Below, one piece after another: positions 1-45,272 of a DNA stretch of 45,272 nucleotides. The DNA comes from Acidimicrobiia bacterium (GTDB lineage Bacteria > Actinomycetota > Acidimicrobiia > Spongiisociales > ZC4RG35). The stretch covers positions 1-45,272 of the forward strand of contig JBGTGL010000035.1 in the NCBI GenBank assembly GCA_041746755.1, in the 5' to 3' direction. Below the pieces are notes generated by a model, which had not been told where the DNA came from, made no database searches, and saw only the letters and a program-made list of their open reading frames with translations. Each line of letters starts with the position of its first letter. The stretch's first letter is position 1. Both the position numbers and the translations under genes were made by a program.

Positions 1-856
1 CGGCTCCGAGGACACCACGAGCGGCATCGATCGCGATTCGTCCGCTAACCCCGGTGCCGGTGGGTGATCGATCCACTTCTCCATCGGCGAACACGCAAAT
101 ATTGCGGTAGGTATTCGAGGGATCGAGCGGCGCCCCGGTGAAAATCACTCCATAGAGAAATCCGAGGTCTGCCTCCTCGGGATGGATTATTGGCCGGTCT
201 TTCTCGATGGCGGCTTTGATTGCTCGTCCGGCATCGATCAATTTCGAGGACTCCGATGGTGGCCAGGGGAGTCCGAGTTCGGTGACATCGACGTAGGCGT
301 AGTAGGCACCACCAAAAGCAAGGTCGTATCGAACGTCGCCAAGGGAGTCGACATACACCAAGTTGTCCAGGCTGTCGACGAATGAGGGCACGTTCCGAAA
401 CCGGACTTCGCCAACAGCACCATCAACTATGGATGAAATGCTCACTACAACGCCGGCGGGTGTATCGATCCGCAATGTGGTTTCGCTCCCGGCGATGGGG
501 AGAATCCCGGTGTCGAGGACAATCTTGCTCAAGGCAATAATCCCGTGTCCGCACATCGTCGAAAAGCCTTCGTTGTGGAGGAAGAGGACTGACAGGTCCG
601 AATCCGGGCTCGCCGGAGGCCCCAGCCACCCACCGTACATGTCGGCGTGGCCTCGCGGTTCCAGCATTAGAGCACGACGTAGCCAGTCGAGGTTTTCCAT
701 CGCGAAGCGGCGTCTTTCGATGACGGTACCGCCGGGGATCTCAGGCAACCCACCGATTACGAGGCGGAAAGGCTCACCACTCGTGTGCGAATCGATCACG
801 TCCACGGCAAACCAGTCGGCTGGCGGATGCCATTTCGAGGCAGCATTGAGATCCAT
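1..856 (-). CDS. Proline racemase family protein, Cys/Thr type (trans-3-hydroxy-L-proline dehydratase-like). The 3' end runs off the window.
   Basis: Not in the ORF track because there is no stop inside the window. My manual translation from the ATG at 856 gives MDLNAASKWHPPADWFAVDVIDSHTSGEPFRLVIGG...LEPRGHADMYGG...FSTMCGHGIIAL...ICVFADGEVDRSPTGTGVSGRIA. These are hallmark proline-racemase-family motifs. The first catalytic residue is Cys (MCGHG) and the second is Thr (SPTGTG). An in-frame stop lies at 905-907 upstream. Confidence 0.85.
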   Translation of the reverse strand, partial: MDLNAASKWHPPADWFAVDVIDSHTSGEPFRLVIGGLPEIPGGTVIERRRFAMENLDWLRRALMLEPRGHADMYGGWLGPPASPDSDLSVLFLHNEGFSTMCGHGIIALSKIVLDTGILPIAGSETTLRIDTPAGVVVSISSIVDGAVGEVRFRNVPSFVDSLDNLVYVDSLGDVRYDLAFGGAYYAYVDVTELGLPWPPSESSKLIDAGRAIKAAIEKDRPIIHPEEADLGFLYGVIFTGAPLDPSNTYRNICVFADGEVDRSPTGTGVSGRIAIDAARGVLGA

Positions 857-900
857 ACCCAGATCGTATTCAGCGCGGGCACTGTTGTACGCTGCCCGTT

Positions 901-1674
901 GTGATCAAGGTAGGAGATTTAACCGCCCATCTCGCCGAGCGGACCCGCCCCGAGTTCGCCGCCGCTTGGGATCCGGTCGGCCTTCAATTGGGCGATCCAA
1001 AAGATCGGGTGGAGCGGGTTGGGGTCTGCCACGAGATTACAGAAGACGTGGTTGCGGCGGCAATAGCGTCGCCCGTTGATCTGCTCGTTACCTATCACCC
1101 ATTGCTTTTCAACCCGACCAATCGGATCATCGGTGGTCGATCCCCCGAAGCCCGGGCGTATCGCCTGATCCAGGCTTCTGTCGCCGTGCTGGTGGTGCAC
1201 ACCGATTTCGACGCCGCTCCTGGCGGCACCGCAGACGCCCTCTCCACGGTCTTCGGCCTTCGCGAGGTCGAGCCTTTCGGCGGCGACTTCGAACCCGGTA
1301 CTCCGGCCATCGGGCGAATCGGAGAATTCGGGCAATCTCTTGACGTTTTGGAAGCAATAACCACCGATGCCTTCGGGATTGCGGGGTTGCGGGTCTCGGG
1401 CGACCGCGATCAGATACTTGATCGGGTCGCGGTCGTTCCCGGGTCGGGTGATGACTTCATTGACGCCGCGGTGGGCCATGCCGATGCCATTGTCACCGGG
1501 GATGTGTCGCACCATCGAGTTGTCCATGCCCTCGATCGTGGCCTTTCGGTTGTTGACCCCGGTCACACTGCGACCGAACGGCCCGGAATGGCTGCATTCG
1601 TTGCACTGGTGGCAACGATTCCGGATGTCGAATTAGTCGACTTCACCGATATCGACCCCGAGACTTGGGGCTGA
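901..1674 (+). CDS. Nif3-like dinuclear metal centre protein (NIF3/YbgI family)
   Basis: 257 aa with a GTG start. DPVGLQLGD, VTYHPLLF and HTDFD are typical NIF3 family motifs. It is followed by its usual COG1579 partner. Confidence 0.85.
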   Translation: MIKVGDLTAHLAERTRPEFAAAWDPVGLQLGDPKDRVERVGVCHEITEDVVAAAIASPVDLLVTYHPLLFNPTNRIIGGRSPEARAYRLIQASVAVLVVHTDFDAAPGGTADALSTVFGLREVEPFGGDFEPGTPAIGRIGEFGQSLDVLEAITTDAFGIAGLRVSGDRDQILDRVAVVPGSGDDFIDAAVGHADAIVTGDVSHHRVVHALDRGLSVVDPGHTATERPGMAAFVALVATIPDVELVDFTDIDPETWG

Positions 1675-1721
1675 CCCTGGCACGCCCCATTCCCCGGGCA
1701 CGCCACTAGCCTTCGCCGCCG

Positions 1722-2429
1722 ATGGAATTAACCAGTCTCGCCGATCTCCTCGATGTCCAGGATCTCGATCTTCAGATAGACCGTTTGCTTCATCAGCGGC
1801 AAAATCTCCCCGAGTTGGCCGAGTACAAGGCCACCCACGACCAGATCGAGTCGCTCAAAGGGGAATTGGAAGTGGCTGCCGCCTCGCTGAAGGGCCTCGA
1901 GCTGGATTTCGACAAGTCAGAAGGCGAGCTCGAGATCCTCGAAGCGAAGTTGAAGGAACACGAGACTCGTTTGTATGCGGGCGGTATGAGCGGCCGGGAA
2001 ACCGAACACATGAGGCTCGAAGTGGAGAGCCTGCGGGGACAGCGCGAGGCGATGGAGGAGCGGGTGCTTCGCCTCCTCGATACCGTCGACCCGGTGCGAG
2101 AGACGGTCACCGACTTTGAGAGTCGCATCGCTGAGCTGGGGACGACCAAATCTGAATTGGAAGCATCAATACAGGCCGAGTGGAAACAGATCGACGCAGA
2201 GCTCGTCCGTAAGGAAGAGCGGAAGAAAGAAGCAATCGTGCCGGTACCGGCCGACCTGATGGAGCTCTACGAGAAGCTGCGCCCCATGAAGGAAGGGATC
2301 GCGGTCGGTCGTTTCGAGAACGGGGTCTGTGGCGGATGTAACATGGCCCTGTCCCCCGCAGAACGTGACCAGACCTTCAGCGTGGAGACACCCCGTTGTG
2401 TTCACTGCCGGCGGATTCTCGTCGCCTAG
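1722..2429 (+). CDS. Coiled-coil protein with a C-terminal C4 zinc ribbon (COG1579/DUF164 family)
   Basis: 235 aa. It has a long heptad-like E/L/K-rich region and ends in CGGC...CVHC. The conserved NIF3-COG1579 gene pair is present. Confidence 0.8.
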   Translation: MELTSLADLLDVQDLDLQIDRLLHQRQNLPELAEYKATHDQIESLKGELEVAAASLKGLELDFDKSEGELEILEAKLKEHETRLYAGGMSGRETEHMRLEVESLRGQREAMEERVLRLLDTVDPVRETVTDFESRIAELGTTKSELEASIQAEWKQIDAELVRKEERKKEAIVPVPADLMELYEKLRPMKEGIAVGRFENGVCGGCNMALSPAERDQTFSVETPRCVHCRRILVA

Positions 2430-2431
2430 CG

Positions 2432-2971
2432 ATGCTGTTCTGGCATCTCGGGGCAATCACCTGGTTGTTCAGATGGATCTTCCGGGACCCCAAAGTCGAC
2501 ATACGGTTCTTGCTATTGGGGGCGTTGCTTGCGGATCTCATCGACATGCCCATCGGAACGATAATTCTTGCGGATCGATATTCCACCGGGGAGCTGTGGG
2601 CTCACTCGCTGCTTTTGCCCTCGCTCTACATGTCTGCGGTCCTTCTTCTCACCAGGCGGGGCCGGACACGACGGGCCTACATGGCCGTTGGTGTTGCGTG
2701 GCTCTTTCATCTATTGCTCGACGGGATGTGGACCGGTCCTGAAGTTTTCTTCTGGCCGTTCTCGGGTTGGGAGATCCCGGCGGGAGAGGCACCATATTGG
2801 CCGCTGGCTTGGGAGAGAGCAGTGGGGGATCCCTGGCGTTGGATTCTGGAAATCGTCGGCCTTTCCTATCTGATTTGGCTTTGGTTCGCCCAGGGCCTCA
2901 ACATTGCCGCTCGTAGGAAAGGAACGATGGAGACGGGTCGACTCCCCGGGTTTGTGAGCGACAGTGCCTAG
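2432..2971 (+). CDS. Membrane-bound metal-dependent hydrolase (YdjM/DUF457-like)
   Basis: Hydrophobic multi-pass protein with His/Asp-containing segments (LADLIDMP, HSLL, FHLLLDG). I start it at the ATG at 2432, just after the upstream stop, rather than at the track start 2396. Confidence 0.55.
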   Translation: MLFWHLGAITWLFRWIFRDPKVDIRFLLLGALLADLIDMPIGTIILADRYSTGELWAHSLLLPSLYMSAVLLLTRRGRTRRAYMAVGVAWLFHLLLDGMWTGPEVFFWPFSGWEIPAGEAPYWPLAWERAVGDPWRWILEIVGLSYLIWLWFAQGLNIAARRKGTMETGRLPGFVSDSA

Positions 2972-3623
2972 AGCTCTTCGCATATGGGCCCTGGCCGTGG
3001 CTGTGGCGGCGTGTTCCGGTGGTGGCGCAACCGACGTACCCGACGACCCTGGGAATGGGGCCGGCTCTGCTGAAGCCGCTGTCTCAGAACTTTTGGGCCA
3101 TCTGAAATTGGGCGAATTTGGTGAGGCCGTTCCACTGGCGATCCCGGGTCAGGCCGTGTTGGCCTCGCTTGCTGAAGGAGCCACGGTCGAGGATGTCGCC
3201 AACGGTCTCCGGGACGGGGATGAGCTCATCGTCAACAACCTCTGGTCGGGATTTGCCCAGACCGTTGAACCTTTTCTGATCGATACGCCTGAACTCGCCG
3301 GCTCAGAACCAATCGAGACGCAGGGTGTCAGTTTCGATCTCGTGACCGTACGCAGCACTGGTGGAGAACGGACCTTCACCACACGCGACGTCGAGGGATA
3401 CCGCGTCGATATCTTTGCGACCTTTGGGCCCTCGCTGGCCAGCAGGCTCTACCCGGCGGTCGAGCGGTTGTTTGACTCCCCGGAAGAGGATGCGATCTTC
3501 GTCCTCGGCGCACTGCGGGACCAAGTTCCCTCGCTGCACATGGCCGCGTTGACTCCGGGACTCGCACCGAACGTCGTCCAGGACATCCTTCAGTTGATCG
3601 AGTTGGTCACCCGGATCAGCTGA
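2964..3623 (+). CDS. Putative lipoprotein, unknown function
   Basis: Signal peptide plus lipobox (ALAVAVAACSGG) with a GTG start. Acidic soluble domain. No family recognised. Confidence 0.55.
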   Translation: MPRALRIWALAVAVAACSGGGATDVPDDPGNGAGSAEAAVSELLGHLKLGEFGEAVPLAIPGQAVLASLAEGATVEDVANGLRDGDELIVNNLWSGFAQTVEPFLIDTPELAGSEPIETQGVSFDLVTVRSTGGERTFTTRDVEGYRVDIFATFGPSLASRLYPAVERLFDSPEEDAIFVLGALRDQVPSLHMAALTPGLAPNVVQDILQLIELVTRIS

Positions 3624-4593
3624 CGTCGCGAAGCGCGGGTAGAACTTCTTTCCCGAGCAGGGCGATCAGTCCCGGTTGATCCAAAGACGCCATCTGGAAG
3701 GTGACGATGTCGGCTGCCAGTTCGGTGATCAGGGGCCGATACGCGGCGACAATGGCGTCGCCATCGTGTACCAGGGTGTACCTCTCGAGCACTTCGCTTC
3801 GGGGCATCTCATCGGCCCGCTCCCTCAGCGTTGCCGGGTCGACGGCTTCGAGGCGGCCCGGTGCGCGCAATCCCCGCCAGGAGAAAAGGGCCTCCCAGGC
3901 TTCGTCTTCATCGGCCGCAAAGAGTGACCACCGCGTCGCCAGCACAGTTGTCGGTTTGCTGCCGGCAGCGGCGCGGAGGGGCTCGATGACATTGGCGATC
4001 GTTTCTGCCGGGTCTTTCACCGAAGTGATCACACCCTGGGCTTTCTCACCCGCCAGGGTGGCGGACTTCGGCCCACCTGCGGCCATGAGAATCGGAACCC
4101 GCCCGAGGGGGGGAGAGTAGAGCTTGGCCCGGTCGGTGGCGTAGTACTCGCCGTCGAACGTGAGCTTTTCCCCATCGAGTAAGCGGCGCATTATCTCCAG
4201 AGCCTCTGTCATCCGGGCATTTCGCTCCGCATACGCGGGAAACTCGTACCCGAGCGGGCCTTCGTTGATGTTTTCGCCGGTGCCGACTCCGAGAGTGAAT
4301 CGGCCACCGGAGAGCCGATCGAGCGTTGCCGCCGCCTGGGCGACTACGGCAGGGTGGTAGCGGAACAGGGGCGTCGTGACCCCGGTGGCAAATTCGAGTG
4401 AGGTAGTGCGAGCGGCCATTGCCCCAATCGTGGAGAAGGCGAAGCCCGAGGCCGACTTGTCGTCCACCCAGGGGTGGAAGTGCTCGGAGACAACCACCAT
4501 GTCGAACCCGGCCTTCTCGGCTAGAACCGCATGTTCCACCAATTCCTCGGGTTGCCACTGCTCATGTCCACAGAAGTAGGCGAATTTGGTCAT
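3616..4593 (-). CDS. LLM-class F420-dependent oxidoreductase, glucose-6-phosphate dehydrogenase (Fgd) family
   Basis: 325 aa. It resembles mycobacterial Fgd along its length: SEHFHPW, TPLFRYHPAVVAQAAATL, LGVGTGE and FDGEYY. Confidence 0.85.
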   Translation of the reverse strand: MTKFAYFCGHEQWQPEELVEHAVLAEKAGFDMVVVSEHFHPWVDDKSASGFAFSTIGAMAARTTSLEFATGVTTPLFRYHPAVVAQAAATLDRLSGGRFTLGVGTGENINEGPLGYEFPAYAERNARMTEALEIMRRLLDGEKLTFDGEYYATDRAKLYSPPLGRVPILMAAGGPKSATLAGEKAQGVITSVKDPAETIANVIEPLRAAAGSKPTTVLATRWSLFAADEDEAWEALFSWRGLRAPGRLEAVDPATLRERADEMPRSEVLERYTLVHDGDAIVAAYRPLITELAADIVTFQMASLDQPGLIALLGKEVLPALRDVS

Positions 4594-4623
4594 CCCGGGA
4601 CCTCCTTGGGTGGGTCGGAAACC

Positions 4624-6309
4624 CTACTGGTAGCTTACGAATATTGGGGTGGGTACCTTCCCCATCGTATGTTCTGGTGATGGCGTGGGCGAATCCTCGT
4701 CGTAGAAGTTCTTCCAGCCCCACTTCCAGTGGTCGTCCTCCCAACCCTTTGTGAGCACTTCGAAAGTGGTGTCCTTGGTGGCGATCGGTCCCTGGCCATC
4801 CATCTGGATAACCATCTGCAATTCCGGTCGTTGCTTCAGAGTGTCCCGGTTCTCAATCATGAACTCCCGGAATTGGTGGACGATGATCATCTTTTGAGGG
4901 AGGCCGTTGTCGCGGACCAGGTCGGCGAGCCAGTCGACTACCTGGTTGACTTCAGCCGCGTCGACCCTCCCAACCTGGCGAAGGTGGACCTCATCGGACT
5001 TCAACCGCCACTCCGGGTCGAGGGCCAATCCGACATGGGGGAGTAGGAGAAGCTCTTCATACATTTTCGCCTGCGACAGGAAATCTTCGCGGCCGCTTTG
5101 AAGGTCGAGGATCACGTAGGCGCCCTTTTCGGCGGCAAGGTCGGTCCAGGGGATGTACGTCGAAACCGGCCACTCGAAGCTGTAGTCGCCGTCCTCGGTT
5201 ATGTCCGCTGCGGCAACGGAAGCCATGACTTCGAAGGTGGGGATAGCTTGATGCCCGTCGGCCTCATACTCGGTGAGCAGCGGTGCCATTCTGTCCAGGG
5301 TTTCCTGGGGCCCCTGCTCCCCGAGAACGCCCAGCGCTGAACCGTTGGGATGACCGTAGAAAGCAACGTACCGCTTCGGTCGCTCATCGCCGAGGATGGA
5401 GAACCCTCCACCGGGGAGCTGTTTTCCGTTGAGGAGGACAGCGAGTTCCCAGTCGCTGGTTTCGGGAACCGCCCCTATGAATCGAAGCGTGGATGGGTCA
5501 CGTCCGGAGAGGGCAGTTCCCACTTCGGGATATCCGAGAATGTCGCTCGAGTCGATTGCAACCACCTGGGCGCCAACCGCTTCACCGGTGCCCGCGGCGA
5601 GAAGGATCGTGACGGGGTCGGCCGCATCAACCAGCCAAACCCGATTTGCATCCGAAGGTTGGGCCAGAGCAGCGACGATCTCGTCCGAATTGAGGGTGGG
5701 CGCGAGTGCGGCGGTTGTGTCTCCGGGGGTGGTTTGGGGAAGGACAACACGGTCCCGAGCAGCGATCGCGGCGACAGTTTCGGTGATAGTCGTGGTGTCG
5801 GGTGTTGCCGGAAGTCGTATCTCGGAACTGACGCCGAGTACGTCGCTTGCTTCGGCAACGGCATCAGAAATCGAGTGACGGGATACGTTGGAACCAGGGG
5901 GGAGGGTTATCTCGAGATCTCCGATGATGTGGACATGAAGTGGTTTCAGCCGGCCAATCTCAGCGGCGAGTTGAGGATGGGGGAGCAGCAGCGGTCCTTG
6001 GAACGCCGCAGCAAGCTGTGCCCCGGCGGCCAGGGCGTTGATATCAACGGGGTCAGCGACCACTACCTCGTCAGCGCAGACGAAGAGCTCACCCGACAAA
6101 AAGAGGGCGTCAGTAGCGGGGGCTCCGGTTGAGACTGATCCCCCAACACCGGTGTCACGGACACAACTCCTTGCGCCAGGGTCGGTTGTCGTCGTTTCCT
6201 GGGCCGAGTTGGGAACCGACGATCCCCCATTGGACGACTCCGTCGAGGGGCTTTCGGAACAGGCGGCGACGACGAGACAGATTGCGATGAGGCGCGCGAT
6301 AGTTTTCAT
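4624..6309 (-). CDS. Large secreted lipoprotein, function unknown (conserved W/D/H-rich C-terminal domain)
   Basis: 561 aa with a lipoprotein signal (LIAICLVVAACSES) and a Ser/Thr-rich linker. The C-terminal ~230 aa look globular (FYGHP, LALDPEW, IVHQF, WKWGWKNFYD). Any hydrolase assignment would be speculation. Confidence 0.6.
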   Translation of the reverse strand: MKTIARLIAICLVVAACSESPSTESSNGGSSVPNSAQETTTTDPGARSCVRDTGVGGSVSTGAPATDALFLSGELFVCADEVVVADPVDINALAAGAQLAAAFQGPLLLPHPQLAAEIGRLKPLHVHIIGDLEITLPPGSNVSRHSISDAVAEASDVLGVSSEIRLPATPDTTTITETVAAIAARDRVVLPQTTPGDTTAALAPTLNSDEIVAALAQPSDANRVWLVDAADPVTILLAAGTGEAVGAQVVAIDSSDILGYPEVGTALSGRDPSTLRFIGAVPETSDWELAVLLNGKQLPGGGFSILGDERPKRYVAFYGHPNGSALGVLGEQGPQETLDRMAPLLTEYEADGHQAIPTFEVMASVAAADITEDGDYSFEWPVSTYIPWTDLAAEKGAYVILDLQSGREDFLSQAKMYEELLLLPHVGLALDPEWRLKSDEVHLRQVGRVDAAEVNQVVDWLADLVRDNGLPQKMIIVHQFREFMIENRDTLKQRPELQMVIQMDGQGPIATKDTTFEVLTKGWEDDHWKWGWKNFYDEDSPTPSPEHTMGKVPTPIFVSYQ

Positions 6310-6369
6310 AGAAGGTGGGATCCCGGAATCGTAATAGTCGGCAAACTGAATTCGACGTTTTGTTTGACG

Positions 6370-7053
6370 TCAGAACAACGTGTCCGGTTCCGCTGGTTCC
6401 CGCAATTTCGGGTCGTTGTTCCTGACCGAATTCACCCGGGAGGACACCAGATGCTCCATGAGCTCGTCCGGATCTGTCGCGTTGATCAGTCCCAACGCGG
6501 TCTCCTGATCGCGCATCGACCGGTCAAGCCAGGGATCCCAGACTTCTCTGGGCAAGGTCACGGGCATGCGGTCGTGAATTTTGGCGATGACGCCCACTGA
6601 TTCGGTGGTCAAGATTGAACAAGTACGAATCCAGTCGTCGGTCTCGGGGTCCTTTCGGGTGGCCCAGATTCCGGCAAACACCATGGGGAATCCGTCGGAG
6701 CGGAATATCCAGTGCGGTTTTCGCCCCTGTTCTGCAGGCTCCCACTCGTAGAAGCCATCTGCCGGGATCAGACATCGTCTTCGCTGAAAGCAATCCCGAA
6801 AAGTGTTGTTAGTCGCAACTGTTTCGACCCTCGCGTTGATATGGATCGACTTGGAATTGGCAGCCCAGTGGGGGACGAGCCCCCAGGGCATCTCGGCCAG
6901 GATCCTGGTGTCGTCCCTTTCGTTGATGACATAGATCTTGTCGGTAGGGGCTACGTTCCAACTGGGCCCGTGCCCCCCGGCATCGACCGAATCGACCCCG
7001 AAGTATTCGGCGTAGAAATCGAGATCACCGGTGATCGAAAAACGCCCGCACAT
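6370..7053 (-). CDS. SOS response-associated peptidase (SRAP/YedK/HMCES family, abasic-site processing protein)
   Basis: 227 aa beginning MCGRF, which carries the catalytic Cys2. Also WNVAPT, PWGLVPHW, INARVET, PADGFYEW and HDRMP. Confidence 0.9.
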   Translation of the reverse strand: MCGRFSITGDLDFYAEYFGVDSVDAGGHGPSWNVAPTDKIYVINERDDTRILAEMPWGLVPHWAANSKSIHINARVETVATNNTFRDCFQRRRCLIPADGFYEWEPAEQGRKPHWIFRSDGFPMVFAGIWATRKDPETDDWIRTCSILTTESVGVIAKIHDRMPVTLPREVWDPWLDRSMRDQETALGLINATDPDELMEHLVSSRVNSVRNNDPKLREPAEPDTLF

Positions 7054-7061
7054 GATTCCTC

Positions 7062-7478
7062 CTAGTTCTGATTCCGCAGGTGGAGCGCAGACTCGGTGAG
7101 TTTGTCGGTTAGAAACTCGAGAAGTGGTCCGGACACTTCAGTTTGGCTCATGGCTGCGGTCATACATCTCATCCACTCAGCAGCCTCAAAGTCGCCGATC
7201 GCAAAGGGTAAGTGGCGCATCCGGAGTCGAGGATGTCCCCGTTTCTCGATGTAGAGGGGAGGGCCGCCCATCCAGCCGGTCATGAATTCGAAGAGCTTGG
7301 TTCGAGACACCGAGGTGTCATCGGGAAGCATCTCACGGAGGACCGGTGACTCCACTTCGACAATGTCGTAGAACTTATTGACCAGTTCGCTCACCCGGTC
7401 GATACCGCCGATTTCGAGGAAGGGGGTCGCAGCGTCGCCCCAAGGGTGTTTGGTAGAACCATGAGATGAGGGGATCAC
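7062..7478 (-). CDS. glbO: Group II truncated haemoglobin (GlbO/YjbI-like)
   Basis: The C-terminal 138 aa of track ORF 7062..8114 carry FYDIV...FMTGWMGGPPLYIEKRGHPRLRMRHLPFAIG...AEWMRCM, typical of trHbO. I use the in-frame GTG at 7478. The rest of the 350-aa ORF is antisense to a membrane gene and to rnpB. Confidence 0.8.
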   Translation of the reverse strand: MIPSSHGSTKHPWGDAATPFLEIGGIDRVSELVNKFYDIVEVESPVLREMLPDDTSVSRTKLFEFMTGWMGGPPLYIEKRGHPRLRMRHLPFAIGDFEAAEWMRCMTAAMSQTEVSGPLLEFLTDKLTESALHLRNQN

Positions 7479-7535
7479 CAGTCGATTATCCCAACTTCCA
7501 GAGGTTTCACCAAGGTATCGGGCTATGTTGGCCCG

Positions 7536-7916
7536 ATGCTGGCTGCATTGAATGTGAGCGCCGTCGCCCTCGGAGTGGCCGGCGGAGGGTTGACGGCCAC
7601 CATCGTGGCACTGGGGTTGGGTGGCCTCTTGTCGGTGGTCAACGTACCCAACGGTGCTGATCTCGGTCTTTTGGTGGGGATCCTCGTGGGGCTGGTATTT
7701 GGCGGCTGGCTGGCCGGTCGGTTTGCGGTTCATTCCCATCGATTCCATGGGTCGATCGTCGGATTGGCGATTACCGCTTTGATCGTGCTTCTCGCCAGCC
7801 TTGGTGCTGCTGAGATCTCGATACTCACCGTGGTTTGGATGGCCTTTATCGCAATCGTGGTGGCTGGCCTCGGAGGATGGCTGGGAGGACGCAACCGGCC
7901 GCAACCGGTAGAATGA
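7536..7916 (+). CDS. Small integral membrane protein (4 predicted TM segments)
   Basis: 126 aa, Gly/Leu/Val-rich with clear hydrophobic periodicity. The stop lies 5 nt before rnpB. Confidence 0.55.
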   Translation: MLAALNVSAVALGVAGGGLTATIVALGLGGLLSVVNVPNGADLGLLVGILVGLVFGGWLAGRFAVHSHRFHGSIVGLAITALIVLLASLGAAEISILTVVWMAFIAIVVAGLGGWLGGRNRPQPVE

Positions 7917-7921
7917 ATAGT

Positions 7922-8289
7922 GCGAGCCTGTCGGACGGCCGCGGCTCCGCTTTTGCGGAGGTGAGGAAAGTCCGGACTCCACAGGGCATGGTGCTGGGTA
8001 ACTCCCAGGCGGGGTGACCCGACGGAAAGTGCAGCAGAAACCAGACCGCCGATGGTCCTCGGACACAGGCAAGGGTGAAACGGTGGTGTAAGAGACCACC
8101 AGCGTCCCGGGCAACCGGGTCGGCTTGTAAACCCCACCAGGAGCAAGGCCAAGCAGGGATCAGCGGCCCGCTGAACATCCCGGGTAGGCCGCATGAGCGT
8201 GTTGGTGACAGCACGCCTAGATGGATGGTCGTCGTCTGTCGGCCCGAGGGCCGACAGAGTACAGAATCCGGCTTACAGACAGGCTCGCA
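7922..8289 (+). ncRNA. rnpB: RNase P RNA, bacterial type A
   Basis: The universal P4 strands are present: GAGGAAAGTCCGGACTCCACAGGGCA (7963-) and ACAGAATCCGGCTTACAG (8261-). GGTGAAACGGTGGTGTAAGAGACCACCAG is also present. P1 pairing is CGAGCCTGTC (7923-7932) with GACAGGCTCG (8278-8287). Confidence 0.95.
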
Positions 8290-8403
8290 GTCTTCCTTGC
8301 CGAAATCCGGCGTTCTCGATCTCCTGAGCAATAGCCTGGGTTCGTTTCGAAACCTTTGTCGCGTCGGTCCGGTCGAAACGTTGGCTCTAAAGGAGGAGTG
8401 CAA

Positions 8404-9060
8404 TTGGTAATTAACAAATATCTCGCCGAGTTTATGGGGACATGGATCCTCGTATTTGGTGGATCAATGGCGATACTCGCCGTTGTGTCGCTCGGGGGTG
8501 GTGAAGATCCATCCAAATTGATCATCATCGCCTTTGCTTTTGGGCTTTCACTCCTGGCCGGGATCTGGGCTGTGGGCCACGTGTCCGGTGCCCATTTCAA
8601 CCCGGCGGTCACGCTGAGCATGTTGCTCGACGGCAGGATCTCGTTCAGCGACGCCATCGGCTATTGGATCGGCCAGTTTGCCGGAGGGATCGTCGCGTCG
8701 GTCACGGTTGCCGGTGCGTCCAGTGTCGAGGCGGTGGCGCAAACGATGACAACTCATACAGACCAAACTGCAGCCATCCTTCTGGAGATCGCTTTGACTG
8801 CGATATTCGTTTGGGTGATCCTGGCTGTGACCAAAACCGGTGGCAATCATGCCCCGGCAGCCATCGCTCTGACCCTGGTGGCTGTCCACCTGGCCGGAAT
8901 TCCGTTCTCCGGTTCCTCGGTGAACCCGGCACGATCTTTCGGCCCGGCCGTCGTCTCAGGTGATTTTTCCAATGTCTGGGTTTACGTGGTATTCCCGTTC
9001 GTCGGTGGAGTCGTTGCCTGGATGCTCTACCGGTTGTTCCCGGTTCCGTCCGAGACTTAA
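8404..9060 (+). CDS. aqpZ: MIP family aquaporin (AqpZ-like)
   Basis: Two NPA boxes (HFNPAVT and SVNPARS) and six hydrophobic segments. I prefer the TTG at 8404, which lies 7 nt after AAAGGAGG (8389-8396). GTG 8398 or the track start 8356 are alternatives. Confidence 0.9.
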   Translation: MVINKYLAEFMGTWILVFGGSMAILAVVSLGGGEDPSKLIIIAFAFGLSLLAGIWAVGHVSGAHFNPAVTLSMLLDGRISFSDAIGYWIGQFAGGIVASVTVAGASSVEAVAQTMTTHTDQTAAILLEIALTAIFVWVILAVTKTGGNHAPAAIALTLVAVHLAGIPFSGSSVNPARSFGPAVVSGDFSNVWVYVVFPFVGGVVAWMLYRLFPVPSET

Positions 9061-9065
9061 CCAAC

Positions 9066-9108
9066 AAAAAAAAAATGGGCGATCTGTCGGTCAGATCGCC
9101 CATTTTTA
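9066..9108. terminator. Bidirectional intrinsic terminator between convergent genes
   Basis: Perfect 12-bp stem ATGGGCGATCTG (9075-9086) / CAGATCGCCCAT (9092-9103) with a 5-nt loop. It is flanked by A10 on one side and T5 on the other. Confidence 0.85.
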
Positions 9109-9125
9109 TATGGATGAGACGCCGA

Positions 9126-9587
9126 TCAGAGGAAGACCTGTTCGCTATCGATCAGATCCTCCAGCCCAACGATCCACCCGGCCGGCAGTTTCCAATGTCT
9201 GGCGCCGTGAATGATCTGACCTAGATAGGCCGGATCGGGGCTGGTCGGCTCCGTTCCGGAGGGAGGCGCTACGAAGGTTAGGCAGTCGTGCTTGTTGCCC
9301 TCCCGGTCGATCGCCTTCATATCCCAACCGGCGATCCGACCTTCGCGGTTCTCGGCTGCCGTGATCGAGGCGACGTCTTCCTCGGGAATAGCGAACACAC
9401 CACCCCAAACCGTATGTTCGGGATGCTCTTGCAAGGTCGGCATCGTCCCGGAACCATTGGCGACGAAACAGAGCCGGGTGGCGGGATAGTGGGCACTGAA
9501 CATAAATCTGGCCTTCGGTGCCGTTGCGGTTATTCGTTCCGGCGCCAGGAGTGCGGTGTACGCGAAATAGAGCTTGGTATCTGACAC
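9126..9587 (-). CDS. Gamma-glutamylcyclotransferase (GGCT/AIG2-like) fold protein
   Basis: 153 aa. The N-terminal YFAYTALL resembles the YFAYGSN motif, and the size and beta-rich pattern fit. The assignment is tentative. Confidence 0.5.
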   Translation of the reverse strand: MSDTKLYFAYTALLAPERITATAPKARFMFSAHYPATRLCFVANGSGTMPTLQEHPEHTVWGGVFAIPEEDVASITAAENREGRIAGWDMKAIDREGNKHDCLTFVAPPSGTEPTSPDPAYLGQIIHGARHWKLPAGWIVGLEDLIDSEQVFL

Positions 9588-9685
9588 GGGTGACTGAGTG
9601 TACCGGCTCCCGACCTCAGCCCAGGTAGCAGCGACGACGTCGATTTATTCTCAATAAACATGGCAGCCTCTAGTGTCCTCAAGAC

Positions 9686-10288
9686 ATGAAGAAGGTCTTA
9701 CTCGCTGCATTGGTGGTGGCGGTCGCTGCGTGTGCCACCCCCGGCGGTTCGGCCACCACCTCTAATTCATCATCGGATACCGTCGCCAGCTCGGAGACCC
9801 CGACAACCAGTTCGTCCGCAGACCCGACATCTTCAACCGCCCCCGGCGAGACCGCCACTACGTCGAACCGACCGAAGGCCCCAGATTTCACACTGGAATT
9901 GGGCGACGGAGGCACTTACACCCTCTCAGAGGGTGATAAGCCGGTCTACATGGTCTTTTGGGCCGAGTGGTGACCCACCTGTCGACGGGAGTTGCCCGTC
10001 ATCGACAAACTATCAGCTGAATATGCAGACCGGGTTGACTTCGTTGCCCCCGCCTGGAAGTCGTCTTTTGCTGCAACTGAAGAGCGTGCCGATGAGCTCT
10101 TTCTCGTTGGGAATGTCCTGTGGGGTCTCGACGAAGACGAAACAATCTTCGGTCTATATGGTGTTCCGTACCAGCCCGTCACGGTGTTGATCGCTGGTGA
10201 TGACACCGTGGTCGAGTCCTGGCCCGGACTCCGCGAGGAGGCCGAGATCAGAGCCGCCCTCGACAACTTGATTGCCCTCTCCGGATGA
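9686..10288 (+). CDS. TlpA/ResA-like thiol:disulfide oxidoreductase lipoprotein with an in-frame TGA (9971-9973) at the first active-site Cys. Candidate selenoprotein (W-U-P-T-C), otherwise a pseudogene.
   Basis: Track ORFs 9686..9973 and 9992..10288 share one frame. Read-through gives the lipobox LVVAVAACAT, an S/T/P linker, VYMVFWAEW-[TGA]-PTCRRELPVIDKL and then YGVPYQPVTVLI. This is a textbook TlpA fold with TGA where the nucleophilic Cys belongs. Confidence 0.65.
9980..10007 (+). promoter_or_regulatory. SECIS-like hairpin downstream of the in-frame UGA
   Basis: TGTCGA-CGGG / loop AGTTG / CCCG-(TCA bulge)-TCGACA. The apical loop starts 17 nt after the UGA and has a G in its first two positions, which fits descriptions of bacterial SECIS geometry. 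Confidence 0.45.
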
Positions 10289-10311
10289 GGGAATTGGCTT
10301 AACCTCCGACA

Positions 10312-10710
10312 ATGGAGCAACGCTCGAAAAGGGACAACGATGCCTTCCAAGCCGGGTTTTTCGCGCTGGAGATGAATCTCATCGACCCGGCAACCCGTCG
10401 ATCCGCGGTAGCCGTTGGCAAGATGATCCATGACGACTTTGTCGAGTTCGGGAGTAGTGGAGATCGCTACGACCGCGGCCATGCAATCGAGGTGATGGCC
10501 TCAGGGCTAGCGGGCGAGGTCCTCATCAAGGACTTCGAGGCACTTACGCTGGCTCCCTCGGTCGTACTGTGCACGTACCGTTCGATCGGAGAAACGGGGC
10601 GGGAGGCGCGACGCAGTTCGATATGGGTCGAGTCGGACAACGAGTGGAAGATCATCTTCCATCAGGGAACTCGGGTCCCGGACTCCTGGATGGACCGCTC
10701 CGGTCGATAA
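10312..10710 (+). CDS. SnoaL-like / DUF4440 (NTF2-fold) protein
   Basis: 132 aa. The size fits, and the pattern (FVEFGSSG...YDR...; C-terminal W..ES..WKIIFHQGT) is typical of DUF4440 proteins. Confidence 0.55.
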   Translation: MEQRSKRDNDAFQAGFFALEMNLIDPATRRSAVAVGKMIHDDFVEFGSSGDRYDRGHAIEVMASGLAGEVLIKDFEALTLAPSVVLCTYRSIGETGREARRSSIWVESDNEWKIIFHQGTRVPDSWMDRSGR

Positions 10711-10746
10711 CCGTATGCCTGTTTCCATCCTTACGATGATGGCAAT

Positions 10747-12177
10747 TTGAGGCAATTCGAACTTTTCATCGTGTACGCCGCCCTGTTTGCGGTTGCGTGG
10801 CCTGCCGTCTTCGGGGTCCGTCCCCGGCGTGGCATTGCGTCGGGCCTTCTCTTCATCGCAGCCATTGCCCAATTACAGGTCGAAGGTTTTCGCTATCAGA
10901 TGATTCCGCTCTATGCCCTGGCCTCAGGGTTGGCCGTTGGGGACATAGTTTTCCTGGATCGGACCCTGAAGTGGCCCAATCGCGTTTTGCGCGCTATCGG
11001 CGGCACCGTCATCATCGCATTGGCTGCTGCCCTGCCGTTTCTCCTCCCGGTTCCGGAGTTGCCTGTTCCGTCGGGGCCCGACGACATTGGGACGGTCGTC
11101 GTCGAGCTGGTCGATACCACTCGAGAGGAGACCTACGGTCCCAAGCCCGGCGGGCCTAGGGAACTGGTGGTGCAGATCTGGTACCCGGCGATCACCGACT
11201 CCACTTCTGAACCCGTGGGAATCCATCCCGACTGGGATGTGGTCGGACCCGCCCTGTCGAAGAATCTTGGATTCCCGGGATGGTTCCTGTCCCATCTCCA
11301 ATACACCGAATCTCACACGTTCGAGTCGGTGCCCGTCGCCCCCGGTTCCTATCCGGTCATCGTTTTTAGCCACGGGTGGACCGGATATCGCTCCATTGCC
11401 CTCAATCAGATCGAAACCCTGGTTTCTAACGGGTACATCGTGATCGCCCCCGATCACACCTACGGTGCCGTGGCCACCAGGTTCGCCGACGGTGAGGTGG
11501 TCGAATACGACAGCGCAGCCCTGCCAGACGCTGATTCCGTATCTGTTGAGGAATACGATCAGGCTTCGGAGACGCTCGTCGATGTGTATGCCGACGACAT
11601 CACCAGCATCATCAATGCCCTGGAAAAAGGGGTTGGAGGCGTATTCGGAGATTATGTCGAGAGCATGGATCTGACCCGTATCGGCCTGTACGGCCATTCC
11701 ACTGGTGGTGGTGCTGCGGTCAAAGTCTGCCTACTCGATGAGCGTTGTGATGCCGTTCTCGGGATGGATCCCTGGGTGGAGCCGTTTTCGGACAAAGTAC
11801 TAGCCACGACGGCGCAACGGCCCGCCATGTACCTCCGCTCGGCGGAGTGGCAGGAGAAGACCAATGACGCCATCCTGCGCGGTGTCGCCGAACGGAGCGA
11901 GAGTGTTTCGTATTGGGTGGGGATTGAAGGAACAACCCACAACGACTTCGTGATGACACCTCTGTTCTCGCCGATTGCCGACGACCTCGGTTTGCGAGGC
12001 CCTATCCCCGCCGGGCGAATAATTCCGATTGTCAATCAGTATCTGCTCGGGTTCTTTGACGTGTTCCTGCTCGGTACCGGTTCGGCGTCGATCGACAACG
12101 TCCTCTTCGACGAGGTAACACTGGAAATCTTGGGATCGGTTGACGTGGCGGATCCGGTTACCGAAGAAGGCCCCTAA
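10747..12177 (+). CDS. Membrane-anchored alpha/beta hydrolase (PAF-acetylhydrolase/lipase-like)
   Basis: 476 aa. It has about 4 N-terminal TM segments followed by a hydrolase domain with FSHGW (oxyanion region) and the nucleophile elbow YGHSTGGG. The TTG start is uncertain. Confidence 0.65.
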   Translation: MRQFELFIVYAALFAVAWPAVFGVRPRRGIASGLLFIAAIAQLQVEGFRYQMIPLYALASGLAVGDIVFLDRTLKWPNRVLRAIGGTVIIALAAALPFLLPVPELPVPSGPDDIGTVVVELVDTTREETYGPKPGGPRELVVQIWYPAITDSTSEPVGIHPDWDVVGPALSKNLGFPGWFLSHLQYTESHTFESVPVAPGSYPVIVFSHGWTGYRSIALNQIETLVSNGYIVIAPDHTYGAVATRFADGEVVEYDSAALPDADSVSVEEYDQASETLVDVYADDITSIINALEKGVGGVFGDYVESMDLTRIGLYGHSTGGGAAVKVCLLDERCDAVLGMDPWVEPFSDKVLATTAQRPAMYLRSAEWQEKTNDAILRGVAERSESVSYWVGIEGTTHNDFVMTPLFSPIADDLGLRGPIPAGRIIPIVNQYLLGFFDVFLLGTGSASIDNVLFDEVTLEILGSVDVADPVTEEGP

Positions 12178-12767
12178 GCGTCCGGTCTTTGTTGGGTGTC
12201 GCCGGTGGTCTGTTGTCCCGGCGTTTCGCCGGCGATGATCGAGTCGAGCGTCGCCCCCAGTATCAGGGCGTCTGATTCACCGACGATTTTGCCCACAACT
12301 ATCCCTGCCTCGTCGATGAAAAAGGTCTCGGGAATGCCAAAGACACCGTAGGCAATCGCGGCGCGGCTCCGGTCGTCCTGTAGATATGTGGTGGCGTCCG
12401 AGACACCCGCGTCTTCGAGGTAGGCGAGCGTGGTGGACGGGTCTTCTTGATAGGCGATCTGGACGAACCTGACATTTTGATCGGCGAAGGCTTCTGAAGT
12501 GGCCACCAGGTCAGCGTGCTCCTTGCGGCATTCGAGGCACCAGGAGGCAAAGAAGTTGATCACGACGATCGTGCCCTTGAGGTCGGCCATGTCGAAGTTG
12601 GCCGATCCGTCGAGAAGTTCCAATTGAAGGACAGGTGCGGATTGTCCGAGAAGTGGTGACTCGACGAGGGCGGGGTCTCTCCCGAACCGACTGGCCAGCA
12701 CCACAGAGAAGACAACGGCGATGGCGGCGACAGCGAGAGCTCCGAACTTGAGCGCGCGACCGTTCAT
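12174..12767 (-). CDS. ccmG: Thiol:disulfide oxidoreductase CcmG/DsbE (TlpA family)
   Basis: N-terminal membrane anchor, then INFFASWCLECRKEH (CxxC) and GIPETFFID. The ATG at 12767 forms an ATGA overlap with the ccmH stop. It is the last gene of the ccm array. Confidence 0.85.
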   Translation of the reverse strand: MNGRALKFGALAVAAIAVVFSVVLASRFGRDPALVESPLLGQSAPVLQLELLDGSANFDMADLKGTIVVINFFASWCLECRKEHADLVATSEAFADQNVRFVQIAYQEDPSTTLAYLEDAGVSDATTYLQDDRSRAAIAYGVFGIPETFFIDEAGIVVGKIVGESDALILGATLDSIIAGETPGQQTTGDTQQRPDA

Positions 12768-13777
12768 ACGCAATCGTCGCCGGTACTGGCCAGGGCGAGG
12801 TCGGCCTCGACCCGGGCACGGGTATCATCGGAGAGGTCGGGCTGGGCGAGGATCTCTGCAAAGAGCGTCGAAGCGTCGACCGGGTTGTCGGCTCCACACC
12901 ACAAAACCTGTCCTTTGATGTAGAGGGCGACGGGAGAGCCCGGACTGAGTGCCAGGGCCTGGTCGAGGAGATCTGTCGCCGTCTCCACTTCTCCGTTTCC
13001 GTCGTATGCCATCCAACCAAGACGCACCAACGAAATAGTCGCTTGGTCGTTTGTGGCGATTGGAGACTCGGCCACCGCCAGGAAGTGGGGAAAGGCGTTG
13101 CGGTAGTCCCCGGTCTCGAAGTAGCGCTCGGCAAGAGCGAGGCGCATGCCGTTGATCTCGGTGTTGTCGAGGTTGGCGGCGATCACGGCCTCCATTGTCT
13201 CGTTGCTGACATCGTCGAGGTTATCCGTTCCGATCTCCGCTGCCCCCGAAGCGGCTCCGGCACCGTCTTGGATCAAAGCAGCTGCCACCCCCACGATTAG
13301 AACCAACCCGCCGATCACAATCAAACCGCCGATCAGACGGCGGTTGGCAAGGGCGGGCGCCGTCCGTTCGGCCGCCGGAGATATTGGCTCTTCCCCCGGA
13401 TGTCGTTTCCACCATGCAATTATCCCGATCCCCATGAGGAGAGCGGTCAGCGGTGCTAGCCAGAGAAGGAGGGTCGATCCCGAAGCTGGAGGATCGAGAA
13501 GTACGGCTCCGGTAAAAGACCCGAGCAATTCGCTGACGATTTCATCGTTCGAGGCTCCAGCGGCGACCCGCTCTTCAACCAAAGCCATCATGTCGACGGC
13601 CATACTCGCCGGCGAATCGGCGATCGATTCTCCCTGACAGACCGGGCACTTGATCCGGCTCCCGATCGACTCGACGCGGTCACCGGGGCTTTGGTTGGTC
13701 GCGACCAATCCAACGACCAGGACTGTCAAGAGGGCGATTAACCCGCCGACGACGATGTTTTTGACGCGATCAGACAT
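12764..13777 (-). CDS. ccmH: Cytochrome c-type biogenesis protein CcmH fused to a TPR (CcmI-like) C-terminal domain
   Basis: N-terminal TM followed by IKCPVCQGESIADS (the CcmH CxxC motif), a second TM, and then a ~170-aa helical-repeat region (YFETGDYRNAFPHF..., LDQALALSPGSPVALYIKGQVL). Confidence 0.8.
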   Translation of the reverse strand: MSDRVKNIVVGGLIALLTVLVVGLVATNQSPGDRVESIGSRIKCPVCQGESIADSPASMAVDMMALVEERVAAGASNDEIVSELLGSFTGAVLLDPPASGSTLLLWLAPLTALLMGIGIIAWWKRHPGEEPISPAAERTAPALANRRLIGGLIVIGGLVLIVGVAAALIQDGAGAASGAAEIGTDNLDDVSNETMEAVIAANLDNTEINGMRLALAERYFETGDYRNAFPHFLAVAESPIATNDQATISLVRLGWMAYDGNGEVETATDLLDQALALSPGSPVALYIKGQVLWCGADNPVDASTLFAEILAQPDLSDDTRARVEADLALASTGDDCV

Positions 13778-15794
13778 CGGCGCTTAGACGTTGGTCTGAC
13801 CGCCTTCGTTCCGACCTTCGCGCCCCCAGCGCCAGAAGACCACCGGCGGCAGTCACCAGGCCACCGATCCACAGCAGCCAGATCAAGGGAGACGTGTCCA
13901 ATGCCAGGGTTATCGACGCCGAATCGACATCGCGCAGGCTCAAATAGAGGTCGCCGCCCGGTCGGGTGAGGACAGCGGGTGTAACGATTCCGGCATTGTC
14001 ATTTGCGTAGAAATTCGCAGTTGGTTCCATGATCGCTACGAACTCAGCGCCGCGAAGCACCGTAATCCGGGCGCCTCGCACTGTCCGTTGCGGCTCATCG
14101 ATCTGGAATGGACTCTCGTAAACCAATTCATATCCGGCGAATTCGACTGAGTCTCCCGGCTCCATGACGACCACATCATGGAGGGCGAGGTTGGAGGCGA
14201 ATGCGATCCCGATCGCGACCAGCACAACACCGACATGACTCATCTGGCCAGCCCAGAAAGCCTGATCGCCCTTGACAACCTCAACGACCGCTGTGGACAT
14301 CGAGACATCAGTTTTAACGGATCGGGATCGGGCCTGGTCTGTCAAAAGCGCAACCAGTGTGCCGACAACAAATGCTCCCATCACGCAGGCGAGCACTACC
14401 CATCCCACCCGGGTGACGAAGAGGCCCACTGCCGCACCACAGGCGAGGGCAATCACGACGGGGAGCCGGATCCGCCCCCAAAGTTTTCCGCCATCGGCGG
14501 ACCCCCATGGGATCACCGGACCGATCCCCATAACGAGGAGCAAAGCGAAGGTCAGCGGGAGGGCGAGGCGGTTGTAAAAAGGCCCACCCACGCCCACCTG
14601 AGTCCCGGTGAAAGCCTCGAGAAAGAGCGGGTAGGTTGTTCCCACCAGGACGACAAACGCGTAGAGGGTGAGCAGCAGGTTGTTGGCGAGAAACGCACCT
14701 TCCCGGCTGAAAAGGGAATTCATTCTCGGGGCTGAACTGACCAGGTGGGAGCGAGCTGCGAAGAGGGCGAAGGAGCCGCCCAGCACCACCACCAGAAATC
14801 CCAGGAGGGCGGGCCCGATTGCCGATTGGGTGAATGAGTGGACCGAATTAATAGTTCCTGATCGAGTCAGGAACGTCCCGAGAATCGTCAACGAGAACAT
14901 CGATATCACCAGAACGAAATTCCAAGCTTGCAACATGTTGCGTCTCTGTTGGACTATCGCCGAATGGAGGAAGGCCGTCGCCACCAGCCACGGCATCAAA
15001 GATGCATTTTCTACCGGATCCCATGCCCAATAGCCACCCCACGAAAGGACCTCGTAGGCCCACCAGCCCCCGAGCAGGATCCCTGTTGTGAGGAAACTCC
15101 ATGCGACCAGGGTGGATCGGTGCGATCGGTACAGCCATTCCGGCCCGGGAACTCCCAGAGCCAGGGCGCTTATGGCGTATGCGAATGGGACTGTCAGGCC
15201 CACGTACCCCGCGTAGAGAATGGGCGGGTGAATGGCCATCAAGTAGTGGTTTTGGAGGAGGGGGTTGGGGCCCGCCCCTTCGAGGGGAGCCGAGGCGGTG
15301 GCCCATGGCCAGGGACTGGAATCGAGGCATGACCGCTCGGCAGCCAGAACGCACACCTCGAAGGGATTGGAGACGGTGATCATCAATCCAAAGAAGAAGA
15401 TCCCGACGAAGCTCATCACCGCCAATGCGCCCGCCCCGAGAGGGTCGGGCGACCGCCGATAATTGCGATAGACGATCCAGGTGAACACCGACAGGACCAG
15501 TCCCCACAGAACGATCGAACCTTCTAGCGCACCCCAAGCACTGGCCACATTGAACGGAAACGGAGTCGTGGAAGCGTGGTGATTGGCGACATAGGAGACG
15601 GAAAAGTCATTCGTCACCAGTGCGAGGACCAAAGCGACCATCGCGATGACCGAGCCGGAGAGGATAAGTTGGACCGGTGCGGTCAGACTGCCCTTTTTGC
15701 TGCGGGATCGTGCCACCCCGATCGAGCGCACCAACAAAAGGATGTAGCCGACGAGGCCCGCGAGTGCGCCCGCAGTGCCGAGAAATCCCAGCAT
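13770..15794 (-). CDS. ccmF: Cytochrome c haem lyase subunit CcmF
   Basis: 674 aa polytopic protein with the WWD motif WGGYWAWDPVENASLMPWL and conserved His residues. It is embedded between ccmE and ccmH. Confidence 0.95.
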   Translation of the reverse strand: MLGFLGTAGALAGLVGYILLLVRSIGVARSRSKKGSLTAPVQLILSGSVIAMVALVLALVTNDFSVSYVANHHASTTPFPFNVASAWGALEGSIVLWGLVLSVFTWIVYRNYRRSPDPLGAGALAVMSFVGIFFFGLMITVSNPFEVCVLAAERSCLDSSPWPWATASAPLEGAGPNPLLQNHYLMAIHPPILYAGYVGLTVPFAYAISALALGVPGPEWLYRSHRSTLVAWSFLTTGILLGGWWAYEVLSWGGYWAWDPVENASLMPWLVATAFLHSAIVQQRRNMLQAWNFVLVISMFSLTILGTFLTRSGTINSVHSFTQSAIGPALLGFLVVVLGGSFALFAARSHLVSSAPRMNSLFSREGAFLANNLLLTLYAFVVLVGTTYPLFLEAFTGTQVGVGGPFYNRLALPLTFALLLVMGIGPVIPWGSADGGKLWGRIRLPVVIALACGAAVGLFVTRVGWVVLACVMGAFVVGTLVALLTDQARSRSVKTDVSMSTAVVEVVKGDQAFWAGQMSHVGVVLVAIGIAFASNLALHDVVVMEPGDSVEFAGYELVYESPFQIDEPQRTVRGARITVLRGAEFVAIMEPTANFYANDNAGIVTPAVLTRPGGDLYLSLRDVDSASITLALDTSPLIWLLWIGGLVTAAGGLLALGARRSERRRSDQRLSADV

Positions 15795-16198
15795 CAGCTG
15801 CCCGCGGCCGTTCCCTCGTCGGGGATCTCGTAGTTCTCGTCGTGCTGAATCAAGGCCTGGGTCGCCACGTAGGTATCACCCAACCAGGCGCCGTCCAGCA
15901 AAACGGGCACGGTGTCGTCGAAGAGTGGGGGAGGGATGTTGACGAGTCGAACCGTAATGGTCGCACCCCCGTCCGTAACCTCGAATCGGAGATCGCTTGC
16001 ATCTTCTTCGAGGCTGCCTTCGACCACATTCCCCGCCAGCCGGAAAACCTCACCATCGGGGAAGTCGGCTCTTTGTTCGACCGCCTCGGTCGGGTAGAGG
16101 TAGTAGGTGAGATTGCTATCCAAGCTGACCAGGGACATCGCCACAATCAGGGCGATGATCCCCCCGATTCCGAAGAGGACCAGGCTCCTGTGTTCCAT
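15794..16198 (-). CDS. ccmE: Haem chaperone CcmE
   Basis: 134 aa with an N-terminal anchor and an OB-fold region (FRLAGNVVEGS). The haem-binding motif is IQHDENYEIP (H-x3-Y). The stop/start pair with ccmF shares one nucleotide (TGATG). Confidence 0.9.
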   Translation of the reverse strand: MEHRSLVLFGIGGIIALIVAMSLVSLDSNLTYYLYPTEAVEQRADFPDGEVFRLAGNVVEGSLEEDASDLRFEVTDGGATITVRLVNIPPPLFDDTVPVLLDGAWLGDTYVATQALIQHDENYEIPDEGTAAGS

Positions 16199-16200
16199 GG

Positions 16201-16305
16201 CTACTGCTCAGCCCGCTTCCGTCTCAGGTGCAGGTAGACGGCGTAACCGAGAGTCGCACCATAGACCACTGCGTAAGTACCGATGACGATGGCTGCGTCA
16301 GACAT
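16201..16305 (-). CDS. ccmD: Haem exporter protein CcmD (small single-TM)
   Basis: 34 aa, MSDAAIVIGTYAVVYGATLGYAVYLHLRRKRAEQ. The position between ccmC and ccmE, the size and the TM-plus-basic-tail layout fit CcmD. It overlaps the end of ccmC by 8 nt. Confidence 0.7.
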   Translation of the reverse strand: MSDAAIVIGTYAVVYGATLGYAVYLHLRRKRAEQ

Positions 16306-17008
16306 CTTGAATATCCGATAGTCGGGGAGGTGAGACCGCGTCGCCGGCGACTTCTGTGGAGACCGAGCGGGCGGCCTCGAGTCGGCCAACATAGATTCGG
16401 GCCATCATCAGTGCGACGTAGAGGATGGTGAATGCGCCGAGATTGATCAACATCGGCAACAGAATTTCGGTCGGCATCGTCGACCCGTCGGGCCGGATCG
16501 ACTGGGTTTGGTGCAGTGTTCGAACCAGGTTCACCGAGAAATAGACCAGCGGCACCTGGATTACCGCGACCGTCCCCAAAATTGCGGCTCTTTTTGCCCT
16601 CACAGCCGGGTCAGCGATCGAGCGGCGCAGGGCGAGGTAGGCGAGGTAGACGAAGATCATCACCGCAGTTGTGGTCAGCCGGGCGTCGCCCCAATCCCAG
16701 GCCTGGCCCCAAACCGCTTGACCCCAAACCATTCCGGTGAAGACGCCCACAATCGCATAGAGGACGCCAATTTCGGCGGAGGCGCCGGCGAGCGAGTCCC
16801 AACGTTGCTTCTTCGAGATCAAATACCCGATCGATCCTAGGGCAGTTATCCCAAAGGCAAGGAAGGCAAGCCACAGAGTAGGAACGTGGATGTAGATCAT
16901 CCGGGTGAATTCCCCCTGAAGGTTGTCCAACGGGGCGGTGAAGGCGCGATATCCCCCGTAGACGAGGGCGATACCCGCCAGGAAGAACATGACCTGAATT
17001 CGTCTCAT
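16298..17008 (-). CDS. ccmC: Haem exporter/haem-handling protein CcmC
   Basis: 236 aa starting at MRRIQVMFFLAG, with the WWD motif WGQAVWGQAWDWGDARL. There is an ATGA overlap with the ccmB stop at 17005-17008. The track's 402-aa N-terminal extension is Arg/Gly/Pro-rich junk overlapping ccmB. Confidence 0.9.
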   Translation of the reverse strand: MRRIQVMFFLAGIALVYGGYRAFTAPLDNLQGEFTRMIYIHVPTLWLAFLAFGITALGSIGYLISKKQRWDSLAGASAEIGVLYAIVGVFTGMVWGQAVWGQAWDWGDARLTTTAVMIFVYLAYLALRRSIADPAVRAKRAAILGTVAVIQVPLVYFSVNLVRTLHQTQSIRPDGSTMPTEILLPMLINLGAFTILYVALMMARIYVGRLEAARSVSTEVAGDAVSPPRLSDIQDV

Positions 17009-17679
17009 CGTGATGCTTCCTCCAGCGGCCTCGACAGTCCGACTCCGGCGACCAGTAGGGCCAAGTCGGTGGTGATAAGAAGCAGTATCCAAATCAGGAT
17101 ACCGCTGTTTCGTTCCATAGCTTCCAGGATCTGAGATCCCCCGAGGATCACAGGAATGACGAGCGGAGCGACGATCAACGAGGCCAACGAGGTTCTGCTT
17201 CTCGTGCCAGCGGCAACCTCCCCGGCGAGAGTGGAGAGGGCAGCCAGCCCGATAGCGGTCAGAAATAGGGCCGCGGCCTGCGGTCCCACCCATCCCATCG
17301 GGAGTTCGGGGGCGAAGAAAAGGACCATCGTGAGAAACAGGATGGCCATGAAGGCCACGATGATCAGGGCCGATGCGGCGGTTCTGCCCAGAAAGCGGGC
17401 GGCCGGGTCGAGCCCGAGGAGAGCCATCAAATCGCGCCGGGTGGGGCTTTCCAGCGCCGCTGTGCGCAGAGCGAGCTGCATCCCGAAGAGAATGCTGATC
17501 GCCCAAAACACTGCAGGTCCGACATTGCGAAGGACGGCAACCTCGCCACCCATGGCGAGCGAGAAGATAATCAACGTCACTACCGCAAAAGGCAAAACGA
17601 TCCGGAATGTGTCGCCCGTTCGCCTTTCCACCACGAGATCCGCCCGCGCCACCTCTCGAATCTGAGTAGAGAGGCTCAT
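17005..17679 (-). CDS. ccmB: Haem exporter permease CcmB
   Basis: 224 aa with six hydrophobic segments. Its position is directly after ccmA with a 4-nt overlap. Confidence 0.85.
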   Translation of the reverse strand: MSLSTQIREVARADLVVERRTGDTFRIVLPFAVVTLIIFSLAMGGEVAVLRNVGPAVFWAISILFGMQLALRTAALESPTRRDLMALLGLDPAARFLGRTAASALIIVAFMAILFLTMVLFFAPELPMGWVGPQAAALFLTAIGLAALSTLAGEVAAGTRSRTSLASLIVAPLVIPVILGGSQILEAMERNSGILIWILLLITTDLALLVAGVGLSRPLEEASR

Positions 17680-18320
17680 GCGAACCCCTCTAGCCGCCCC
17701 GATGCCAGTCGTCGTTTGTGCATGAACCGATCGCCGAGCTGGGAGGTCTGATGGGAGACGCCAACCACGATGCCCGACTTGTTGAGAGTCAGCCCGACGA
17801 GGGCGTCGACCAGCTCCCTTGCCTCCACATCGAGCCCGCTCTTCGCCTCGTCGAGAAGCAACAGCTTTGGTTTGGACACCAGTAGCCAGGCGATTTCGGT
17901 GCGTCGGCGCATCCCAAAACTCGAGTCTCCCACCCGGCGGTCCGCGGCCTTTTCCATTCCAACCACTTCGAGGGCACGTAAACAGTCTTCGAAAGGATTA
18001 CCCGACAAGCGGGCGAAGTGAAGAAGGTTCTCCGAGATCGTCAACTCCTCGATGAGGGCTGGCGTATGGGTGATCAATCCGATGTCCGAGCGCACCTGGC
18101 GGATTTCGGGGCTCCCAATGTTTTGCCCGAGGATCGAACCCTGGCCACGGGTCGGCTTCAGTAGCGTGGCGAGGAGACGGAGGAGGGTGGTCTTCCCGCT
18201 CCCATTGGGACCGACTACCGCAAGAGACTCTCCGCCGGACAGAGAAAGAGAAACCTCGATAAGCACCGACTTGCCGCCGAGGACGACGTCGACATCGGCC
18301 AGTTCTACTGATGCCGTCAC
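17676..18320 (-). CDS. ccmA: Haem exporter ATP-binding protein CcmA
   Basis: Walker A GPNGSGKTT and Walker B LLLLDEA. The signature loop is degenerate (SSFGM). The GTG start overlaps the argH stop (GTGA). Confidence 0.85.
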   Translation of the reverse strand: MTASVELADVDVVLGGKSVLIEVSLSLSGGESLAVVGPNGSGKTTLLRLLATLLKPTRGQGSILGQNIGSPEIRQVRSDIGLITHTPALIEELTISENLLHFARLSGNPFEDCLRALEVVGMEKAADRRVGDSSFGMRRRTEIAWLLVSKPKLLLLDEAKSGLDVEARELVDALVGLTLNKSGIVVGVSHQTSQLGDRFMHKRRLASGRLEGFA

Positions 18321-19672
18321 CGCTCATCCAGTAGCGTTCTGAGCCGATCGATCTGTCGCTCCGTGTCCTCCGGTGACCCCGCTCCGTGCCCTGAAGGCCG
18401 GCTCGCCCCCGATTTCAAGCGTTCCAGAGCAGCCGGCCCGAAAGACGGCGAAGCAGCGAGCAGGGATTCAAAACTGTCTTCGCCGGCCAAGGAGCGTTTC
18501 ACCAGATCGCCCACGATGGCATGGGCTTCCCGGAAGGGGATGCCTGACGCCACCAGCCACTCGGCGAGATCGGTTGCACCGAGCAGCGGATCGGATGCGG
18601 CCTGCTCCATCCGGACGATGTCGAAAGTTGCGGTCTCCATTGCTCCGGCCAACGCGGGGATGATCTGAGTGATCGTGTCCACCGAATCGAAGAGGGGCTC
18701 TTTGTCTTCCTGGAGGTCCTTGGAGTATCCCGAGGGCAGTCCCTTCAGCGTGGTCAGGAGGGCAGTGAGATTGCCGATCAGCCGACCCGTCTTCCCTCTT
18801 GCCAGTTCGGCAGTGTCAGGGTTCTTCTTCTGCGGCATCATCGACGATCCGGTTGCAAACCCGTCGTCGAGCTTCATGTACCCAAACTCTGAGGTGCACC
18901 AGAGGATGATGTCCTCGGCAAGCCGACCGAGATGGACTCCGAGCAGTGCAAGGTCGAACAAGACCTCGGCGACGAAATCGCGGTCTCCAACCGCATCGAT
19001 GCTGTTGTCGAAGGTCTTTTCGAACCCGAGATCGTTGGTGGTAGCTGCGACATCGAGAGGAAGGGTGCTGCCTGCAATAGCGCCCGCCCCTAGCGGGGAA
19101 ACGTTGACCCTGTGGCGGGTGTCTGCCAGACGCTCGATGTCTCGCTGTAGCGACCACGCATAGGCGAGCAGGTGATGGGCCAGCGAGACCGGTTGGGCCC
19201 GCTGTAGATGGGTGTAGGCGGGCATTGCGGTTGTCCCCATCGAGTCGGCCTTGTCGACCAGGGTTGTCTGCAGAGCTCGGACCAACTCGGAGACGTTGTC
19301 GATCGACGCCCGGGTGAAGAGTCGAAGACCGGTGACCGACTGGTCATTTCGACTGCGTCCCGTATGCAGCTTTGCCCCTGCCGGCGTGAGATCACTGACG
19401 CGTCGCTCGACAGCGGTATGGATGTCTTCATCGGACGGGGCAAAAGCAAAGCTCCCGTCGACAATCTCGTGTTCAACCTGATCCAACGCCACCAGGAGGT
19501 CAGCTAGTTCGTCGTCGGAGATCAAATTCACCGATGCCAGCATTCGGGCGTGGGCCCGAGAAGTGGCGATGTCCTCAGCGTAGAGTCGGCGGTCGAATCG
19601 GAGACTGTCGCCGAGTAAACGCAAGCTGTCGTCGCGTTCTCCATCGAACCTTCCGCTCCAAAGAGTCGGCAC
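18317..19672 (-). CDS. argH: Argininosuccinate lyase
   Basis: 451 aa. LWSGRF at the N-terminus, TGRSRNDQ, YTHLQRAQP and GSSMMPQKKNPD (the fumarate-lyase signature). Confidence 0.95.
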   Translation of the reverse strand: MPTLWSGRFDGERDDSLRLLGDSLRFDRRLYAEDIATSRAHARMLASVNLISDDELADLLVALDQVEHEIVDGSFAFAPSDEDIHTAVERRVSDLTPAGAKLHTGRSRNDQSVTGLRLFTRASIDNVSELVRALQTTLVDKADSMGTTAMPAYTHLQRAQPVSLAHHLLAYAWSLQRDIERLADTRHRVNVSPLGAGAIAGSTLPLDVAATTNDLGFEKTFDNSIDAVGDRDFVAEVLFDLALLGVHLGRLAEDIILWCTSEFGYMKLDDGFATGSSMMPQKKNPDTAELARGKTGRLIGNLTALLTTLKGLPSGYSKDLQEDKEPLFDSVDTITQIIPALAGAMETATFDIVRMEQAASDPLLGATDLAEWLVASGIPFREAHAIVGDLVKRSLAGEDSFESLLAASPSFGPAALERLKSGASRPSGHGAGSPEDTERQIDRLRTLLDER

Positions 19673-19673
19673 G

Positions 19674-20888
19674 TCATCCCCGCTTTCGTGCCAGATTGCG
19701 AAGTCTCAAGGCGTTGATTCGGATGAATCCTGTCGCGTCCGATTGGGTGTAGGCGCCGGCGTCATCTTCAAAGGTGGCGACAGCCTCGTCGAACAACGAG
19801 CCGTCGGAACGTCGCCCGACGACAGTCACCGATCCTTTGTAAAGCTTTACTTTGACGGTCCCGGTGACGGGAGTCTGACTGTGGTCGATGGCTTCTTGGA
19901 GCATCATCCGTTCCGGGCTCCACCAGTAGCCGTTGTAGATCATTTCAGCGTATCGGGGCATGAGATTGTCCTTGAGATGGGCAACCTCCCGATCCAGGGT
20001 GATCGACTCCAGAGCCCGGTGAGCCTTTATCAGGATTGTTCCCCCGGGAGTCTCGTAGGCACCACGGCTCTTGATTCCCACGTACCTGTTCTCGACGATG
20101 TCGATTCGTCCGATCCCATGGGTTGCCCCGAGATCGTTGAGCGTCGACAGCGCCTGGCCCGGAGTCAGGTCGACACCGTCGACCGCGGCCAGATCTCCAT
20201 TCGAGAAGGCGACATCCACATACTGAGGTTGGTCCGGCGCAGCGTCCGGGTCGGCTGTCCAACGCCACATTTCTGCGGGGGGCTCGTTCCACGGGTCTTC
20301 GAGTGGCCCGCCTTCATAGGAGATGTGCAACAGGTTGGCGTCCATCGAGAACGGTGACTTCGAGCCCGGCGACATCTCGATGGAGATTTCCCGGTCCCGG
20401 GCATAGGCGAGAAGGGTGGCGCGCGAGTTGAGACTCCACTCCCTCCATGGGGCAATGATCGCTATATCCGGGTCGAGTGCATACGCGCTCAGCTCAAATC
20501 TGACCTGATCGTTTCCTTTGCCCGTGGCACCGTGGCTGATGGCATCAGCTCCATGTTGGTGGGCCAATTCGACGAGCCGCTTGGCAATGAGTGGCCGGGC
20601 GATCGAAGTGCCCAATAGATACTCGCCCTCGTAGACTGTGTTGGCCCGAAACATCGGAAAGATGTAGTCGCGGGCGAATTCTTCGCGGAGATCCTCGACG
20701 TGGATCCTTTCCTCAGGAATACCCATCGAGATAGCCTTCTCCCGGGCTCGCTCGACTTCATCGGGTTGGCCAAGGTCGGCTGTGAAAGTGATCACCTCGC
20801 ACTGATAGGTTTCCTCGAGCCACCGAAGAATCACAGAGGTATCGAGGCCGCCCGAAAAGGCGAGAACGATTTTGTTGATGGCCGACAT
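19674..20888 (-). CDS. argG: Argininosuccinate synthase
   Basis: 404 aa. [10 protein letters not shown] (PP-loop), [24 protein letters not shown]. Confidence 0.95.
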
Positions 20889-20927
20889 GATGTTCGGCGC
20901 AGTCTGGCAGCCTGAAAGGGGATATGG

Positions 20928-22556
20928 TCAACCCGTGGTGCCGGTTCGCAGGTAAGGAATTGGCTGTTCGGGGAGGGTCAGCGAACCTCGCAACATGGTC
21001 ACACCGTCTTTCTCTAGCCATTTCCAAAGGAGGTCGACCTCTTCGGCGATATCGACCGACGGCGCCACGTCCCCGGACTCATGGTGATGGAGGGGAATCG
21101 GTTGAAGTTGCGCGGCGTCTCGCCCGTTCCACGATGAAACGAGAGAGCCGTGGTCAATCATCGCGCCATCACCGCGATCGTTCTCGGCAACGATGACCCC
21201 AGCCGCCTGAATTGTGGCCCAGCGTCGTCGTCGATCGAGGGCCCGGGCCAGAGCGGTGTGGCGATCACGGGCCCAGCCCGCCTCCTCGTATCTCCGGTCC
21301 AGGCTGAGCCGGGACATCTTCGACTCCAGCGGTTCGAGCAGGACGGTCGGGTCATGGTCGAGCCCGACGAGCAGCGTGTCCACGACCTTCTGATAACTCA
21401 CCCGGTCAAGCTCACCATCGCATGGACACATCGCGACGCCGAGTTGGGCACCGGCGCAGGGGCCCTGCCTCGAACCCGGCCTCGTCCGACATCTTCGAAT
21501 CGGGAGACTGTCCCAAAGCGCCGTCATCACCAGGTCGGCAGCATTCTTTGATCGAAATGGGCCGAGGTGGCCGAGGGCATCATGCTTTACGGTGCGGACG
21601 ACAGACAGTCGGGGAAATTCTTCGCTGGTTATCCGAACAAAGTGCGAGCTCTTGGGCGGCTTGCTCCGTCGGTTGTGTCGCGGCCGATGAGCGTGGATGA
21701 GGCGAACCTCCGTCACCTCTGCCTCGATAACGGTGGAGCAAACCTGATGCTCGATCGAGGCAAGTTCTCGCATCATGTTGGTGATCGACTTCCTGGTATC
21801 TCCGTAGAAATATTGACGGACCCGTTGACGAAGGTTCGAAGCCTTCCCAACATAGATGACGTTGCCGTGGCGATCCCGAAACAGGTAGACACCGGGAGCC
21901 CGGGGAAGCGAATCGGCCAGTCGGATCTTTTTGTAGAAGGCCGAGCCACTCGCTTTGGGTAGAGCAATCAGGTCGTCGATGTTGGTCACGCCCAGGGACC
22001 CGGCGCGTTCGAGGAGTCCGTGAAGAACGTGTGCTGTTGCCTGGGCGTCGGCCAGAGCCCGGTGATTCGGCGTGACCGGAGACCGGAAATGGGCTGCCAG
22101 AGAACGAAGCTTCAGGTTGCGAACCTCATTTCGCACCAACCGGCGGGCCAGCGACGCGGTGTCGACTGTGACGTTGCCGAGGCGGGGGTAGCCAAGACGT
22201 TCGGCGGCTGCGTTGAGGAAGGACATATCGAAGCGGACGTTGTGTCCCACGATCACCGAGTGTCCGATGAATTCGAGAAAATCGGGGAGTGCGGTTTCGA
22301 TCGTCGGAGCGTCGACCACCATGGCGTGAGTGATGCCGGTCAAAATGGTGATCGAAGGCGGAATCGGCGCCCCGGGGTCGACGAGAGTTTGGAACGAGCC
22401 AATCTCCTCTCCATGTTGATATTTGACGGCACCGATCTCAGTTATTTCACAATCCCGGGCGGACCCGCCGGTGGTCTCGAGGTCGAGGATGCAAAATGAC
22501 ACCTCAAACAAAGGCGTTGACAACTCGTCAAAACTGGTTTGGAAGGGAAGTGGCAT
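20928..22556 (-). CDS. DEDD (DnaQ-like) 3'-5' exonuclease fused to a GIY-YIG (UvrC/Cho-like) nuclease domain
   Basis: 542 aa. ILDLETTG (Exo I), VGHNVRFD (Exo II) and HRALADA (Exo III), followed by GVYLFRDRHGNVIYVGKASNLRQRVRQYF (GIY-YIG). The architecture matches M. tuberculosis Rv2191-type proteins. Confidence 0.85.
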   Translation of the reverse strand: MPLPFQTSFDELSTPLFEVSFCILDLETTGGSARDCEITEIGAVKYQHGEEIGSFQTLVDPGAPIPPSITILTGITHAMVVDAPTIETALPDFLEFIGHSVIVGHNVRFDMSFLNAAAERLGYPRLGNVTVDTASLARRLVRNEVRNLKLRSLAAHFRSPVTPNHRALADAQATAHVLHGLLERAGSLGVTNIDDLIALPKASGSAFYKKIRLADSLPRAPGVYLFRDRHGNVIYVGKASNLRQRVRQYFYGDTRKSITNMMRELASIEHQVCSTVIEAEVTEVRLIHAHRPRHNRRSKPPKSSHFVRITSEEFPRLSVVRTVKHDALGHLGPFRSKNAADLVMTALWDSLPIRRCRTRPGSRQGPCAGAQLGVAMCPCDGELDRVSYQKVVDTLLVGLDHDPTVLLEPLESKMSRLSLDRRYEEAGWARDRHTALARALDRRRRWATIQAAGVIVAENDRGDGAMIDHGSLVSSWNGRDAAQLQPIPLHHHESGDVAPSVDIAEEVDLLWKWLEKDGVTMLRGSLTLPEQPIPYLRTGTTG

Positions 22557-22572
22557 GCACTAGACCGGGTTC

Positions 22573-22588
22573 TCGAACATATGTTCGA
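22573..22588. promoter_or_regulatory. Perfect LexA (SOS/Cheo) box TCGAACATATGTTCGA
   Basis: 16-bp perfect palindrome matching the Gram-positive/actinobacterial consensus TCGAAC-N4-GTTCGA. It lies 16 nt upstream of the nuclease ATG (22556), in the divergent intergenic region. Confidence 0.8.
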
Positions 22589-22646
22589 CAGCCTACCTGA
22601 CCATCGGGACAGTTTCTGACAGTCGGGAAGGGTTAACCTCCGCTGC

Positions 22647-22871
22647 ATGGAATTGAAACGGCTCGGAACCTATTCGTCGTCCGCCGAGGCCAACCTGGTG
22701 CGGGCCAAACTCCAGGCCAACGGGATTGATGCCATCGTTCAAACCGATTCGGCCTCCGGCGTCATCCCCGAGCTGGAGGCTTATTCCGGAGCCAAAGTGT
22801 TCGTCCGGGATACCGATTTCGCTGATGCCCTCGAGGTCATGGAACGATTGCTCCCTTCGTCCACTGACTGA
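22647..22871 (+). CDS. DUF2007 (putative signal-transducing, PII-like fold) small protein
   Basis: 74 aa. The pattern EANLVRAKLQANGIDA...V.V...DFADALEVM is typical of DUF2007. Confidence 0.65.
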   Translation: MELKRLGTYSSSAEANLVRAKLQANGIDAIVQTDSASGVIPELEAYSGAKVFVRDTDFADALEVMERLLPSSTD

Positions 22872-22877
22872 ATCGCG

Positions 22878-23660
22878 ATGGAATTCGACATATCTTCGCC
22901 CAGCAATGAACGGGTGAAACGTCTTGTCAACCTGCGGGACCGCAAGCATCGGGACCGTGAGCACCTATTTCCAGTTGAAGAGCGGCGGGTGGTGGAAAGA
23001 GCGTCGGCGCGAGGAATCGATCCGACCGAGGTGTATTGGTGCCCCGACCTCGTGGAACGCCCTCCAGTCGAGAATGTACCGGCGGTTTCGGTGAGCGTCG
23101 ATGCCATGAAACGGGCGTCGTATCGGTCCACACCCGAGGGCTCGATATCGCTGTACAGCTACTTGCCTACCGGTCTCGATCAAATCGACGGCGGGAACAA
23201 CTCCCTCGTGCTGGTGGCCGAGGGTCTCGAAAAGCCGGGCAATCTGGGAGCTTTGCTCCGCGTTGCCGACGCCGCCGGAGTTAGCGGTGTGGTGGTGGTG
23301 GACGAAAGGGTCGACCCCTTCAATCCCAACGTGGTGAGGAGCTCCACCGGTGCGATCTTTACGGTTCCCCTGGCGCTGACTTCGTTTGATACCGCAACTG
23401 AATGGCTCCGTGAGCGGGAGTACAAGTCGGTAGCTGCTGTGGTCGATGCTGCCGAGACGCTGTGGGACGCCGATCTGACGGGATCGTTGGCGATCTGGGT
23501 GGGGGCAGAATCACCGGGCCTCAGTCCACGTGCGGTTGACTTCGCCGATCGAAAAGTGGCGATTCCAATGAAGGGGGCGACTGATTCTTTAAATGTTGCC
23601 GTCTCGGCGGGGATTCTGGTCTATGAGGCAGTCCGCCAGCGCGCCGGTCAGGCCGAGTAA
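22878..23660 (+). CDS. TrmH/SpoU family RNA 2'-O-methyltransferase
   Basis: 260 aa. The SpoU motifs are present: LEKPGNLGALLRVADAAG, WVGAESPGLS and IPMKGATDSLNVAVSAGILVYE. Confidence 0.9.
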   Translation: MEFDISSPSNERVKRLVNLRDRKHRDREHLFPVEERRVVERASARGIDPTEVYWCPDLVERPPVENVPAVSVSVDAMKRASYRSTPEGSISLYSYLPTGLDQIDGGNNSLVLVAEGLEKPGNLGALLRVADAAGVSGVVVVDERVDPFNPNVVRSSTGAIFTVPLALTSFDTATEWLREREYKSVAAVVDAAETLWDADLTGSLAIWVGAESPGLSPRAVDFADRKVAIPMKGATDSLNVAVSAGILVYEAVRQRAGQAE

Positions 23661-24244
23661 GTATCGAAATGGAGGGTCTCGGTAAGAGGACGCGTGCCCC
23701 GATCCAGGCTTCCCGATTTTCGATCGGGAGCCGGGTAGCCCACCGTGATAACCCCAATGGGTTGTTGATGGTCGGGGAGCGTGAGAAGGACTTTCAATTC
23801 GGGTATCGAGTGAACCCCTAGGAAGCCGGCAGCGAGCCCCTCATCGACCGCCGCCAACAGAACGGCCATCATCGCCGCGCCGGCGTCGATCCACCAATAG
23901 GGGACCGGCCAATCGATCTCGGCTCCCTCCTCATCTAACTTGTCGGCTTCCCGGTAGCGATCGTGGTAAATCTCCTCGCTGACTGATAAGACGATGTGGG
24001 CCGGGGCGCGCGAGATCCAGGGATCAAAACCCGATGCTACGTATTCGGATTCGCCGGCGAGGCCGGCGATCCGGAGCCGGCTATCCGGATCCGTGACGAC
24101 CACCACGGATAACCCCTGCGAGTTTCCGGCGGAGGGAGCGCGCAGAGCCGATGCTGCGACCCGGGCCAGTACTTCTGAGTCGATGTCGTCGGAAAGATAA
24201 TTTCTCACCATGCGCCGCCGCCGCAGTACATCTTTGAACTCCAT
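23648..24244 (-). CDS. Nitroreductase family protein
   Basis: 198 aa. RRMVRNY...LRAPSAGNSQG near the N-terminus is the characteristic FMN-binding motif. Confidence 0.8.
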   Translation of the reverse strand: MEFKDVLRRRRMVRNYLSDDIDSEVLARVAASALRAPSAGNSQGLSVVVVTDPDSRLRIAGLAGESEYVASGFDPWISRAPAHIVLSVSEEIYHDRYREADKLDEEGAEIDWPVPYWWIDAGAAMMAVLLAAVDEGLAAGFLGVHSIPELKVLLTLPDHQQPIGVITVGYPAPDRKSGSLDRGTRPLTETLHFDTYSA

Positions 24245-24329
24245 CGTCCGATTATGTCACAGCCAGAAGAGACGATCAGTGGCACTCCGGCGTTTGGCCC
24301 GGGGTTCTGTCACAATCGGATGGAGAGAG

Positions 24330-25229
24330 ATGACCGCGATATCACAATCGACGAAAAATGTCGTGTGGACGAGGGGCAACGGGTGTTTCGAGTTGGCCTC
24401 TGTCTTGACGGACGGTGAGACTCACCGGGTCGACGGTGACCTGGCCGAAGGATGCATCCATCATCGAGCTGACTTCGTCGTCGCCAAAAAGATGCCCGGC
24501 TCATTCGATCTCGCCAATATTGCGGTGCCTGTGGACTTCGATCCGGACCGGGTCGGTCAGGTGTCGGCAACTGTGGCCGGCGGCCCTCACTCCGAGCTGG
24601 CAGCGATGACGGCGCACCACATATCTTCGAAGTTGGGAGTGCCTCTCGAAGTCGTGTCGGCGCACCGCGATGCCGATGACCTCGGGGCGGCGATGGAGGT
24701 GGTCGGGTACTACGGGGCCATGTTTCCCGAAGCAGGTCGGCGTGTAGTCCAGGCGAGCGACATGAATGAGCTGGCTGAAACCGCCGATGACACCTCGCTC
24801 ATCGTTGTGGGTGCACCGGGTGGCGCCTGGTTGAGGCGCAACCGTTTTGGCCGCGGTACCCGGATCAGAGGCGCGGCCCCCGCCGGGGCGGTGATGGTCC
24901 GATCAGCTCCCGACAGGGTGTATCGCTTCATGTCCGAACCCATCTACGTAGCCCCCCTGCTCCAGGCCGCAGACACGCTCCGTCTCCACAGTCAGAAGAT
25001 CCTGGCCGTTGCCGAGCGGGGCCGGCTGGTTGGAGTGGTTCGCAGAGAAATTCTGGCAGAGATTGGGACCGGGACCGTCGCCTCGGTAATGGAGCAGCCT
25101 TTGTCCGCCAAGGTGGACGAAACGATCGAAGAAGCGATGGTCCTCGGAGACACGTTCGGCGATGACCCGATTCCGGTGACCGACCACTCCGAAAATCTTG
25201 TTGGTGGTTTGTCGTTGCCAGCGGCCTGA
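24330..25229 (+). CDS. Universal-stress-like plus CBS-pair domain protein
   Basis: I start it at the ATG at 24330, after GGAGAG. The central segment SLIVVGAPGGAWLRRNRFGRGTRIRGAAPAGAVMV resembles a USP C-terminus. The C-terminal ~110 aa have a CBS-like pattern (ILAVAERGRLVGVVRREIL...PIPVTD). Confidence 0.5.
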   Translation: MTAISQSTKNVVWTRGNGCFELASVLTDGETHRVDGDLAEGCIHHRADFVVAKKMPGSFDLANIAVPVDFDPDRVGQVSATVAGGPHSELAAMTAHHISSKLGVPLEVVSAHRDADDLGAAMEVVGYYGAMFPEAGRRVVQASDMNELAETADDTSLIVVGAPGGAWLRRNRFGRGTRIRGAAPAGAVMVRSAPDRVYRFMSEPIYVAPLLQAADTLRLHSQKILAVAERGRLVGVVRREILAEIGTGTVASVMEQPLSAKVDETIEEAMVLGDTFGDDPIPVTDHSENLVGGLSLPAA

Positions 25230-25250
25230 GATGAGGCAGAATCACACCTC

Positions 25251-26162
25251 GTGACGTCACGATCATTCTTTCGAGGACTTTTCTGGTCCCTTGTTGCGCT
25301 AGCACTGCTGTTCTATGCGGCCGGTGGCTGGTACTTCTCCGGCCAGCTGATTGACGATGCATTTGTCATCGACGCCGATCCGGTAACCGTCTCTTCGGGC
25401 GACTTCGAACTCGAAGAAGTCGAATACGAGACGGAACTCGGAGCGATGGACGCCTGGTATCTGCCCGCCGACGGCGATACTTGGGTCATCCACGTACACG
25501 GCCTAGGCACTACCCCCGCCGAAGCCGAACCGATGTTCACCCCACTTCAGGACGCCGGATACCCGCAGTTGGCCATTACCTATCGCAACGACGAGGGCCA
25601 GCCGGAAGACCCTTCTGGCTACTACCAGTACGGGGTCACCGAGTACAAAGATGTCAGCGCGGCCGTCGAGTATGCACTGGCCAATGGGGCCGAGCAGATC
25701 TTCTTCAATTCCTATTCGACCGGCGCTGCGCACACCCTCGGCGTCATGTATCGGGAACAGCGGGATCGCGTCATCGGCGCCCACTTCGACTCCCCCAATA
25801 TCAATTTCAGCGAGACGGTCAATTTCAACGCCGCCCAGAGAGATTTGCCCTTGTTGGGCCTTCCGGTGCCATCGAGTCTGGCTGAGGTCGCCAAGTTCAT
25901 CACTTCGCTTCGGATCGGAGTGAGTTGGGGTTCTCTTGATTACATCGATAACGCCGGAACCAGTCTCATTGTCGAGGTCCTCGTCCATCATGGGACAGCC
26001 GACCAAACGGTTCCGATTTCAACGAGCATCGATTTTGCCGACGCCGCGCCGGCGCTGGTCCATCTCATTCAGGTTCAAGGCGCCGGGCACGTCGAGTCGT
26101 ATGACACCGACCCGGATAAGTACGTCGATGAGGTATTGACTTTTCTCGAGGCGGTCGATTAG
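25251..26162 (+). CDS. Membrane-anchored alpha/beta hydrolase
   Basis: 303 aa. N-terminal TM, HVHGLG (oxyanion region), NSYSTGA nucleophile elbow, and late HHGTADQTVP and GAGHVE. Confidence 0.65.
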   Translation: MTSRSFFRGLFWSLVALALLFYAAGGWYFSGQLIDDAFVIDADPVTVSSGDFELEEVEYETELGAMDAWYLPADGDTWVIHVHGLGTTPAEAEPMFTPLQDAGYPQLAITYRNDEGQPEDPSGYYQYGVTEYKDVSAAVEYALANGAEQIFFNSYSTGAAHTLGVMYREQRDRVIGAHFDSPNINFSETVNFNAAQRDLPLLGLPVPSSLAEVAKFITSLRIGVSWGSLDYIDNAGTSLIVEVLVHHGTADQTVPISTSIDFADAAPALVHLIQVQGAGHVESYDTDPDKYVDEVLTFLEAVD

Positions 26163-26183
26163 AACCGTAACCCGCCTCTAGAG

Positions 26184-27314
26184 TTGGTTTCCCAACCGGA
26201 GGACGGCGGCGTCGAACAATCAGTGATGATCAGTTTGGACTGTGTTTCCAAGCACTATCCCGGTGCGGCCATGCCGGCGGTCGGCAACCTCAGTCTCGAT
26301 GTGGATCGGGGTGAGTTCGTGACACTCGTCGGGCCCTCAGGGTGCGGCAAAACCACCACATTGAAGATGATCAACCGAATCATCGAACCCACTGCCGGGT
26401 CGATCCGCATCGACGGAGTCGACGCCATGTCCATGCCTGCGCACGAGCTACGTCGATCCATTGGATATGTGATCCAACAGATCGGGTTGTTCCCTCACTA
26501 CACCATCGCCCAAAACATCGCAACGGTTCCGCGGCTCCTAGGTTGGGACGAATCCAGGATCCTGTCACGGACCGACGAGTTGATTGATCTGGTCGGGTTG
26601 GACGATGAGTTGCTTCCTCGCTACCCGGGGGAATTGTCAGGTGGCCAACAGCAACGGGTCGGAGTCGCCCGCGCTCTCGCGGCCGATCCACCGGTACTTC
26701 TCATGGATGAGCCGTTCGGGGCTGTCGACCCGATCGTGCGGGGAAACCTGCAGGTAGAGTTTCTCGAACTGCAACGGGCGCTCGGCAAGACGGTTGTCTT
26801 CGTCACGCACGATATCGACGAGGCGATCTTCCTCGGGACCCGGATCGCGATACTCAATATCGGTGGGGTCCTCGAGCAGTACGACACACCCAAAGTAATT
26901 CTGCGGGATCCCGCCAACCGCTTCGTCGAGGATTTCCTCGGTGGAGAACGCGGATTGAAACGCCTCGGGTTACTCCCGGTCGGGTCGACCGAACTGGTTC
27001 GTGGGCCGGTTGTCGATATCAATTCTTCAGATGACGACGCCCGACTCGTTATGGATCAGAACGGGATCGAATGGTTTGGGATCCTCGAGGGTGAGCGGCT
27101 TTTGGGTTGGGCCGACGCTTCGTCGCTCAATGGTGGGGGAGTGCGTGGAATCACACCCCGTCCATTTGCCGTCGAGCTGAGTTCGACTTCGAGCTTGCGC
27201 GAGGCCCTCGACTCCGTGGTTACCGGTCACGCCCGCATCGCCGTGGTCGTCGACGAGGGGATCTATCGGGGGATGCTCGATCTCGATGCGATTGCTGGAG
27301 AGGTCACCGAATGA
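26184..27314 (+). CDS. Osmoprotectant (glycine betaine/choline-type) ABC transporter ATP-binding protein with C-terminal CBS pair (OpuCA/ProV-like)
   Basis: GPSGCGKTT, LSGGQQQRVGVARA and LLMDEPFGAVDP, with a ~120-aa C-terminal CBS-like region. The true start may be GTG 26223 or ATG 26226. Confidence 0.85.
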   Translation: MVSQPEDGGVEQSVMISLDCVSKHYPGAAMPAVGNLSLDVDRGEFVTLVGPSGCGKTTTLKMINRIIEPTAGSIRIDGVDAMSMPAHELRRSIGYVIQQIGLFPHYTIAQNIATVPRLLGWDESRILSRTDELIDLVGLDDELLPRYPGELSGGQQQRVGVARALAADPPVLLMDEPFGAVDPIVRGNLQVEFLELQRALGKTVVFVTHDIDEAIFLGTRIAILNIGGVLEQYDTPKVILRDPANRFVEDFLGGERGLKRLGLLPVGSTELVRGPVVDINSSDDDARLVMDQNGIEWFGILEGERLLGWADASSLNGGGVRGITPRPFAVELSSTSSLREALDSVVTGHARIAVVVDEGIYRGMLDLDAIAGEVTE

Positions 27315-27967
27315 TCGACTGGTCCTGGGTCCAGCGAAACATGGGAGAGATAGTCAATCGCACCTGGGAGCATCTCAGGTTGACCGGCATCTCGGTAGCC
27401 CTCGGCCTTCTCATCTCGATCGGGCTGGCGGTTTTTGCCCTCCGCTGGCGATGGGCTTACCCACCCATAACCGGTTTTGCCGGGCTCCTCTATACGATCC
27501 CATCCCTCGCACTGTTTGCCCTATTGGTTCCGTTCACCGGGCTAACCGACGCCACCGCCATCATCGCCCTCACTTCATACACTCTTTTCATCCTGGTCCG
27601 CAATGTCGTAGCCGGTATCGATGGGGTCCCCGAGGCGGTCCTCGAGGCCGCCGATGGCATGGGATACACGAGGACGGCGCGGTTCTGGAGGATGGAGGTG
27701 CCGCTGGCACTACCTGCCATCGTCGCCGGTGTCCGCATCGCCACGGTGACCACCGTGGGGCTGGTGACGATCACGGCGGTCATCGGTCTCGGCGGCTACG
27801 GCTTTTTCATCCTGCGCGGGCTCAACACGTTCTTTTGGACTCAATTGCTGGTCGGTGTGGCGCTTTCAGTTGTACTAGCAACCATTCTCGACCTCGGCTT
27901 TGTCGGGATCGAGAAGTGGCTCACCCCGTGGAATCGTGACAAAAGGGCGGCACAGGTCAAGCCATGA
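27311..27967 (+). CDS. ABC transporter permease (OpuCB-like)
   Basis: Starts at MIDWSWV, with an ATGA overlap with the ATPase stop. It has a BPD-type permease hydrophobic pattern and EAADGMGYT (EAA loop). The track's longer N-terminus is an out-of-context extension. Confidence 0.85.
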   Translation: MIDWSWVQRNMGEIVNRTWEHLRLTGISVALGLLISIGLAVFALRWRWAYPPITGFAGLLYTIPSLALFALLVPFTGLTDATAIIALTSYTLFILVRNVVAGIDGVPEAVLEAADGMGYTRTARFWRMEVPLALPAIVAGVRIATVTTVGLVTITAVIGLGGYGFFILRGLNTFFWTQLLVGVALSVVLATILDLGFVGIEKWLTPWNRDKRAAQVKP

Positions 27968-28650
27968 ACATTTGGGAATCGCTGGTCGATTATGCGTCCG
28001 ATCCGGAGGTATGGACCGGGCCGGGTTCGTTTTGGGAGCGATTATTTGAACACCTTTGGGTTTCGGTGGCGGCCACGGTGATAGCGATGATCCTCGTGTT
28101 TCCCCTAGCCCTTTATCTTGGCCATATCCGCAGGGGGTCTCAGGCCGCATCAGCTGTCGTCAATATCGGCCGGGCGATTCCTTCCTTTGGAATCCTGGCG
28201 ATTGCGTTCCTGCTGTTTGTTGGATTTGGCATGGGAGTGGGCGAACCATGGTCGATTCTGGTTGCTTTGATCGCCCTCGCGGCACCACCGATTTTCACCA
28301 ACACCGTTGCCGGAGTGCAGAGTGTTCCGCCGCCGACCGTAGAGGCCGCACGTGGCATGGGATTGACCGAGTTCGGTGTCCTCGTCGACATCGAGGTTCC
28401 GATGGCGACACCATTGATCATGGAAGGGGTCCGAATCGCCTTCGTCCAGGTAATCGCAACCGCCACTCTTGGCGCGATCGTTGCCTGGGGAGGTCTGGGC
28501 AGATACATCATTGACGGGTTCGCGGTTCAAGACAATGGTGAGATTCTGTTTGGTGCCCTGGCGGTGGGACTGTTGGCCCTATTAGCCGAAGTCGGGTTTA
28601 GCGCTATTCAACGCAATACCACACCGAAGGGCCTCCGCACTCAGAGATAA
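27964..28650 (+). CDS. ABC transporter permease (OpuCD-like)
   Basis: 228 aa with the EAA loop EAARGMGLT. It overlaps the preceding permease by 4 nt. Confidence 0.85.
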   Translation: MNIWESLVDYASDPEVWTGPGSFWERLFEHLWVSVAATVIAMILVFPLALYLGHIRRGSQAASAVVNIGRAIPSFGILAIAFLLFVGFGMGVGEPWSILVALIALAAPPIFTNTVAGVQSVPPPTVEAARGMGLTEFGVLVDIEVPMATPLIMEGVRIAFVQVIATATLGAIVAWGGLGRYIIDGFAVQDNGEILFGALAVGLLALLAEVGFSAIQRNTTPKGLRTQR

Positions 28651-28757
28651 GTGGAATCTTTTCGAATCTCTTAGGGTTGGGTACTAGTTGTCCGCTGACC
28701 TCTCGCACCGCGAGATCGAAGCGGACATTTGGTTAACTACTACAGAAGGAGAAACCC

Positions 28758-29669
28758 ATGCGGAGAACTGTCCGCAAACGCACTGTTGGGGCGATCCTGG
28801 CGCTGTCACTGGTGGCGGCTGCTTGTGGATCGGGTGACGGTGCTGGTGACGGCGAGCCGATAACGGTCGCGTCGTTCAATTTCAATGAATCGGTGATTGT
28901 CGCCGAAATCTATGCCCAGGCCCTCGAGGCGGAAGGTTTCACGATTGAGCGGAAGCTGAATCTGGGAAATCGCGAAGTAGTGGGCCCTGCCCTGCAATCG
29001 GGAGAGATCGACCTGGTCCCCGAGTACATTGCGAGCCTCTCTTCCTTCCTTGGTCTGACCCCGACGGCCGATTCTGAGGCCACATGGAACAGTGCCAATG
29101 AAGCGATTGAAGCCGATGGAGTAGCTCTACTCCAATACAGCCCGGCGCAGGACAAGAATGCATATGTGGTTACGGCGGAAACTGCATCTCAATACAACTT
29201 GAGCAAAGTTTCCGACTTGCAGCCCGTAGCCGGTGAGCTCAAGTTCGGTGGACCGCCGGAGTGTCCCGACCGGGAATTCTGCCTGATCGGTCTGGAGGAT
29301 GTCTACGGGCTGATCTTCGCCGAGTTCGTACCGCTGGACACCGGGGGACCGATCACGATTGCGGCTCTTGAGGGGGGCGAAATCGATGTTGGCCTGCTCT
29401 TTACTACGCAGGGCATCATTGCTGCCAATGGTTGGGTTTCGCTCGAGGACGATAAGGGATTGAACCCTGCCGAGAACCTGGTGCCGGCGATTCGCCAGGA
29501 AGTCTTGGATGCCAATGGTGACGATCTCAAATCGATTCTCGAAGAGGTCTCGGCCGCGCTGACGACCGAGGATCTCATTGAGATGAACAAGAGGGCTGAC
29601 ATCGACCAGGAAGACCCGGCGGCAATTGCCACCGATTGGCTGGTCGAATTCGGATTTATCGAAGCTTAG
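28758..29669 (+). CDS. Osmoprotectant-binding lipoprotein (OpuAC/OpuCC family substrate-binding protein)
   Basis: Lipobox LVAAACGS, with FNESVIVAEIYAQALE and DLVPEY typical of PF04069 binding proteins. AGAAGGAG RBS upstream. Confidence 0.85.
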   Translation: MRRTVRKRTVGAILALSLVAAACGSGDGAGDGEPITVASFNFNESVIVAEIYAQALEAEGFTIERKLNLGNREVVGPALQSGEIDLVPEYIASLSSFLGLTPTADSEATWNSANEAIEADGVALLQYSPAQDKNAYVVTAETASQYNLSKVSDLQPVAGELKFGGPPECPDREFCLIGLEDVYGLIFAEFVPLDTGGPITIAALEGGEIDVGLLFTTQGIIAANGWVSLEDDKGLNPAENLVPAIRQEVLDANGDDLKSILEEVSAALTTEDLIEMNKRADIDQEDPAAIATDWLVEFGFIEA

Positions 29670-29692
29670 GAAGTCAACGTACACCCGGCCGA

Positions 29693-29727
29693 AGGGTCCT
29701 CTTCTCTCGGTGAGGGGAGAGGACCCT
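29693..29727. terminator. Hairpin between convergent genes (probable bidirectional terminator)
   Basis: 10-bp perfect stem AGGGTCCTCT / AGAGGACCCT with a 15-nt loop that is partly self-pairing. The T-tract is weak (CGTTGTGTT). Confidence 0.45.
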
Positions 29728-29748
29728 CGTTGTGTTCTACCCGAAGTC

Positions 29749-31071
29749 TCAGTTTGTCCTGTGGTTCACCTCTGGGGTGGTGTCGTTGGCCCCCTTTGGA
29801 GCCCGACTGATCCAGACCTGGCCGACTCGTCGGCCACTGATGGAGCGGATTACCAGCTCCCAGTCCTGTTCGCGGATGACGTCGCCGGCCCGGGGTACGC
29901 GTCCCAACCGGTTCATCAAAAGGCCGCCCAGGGTGGTGTACTCGCCCTTCGGTAAGTCGACGCCAAGGGCGGTTAGCTCGTCGATTCTGACATTTCCGGC
30001 GACGATCATCCTGCCCTTGCCGACACTTTTTACCTGTTCCTCGTCTTGGTCATGTTCGTCGGTGATGTCGCCTACCAGTTCCTCGGCCACGTCTTCCATG
30101 GTGACGATGCCCGCGGCGCTTCCATGCTCGTCGACCACGATGCCGAGATGGCTTCGTGTCCTCCGCATGTTTGCGAGCACCGACGTCAGACTCGCCGATT
30201 CAGGCACCGCTCCAGTCTCCCGGATTAAGTTGTTCGGCACCGGGTCGTCGAGTTGTGAGTCGTCCACGGAGATCAAGTCTTTGATATGGACGAAACCGAG
30301 CACATTGTCGAGATCTCCTGTATGAATCGGGATTCGGGAATGGCCGGTGCTCTTCATCAGACCCAGAATCGACCGGCCCGGATCGCCCACTTCGGCTGAG
30401 ACCACGTCGGGGCGGGGAGTCATCACATCAGAGGCGTCTTTGTCGGCGAATCCGATTGCGCTCGTGAGCAAACTGTGGGCGAAGTCCCCGATCACACCCT
30501 CCTTTTGACCGGCTCCGATCACTATGGCCAGATCCTCGGCCGAATGGCCGGCGTCGAGAGCGTCGGCAGGGGTGATACCGAAAATTCGCAGGACTCCGTT
30601 GGCGATCCCGTTGAGGATCGCGATCAAGGGGCGGAACACCAGGATGAAGGCGCGGAAAGGGAGGGCGAGCAGCACAGCGGTTCGTTCCGGACTCGAGATG
30701 GCGATGTTCTTGGGAGCCATCTCACCGACGACCATGTGGAGGAACACCACTATCAAGAGGGCAATCACAAGTGAAATCACGTGCAGTGTGGCTTCGGGAA
30801 GTCCGAGGAAACCGAATGCGTTCTCCAGGATCCCGGCGATCGCAGGTTCGGCGACCGCACCGAGTACCAGGGAGGCCATGGTGATGCCCAGTTGAGCTCC
30901 GGCGAGGCTGAGCGACAGATTCTCTCCCAAGCCCACCGCGAGCCGGGGGGAGGTGCCGGCCATGTCGGCCATGACGTTCCGGCGGGCGGTGATGTAGGCG
31001 AATTCGGCAGCCACGAAGAATCCGTTGGCCAGGAGAAGCAATACCAGCCAGATTAGTGCCGACCAATTCAT
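29749..31071 (-). CDS. CNNM/CorC-type membrane protein (DUF21 + CBS pair + CorC_HlyC)
   Basis: 440 aa. LLLLANGFFVAAEFA (DUF21 start), a CBS pair, and a C-terminal transporter-associated domain (YTTLGGLLMNRLGRVPRAGD). Confidence 0.9.
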   Translation of the reverse strand: MNWSALIWLVLLLLANGFFVAAEFAYITARRNVMADMAGTSPRLAVGLGENLSLSLAGAQLGITMASLVLGAVAEPAIAGILENAFGFLGLPEATLHVISLVIALLIVVFLHMVVGEMAPKNIAISSPERTAVLLALPFRAFILVFRPLIAILNGIANGVLRIFGITPADALDAGHSAEDLAIVIGAGQKEGVIGDFAHSLLTSAIGFADKDASDVMTPRPDVVSAEVGDPGRSILGLMKSTGHSRIPIHTGDLDNVLGFVHIKDLISVDDSQLDDPVPNNLIRETGAVPESASLTSVLANMRRTRSHLGIVVDEHGSAAGIVTMEDVAEELVGDITDEHDQDEEQVKSVGKGRMIVAGNVRIDELTALGVDLPKGEYTTLGGLLMNRLGRVPRAGDVIREQDWELVIRSISGRRVGQVWISRAPKGANDTTPEVNHRTN

Positions 31072-32513
31072 CGCTTCGCCTGGCCTTGCATGCGGGTCAC
31101 CCGCACCTGGTCGACGCGAAGTCCATCCATTTCCCTTACTTCGAACGCGAACGGCCCGGAGATGATCACATCACCCACCGCCGGGAATCTGCCGTGTCGG
31201 GCGATGAGGAATCCCCCGAGAGTCTCGTAACGCCCATCGGGCCATTCATATCCGATCAACTCCTCCACCTCGTGGCGGTGGAGCAGCCCTGAAATTGTTG
31301 CCATCCCGTCGGGCTGGTCGTCGGGGTCGGGTCGGACGTCATATTCGTCCTCGATGTCACCAAAGATCTCCTCAAGGAGGTCTTCGAGGGTGATGATCCC
31401 TGCGGTGCCGCCGTACTCGTCGACGACGATTGCCATTCCCTTTCCATTGGTCCTCAACTCGCCGAGGACAAATTCGAGAGATGCCGTCTCTGGCACTTCC
31501 AACGCAGGTTGGGTGATTTCGGATATCTCGGTTATCGACAGCCTGGAATCGGGTACGTCGACGGTGTCTTTGATGTGGGCGACTCCGATAACGTTGTCGA
31601 GCACAGTGGTATGGACAGGAAACCGGGAGTGTCCGGTGGCTAAAGACAACCGTCGCAGCTCGGCCACCGATTGATGGCGCTCCATCGAAACCACATTTAC
31701 CCGGGGGATCATTGCGTCGCCGGCCGACTTCTCGGTGAAGGTAAGCGCCCGGGTGAGCAGTTTGAGCTCGGTGTCGTCGAGCCTCCCTTCCTCGCCGGAG
31801 GAGCGGATCATCAGCTCGAGCTCTTCCATCGAGCGGACGCCGGCCAGCTCGGCGCGGGGCTCGACACCGAGCCGTCTTACTGCCCAATCTGCGGACCGGT
31901 TCAGGAACAGAATCAGCGGGCGAATGGCGCGGTTGGCGAATTGCATTGGGATAGCGAACCAAACCGCTGAGAAATACGGGCGTGCGATCGCCAGGTTTTT
32001 GGGCACCAGCTCCCCAAACACCATCTGACTGCCAGTGGCCAGGATGAAAGTGACCGTGAGGGCGACTGCGGCGGCTGAACTCGCGGCCAGGAAGGGGAGT
32101 GAGTCGAAGAGCGGGACGATCAGTGGCGCGATCGTGGGCTCTGCGATCGCACCGAGGATAAGCGAGGTGACTGTGATTCCGAGTTGCGCCCCCGACAACT
32201 CGAAGGAGAGATTGCGCAGCGAGCGCAGAATCCGGGTGGCCGCCCGATCTCCACCGAGGGCTTTTCGCTCAACCGAACTTCGTTCCACGCTAACAATCGC
32301 GAACTCGCCGGCGACGAAGAAGGCGTTTATGACGATGAGCAGCGCGACAAGTGCCAACCCGGCAGCGGTGCTAATAGGGCAGAACCTCGAGATGCACGAT
32401 GGTCCCAGCTTAATCGGCTTCGCTTTCCCGGAAAGTCGCCCCAAGAATCTGTCCCACCGACTTTGTACATTGATCGAGAAGAAAGGTTGGAGATGCAAAT
32501 CGACTGTGATCAA
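31068..32513 (-). CDS. CNNM/CorC-type membrane protein, tandem paralogue
   Basis: INAFFVAGEFA, a CBS pair, and YETLGGFLIARHGRFPAVGD. There is an ATGA overlap with the downstream paralogue. The start is uncertain: ATG 32513 would overlap the divergent small gene, and TTG 32357 is an alternative. Confidence 0.85.
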   Translation of the reverse strand: MITVDLHLQPFFSINVQSRWDRFLGRLSGKAKPIKLGPSCISRFCPISTAAGLALVALLIVINAFFVAGEFAIVSVERSSVERKALGGDRAATRILRSLRNLSFELSGAQLGITVTSLILGAIAEPTIAPLIVPLFDSLPFLAASSAAAVALTVTFILATGSQMVFGELVPKNLAIARPYFSAVWFAIPMQFANRAIRPLILFLNRSADWAVRRLGVEPRAELAGVRSMEELELMIRSSGEEGRLDDTELKLLTRALTFTEKSAGDAMIPRVNVVSMERHQSVAELRRLSLATGHSRFPVHTTVLDNVIGVAHIKDTVDVPDSRLSITEISEITQPALEVPETASLEFVLGELRTNGKGMAIVVDEYGGTAGIITLEDLLEEIFGDIEDEYDVRPDPDDQPDGMATISGLLHRHEVEELIGYEWPDGRYETLGGFLIARHGRFPAVGDVIISGPFAFEVREMDGLRVDQVRVTRMQGQAKR

Positions 32514-32681
32514 TGTGCGATGAAGAACACCAATACCTGCGACGACTGTGTTGTAACGGTGTTGTTCCGGCTGGGCCCAGTCGAACTAACCGACGATGAA
32601 GTGACCGCTCTCGACAATCTGGCCGAACAGGGTTTGGTGCCGCGTCTTCGTCTGGTACCGGCAAACCGACGGGTTTCCTAG
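32493..32681 (+). CDS. Small four-cysteine protein (CxxC-x9-CxxC), putative zinc ribbon
   Basis: 62 aa, MQIDCDQCAMKNTNTCDDCVVTVLFRLGP.... A good RBS (GAAAGGTTGGAG) lies 2 nt upstream of the ATG at 32493. It is the C-terminal part of track ORF 32184..32681. Confidence 0.55.
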   Translation: MQIDCDQCAMKNTNTCDDCVVTVLFRLGPVELTDDEVTALDNLAEQGLVPRLRLVPANRRVS

Positions 32682-32728
32682 TCATTCGTGGCGAAGGCCA
32701 GTAGTGGCGGTAATCGCCGTTATCCTGC

Positions 32729-33067
32729 TTGGCGATGGTCAAGATCTACGCAGTCCTCCTTGCGCTGGGAAGCATCGGTCTTTTGGTGGTGATTTTTGGC
32801 GGTACGCTCGCCGAGAATTTGGGCCATTCCGAAAGGGATCCCAATCTTCTGCTCGGGGGCCGTGGCCGGAAATTGTTTGGTGGAATTCTCGGGTTTTCGA
32901 TGGGTGGGATGGCCGCTGAATTTTCCCCCCTCGACTTCTCCTGGCCGGTTGCCCTCCTCATCGCCTCCGGTTCGGCCGTCCTCGGTGCTGTTTGGGTCGG
33001 ATATGCCGACAGAATCACCGCCGCCACTCCGGCCGAGACGGCGGGGGACCATCCCGGAACCGGATAG
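32729..33067 (+). CDS. Small membrane protein (3 TM)
   Basis: 112 aa with a hydrophobic pattern. The start is TTG 32729 or ATG 32735. Confidence 0.5.
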   Translation: MAMVKIYAVLLALGSIGLLVVIFGGTLAENLGHSERDPNLLLGGRGRKLFGGILGFSMGGMAAEFSPLDFSWPVALLIASGSAVLGAVWVGYADRITAATPAETAGDHPGTG

Positions 33068-33070
33068 CCC

Positions 33071-33838
33071 ATGCTTGTCGTATCCGATGTCCACGGCGCC
33101 TTCGATGCCCTGCGACGCGTGGTGAGTTCGGGTGAAAGCCTTCTAATCCTCGGCGATCTGGCCAATCTGACCGACTACCGGACCGGGGACGGGGCGGTTG
33201 CCACGGCATTTGGCCTCGATCTCGCACGCCAGGCAGGCGATGCGCGCGGGGAGGGAGACTTCGAGGAGATGCGCCGTTTGTGGAGGGATGCGGTGCCCGA
33301 CGCCGACACCGGCCGACGGTCGATCGAAATGGCCATCGAGGGCCAGTACGCCGAGATGAGATCTGCGTTAGACGGTGGAAATGGATACGTGATCCATGGG
33401 AACGTCGATCGCCCTGATCAGTTGATCGCGGCGCTGCCGTCGGGTTTCCGATACGTCCATGGTCAATCTCTCGAGATCGACGGACTGGTATTCGGGTTCG
33501 TGGGCGGTGGGGTACGCACGCCCATGCAGGCTGTTGGCGAAATCGATGATGGAGAAATGGAGGCAATGCTGGAGTCGCTGGGCCCGGTCGACGTTCTTTG
33601 TACCCACGTCCCGCCGGCAGTTGCCAGCTTGCATCAAGATGTGGTCACCGGGCGAGCAGAGCGCAGTTCTGCACCGATTTATCAGTACATAGCCCGGTTT
33701 CGGCCGCGGCTTCATCTCTTTGGTGATGTTCATCAACCCCAGGCGACACGTTGGAGGATTGGTCCTACGGTGTGCCATAACGTCGGCTATTTTCGGGCGA
33801 CCGGGAGGGCGATGCGACTCGACACCTCAGCCGTTTAG
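33071..33838 (+). CDS. Metallophosphoesterase (calcineurin-like)
   Basis: MLVVSDVHG, LGDL and HGNVD motifs, with a later CTHVPP. Confidence 0.8.
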   Translation: MLVVSDVHGAFDALRRVVSSGESLLILGDLANLTDYRTGDGAVATAFGLDLARQAGDARGEGDFEEMRRLWRDAVPDADTGRRSIEMAIEGQYAEMRSALDGGNGYVIHGNVDRPDQLIAALPSGFRYVHGQSLEIDGLVFGFVGGGVRTPMQAVGEIDDGEMEAMLESLGPVDVLCTHVPPAVASLHQDVVTGRAERSSAPIYQYIARFRPRLHLFGDVHQPQATRWRIGPTVCHNVGYFRATGRAMRLDTSAV

Positions 33839-33871
33839 CTGCTGGCAGAGGGCTAGGATCGATCTCGAATC

Positions 33872-34315
33872 ATGACCGAAGGTACCTTTCAAACGCTGGA
33901 AATCGATGCTTCGCCCGAAGATCTCTACGAGGTAGTGGCCGACGTCGCCGACTATCCCGAATGGGCCACGGGGGTCAAGGAGGTCGAGGTACTCGAGACG
34001 GGGGACGGCGACGAAGTCCTCAAAGCGAGATTCGTCATCGAGGGGTTTGTCAAAGAGATCGAATACGTTCTCGCCTACACCCATGATCGCCCCAACTCAC
34101 TGAGTTGGTCGAGTATCGAAAGCGACGATGTCAAAGTCTTAGAGGGTTCTTACACATTCCAGCCCGGCGAGGAAGGTACCGAAGTGGTCTACGCGTTGTC
34201 CGTCGAGACCGTCTTCACAATCCCCGGGTTCATCCGGCGCCAGGCAGAGCGCCAGATCGTCACCACAGCCCTGAGAGGCCTTCGAAAGAGGGTCGCCGAG
34301 ACAGGAAAATCATGA
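33872..34315 (+). CDS. SRPBCC (cyclase/dehydrase, START-like) family protein
   Basis: 147 aa. VADVADYPEWATGVKEVEVLE is typical of the polyketide_cyc2 family. Confidence 0.75.
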   Translation: MTEGTFQTLEIDASPEDLYEVVADVADYPEWATGVKEVEVLETGDGDEVLKARFVIEGFVKEIEYVLAYTHDRPNSLSWSSIESDDVKVLEGSYTFQPGEEGTEVVYALSVETVFTIPGFIRRQAERQIVTTALRGLRKRVAETGKS

Positions 34316-35493
34316 GAATCATCTTGGTCACAGGGAAAGGTGGGGTTGGCAAAACGACGGTCGCCGCTGCTACGGCACTAGCGGCTGCCGACCAGGGATA
34401 TCGGACAATGGTCACCTCGACGGACCCGGCCCATTCTCTGGCCGACGCTCTCACGGTGAAGTTGGGCAGCGATCCCACGAACGTCGTCGACAATCTCGAT
34501 GGACAACAGATAGACACTCAACGCCAGCTGGATAAGTACTGGGGTTCGATCAGGCGCCAGCTGATGGATGTCCTCGACTGGGGTGGCGCCGGCGGCATCG
34601 AGTCGGAGGAGTTTCTGATTTTTCCCGGCATGGACGAGTTGTTCGCCCTTCTGGAGGTCAACCACCACGCTCGCTCGGGCCAATACGACGTAGTTGTGGT
34701 CGACTGTGCCCCGACGGCGGAGACCCTGCGGCTTCTCTCCCTTCCCGAGGTTCTTTCGTGGTATTTCGAGCGAGTGATGCCGACTGAACGCAAGATTCTG
34801 CGGGCCGCCCGTCCGATATTGTCCCGGATCACCGACATGCCCTTACCGCAGGATGAGGTGTTCACCGCAGCGCAGTCGATATTCCATTCGATCGAAGGTG
34901 TCAAAGAGCTGATGGGAAATCCCGAGATAACCTCGGCTCGACTGGTGGTCAACCCGGAGAAAATGGTGATCGACGAGGCAAGACGGACCTATAGCTACCT
35001 CGGTCTCTTCGGATATGGCGTTGATGGGGTGGTGGTCAACCGGGTTTTGCCCGATGACGTGACCGACCCCTACTTCGATCGGTGGCGGGCAATTCAGAAG
35101 GGACACCTCGATGTCGTTGACGATGCCTTCGCCGATGTGCCCCGACTCCGGCTCCGTCTCTTCGACGATGAAATGGTGGGAGTTGATCGACTGCGCCGAA
35201 TGTCGGACGAACTCTACGGAGAGGCCGATCCTGTAGCCGACTTCGACGCAACGAGCCCCTTTCGGATAGTAGAACGCGACGGCGCGGTCACCATGGAGCT
35301 CGACGTTCCCTTTGTCGAGAAAGCCGACCTCGATGTATTCCGTAAGGGCCACGAGCTCTACATCCAGCTCGGTCCCTACCGCCGCTCGTTCATTTTGCCG
35401 GATGCGCTGCATCGCCGTGAAGTCACCAGGGCCCGCCTTGACGGCGGAATTCTCTCTGTTGCTTTTTCCGATCCTGACGAAGCGTCGTCATGA
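34312..35493 (+). CDS. ArsA/Get3-family ATPase with a C-terminal HSP20-like domain
   Basis: Starts at MRIILVTGKGGVGKTT (deviant Walker A), then STDPAHSL and VVDCAPT. The C-terminal ~90 aa are alpha-crystallin-like (LDVPFVEKADLDVF...GILSVAF). There is an ATGA overlap with the SRPBCC gene. The track's N-terminal extension is rejected. Confidence 0.85.
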   Translation: MRIILVTGKGGVGKTTVAAATALAAADQGYRTMVTSTDPAHSLADALTVKLGSDPTNVVDNLDGQQIDTQRQLDKYWGSIRRQLMDVLDWGGAGGIESEEFLIFPGMDELFALLEVNHHARSGQYDVVVVDCAPTAETLRLLSLPEVLSWYFERVMPTERKILRAARPILSRITDMPLPQDEVFTAAQSIFHSIEGVKELMGNPEITSARLVVNPEKMVIDEARRTYSYLGLFGYGVDGVVVNRVLPDDVTDPYFDRWRAIQKGHLDVVDDAFADVPRLRLRLFDDEMVGVDRLRRMSDELYGEADPVADFDATSPFRIVERDGAVTMELDVPFVEKADLDVFRKGHELYIQLGPYRRSFILPDALHRREVTRARLDGGILSVAFSDPDEASS

Positions 35494-35675
35494 ATCGAGA
35501 TGATGTGTTTGAAACCGCACGTCGCGCGGGTAAACGTGCTCTGATCCACCTCATTCAGGCTGCCATCGAGGCAGTCAAGGCGGTGGAGGCGGTAATAGAC
35601 GAAGTCTCCAATATGGGGCAAAATGATCAGAACTCCGAGGATCGAGATCGGACTGAACGAATTGATGTGGAATGA
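35490..35675 (+). CDS. Small acidic helical protein, unknown function
   Basis: 61 aa with ATGA overlaps at both ends (with the ArsA gene and with the DUF1232 gene), which argues for translation. Confidence 0.45.
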   Translation: MNRDDVFETARRAGKRALIHLIQAAIEAVKAVEAVIDEVSNMGQNDQNSEDRDRTERIDVE

Positions 35676-36100
35676 CTGAACAAAGACAGGAACCAATCCG
35701 CCCCGATGAGGTAATGGCCCCGGGGAAATCGATCCAACCCCGGCAACTCATTCAAGACACCGTGTTGATGATCCCGAACCTGGTCAAATTGATCGCCCGG
35801 CTCCTCGCCGATCCCCGGGTCCCCCGCCGTTCCAAGATGGCGCTCGCCGCCGCCGCCGCCTACGTCGTAAGTCCGATCGACCTGATCCCAGAGGTGATCC
35901 CGGTGATCGGTTGGGCCGATGACCTCATCTTCATCATGATGGCCCTCGACGCGTTGGTTGCCCGCTCGGGCCCGGAGATAGTCGAGGAACACTGGGATGG
36001 CCCCAACGACCTCCTTGGCCTCATCGAGGATGTGCTCTCGCTGGCCCGCAATGTGGTCCCGAGGCGGTTGCGGTCGTTGTTCGACCGGCTCAGCGGCTGA
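35672..36100 (+). CDS. DUF1232 (YkvA-like) membrane protein
   Basis: 142 aa. The core AAAAAYVVSPIDLIPEVIPVIGWADDL is the DUF1232 signature. Confidence 0.75.
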   Translation: MTEQRQEPIRPDEVMAPGKSIQPRQLIQDTVLMIPNLVKLIARLLADPRVPRRSKMALAAAAAYVVSPIDLIPEVIPVIGWADDLIFIMMALDALVARSGPEIVEEHWDGPNDLLGLIEDVLSLARNVVPRRLRSLFDRLSG

Positions 36101-36135
36101 TTCGACCGCGGCCAACGACAAGTTAGAGTCGGCTG

Positions 36136-37161
36136 ATGGCATTCAGCGACGGCATTGCGGATTTCCGCTCCGACACGGTTACCAGACCCACCCCAGAGAT
36201 GCTCGACGCTATGGCCGTGGCGCCTCTCGGTGACGACGTCTATCACGACGACCCCACCGTCCTTGCCCTCGAAGAGGAGTCGGCCGCCGTAACCGGCAAG
36301 GAGGCGGCGATCTTCGTGCCGACCGGAACGATGGGAAACCAGTTGGCCATCATGTTTCACACCAACCCCGGTGAAGAGATCCTGGCCCACGAGAGTTCCC
36401 ATGTGAGGAGCGTCGAGGCTGGTGCACCTCAGGCGCTCTCAGGCGTCGGTTTTCGCACGGTCGCCGGCCCCGCCGGCGAGATTCAGCCGGACGAGGTGGA
36501 AGATGCGATGAGCCTCGCGGGCTTCTTTCCGCGTATTGGATTGATGGTCTGGGAGAACACCCACAACATGTCAGGGGGACGGGTGGTACCCATCGAGCTC
36601 TTCGAGAAGACATCGGCGGTGGCCCGGAGCCACGGCCTGGCCATTCATCTCGACGGAGCGCGAATTTTTAACGCGGTCGTCGCTAGCGGGGTCGACGCGG
36701 CTCAATGGGCATCTCATGTCGACACGATTCAGTTCTGTTTCTCCAAAGGGCTGGGTGCACCGGTGGGTTCGATCGTGTGCGGAACTCAGGACACAATCGA
36801 CGAGATTCGGTTCTTACGGCGACGGCTTGGCGGTGGGATGAGACAGGCCGGAGTGGTGGCTGCTGCTGCCCGGGTCGCACTGGCCGACCGTGCAAGATTG
36901 GAGCTGGATCACCGTCTTGCGAAGCGACTTGGCTCTCTGGTGTCGGATCGGTTCCCCGGTTCACTCGAGGAAGGGGCGGTCGAGACCAATATGGTCGCAC
37001 CGGACTTTGCGACCATGGGGATGGAATGGGGCGAGATCAACTCCCGGCTCACAGACGCCGGCATCAAGACCAATCCTCCCTTGGGCAAAACCTGGCGTCT
37101 GGTGACTCATCGCGATGTGGACGACGACGACGTGGATCGTCTGATTGCCGCCCTCTCGTAA
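36136..37161 (+). CDS. ltaE: Low-specificity L-threonine aldolase (PLP-dependent)
   Basis: 341 aa. DFRSDTVTRPT, LGDDVY, PTGTMGNQ and FCFSKGLGAPVGS (PLP lysine region). Confidence 0.85.
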   Translation: MAFSDGIADFRSDTVTRPTPEMLDAMAVAPLGDDVYHDDPTVLALEEESAAVTGKEAAIFVPTGTMGNQLAIMFHTNPGEEILAHESSHVRSVEAGAPQALSGVGFRTVAGPAGEIQPDEVEDAMSLAGFFPRIGLMVWENTHNMSGGRVVPIELFEKTSAVARSHGLAIHLDGARIFNAVVASGVDAAQWASHVDTIQFCFSKGLGAPVGSIVCGTQDTIDEIRFLRRRLGGGMRQAGVVAAAARVALADRARLELDHRLAKRLGSLVSDRFPGSLEEGAVETNMVAPDFATMGMEWGEINSRLTDAGIKTNPPLGKTWRLVTHRDVDDDDVDRLIAALS

Positions 37162-37192
37162 CCATGGATACCCGGGTGGAGTCGAATTTTCT

Positions 37193-38125
37193 GTGAGTTA
37201 TGCGGTGCTTTTCCCTGGCCAGGGGAGTCAGTTTGTCGGAATGGGTGCCGGTCTCTTCGAGGCGTATCCCCAATTGCTGGGGGAGACTGCAGATGAGATC
37301 CTGGGGTGGTCGCTTCGCCGCATTTGTTTGGACGGTCCTGAAGAAACGCTGACCCGGACCGAGTATGCCCAGCCCGCTCTGTTTGCCCTCTCGTACGCAC
37401 TTTGGGTCGCCTGGAGGGAATCAGAGGCGACACTCCCCGCCGGCGGTGCCGGCCACTCATTGGGTGAGTACACAGCGCTTTCCGCGGCCGGGGCGATCCA
37501 ATTTGAGGAAGCTCTTCACCTGGTTGCCCTCCGTGGGCGTCTTATGAGCGATGCTGCCGATGCCGCCCCGTCCGGGATGGCAGCGCTCCTCGGTGTTGAT
37601 GTCGGGGTCGCCACCAACGTAGTGGAGGCGAGTGTCGCCAACGGTGGCTCATTGCAAATTGCCAACATCAATGCCCCCGGCCAAGTCGTGGTTGCCGGGA
37701 GCGTTTCGGACCTGGAGTGGTTGGCGGAAAATGGCAAAGATCTCGGTATCAGGAGATCGATCCCGCTCAAGGTCGCCGGGGCATTTCACTCGAGCTACAT
37801 GGCGTCGGCAGCGGAAGGCCTCGAGTCGGCCGTTTCTTCCAGCTCGTTCCAGTCTCCGGGTTTCCCGGTCTGGGCCAACGCAACTGCAAAGCCCTATTCA
37901 CCCACGGGCATCGCGTCAACTTTGATCGCTCAAGTGACGTCGCCTGTACTCTTCGAGGCGACCCTCCAGGACATGGCGGAGACGGGTCTCGGCACATTTG
38001 TCCACGTCGGCCCGGGAGACGTCACGGCCGGTTTAGCGAAAAGAACTCTGCCTGACGCAACGGTGCTCGCCGTAACCGATCTCGAAGACATCGAGTCTGC
38101 TGCCGCGGCTGTGGGTACGATGTAG
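37193..38125 (+). CDS. fabD: Malonyl-CoA:ACP transacylase
   Basis: LFPGQGSQ, GHSLGEYTAL (active-site Ser) and AFHS. I chose the GTG at 37193, which lies downstream of the ltaE stop, rather than track start 37145, which overlaps ltaE. Confidence 0.9.
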   Translation: MSYAVLFPGQGSQFVGMGAGLFEAYPQLLGETADEILGWSLRRICLDGPEETLTRTEYAQPALFALSYALWVAWRESEATLPAGGAGHSLGEYTALSAAGAIQFEEALHLVALRGRLMSDAADAAPSGMAALLGVDVGVATNVVEASVANGGSLQIANINAPGQVVVAGSVSDLEWLAENGKDLGIRRSIPLKVAGAFHSSYMASAAEGLESAVSSSSFQSPGFPVWANATAKPYSPTGIASTLIAQVTSPVLFEATLQDMAETGLGTFVHVGPGDVTAGLAKRTLPDATVLAVTDLEDIESAAAAVGTM

Positions 38126-38143
38126 TGAGCCGAGGAGCAAGGT

Positions 38144-39226
38144 ATGAATGCTGAGATAACTGGTTGGGGCAAGTGCATGCCCCCGAACGTCTTGAGCAAC
38201 CACGACCTGGAGCAGATCATCGAGACCTCCGATGACTGGATCACCAGTCGGACCGGGATCAAGGAACGACGAATTTCTCACGTGGAAGCTTCCGAGCTTG
38301 CCGCGGTCGCCGGGTTGCGCGCCCTGGCGGCGGCGGGCAGAACACCCGAAGAGGTCGATCTCATTTTGCTGGCGACCTGCAGCGGTGACTCGATAATTCC
38401 TTCTACTGCGTCACGGGTCCAAGACCGGATAGGCGCAACCAACGCCGCGGCGGTCGATTTGAATGCAGCTTGCTCGGGTTTCGTGTATGGCATGGTGATG
38501 GGGACAAACATGATTCGGGGAGGGACCGATCAGGTGGTCCTGGTGATCGGCACCGAGAAACTTCACTACCTGATGGACTTCACCGACCGTACAACCTGTG
38601 TCCTGTTCGGAGATGGCGCCGGTGCCGTGGTTCTGGAACCATCGGATGATTCGATTGGCCTCCTCGGCTCCGAGCTCGGCATCGACGGCTCGGCCGGGAA
38701 ATTCCTCGAGGTACCGGCGGACGGGACCCAGGGCAATCCGGAGCACCGCGACCCGGCCCTGTGCGGAATTTCGATGGAGGGCCAGGAAATCTTCCGGCGG
38801 GCAGTGACGATGATGGCCGAGAGCTCTCACATCGCTTTGGAACGCTCCGACCTCGAACTCGCCGACGTCGATCTTCTGATTCCACACCAGGCAAACGTTC
38901 GGATTATCGACGCCACCGCCAGGAAAATGGGTATCGATCCCAACAAGGTCTTTGTAAATATTCAATCGTACGGGAACACGTCCGCGGCCACCGTCCCCGT
39001 CGCGCTAACCGAGGCTCTGGAACAGGGTCGGATTGCTCCCGGCGATATCGTCGCCTTTACCGCCTTTGGAGGTGGGCTCACTTGGGGATCGGCGATCTAC
39101 CGCTGGGGAAGCCGGGTCGAACCCCTGGGCGAGAGCGACGCTGAGCTGCCTCCGACCGAGCTGACGACGATGGACCTCCTGCAACCCAATTTTGACTTCT
39201 TCGGTACTCCGGAGAGGTCGGCGTGA
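38144..39226 (+). CDS. fabH: 3-oxoacyl-ACP synthase III (KAS III)
   Basis: DDWITSRTGIKERR, AACSGF (catalytic Cys), HQANVRI and GNTSAATVP. It carries about 40 extra C-terminal residues. Confidence 0.9.
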   Translation: MNAEITGWGKCMPPNVLSNHDLEQIIETSDDWITSRTGIKERRISHVEASELAAVAGLRALAAAGRTPEEVDLILLATCSGDSIIPSTASRVQDRIGATNAAAVDLNAACSGFVYGMVMGTNMIRGGTDQVVLVIGTEKLHYLMDFTDRTTCVLFGDGAGAVVLEPSDDSIGLLGSELGIDGSAGKFLEVPADGTQGNPEHRDPALCGISMEGQEIFRRAVTMMAESSHIALERSDLELADVDLLIPHQANVRIIDATARKMGIDPNKVFVNIQSYGNTSAATVPVALTEALEQGRIAPGDIVAFTAFGGGLTWGSAIYRWGSRVEPLGESDAELPPTELTTMDLLQPNFDFFGTPERSA

Positions 39227-39969
39227 CAGAAGGGGTAGCGCGAGTGGCCCTCGTTACCGGGGGCTCTCGGGGCATAGGCCGGGCCATCGCCGAAAGTCTC
39301 GCTGGCTCCGGGCATCGGATCGCCGTCAACTACTCGGCTAATCGGGATGCTGCCGACGAGGTGGTATCCGGGATCGAATCCAGTGGCGGCGTTGCAGTTG
39401 CCATCCAGGCAGACGTTTCCAGCCGCGACGATGTCGACGTGTTGTTCGACTCCGTTTCGGCACAATTGGGCCCCGTCGAAATCCTGGTCAATAATGCGGG
39501 AATCACGAGGGACAATCTCTTACTGCGGATGACCGACGAGGACTTCGATCGGGTGATTTCGACCAACCTGCGCTCGACATTTCTTTGTACCAAGACCGCT
39601 TTACGGGCGATGCTGCGAGCCAGGTGGGGCAGGGTGATTTCGATAGCGTCGGTAGCAGGGATTTCGGGAAATGCGGGCCAAGCGAACTACGCCGCGTCCA
39701 AGGCCGGGATCATCGGCTTCTCGAAATCTGTGGCCAAAGAGGTAGGTTCGCGAGGGATTACATCGAACGTCATCGCGCCGGGGTTCATCGAGACGGACAT
39801 GACCGACGAACTTGGCGATGAAGTGAAAAGCACGGCCATGGGATCGATCTCCCTCGGTCGATTCGGGGTCCCTGCTGAGGTGGCCGCAGCGGTAGATTTT
39901 TTGGCTTCGGATGGCGGCGGATACATAACAGGCCAGGTTTTGGCGGTGGACGGCGGCATCACGCTGTAA
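39223..39969 (+). CDS. fabG: 3-oxoacyl-ACP reductase (SDR)
   Basis: VTGGSRGIG, NNAG and YAASKAG. GTGA overlap with fabH. Confidence 0.9.
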   Translation: MTEGVARVALVTGGSRGIGRAIAESLAGSGHRIAVNYSANRDAADEVVSGIESSGGVAVAIQADVSSRDDVDVLFDSVSAQLGPVEILVNNAGITRDNLLLRMTDEDFDRVISTNLRSTFLCTKTALRAMLRARWGRVISIASVAGISGNAGQANYAASKAGIIGFSKSVAKEVGSRGITSNVIAPGFIETDMTDELGDEVKSTAMGSISLGRFGVPAEVAAAVDFLASDGGGYITGQVLAVDGGITL

Positions 39970-40005
39970 GTTCACTTCCAACATTTGAGATAGGAGATAG
40001 AGAAA

Positions 40006-40251
40006 ATGGAAAGAAGTGATGTGTCAGAGCGCCTCGGCGGCGTCCTGGTAAGTGAGCTCGGCCTCGATGCCGCGAAGATAAATGACGACGCACACTTTGA
40101 GGAAGACCTCGACGTGGACAGTCTCGGCGTCGTCGAGCTGCTGATGGCTCTCGAAGATGAGTTCGACGTCAAGATCCCGGACGAAGACGCGGAGTCGATC
40201 ATGACTGTCGGTCAGGCCATCGACCTCGTTTACGGGAAACTCAAGGAGTAG
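40006..40251 (+). CDS. acpP: Acyl carrier protein
   Basis: 81 aa with DLDVDSLGVVELLMALEDEF, which contains the phosphopantetheine Ser in the DSL motif. Confidence 0.9.
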   Translation: MERSDVSERLGGVLVSELGLDAAKINDDAHFEEDLDVDSLGVVELLMALEDEFDVKIPDEDAESIMTVGQAIDLVYGKLKE

Positions 40252-40366
40252 CTCTTCCTCCCCCCAAAGGCGGAGTCGGAGTTCTGTGCTCCCCCAAAAA
40301 GCGGAGCCACATGGGGGAGTAGCGCCGAGGCACGAGGCGGGGTGGAGGGACCGAGAGCCTCGCGCC

Positions 40367-40633
40367 TCAGCTGGCCTGTTGCTCTCGCCACTCGGCGAGA
40401 CTGCGGTAGACGAGGACCAGTACCAGCACCATTCCGACGGTCACCGTGAGAAACGCGGCCACAGCGACCAGCCAGGACCAGCCCGGACAGGGTGTGATTG
40501 CCCCCGGAGGGTCCGACGTCGTGCAGCTGAGGTCGGTTGCCGCCCATCCGAGGAACCCGGCAAGGAGGCCAATCGCGAGTGAGGGCACCGCGATCCACGG
40601 ATTGGGCAACCGTCGGCCCCCGGATCTCGTCAC
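40367..40633 (-). CDS. Small membrane protein (2 TM, Cys-containing loop)
   Basis: 88 aa. Its start overlaps the stop of the upstream membrane gene by 4 nt. Confidence 0.45.
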   Translation of the reverse strand: MTRSGGRRLPNPWIAVPSLAIGLLAGFLGWAATDLSCTTSDPPGAITPCPGWSWLVAVAAFLTVTVGMVLVLVLVYRSLAEWREQQAS

Positions 40634-41370
40634 TTTCGCCGACCGTGCTCATCGATTCCGGCTTGGTCGAGGATCTCGGAGGGGGCCAGTTCGGGCGGAA
40701 TCGCATAGGTAGTCCCTTTTTCGATGAGTGGCCGGAACGCCACGGCGACTTCATTGGACCACGAGATCACGCCGATCGTTACTCCTACAACGAGGGCCGC
40801 CATGGCGTGGGGGAGGGGCATCATGGGAGCCATCGTTAGCGCGAGCAGAGGCACACCAAATCTCAACAAGGCGAGGCCACCGTCGATAGTCCTGCTGTAA
40901 AGGAAGGCAAAGACGGGAACGATCACAGCGTAAAACACGACCCATCCGTTGGGCTCATACGGGACGAGCCCCAACAGTAACGGTGCGGATACTCCAAGAA
41001 GGGAAACGATCAGGGCGAGCACGGGAGGGCCTGATGCGGCGGGCAATTTCCGTACCAGGCGACTGGCAGCGGGAACCAAAAGGGCGATGAGGGAGATGCA
41101 GGACATCGCGACCGCCACCACCCCGATGAGGTCGATCGGTCGGGCCAGGGCGAGCAGAAACGTGACCCCAACCATGCCGATAAGTAGACGGTAAGCCCAA
41201 GGCGACCCAACCAGAACGAGGGCGACCGTGCCGATGGTGGTTAGGGCAATGATGCCTATTCCGATGAGGAGGACGGAGAGCTGTGAGTAGCTACCGGGTT
41301 CGATCATCAGGGCGACTACCCATACCAGAACCGTAGCCAACGGAAGAGCGGCGATCAGAGTGAATCTCAC
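40630..41370 (-). CDS. Polytopic membrane protein, unknown function
   Basis: 246 aa with about 7 hydrophobic segments. No recognisable motif. Confidence 0.55.
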   Translation of the reverse strand: MRFTLIAALPLATVLVWVVALMIEPGSYSQLSVLLIGIGIIALTTIGTVALVLVGSPWAYRLLIGMVGVTFLLALARPIDLIGVVAVAMSCISLIALLVPAASRLVRKLPAASGPPVLALIVSLLGVSAPLLLGLVPYEPNGWVVFYAVIVPVFAFLYSRTIDGGLALLRFGVPLLALTMAPMMPLPHAMAALVVGVTIGVISWSNEVAVAFRPLIEKGTTYAIPPELAPSEILDQAGIDEHGRRK

Positions 41371-41395
41371 CAGCCCAGTTTCGCAGCAGAAACGG

Positions 41396-42070
41396 TCAAG
41401 CCGAAGTTGGGTCTCCCTGGTCGGTACCGCCGGCTACTGCTCTGAGATCTGCTTTCTCGCCGAATCCTGGTGTGTCTCCGGGTGACCAGATCGTTTCTTC
41501 GATCCAGGTTGTTCCGGGACGCAGTGTGATTACCGATCCATGGCCCGGCTTGTCCTGGTGGAGGTGGCCCAAAGGGGCACCGACCAATCGAAGCCGTCCA
41601 GCCTGAATCGGGTCCTGGTGGGAAACTATGACGACATCACCGTGGGGATGCTCAGCATCGAGTCGGCGAGCCACACCCGCCATACGATCTGCGAGATCGG
41701 CGAGCGATTCTGATTCGAACGGCAGCGATTCGGGATGTTCGAGATACGCCTCCAGTTCTCCGGGAAACCTGCCAGGAATCTCGCCCCATCGATGCCCCTG
41801 CCAACGATCAACCGCAGACCATTCCGTGAGGTCATGGTCCACTCTTACCGGGACCCCGGAACGGGCCGCAATCTCTTCTGCTGTCCGCAACGAGCGCTCG
41901 AGCGGCGATGACCAGATGGCAACCACCGCCCGCGGTCCCAGGTACCGACCCACTTTGCGCGCCTGTTCCACGCCCAGCGTGGACAGGCCAAATACGGGGA
42001 GTGTGCCGTAAACGATTTGATCGGGGTTCGAGACTTCCCCGTGACGAACGAGGTGGACCAATGCTGCCAT
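41396..42070 (-). CDS. Histidine phosphatase (phosphoglycerate mutase-like) family protein
   Basis: LVRHGE (RHG catalytic motif), SSPLERSLRTAE and a later SHQD. Confidence 0.8.
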   Translation of the reverse strand: MAALVHLVRHGEVSNPDQIVYGTLPVFGLSTLGVEQARKVGRYLGPRAVVAIWSSPLERSLRTAEEIAARSGVPVRVDHDLTEWSAVDRWQGHRWGEIPGRFPGELEAYLEHPESLPFESESLADLADRMAGVARRLDAEHPHGDVVIVSHQDPIQAGRLRLVGAPLGHLHQDKPGHGSVITLRPGTTWIEETIWSPGDTPGFGEKADLRAVAGGTDQGDPTSA

Positions 42071-42122
42071 GTGCCGTCAGTTTGGCTGGTCTCCCCACTT
42101 GTGTCAGGTATCTTCGGGTGTT

Positions 42123-43322
42123 GTGTGGACCGAACCGATTCTGCATGTTGATATGGACTCCTTCTTTGTCGAGGTGGAACGTCTCGGTCGACCCGACCTG
42201 CGCGGGCGCCCGGTGGCTGTCGGTGGCGTAGGCGGACGCGGGGTGATTGCCTCGGCTTCTTATGAGGCGAGGGGGTTCGGGGTTCGTTCGGCACAGCCGA
42301 CTGCGGTGGCTATGCGACTCTGCCCTCAGTTGGAGGTCATCTCTCCGGCCCACAGTCGCTATGGCGAGATCTCGGCACGTGTGTTTGAGCTCTTCCGGTC
42401 GGTCACCCCGATGGTGGAGGGGCTCAGTCTCGATGAAGCGTTTCTCGATGTGTCCGGACTAAAGAAACACTTTCAATCGCCGGTAATCATTGGTGAAACA
42501 GTTCGAGCGAGATTGAGGTCCGAGCTTTCGCTGCCGGCATCGGTCGGAGTCGCTTCGAATAAGTTCATTGCCAAACTCGCTTCGGAGGCTGCCAAACCGA
42601 ATGGGCTAAAACACATTCCGTCCGAGAGCCAGTTGCATTTCCTGCACGCACTCCCGGTCGAGGAGCTATGGGGAGTGGGCCCGGCGACTCTGGCTGGCTT
42701 ACAGAAGCTGGGCATAGTCACCGTTGGTGACCTGGCCATGGTCCCTGAGCCGACGTTGATCCGAAATCTCGGGCCGAGTCAGGGGAGTCACTTGCTCGCT
42801 CTTGCCTCGGGCATCGATTCCAGAACGGTTGTTCCTGATACCGCATCGAAGTCGATATCTGTGGAGGAAACCTACTCCGTGGATTTGGAGGGTCGAAGCC
42901 TGGTGGAATCGGCGCTACTTGCACACTCCCAACAGTTGGCGCAACGCTTTCGACAGGCCGGTCTCGGTGCACGGACGATTTCACTCAAGGTCAGATTCGC
43001 CGATTTCACCACAGTTACCCGGTCACGGACGGTGGCCCATGTGATCAGCCAGGCACGCGACCTGTACCGGGTGGGATTGGATCTCCTCGCTTCGGTCCCG
43101 GATGACCAATCGATCCGGCTCCTCGGGCTCGGGGGTTCGTCATTTGAACCGGCGGAGGCACCAGGCCAGATCTCAATTGATGACGGAGATGCCTGGCATC
43201 GGGTCGGGGATGCGGTTGCCGAGGTCCAGGACAGGTTTGGAGTTTCGGCACTCAAACCAGCGAGGCTTTTGGGCGACGGGCGGGAGAGGGTTCCGGGGAC
43301 CGATCCCGACAAATCAGACTGA
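42123..43322 (+). CDS. dinB: DNA polymerase IV (Y-family)
   Basis: ILHVDMDSFFVEVE, SLDEAFLDV, SVGVASNKFIAKLAS and LWGVGP. The GTG at 42123 is preferred, because the track start 42069 would overlap the divergent gene's start codon. Confidence 0.9.
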   Translation: MWTEPILHVDMDSFFVEVERLGRPDLRGRPVAVGGVGGRGVIASASYEARGFGVRSAQPTAVAMRLCPQLEVISPAHSRYGEISARVFELFRSVTPMVEGLSLDEAFLDVSGLKKHFQSPVIIGETVRARLRSELSLPASVGVASNKFIAKLASEAAKPNGLKHIPSESQLHFLHALPVEELWGVGPATLAGLQKLGIVTVGDLAMVPEPTLIRNLGPSQGSHLLALASGIDSRTVVPDTASKSISVEETYSVDLEGRSLVESALLAHSQQLAQRFRQAGLGARTISLKVRFADFTTVTRSRTVAHVISQARDLYRVGLDLLASVPDDQSIRLLGLGGSSFEPAEAPGQISIDDGDAWHRVGDAVAEVQDRFGVSALKPARLLGDGRERVPGTDPDKSD

Positions 43323-43394
43323 CACAAGAACCCCTCCCCTCATCTCCGAGTCGGTGTAAAGTTGGGGGAGTCGGGTATAGACAAGAGGTTGCAA

Positions 43395-43703
43395 ATGCCC
43401 CTTGACGATCGTGAACAAAAAATTCTGGCTGACATAGAACGTCAGTTTTACGAAGAAGACCCTGAGCTGGCTCGAGCCGTCAAAGGCGTCGACTCTGGTT
43501 CGTCGCGAACCCGGGTTCGTCTCGCCGCAGTGGGAGTATTCCTCGGCCTGGCCACGATCCTCTTTTTCTTCGCAACAAATACCGTCGTAGCCTTGATCGG
43601 CTTCGCTGTATTGGTCGGGTCGGCGACGATTCTTGCCCCCGAAATCAAGCGTTGGGTTTCCCCGCCAGCGGTGGAACTCGAAGACTCAGACACCGAGATT
43701 TAA
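43395..43703 (+). CDS. DUF3040 family membrane protein
   Basis: Starts MPLDDREQKILADIERQFYEEDPEL, the DUF3040 signature, followed by two TM segments. AAGAGG RBS upstream of ATG 43395. Confidence 0.8.
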   Translation: MPLDDREQKILADIERQFYEEDPELARAVKGVDSGSSRTRVRLAAVGVFLGLATILFFFATNTVVALIGFAVLVGSATILAPEIKRWVSPPAVELEDSDTEI

Positions 43704-43845
43704 CTCCCGATCTCGACCTCCGCCTTTCCGGTGAGTCGGCTAAGGTTGCGAACCCAGCAGTCCTTCTCCTGAGGACGTGTGACAGCTGGTATAAATTTTT
43801 GGATAACGCTCGCGTGGAGCGTGTCGAGGTTTTAGGAAGGGAAGA

Positions 43846-44346
43846 GTGGAGCAATCATTTACAGCCGACCAGGCTTGTCGGCTGACCAATTGCACACACC
43901 ATCAACTGAGGTATTGGGATAGGGTCGGCCTGGTTCAACCCTCGCTCCAGGCAAGCGGGGGCCGCCCCGGGGTACGTCGTCTTTACTCATTCAGAGATCT
44001 AGTTGCACTCCGCGTCGTGCGAAGTCTCCTTGACAATGGCATGTCGTTGCAACGGGTCCGGCGAGCGTGGGATTATCTGCGTCGCGAGGGAGGGATGGAC
44101 AGCCATCTGTCTGAGGTGAAGCTGGTAACCGATGGTCAGAGCATCTTCCGGGTGAGTTCGGACGAGGGCGAGATCCTCGACGCACTTCGGGAAGGTCAGT
44201 TGTCCTTCTTTGTCGCCATCGACCAGATTGCCCGCGAGGTCGAAGAGGATGTCACTCGCTTCGAACTCGACAAGGACCGCTTCTTGACCATGTTGCGCCG
44301 TGTTGAGAATGACATCGCCGAGGAGCGCCAGGGTTTGGGCTCCTAA
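43846..44346 (+). CDS. MerR family transcriptional regulator
   Basis: 166 aa with a GTG start. The N-terminal HTH reads FTADQACRLTNCTHHQLRYWDRVGLV...RLYSFRDLVALRVV. Confidence 0.8.
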   Translation: MEQSFTADQACRLTNCTHHQLRYWDRVGLVQPSLQASGGRPGVRRLYSFRDLVALRVVRSLLDNGMSLQRVRRAWDYLRREGGMDSHLSEVKLVTDGQSIFRVSSDEGEILDALREGQLSFFVAIDQIAREVEEDVTRFELDKDRFLTMLRRVENDIAEERQGLGS

Positions 44347-44352
44347 TACGAC

Positions 44353-45272
44353 CTAGTTCTCTTCCCGGTTGATAAGTGATCCGGGGTTGAATCGAGAACG
44401 TATTCTCTGTCCGCCCTCATACTTGAGGCGTATCCAGTTTTCCACCGCCAGGAAGTCGGCCTCCTTGCCCTGATTGAGTTTTCCACCGTAGATGGCGGCG
44501 CCGTAGGCGGTAGCAATCGGAACCAGGGTCCGGTCGGTGGCTCTGGCGAACTCGATGGGCGTTTGGTCGGCCGGGACCACTTCCCCCAGATCCTTTAGCT
44601 GGTCGACGATCTCATCCCACGCCGCGGTGACGTCGCCTTCGCGGATGAGATTCAGCCGTCGCGTCCTTCTCAACCTCTTCGAGAAGGGAATTGCCATCAC
44701 GAGGATGACCAGAATGGGGAAGATGAGTACCCGATACGGGAACGACGAGGTGTCCCCGCCGAATTCTCCTCCGAGCAGGTCGCCGTCATCGATTCCCAGC
44801 CTCGGGTCGTTTTCGTCAAATCCCGGTTGGTTGATCGTACCTGGCTGCTGGAGCGGGTCGGCCACGAACTCCTGAGGGTTGAAAGTCGCCGTGTAACTTG
44901 CGGGAAGAGAGTCGCCCCGGGGAGTGGGATCGAATTTGACCCAGCCGAAGCCGTCCATCCACATCTCTACCCAGGCGTGGGCATTGTTGTCCCGGACAAT
45001 TATCGCGTTGGGGCCGTTTTCCTGGGCGACGACCTCACCGGGGGTAAAACCCCAAACCACCCGACTCGGGATGCCGAGAGTCCGACCCAGCACACCCATC
45101 GATGCCGCAAACTGTTCGCAGTAGCCGGTGCGATAGTCGACGCTTTCGGGGTCGTTCAACCACTCGGCCAATTGGAGTTCGGTGTGGCCGGCGGTTATGT
45201 CAGTGGAGTACTCGAAGGTCCCACTGTCGCGAAACCAGTGCTGGAGGAGGGTCGCCCGCTCGAAGTCGGACC
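44353..45272 (-). CDS. Transglutaminase-like domain protein (TgpA-type). The 5' end runs off the window.
   Basis: The frame stays open to the window edge. The Cys-His-Asp core is present: GYCEQFA, NAHAWVEMW and KFDPTP. These are followed by a TM segment and a C-terminal tail. Confidence 0.8.
   Translation of the reverse strand, partial: SDFERATLLQHWFRDSGTFEYSTDITAGHTELQLAEWLNDPESVDYRTGYCEQFAASMGVLGRTLGIPSRVVWGFTPGEVVAQENGPNAIIVRDNNAHAWVEMWMDGFGWVKFDPTPRGDSLPASYTATFNPQEFVADPLQQPGTINQPGFDENDPRLGIDDGDLLGGEFGGDTSSFPYRVLIFPILVILVMAIPFSKRLRRTRRLNLIREGDVTAAWDEIVDQLKDLGEVVPADQTPIEFARATDRTLVPIATAYGAAIYGGKLNQGKEADFLAVENWIRLKYEGGQRIRSRFNPGSLINREEN

Follow-up and report, generated by a model that had tools for sequence, protein, structure and literature searches.

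The window analysed here, 45,272 nucleotides of Acidimicrobiia DNA (contig JBGTGL010000035.1), contains two open reading frames, 9686..9973 and 9992..10288, which the program-made list and translation place in the same frame and which are separated by a sole interruption, the TGA at 9971-9973. Reading through this codon gives a protein of 200 amino acids (200 codons counting Sec96) that begins MKKVLLAALVVAVAAC..., with a lipobox VAAC at Cys16 followed by a stretch rich in S, T and P. Around the stop it reads ...PVYMVFWAEW-TGA-PTCRRELPVIDKL..., so that the TGA sits at the first Cys of FWAEW-C-xx-C, and further on ...YGVPYQPVTVLI.... No frameshift or other in-frame stop was found in the gene. 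The features of the locus are as follows.

9686..10288, forward strand: putative complete selenoprotein coding sequence for a TlpA/ResA-like thiol-disulfide oxidoreductase lipoprotein (one frame; Pfam Redoxin and AhpC-TSA; Cys orthologues)
9686..9733, forward strand: predicted lipoprotein signal peptide with lipobox V-A-A-C, Cys16 codon at 9731-9733 (from the sequence pattern only)
9734..9874, forward strand: S/T/P-rich tether, residues 17-63, probably disordered (sequence; same region of the P0001 model)
9971..9973, forward strand: probable Sec-UGA codon, residue 96, attacking nucleophile of U-P-T-C (TGA in 37/37 Sec-type genes)
9980..9982, forward strand: codon (TGT) of the resolving Cys99 (Cys invariant in 37/37 Sec-type genes)
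9980..10007, forward strand: candidate bSECIS hairpin overlapping codons C99-R-R-E102-L-P104-V-I-D (invariant core, covariation, bSECIS constraints)
10175..10177, forward strand: Pro164 in the motif VPYQPVTVLI, presumed cis-Pro (invariant column; cis state from the family motif)
10286..10288, forward strand: true terminator of the redoxin gene, a TGA with no hairpin after it (sequence)
10312-10710, forward strand: DUF4440 protein, co-oriented downstream (Pfam)
10747-12177, forward strand: PAF-AH/dienelactone-hydrolase-like alpha/beta hydrolase, co-oriented downstream (Pfam)
12174..18320, reverse strand: System I cytochrome c maturation operon, ccmG/ccmH/ccmF ... ccmA, in convergent context (Pfam, NCBIfam)

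The readthrough protein scores 47.3 bits against Pfam Redoxin (cutoff 26.6) and 41.9 against AhpC-TSA (cutoff 26). In the alignment of relatives, columns W95, C96, C99 and P164 are invariant, while E102, P104 and the lipobox Cys16 are kept in at least 90%. The strict lipobox pattern was matched by 48 of the 55 Sec-type N-terminal fragments, with near-matches in most others, and the conserved lipobox predicts an extracytoplasmic location. A previous sequence-only reading of the window had proposed that the two frames form one 200-residue lipoprotein redoxin, that the stop falls on the first active-site Cys, and that the cis-Pro loop is intact; translation, Pfam and the FWAEW-C-xx-C alignment bear out the first two, and the third agrees with the invariant P164, its cis state being that of the family motif.

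A natural Cys orthologue, P0001, was modelled with a pLDDT of 87. The region matching the tether has a pLDDT of 52-70 and no secondary structure, and Cys93, the equivalent of Sec96, caps the helix formed by residues 94-110, immediately before it. The best structural match of this model is ResA (1st9; TM 0.91, 1.4 A), followed by Mycobacterium tuberculosis DsbF/DsbE, the pneumococcal Etrx lipoproteins and CcmG. Among PDB sequence profiles the best matches are 4hqs (2.6e-20), then 4hqz, 2yp6, 3ios and 1lu4, and the profile alignment sets residue 96 on the CxxC of 4hqs. By Pfam and by the modelled fold, the redoxin is a TlpA/ResA-like thiol-disulfide oxidoreductase (Redoxin/AhpC-TSA, cd02966).

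The gaps between the redoxin, DUF4440 and hydrolase genes are 23 and 36 nt, with no terminator-like site in either, and the order is kept in most loci. The redoxin and the two downstream genes (10312..12177) are probably co-transcribed, and no sigma-70-type promoter was found. In about 30 of 41 loci the redoxin and the ccm operon are 0.3-5 kb apart, and in two (L021 and L035) they stand directly tail-to-tail. The operon is convergent, is not co-transcribed with the redoxin and has its own CcmG, the Cys-type paralogue already noticed from the sequence, which occupies 12174-12773 on the reverse strand, reads WCLEC and scores 91.5 bits.

The argument on the nature of the stop codon rests on comparison with relatives. 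Fifty-five diverged protein clusters terminate precisely at ...FWAEW and 63 others read FWAEWCxxC. At the DNA level, the 41 species-level Acidimicrobiia loci, which have the same gene neighbourhood throughout, carry TGA in 36 cases, TGC or TGT in five and TAA or TAG in none. Thus the column holds a Sec/Cys pair in identical synteny, which is what the sequence-only reading had proposed looking for in an orthologue alignment. That reading had also held that orthologues truncated at this point would speak against Sec; here the opposite applies, as the 55 proteins ending in FWAEW are gene-caller artefacts and a signature of Sec.

Codon 96 is TGA in 37/37 Sec-type genes, and Cys99 is encoded by TGT in 27 of them and TGC in 10; since Cys99 is invariant, the codons separating the UGA from the TTG at 9992 must be translated. 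After the UGA the 37 orthologous genes keep the frame open over a further 100-104 codons, and the second L034 copy does so over 117. At codon positions 1/2/3 the pairwise differences come to 0.32/0.26/0.57 downstream of the UGA versus 0.18/0.19/0.51 upstream, and the downstream frame is, judging from this pattern, under purifying selection and evolving like coding sequence. Full-length Cys orthologues are 49-83% identical to the readthrough protein. A neighbour-joining tree, in which Cys clades are nested among Sec lineages, requires at least seven Sec/Cys switches.

The hairpin pairs 9980-9989 with 9995-10000 and 10004-10007, leaving a 3-nt bulge and the loop AGUUG at 9990-9994. Its 17-nt core at 9984-10000 consists of the arms GACGGG and CCCGUC around that loop, and is followed in this window by the bulge and a 4-bp lower stem. 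The core begins 10 nt, and the loop 16 nt, after the UGA. The apical motif of the hairpin is GGGAGUUGCCC. The published bSECIS consensus calls for a loop of 3-9 nt with a G in its first two positions, an upper stem of 4-16 bp, a distance of 16-37 nt from the UGA and an MFE of -7.5 kcal/mol or lower. This hairpin agrees with the consensus on every point, with a 5-nt loop that has G at position 2 followed by U, a 6-7 bp stem, a spacing of 16 nt, which is the lower edge of the range, and an MFE of -9.2 kcal/mol for the 17-nt core by itself. The hairpin of 6 bp and 4 bp with a 3-nt bulge had been described beforehand in just this form, with a folding check proposed, and its geometry held up. A 60-nt single-sequence fold reaches -14.6 kcal/mol with z = -1.36, and 18 of 200 shuffles were equally stable. 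The single-sequence hairpin is thus not unusually stable, and it is only the comparison with relatives that makes it significant.

In that comparison all 37 TGA-type genes have the same core, CGGGAGUUGCCCG, with no change even at synonymous sites. Codons +5 to +8 are CGG GAG TTG CCC in all 37 with zero codon entropy, compared with 1-1.8 bits for other invariant residues. TTG is otherwise rare as a Leu codon, and the Cys-type genes, which use CTC, CTG or CTT here, have no hairpin. The conserved R-E-L-P peptide accounts for some of the nucleotide conservation, and no variation is seen in four of the six core pairs, which are thus uninformative on pairing. Pair 14-30 does vary, being GC in 26 cases, AU in five, GU in three and UA in one, and unpaired in none. 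Covariation in orthologues, which the sequence-only reading had suggested examining, was therefore seen at this pair, together with conservation beyond what the protein needs. In the stem, 95.9% of cells are paired versus 28-79% in slid controls, and RNAalifold independently recovers the same 6-bp stem and 5-nt loop. The +3 slide control, with 79% pairing, has a covariation score above that of the true register, owing to repeated GTC codons. In Cys-type orthologues the hairpin is absent or decaying, a "fossil SECIS", and the decaying copies are those of the closest Cys-type genes: one locus (L083) has an intact core with one pair broken and another (L084) has a mutated 3' arm.

No Rfam family matches the hairpin, the hits being noise only (E = 5-10), and a regex search for the same SECIS in other genes recovered the redoxin alone. 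Scanning metagenomes with a 16-mer of the core, a pattern that itself encodes RELP, placed the same TGA gene on at least 32 further contigs. Among the 120 matches listed, 32 are this gene, 85 are unrelated contexts, which are taken to be chance matches, and three (L125, L099 and L184) have a TGA upstream in an open frame.

Taken together, these data make it very probable that the in-frame TGA genuinely encodes selenocysteine and is served by an RNA hairpin of its own, in a redoxin shared by dozens of uncultured Acidimicrobiia; this view has to be set against others. A lone in-frame stop in one sequence is most often a lesion, but a pseudogene, nonsense mutation or assembly error is effectively refuted by the conservation of the same TGA in 36 species-level genomes, in the further metagenome contigs and behind the 55 truncated protein clusters, as well as by coding-type substitution downstream without frameshifts or other stops; I give it only a trace of probability. 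Even less can be granted to a genome-wide reassignment of UGA (genetic codes 4 or 25), which has nothing in its favour beyond the in-frame TGA and is refuted by the use of TGA as a terminator and by a blind scan. TGA ends 19 of the 34 Pfam-supported ORFs in the window, the redoxin gene at 10286-10288 included, and the 37 Sec-type genes themselves end in TGA 26 times, in TAG nine times and in TAA twice; the scan for conserved in-frame TGA codons, over about 0.85 Mb, returned no gene besides the redoxin. The prior claim that TGA is an ordinary stop elsewhere and that the code is not reassigned is therefore upheld. Another possibility is two products, a 95-aa lipoprotein stub and a cytoplasmic C-terminal fragment restarting at TTG 9992 with GGGAG as the ribosome-binding site. 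Both the TTG and the preceding GGGAG are invariant, which two products would explain, and ORF 9992-10288 does stand in the mechanical ORF list. However, the GGGAG touches the TTG without a spacer, the codons from the UGA to the TTG are under protein-level selection (Cys99 in 37/37), the stem pairs covary with the downstream Val codon, and the Cys orthologues are single continuous proteins. No fragment would contain the complete pair of active-site residues, and a signal peptide would be missing from the C-terminal one. I regard this arrangement as very improbable.

Somewhat less improbable, but still a poor prospect, is readthrough independent of a SECIS, in which a near-cognate tRNA (Trp, Cys or Arg) suppresses the UGA while the hairpin slows termination, with no selenium involved. 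In its favour, selA, selB, selD and tRNA-Sec were found neither in the window nor in 0.92 Mb of orthologous flanks. The search comprised ARAGORN on the window and 41 loci, Pfam and NCBIfam on about 40 window ORFs, and, on the 0.92 Mb, ARAGORN and tblastn with E. coli and Planctomycetota SelA/B/D; the sole matches lie in an unrelated Tepidisphaeraceae locus (L080) and none in Acidimicrobiia DNA. Sec-machinery genes are normally unlinked to selenoprotein genes. Acidimicrobiia are known users of Sec: the machinery is documented in cultured and uncultured members, and the trait is recorded in Ilumatobacter (15 and 10 selenoproteins), Microthrix (7) and Actinomarina. One public gene caller did put Trp at the codon (P0059/L085), but that W is the caller's own and the DNA is TGA. 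Sense codons at column 96 are always Cys, and Trp or Arg there would inactivate the enzyme because the site is the catalytic nucleophile. Lastly, the hairpin fits the specific geometry and loop rule of a SelB-type bSECIS.

The reading I favour, at a probability of roughly 0.9, is that 9686-10288 encodes one 200-residue, exported, lipid-anchored redoxin in which UGA96 is decoded as Sec by the bacterial route via the 17-nt hairpin. SelB-GTP-Sec-tRNA(Sec) would bind this hairpin, which is formed by the codons for the conserved motif C-R-R-E-L-P-V, and so recode UGA96. The product would be exported and lipid-anchored at Cys16, outside the membrane on its disordered S/T/P-rich tether, with a thioredoxin fold of the ResA/TlpA type carrying U-P-T-C. 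Sec96 would attack a substrate disulfide and Cys99 would resolve the resulting mixed selenenylsulfide, leaving an oxidised Se-S form that would presumably be re-reduced by a membrane electron shuttle of the CcdA/DsbD type. The conserved UGA, its pairing with Cys, translation of the part downstream, the conserved Sec-specific hairpin, the fold, the lipobox and the synteny are established; from them I infer that Sec is the residue inserted, that the protein is lipidated and acts reductively, and what its electron donor and substrate would be.

It is from homology and synteny that the hints of function and substrate come. The position beside ccm suggests a part in reducing envelope thiols, in connection with the assembly of cytochromes or oxidases. 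B. subtilis ResA, Bradyrhizobium TlpA and CcmG/DsbE, which act as reductases outside the cytoplasm when cytochrome c and oxidases mature, share the motif W-C-x-x-C-x-x-E-x-P with the redoxin, E102 corresponding to ResA Glu80, and are membrane-tethered and outward-facing, as is predicted for the redoxin; in addition the redoxin adjoins the ccm operon. Unlike them, it would have Sec as the nucleophile and a lipobox anchor instead of a transmembrane helix. The redoxin is not CcmG/DsbE, ResA or TlpA proper, as its NCBIfam scores are far below the cutoffs (ResA NF002854, 50.9 vs 170; TlpA NF047696, 34.7 vs 230; DsbE TIGR00385, 25.1 vs 123) and the true CcmG is its neighbour. Streptococcus pneumoniae Etrx1/Etrx2 and M. 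tuberculosis DsbE (MPT53) and DsbF, to which the top PDB profile matches belong, are comparable in being Gram-positive, surface-exposed or lipid-anchored and TlpA-like, but are all CxxC. Their partners are CcdA and MsrAB2, neither of which was seen near the redoxin gene.

A bolder proposal is that the Sec-redoxin is a dedicated, ancestrally selenium-dependent envelope thiol reductant for the assembly of cytochrome c (System I) or haem-copper oxidase in aerobic Acidimicrobiia, with a SECIS that can be shared and that has repeatedly been lost to Cys, leaving fossil hairpins. As part of this proposal, a SECIS written into the CxxC-xxExP coding motif could be shared among distant TlpA-like families (L099). 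I consider the proposal doubtful; if the dedicated role were true, this would be the first selenoprotein tied to cytochrome biogenesis.

Catalogues going back to 2005 (Zhang, Fomenko & Gladyshev 2005; Zhang & Gladyshev 2008; Peng et al. 2016; 2026 review table) list selenoproteins of the UxxC type with a Redoxin/AhpC-TSA fold as 'Prx-like thiol:disulfide oxidoreductase', 'Prx-like 1/3', 'Thiol-disulfide isomerase-like protein' and 'Redoxin family protein'. The redoxin resembles them in its Pfam families, its Sec-first UxxC, a bSECIS just downstream and its abundant Cys homologues. Sec-first UxxC with similarity to pfam00578, pfam08534 or cd02966 places it in the 'Prx-like', 'thiol-disulfide isomerase-like' or 'Redoxin family' groups, which are loosely defined, the match being by description and not by sequence to their exemplars (HEU0032618.1, MGB1650493.1). 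Neither the clade of Acidimicrobiia lipoproteins nor its synteny with ccm nor this SECIS is described in the catalogue papers, the deep-Sep paper makes no mention of an Acidimicrobiia redoxin family, and no full-length member of the clade annotated with U was among the matches from a collection of 5.8 billion clusters.

Three NCBIfam families, NF041057 (Rcas_1661 thioredoxin-like (seleno)lipoprotein), NF041054 (WAxxUGC_long) and NF053656 (TUGYCR), are also exported or lipoprotein thioredoxin folds with Sec in the redox motif, and thus a seleno-lipoprotein redoxin has precedent; thioredoxin-like seleno-lipoproteins have been on record since 2005. The motif here differs from theirs, being WAEW-U-x-x-C, and membership in NF041057 or NF041054 was rejected on scores of 24.1 vs 190 and 21.9 vs 300. 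The SECIS is similar to those of E. coli fdhF/fdnG in being a stem-loop within the coding sequence just 3' of the UGA, with a small loop of G then U, but is unrelated in sequence, and its 16-nt spacing is the minimum allowed. The N-terminal domain of vertebrate selenoprotein P is a secreted UxxC domain whose nearest structural relatives are TlpA and ResA, but that protein is eukaryotic, has a 3'-UTR SECIS and is no lipoprotein; the likeness is an analogy only.

The sequence-only reading had judged an exported seleno-lipoprotein redoxin notable in this lineage, which overrates it given the catalogued UxxC families, the NCBIfam seleno-lipoprotein family and the use of Sec in the class. The redoxin is a new, currently mis-annotated example of an already known type of selenoprotein, a solid and useful finding and not a surprising one, and the Acidimicrobiia Sec-redoxin does not overturn current understanding. 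Its value lies partly in annotation: in at least 36 species-level genomes of the class and many metagenome contigs the gene is called as a 'hypothetical protein' stub of about 115 aa, the TlpA family name is given to the Cys orthologues only, and a family model permitting U would correct this. The family is also unusually rich in Sec (36 Sec versus 5 Cys species representatives), and several independent Sec-to-Cys conversions at different stages of SECIS decay offer a clean natural series for the evolution and erosion of a SECIS embedded in coding sequence. Furthermore, the predicted product places a selenoenzyme on the membrane's outer face in aerobic soil and sediment actinobacteria, with its gene consistently beside the ccm operon, and so connects the supply of selenium with the assembly of the respiratory chain in a way that can be tested. 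Besides the large contigs CAVVSY010000004.1 and CBDCBK010000010.1, the TGA-type gene occurs in complete genomes, for example OZ244166.1, OZ244163.1 and OZ244213.1.

Read in one frame, the redoxin-type gene on the plus strand starts at ATG 9686 and ends with TGA 10288, the TGA at 9971-9973 (codon 96) being the sole interruption. I put the probability that it is a genuine selenoprotein gene at roughly 0.9; the candidate selenocysteine lipoprotein of the sequence-only reading is supported by orthologues carrying UGA or Cys, by a conserved hairpin and by coding-type substitution 3' of the UGA. Readthrough of 9686-10288 gives 200 residues in four parts:

Part 1, a lipoprotein-type N-terminus, MKKVLLAALVVAVAAC
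Part 2, a Ser/Thr/Pro-rich stretch
Part 3, the motif PVYMVFWAEW-[UGA]-PTCRRELP
Part 4, an intact C-terminal half containing VPYQPVTVLI

This product passes the Pfam cutoffs for Redoxin (47.3 bits against 26.6) and AhpC-TSA (41.9 bits against 26). The in-frame TGA, lipoprotein-type signal, tether and redoxin motif are as first described. Across the aligned redoxin family, W-U/C-x-x-C-x-x-E-x-P and Pro164 are kept. The AlphaFold model of P0001, the protein cluster that is the nearest natural Cys orthologue, has a pLDDT of 87, a disordered N-terminus of ~55 residues and an active-site Cys directly preceding helix 94-110. Structurally it is closest to Bacillus subtilis ResA (1st9; TM 0.91, 1.4 A), followed by DsbF and DsbE of Mycobacterium tuberculosis, Etrx1 and Etrx2 (surface lipoproteins of pneumococcus) and CcmG. 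The window protein would be a lipid-anchored, outward-facing thiol-disulfide reductase in which Sec96 would act as nucleophile and Cys99 as resolving residue, with a putative CcdA/DsbD-type partner recycling the oxidised enzyme.

A search of 5.8 billion protein clusters, using the readthrough protein with U replaced by C, returned 63 full-length matches of ~190 aa reading FWAEWCxxC and 55 clusters of 110-260 aa, every one ending precisely at ...VFWAEW, which is the product expected of gene callers stopping at a Sec codon. At the DNA level, scanning one genome per GTDB species recovered 41 orthologous loci, almost all of them Acidimicrobiia MAGs by label. The codon that the sequence-only reading had singled out for comparison is TGA in 36 of them (37 genes, one locus having two copies), TGC or TGT in the other five, and TAA or TAG in none of the 41. 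Past the TGA the frame stays open for 100-104 codons to the same C-terminus in the 37 orthologous genes, and for 117 in the second copy at the two-copy locus. The Cys-type genes lie in the same neighbourhood (MIP channel, AIG2-like, redoxin, DUF4440, alpha/beta hydrolase, convergent ccmG-H-F...A operon), and are therefore orthologues rather than paralogues. The two-copy locus, L034 (CBDCBK010000010.1), carries two Sec-type paralogues, U-PVC and U-PAC, separated by ~1.2 kb within a single Acidimicrobiia genome (L034:8873 and L034:10106), each with the SECIS core. Another locus, L018 (CAXMPS010000290.1), is labelled 'uncultured Gammaproteobacteria bacterium' and holds an Acidimicrobiia-type Sec-redoxin in full synteny (MIP, AIG2, DUF4440, hydrolase, ccm); mis-binning of this contig is the probable explanation.

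To judge from the substitution pattern and an invariant Cys99, whose codon falls 3' of the UGA and 5' of the mechanical TTG start at 9992, translation continues past the UGA. The 37 TGA-type genes differ pairwise, on average, by 0.32/0.26/0.57 at codon positions 1/2/3 downstream of it and by 0.18/0.19/0.51 upstream. I reject a reassigned TGA: as had been claimed, TGA is an ordinary terminator in the window, where 19 of 34 Pfam-supported ORFs end with it, and so do 26 of the 37 redoxin genes, the window gene included. A blind scan of ~0.85 Mb of related DNA found no conserved in-frame TGA besides that of this redoxin gene. In one public record (L085:99-716, JGI Ga0568846_0286704, cluster P0059) the Sec site is given as Trp (FWAEWWGSC); this is a gene-caller artefact, the DNA reading TGA, and its hairpin has the variant loop AGCUC in place of AGUUG.

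Folding the window sequence reproduced the proposed hairpin at 9980-10007 (6 bp + 4 bp, 3-nt bulge, loop AGUUG). By itself it is unexceptional (z = -1.36; 18 of 200 shuffles fold equally well), and it had no match in an Rfam search of the window. Its core, CGGGAGUUGCCCG, is unchanged throughout the 37 TGA-type genes. Codons +5 to +8 from the UGA are always CGG GAG UUG CCC (codon entropy zero), UUG being a minor Leu codon elsewhere in these genes, whereas the comparably invariant residues Gly-21, Leu-16, Pro-10 and Ala-3 have codon entropies of 1.1-1.8 bits. In the five Cys-type genes from species representatives (active site CPVC), the corresponding residues, mostly identical, are encoded by CTC/CTG/CTT and CCG/CCC where TGA-type genes have UUG CCC, and the hairpin does not form. 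The covariation that the sequence-only reading had proposed looking for is present: the pair at alignment columns 14-30 couples the second base of codon +4 (Arg/Gln/Leu/Lys) with the third, synonymous position of Val +9 (GC 26, AU 5, GU 3, UA 1) and is never open, and pair 15-29 is AU 24, GU 10 and GC 1, with four of the six core pairs invariant. Paired cells amount to 95.9%, against 28-79% with the 3' arm slid, the +3 slide also scoring well because GTC codons repeat, and RNAalifold independently arrived at this stem of 6 bp with its 5-nt loop. The published bSECIS consensus has a loop of 3-9 nt whose first two positions include a G with G or U after it, a stem of 4-16 bp, a UGA-to-loop distance of 16-37 nt and an MFE of -7.5 or lower; the window element (AGUUG, 6-7 bp, 16 nt, -9.2 kcal/mol) agrees on every point. 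This comparative evidence marks the hairpin as an RNA element that is conserved in, and confined to, UGA-type genes.

Scanning metagenomes for the 16-nt core gave at least 120 matching stretches. Of the 120 listed, 32 are this redoxin gene, all with TGA, and 85, in unrelated contexts and without an open-frame TGA just upstream, are taken to be chance. The remaining three (L125, L184 and L099) have such a TGA: L125 is a variant of the redoxin family (FWADW-U-SVC), and L099 (contig Ga0272441_10240478, TGA at 573 on the minus strand) encodes a distinct TlpA-like seleno-lipoprotein, INFWSST-U-GPCRRELPVL, with lipobox ATLAC and 32% identity to the window protein, below the cutoff of every curated NCBIfam selenoprotein model. 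Its hairpin core, GACGGGAGUUGCCCGU, is identical to that of the window gene, at equal spacing. The SECIS seems tied to the CxxC-RRELP coding motif and common to distant TlpA-like families.

In the nearest Cys-type relatives (74-78% identical, reading CPTC) the SECIS is decaying. One (L083:969-1562, TGC) keeps the core intact while CGA -> CGT breaks pair 15-29; another (L084:10001-10573, TGT) has a mutated 3' arm, CCC GTC -> CCA ATC. I read these as 'fossil' SECIS. A neighbour-joining tree of 104 proteins requires at least 7 Sec/Cys changes, with Cys clades nested among Sec lineages. Together, fossils and nesting argue that Sec is old in the redoxin family and was repeatedly replaced by Cys, a clear natural series of SECIS decay.

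Neither the window nor 0.92 Mb of orthologous flanks contains selA, selB, selD or tRNA-Sec, and the window has no tRNA genes at all. Sec-machinery genes are usually unlinked to their targets, so this is unsurprising. Published surveys support Sec use for the class Acidimicrobiia, as distinct from the window genome itself: Ilumatobacter coccineus and I. nonamiensis are SelD/SelA/SelB-positive with 15 and 10 selenoproteins, Ca. Microthrix parvicella has 7 and Acidimicrobium ferrooxidans none (Peng et al. 2016), and all 84 of 84 complete Actinomarina genomes have selA, selC, selD, a divergent selB and ~5 selenoproteins (2026 preprint).

Lists of UxxC selenoproteins with the AhpC-TSA/Redoxin fold go back to the Sargasso Sea and GOS analyses, under such names as 'thiol-disulfide isomerase-like' (UxxC), 'Prx-like 1' (pfam00578, 225 sequences) and 'Prx-like 3' (pfam08534); 'Redoxin family protein, UxxC' and 'UGC-containing TlpA family' are further entries in a 2026 review table. 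Vertebrate SelP likewise has a secreted, TlpA/ResA-like UxxC domain at its N-terminus. For NF041057, the NCBIfam thioredoxin-like (seleno)lipoprotein family, the window protein reaches 24 bits where the cutoff is 190, and it is under the cutoff of all other curated NCBIfam models too. An exported Sec redoxin is therefore of a known kind and less notable than claimed; the Acidimicrobiia clade, with its SECIS and ccm synteny, is without description in the selenoprotein literature surveyed. NCBI names clade members 'hypothetical protein' (e.g. HSG79376.1) and Cys orthologues 'TlpA disulfide reductase family protein'; Acidimicrobiia Sec-redoxins are thus currently mis-annotated, and this can be corrected.

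The surroundings of the gene include these features:

12174-18320, minus strand, System I (Ccm) operon for cytochrome c maturation, complete
9071-9107, strong terminator-like hairpin of 16 bp with A-run and T-run flanks, separating two convergent genes, MIP channel (ends 9060) and AIG2-like (ends 9126)
7923-8291, plus strand, RNase P RNA, bacterial class A (Rfam, 311 bits, the only Rfam match in the window)

Actinobacteria mostly use System II. The redoxin lies beside a System I operon in about 30 of the 41 loci, a position that persists down to 49% identity; in two of them (L021 and L035) it is immediately tail-to-tail with ccmG. This adjacency hints at a connection with the assembly of cytochromes or oxidase, which I keep as a hypothesis because the operon is convergent and has its own CcmG, the nearby Cys-type paralogue (WCLEC) already noted from sequence; it offers a testable connection of selenium with redox processes in the envelope or with cytochrome maturation. 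The gaps between redoxin, DUF4440 and hydrolase genes are 23 and 36 nt with no terminator-like site, and the three are probably co-transcribed. The hairpin at 9071-9107 probably terminates transcription both ways. Within the operon, the 402-aa ORF at 16298-17506 probably merges ccmB and ccmC, which are separate genes (224 and 236 aa) in L084, where CcmC and CcmF are separated by CcmE and a small CcmD-like gene. Over the RNase P RNA, the minus-strand mechanical ORFs 7062-8114, 7730-8194 and 7846-8403 are spurious or over-extended; the real part of 7062-8114 is only its C-terminal truncated-globin domain, whose counterpart is a 139-aa gene in L084. Finally, the 561-aa ORF at 4624-6309 (minus strand) has no Pfam domain and is syntenic in many loci at 51-89% identity.
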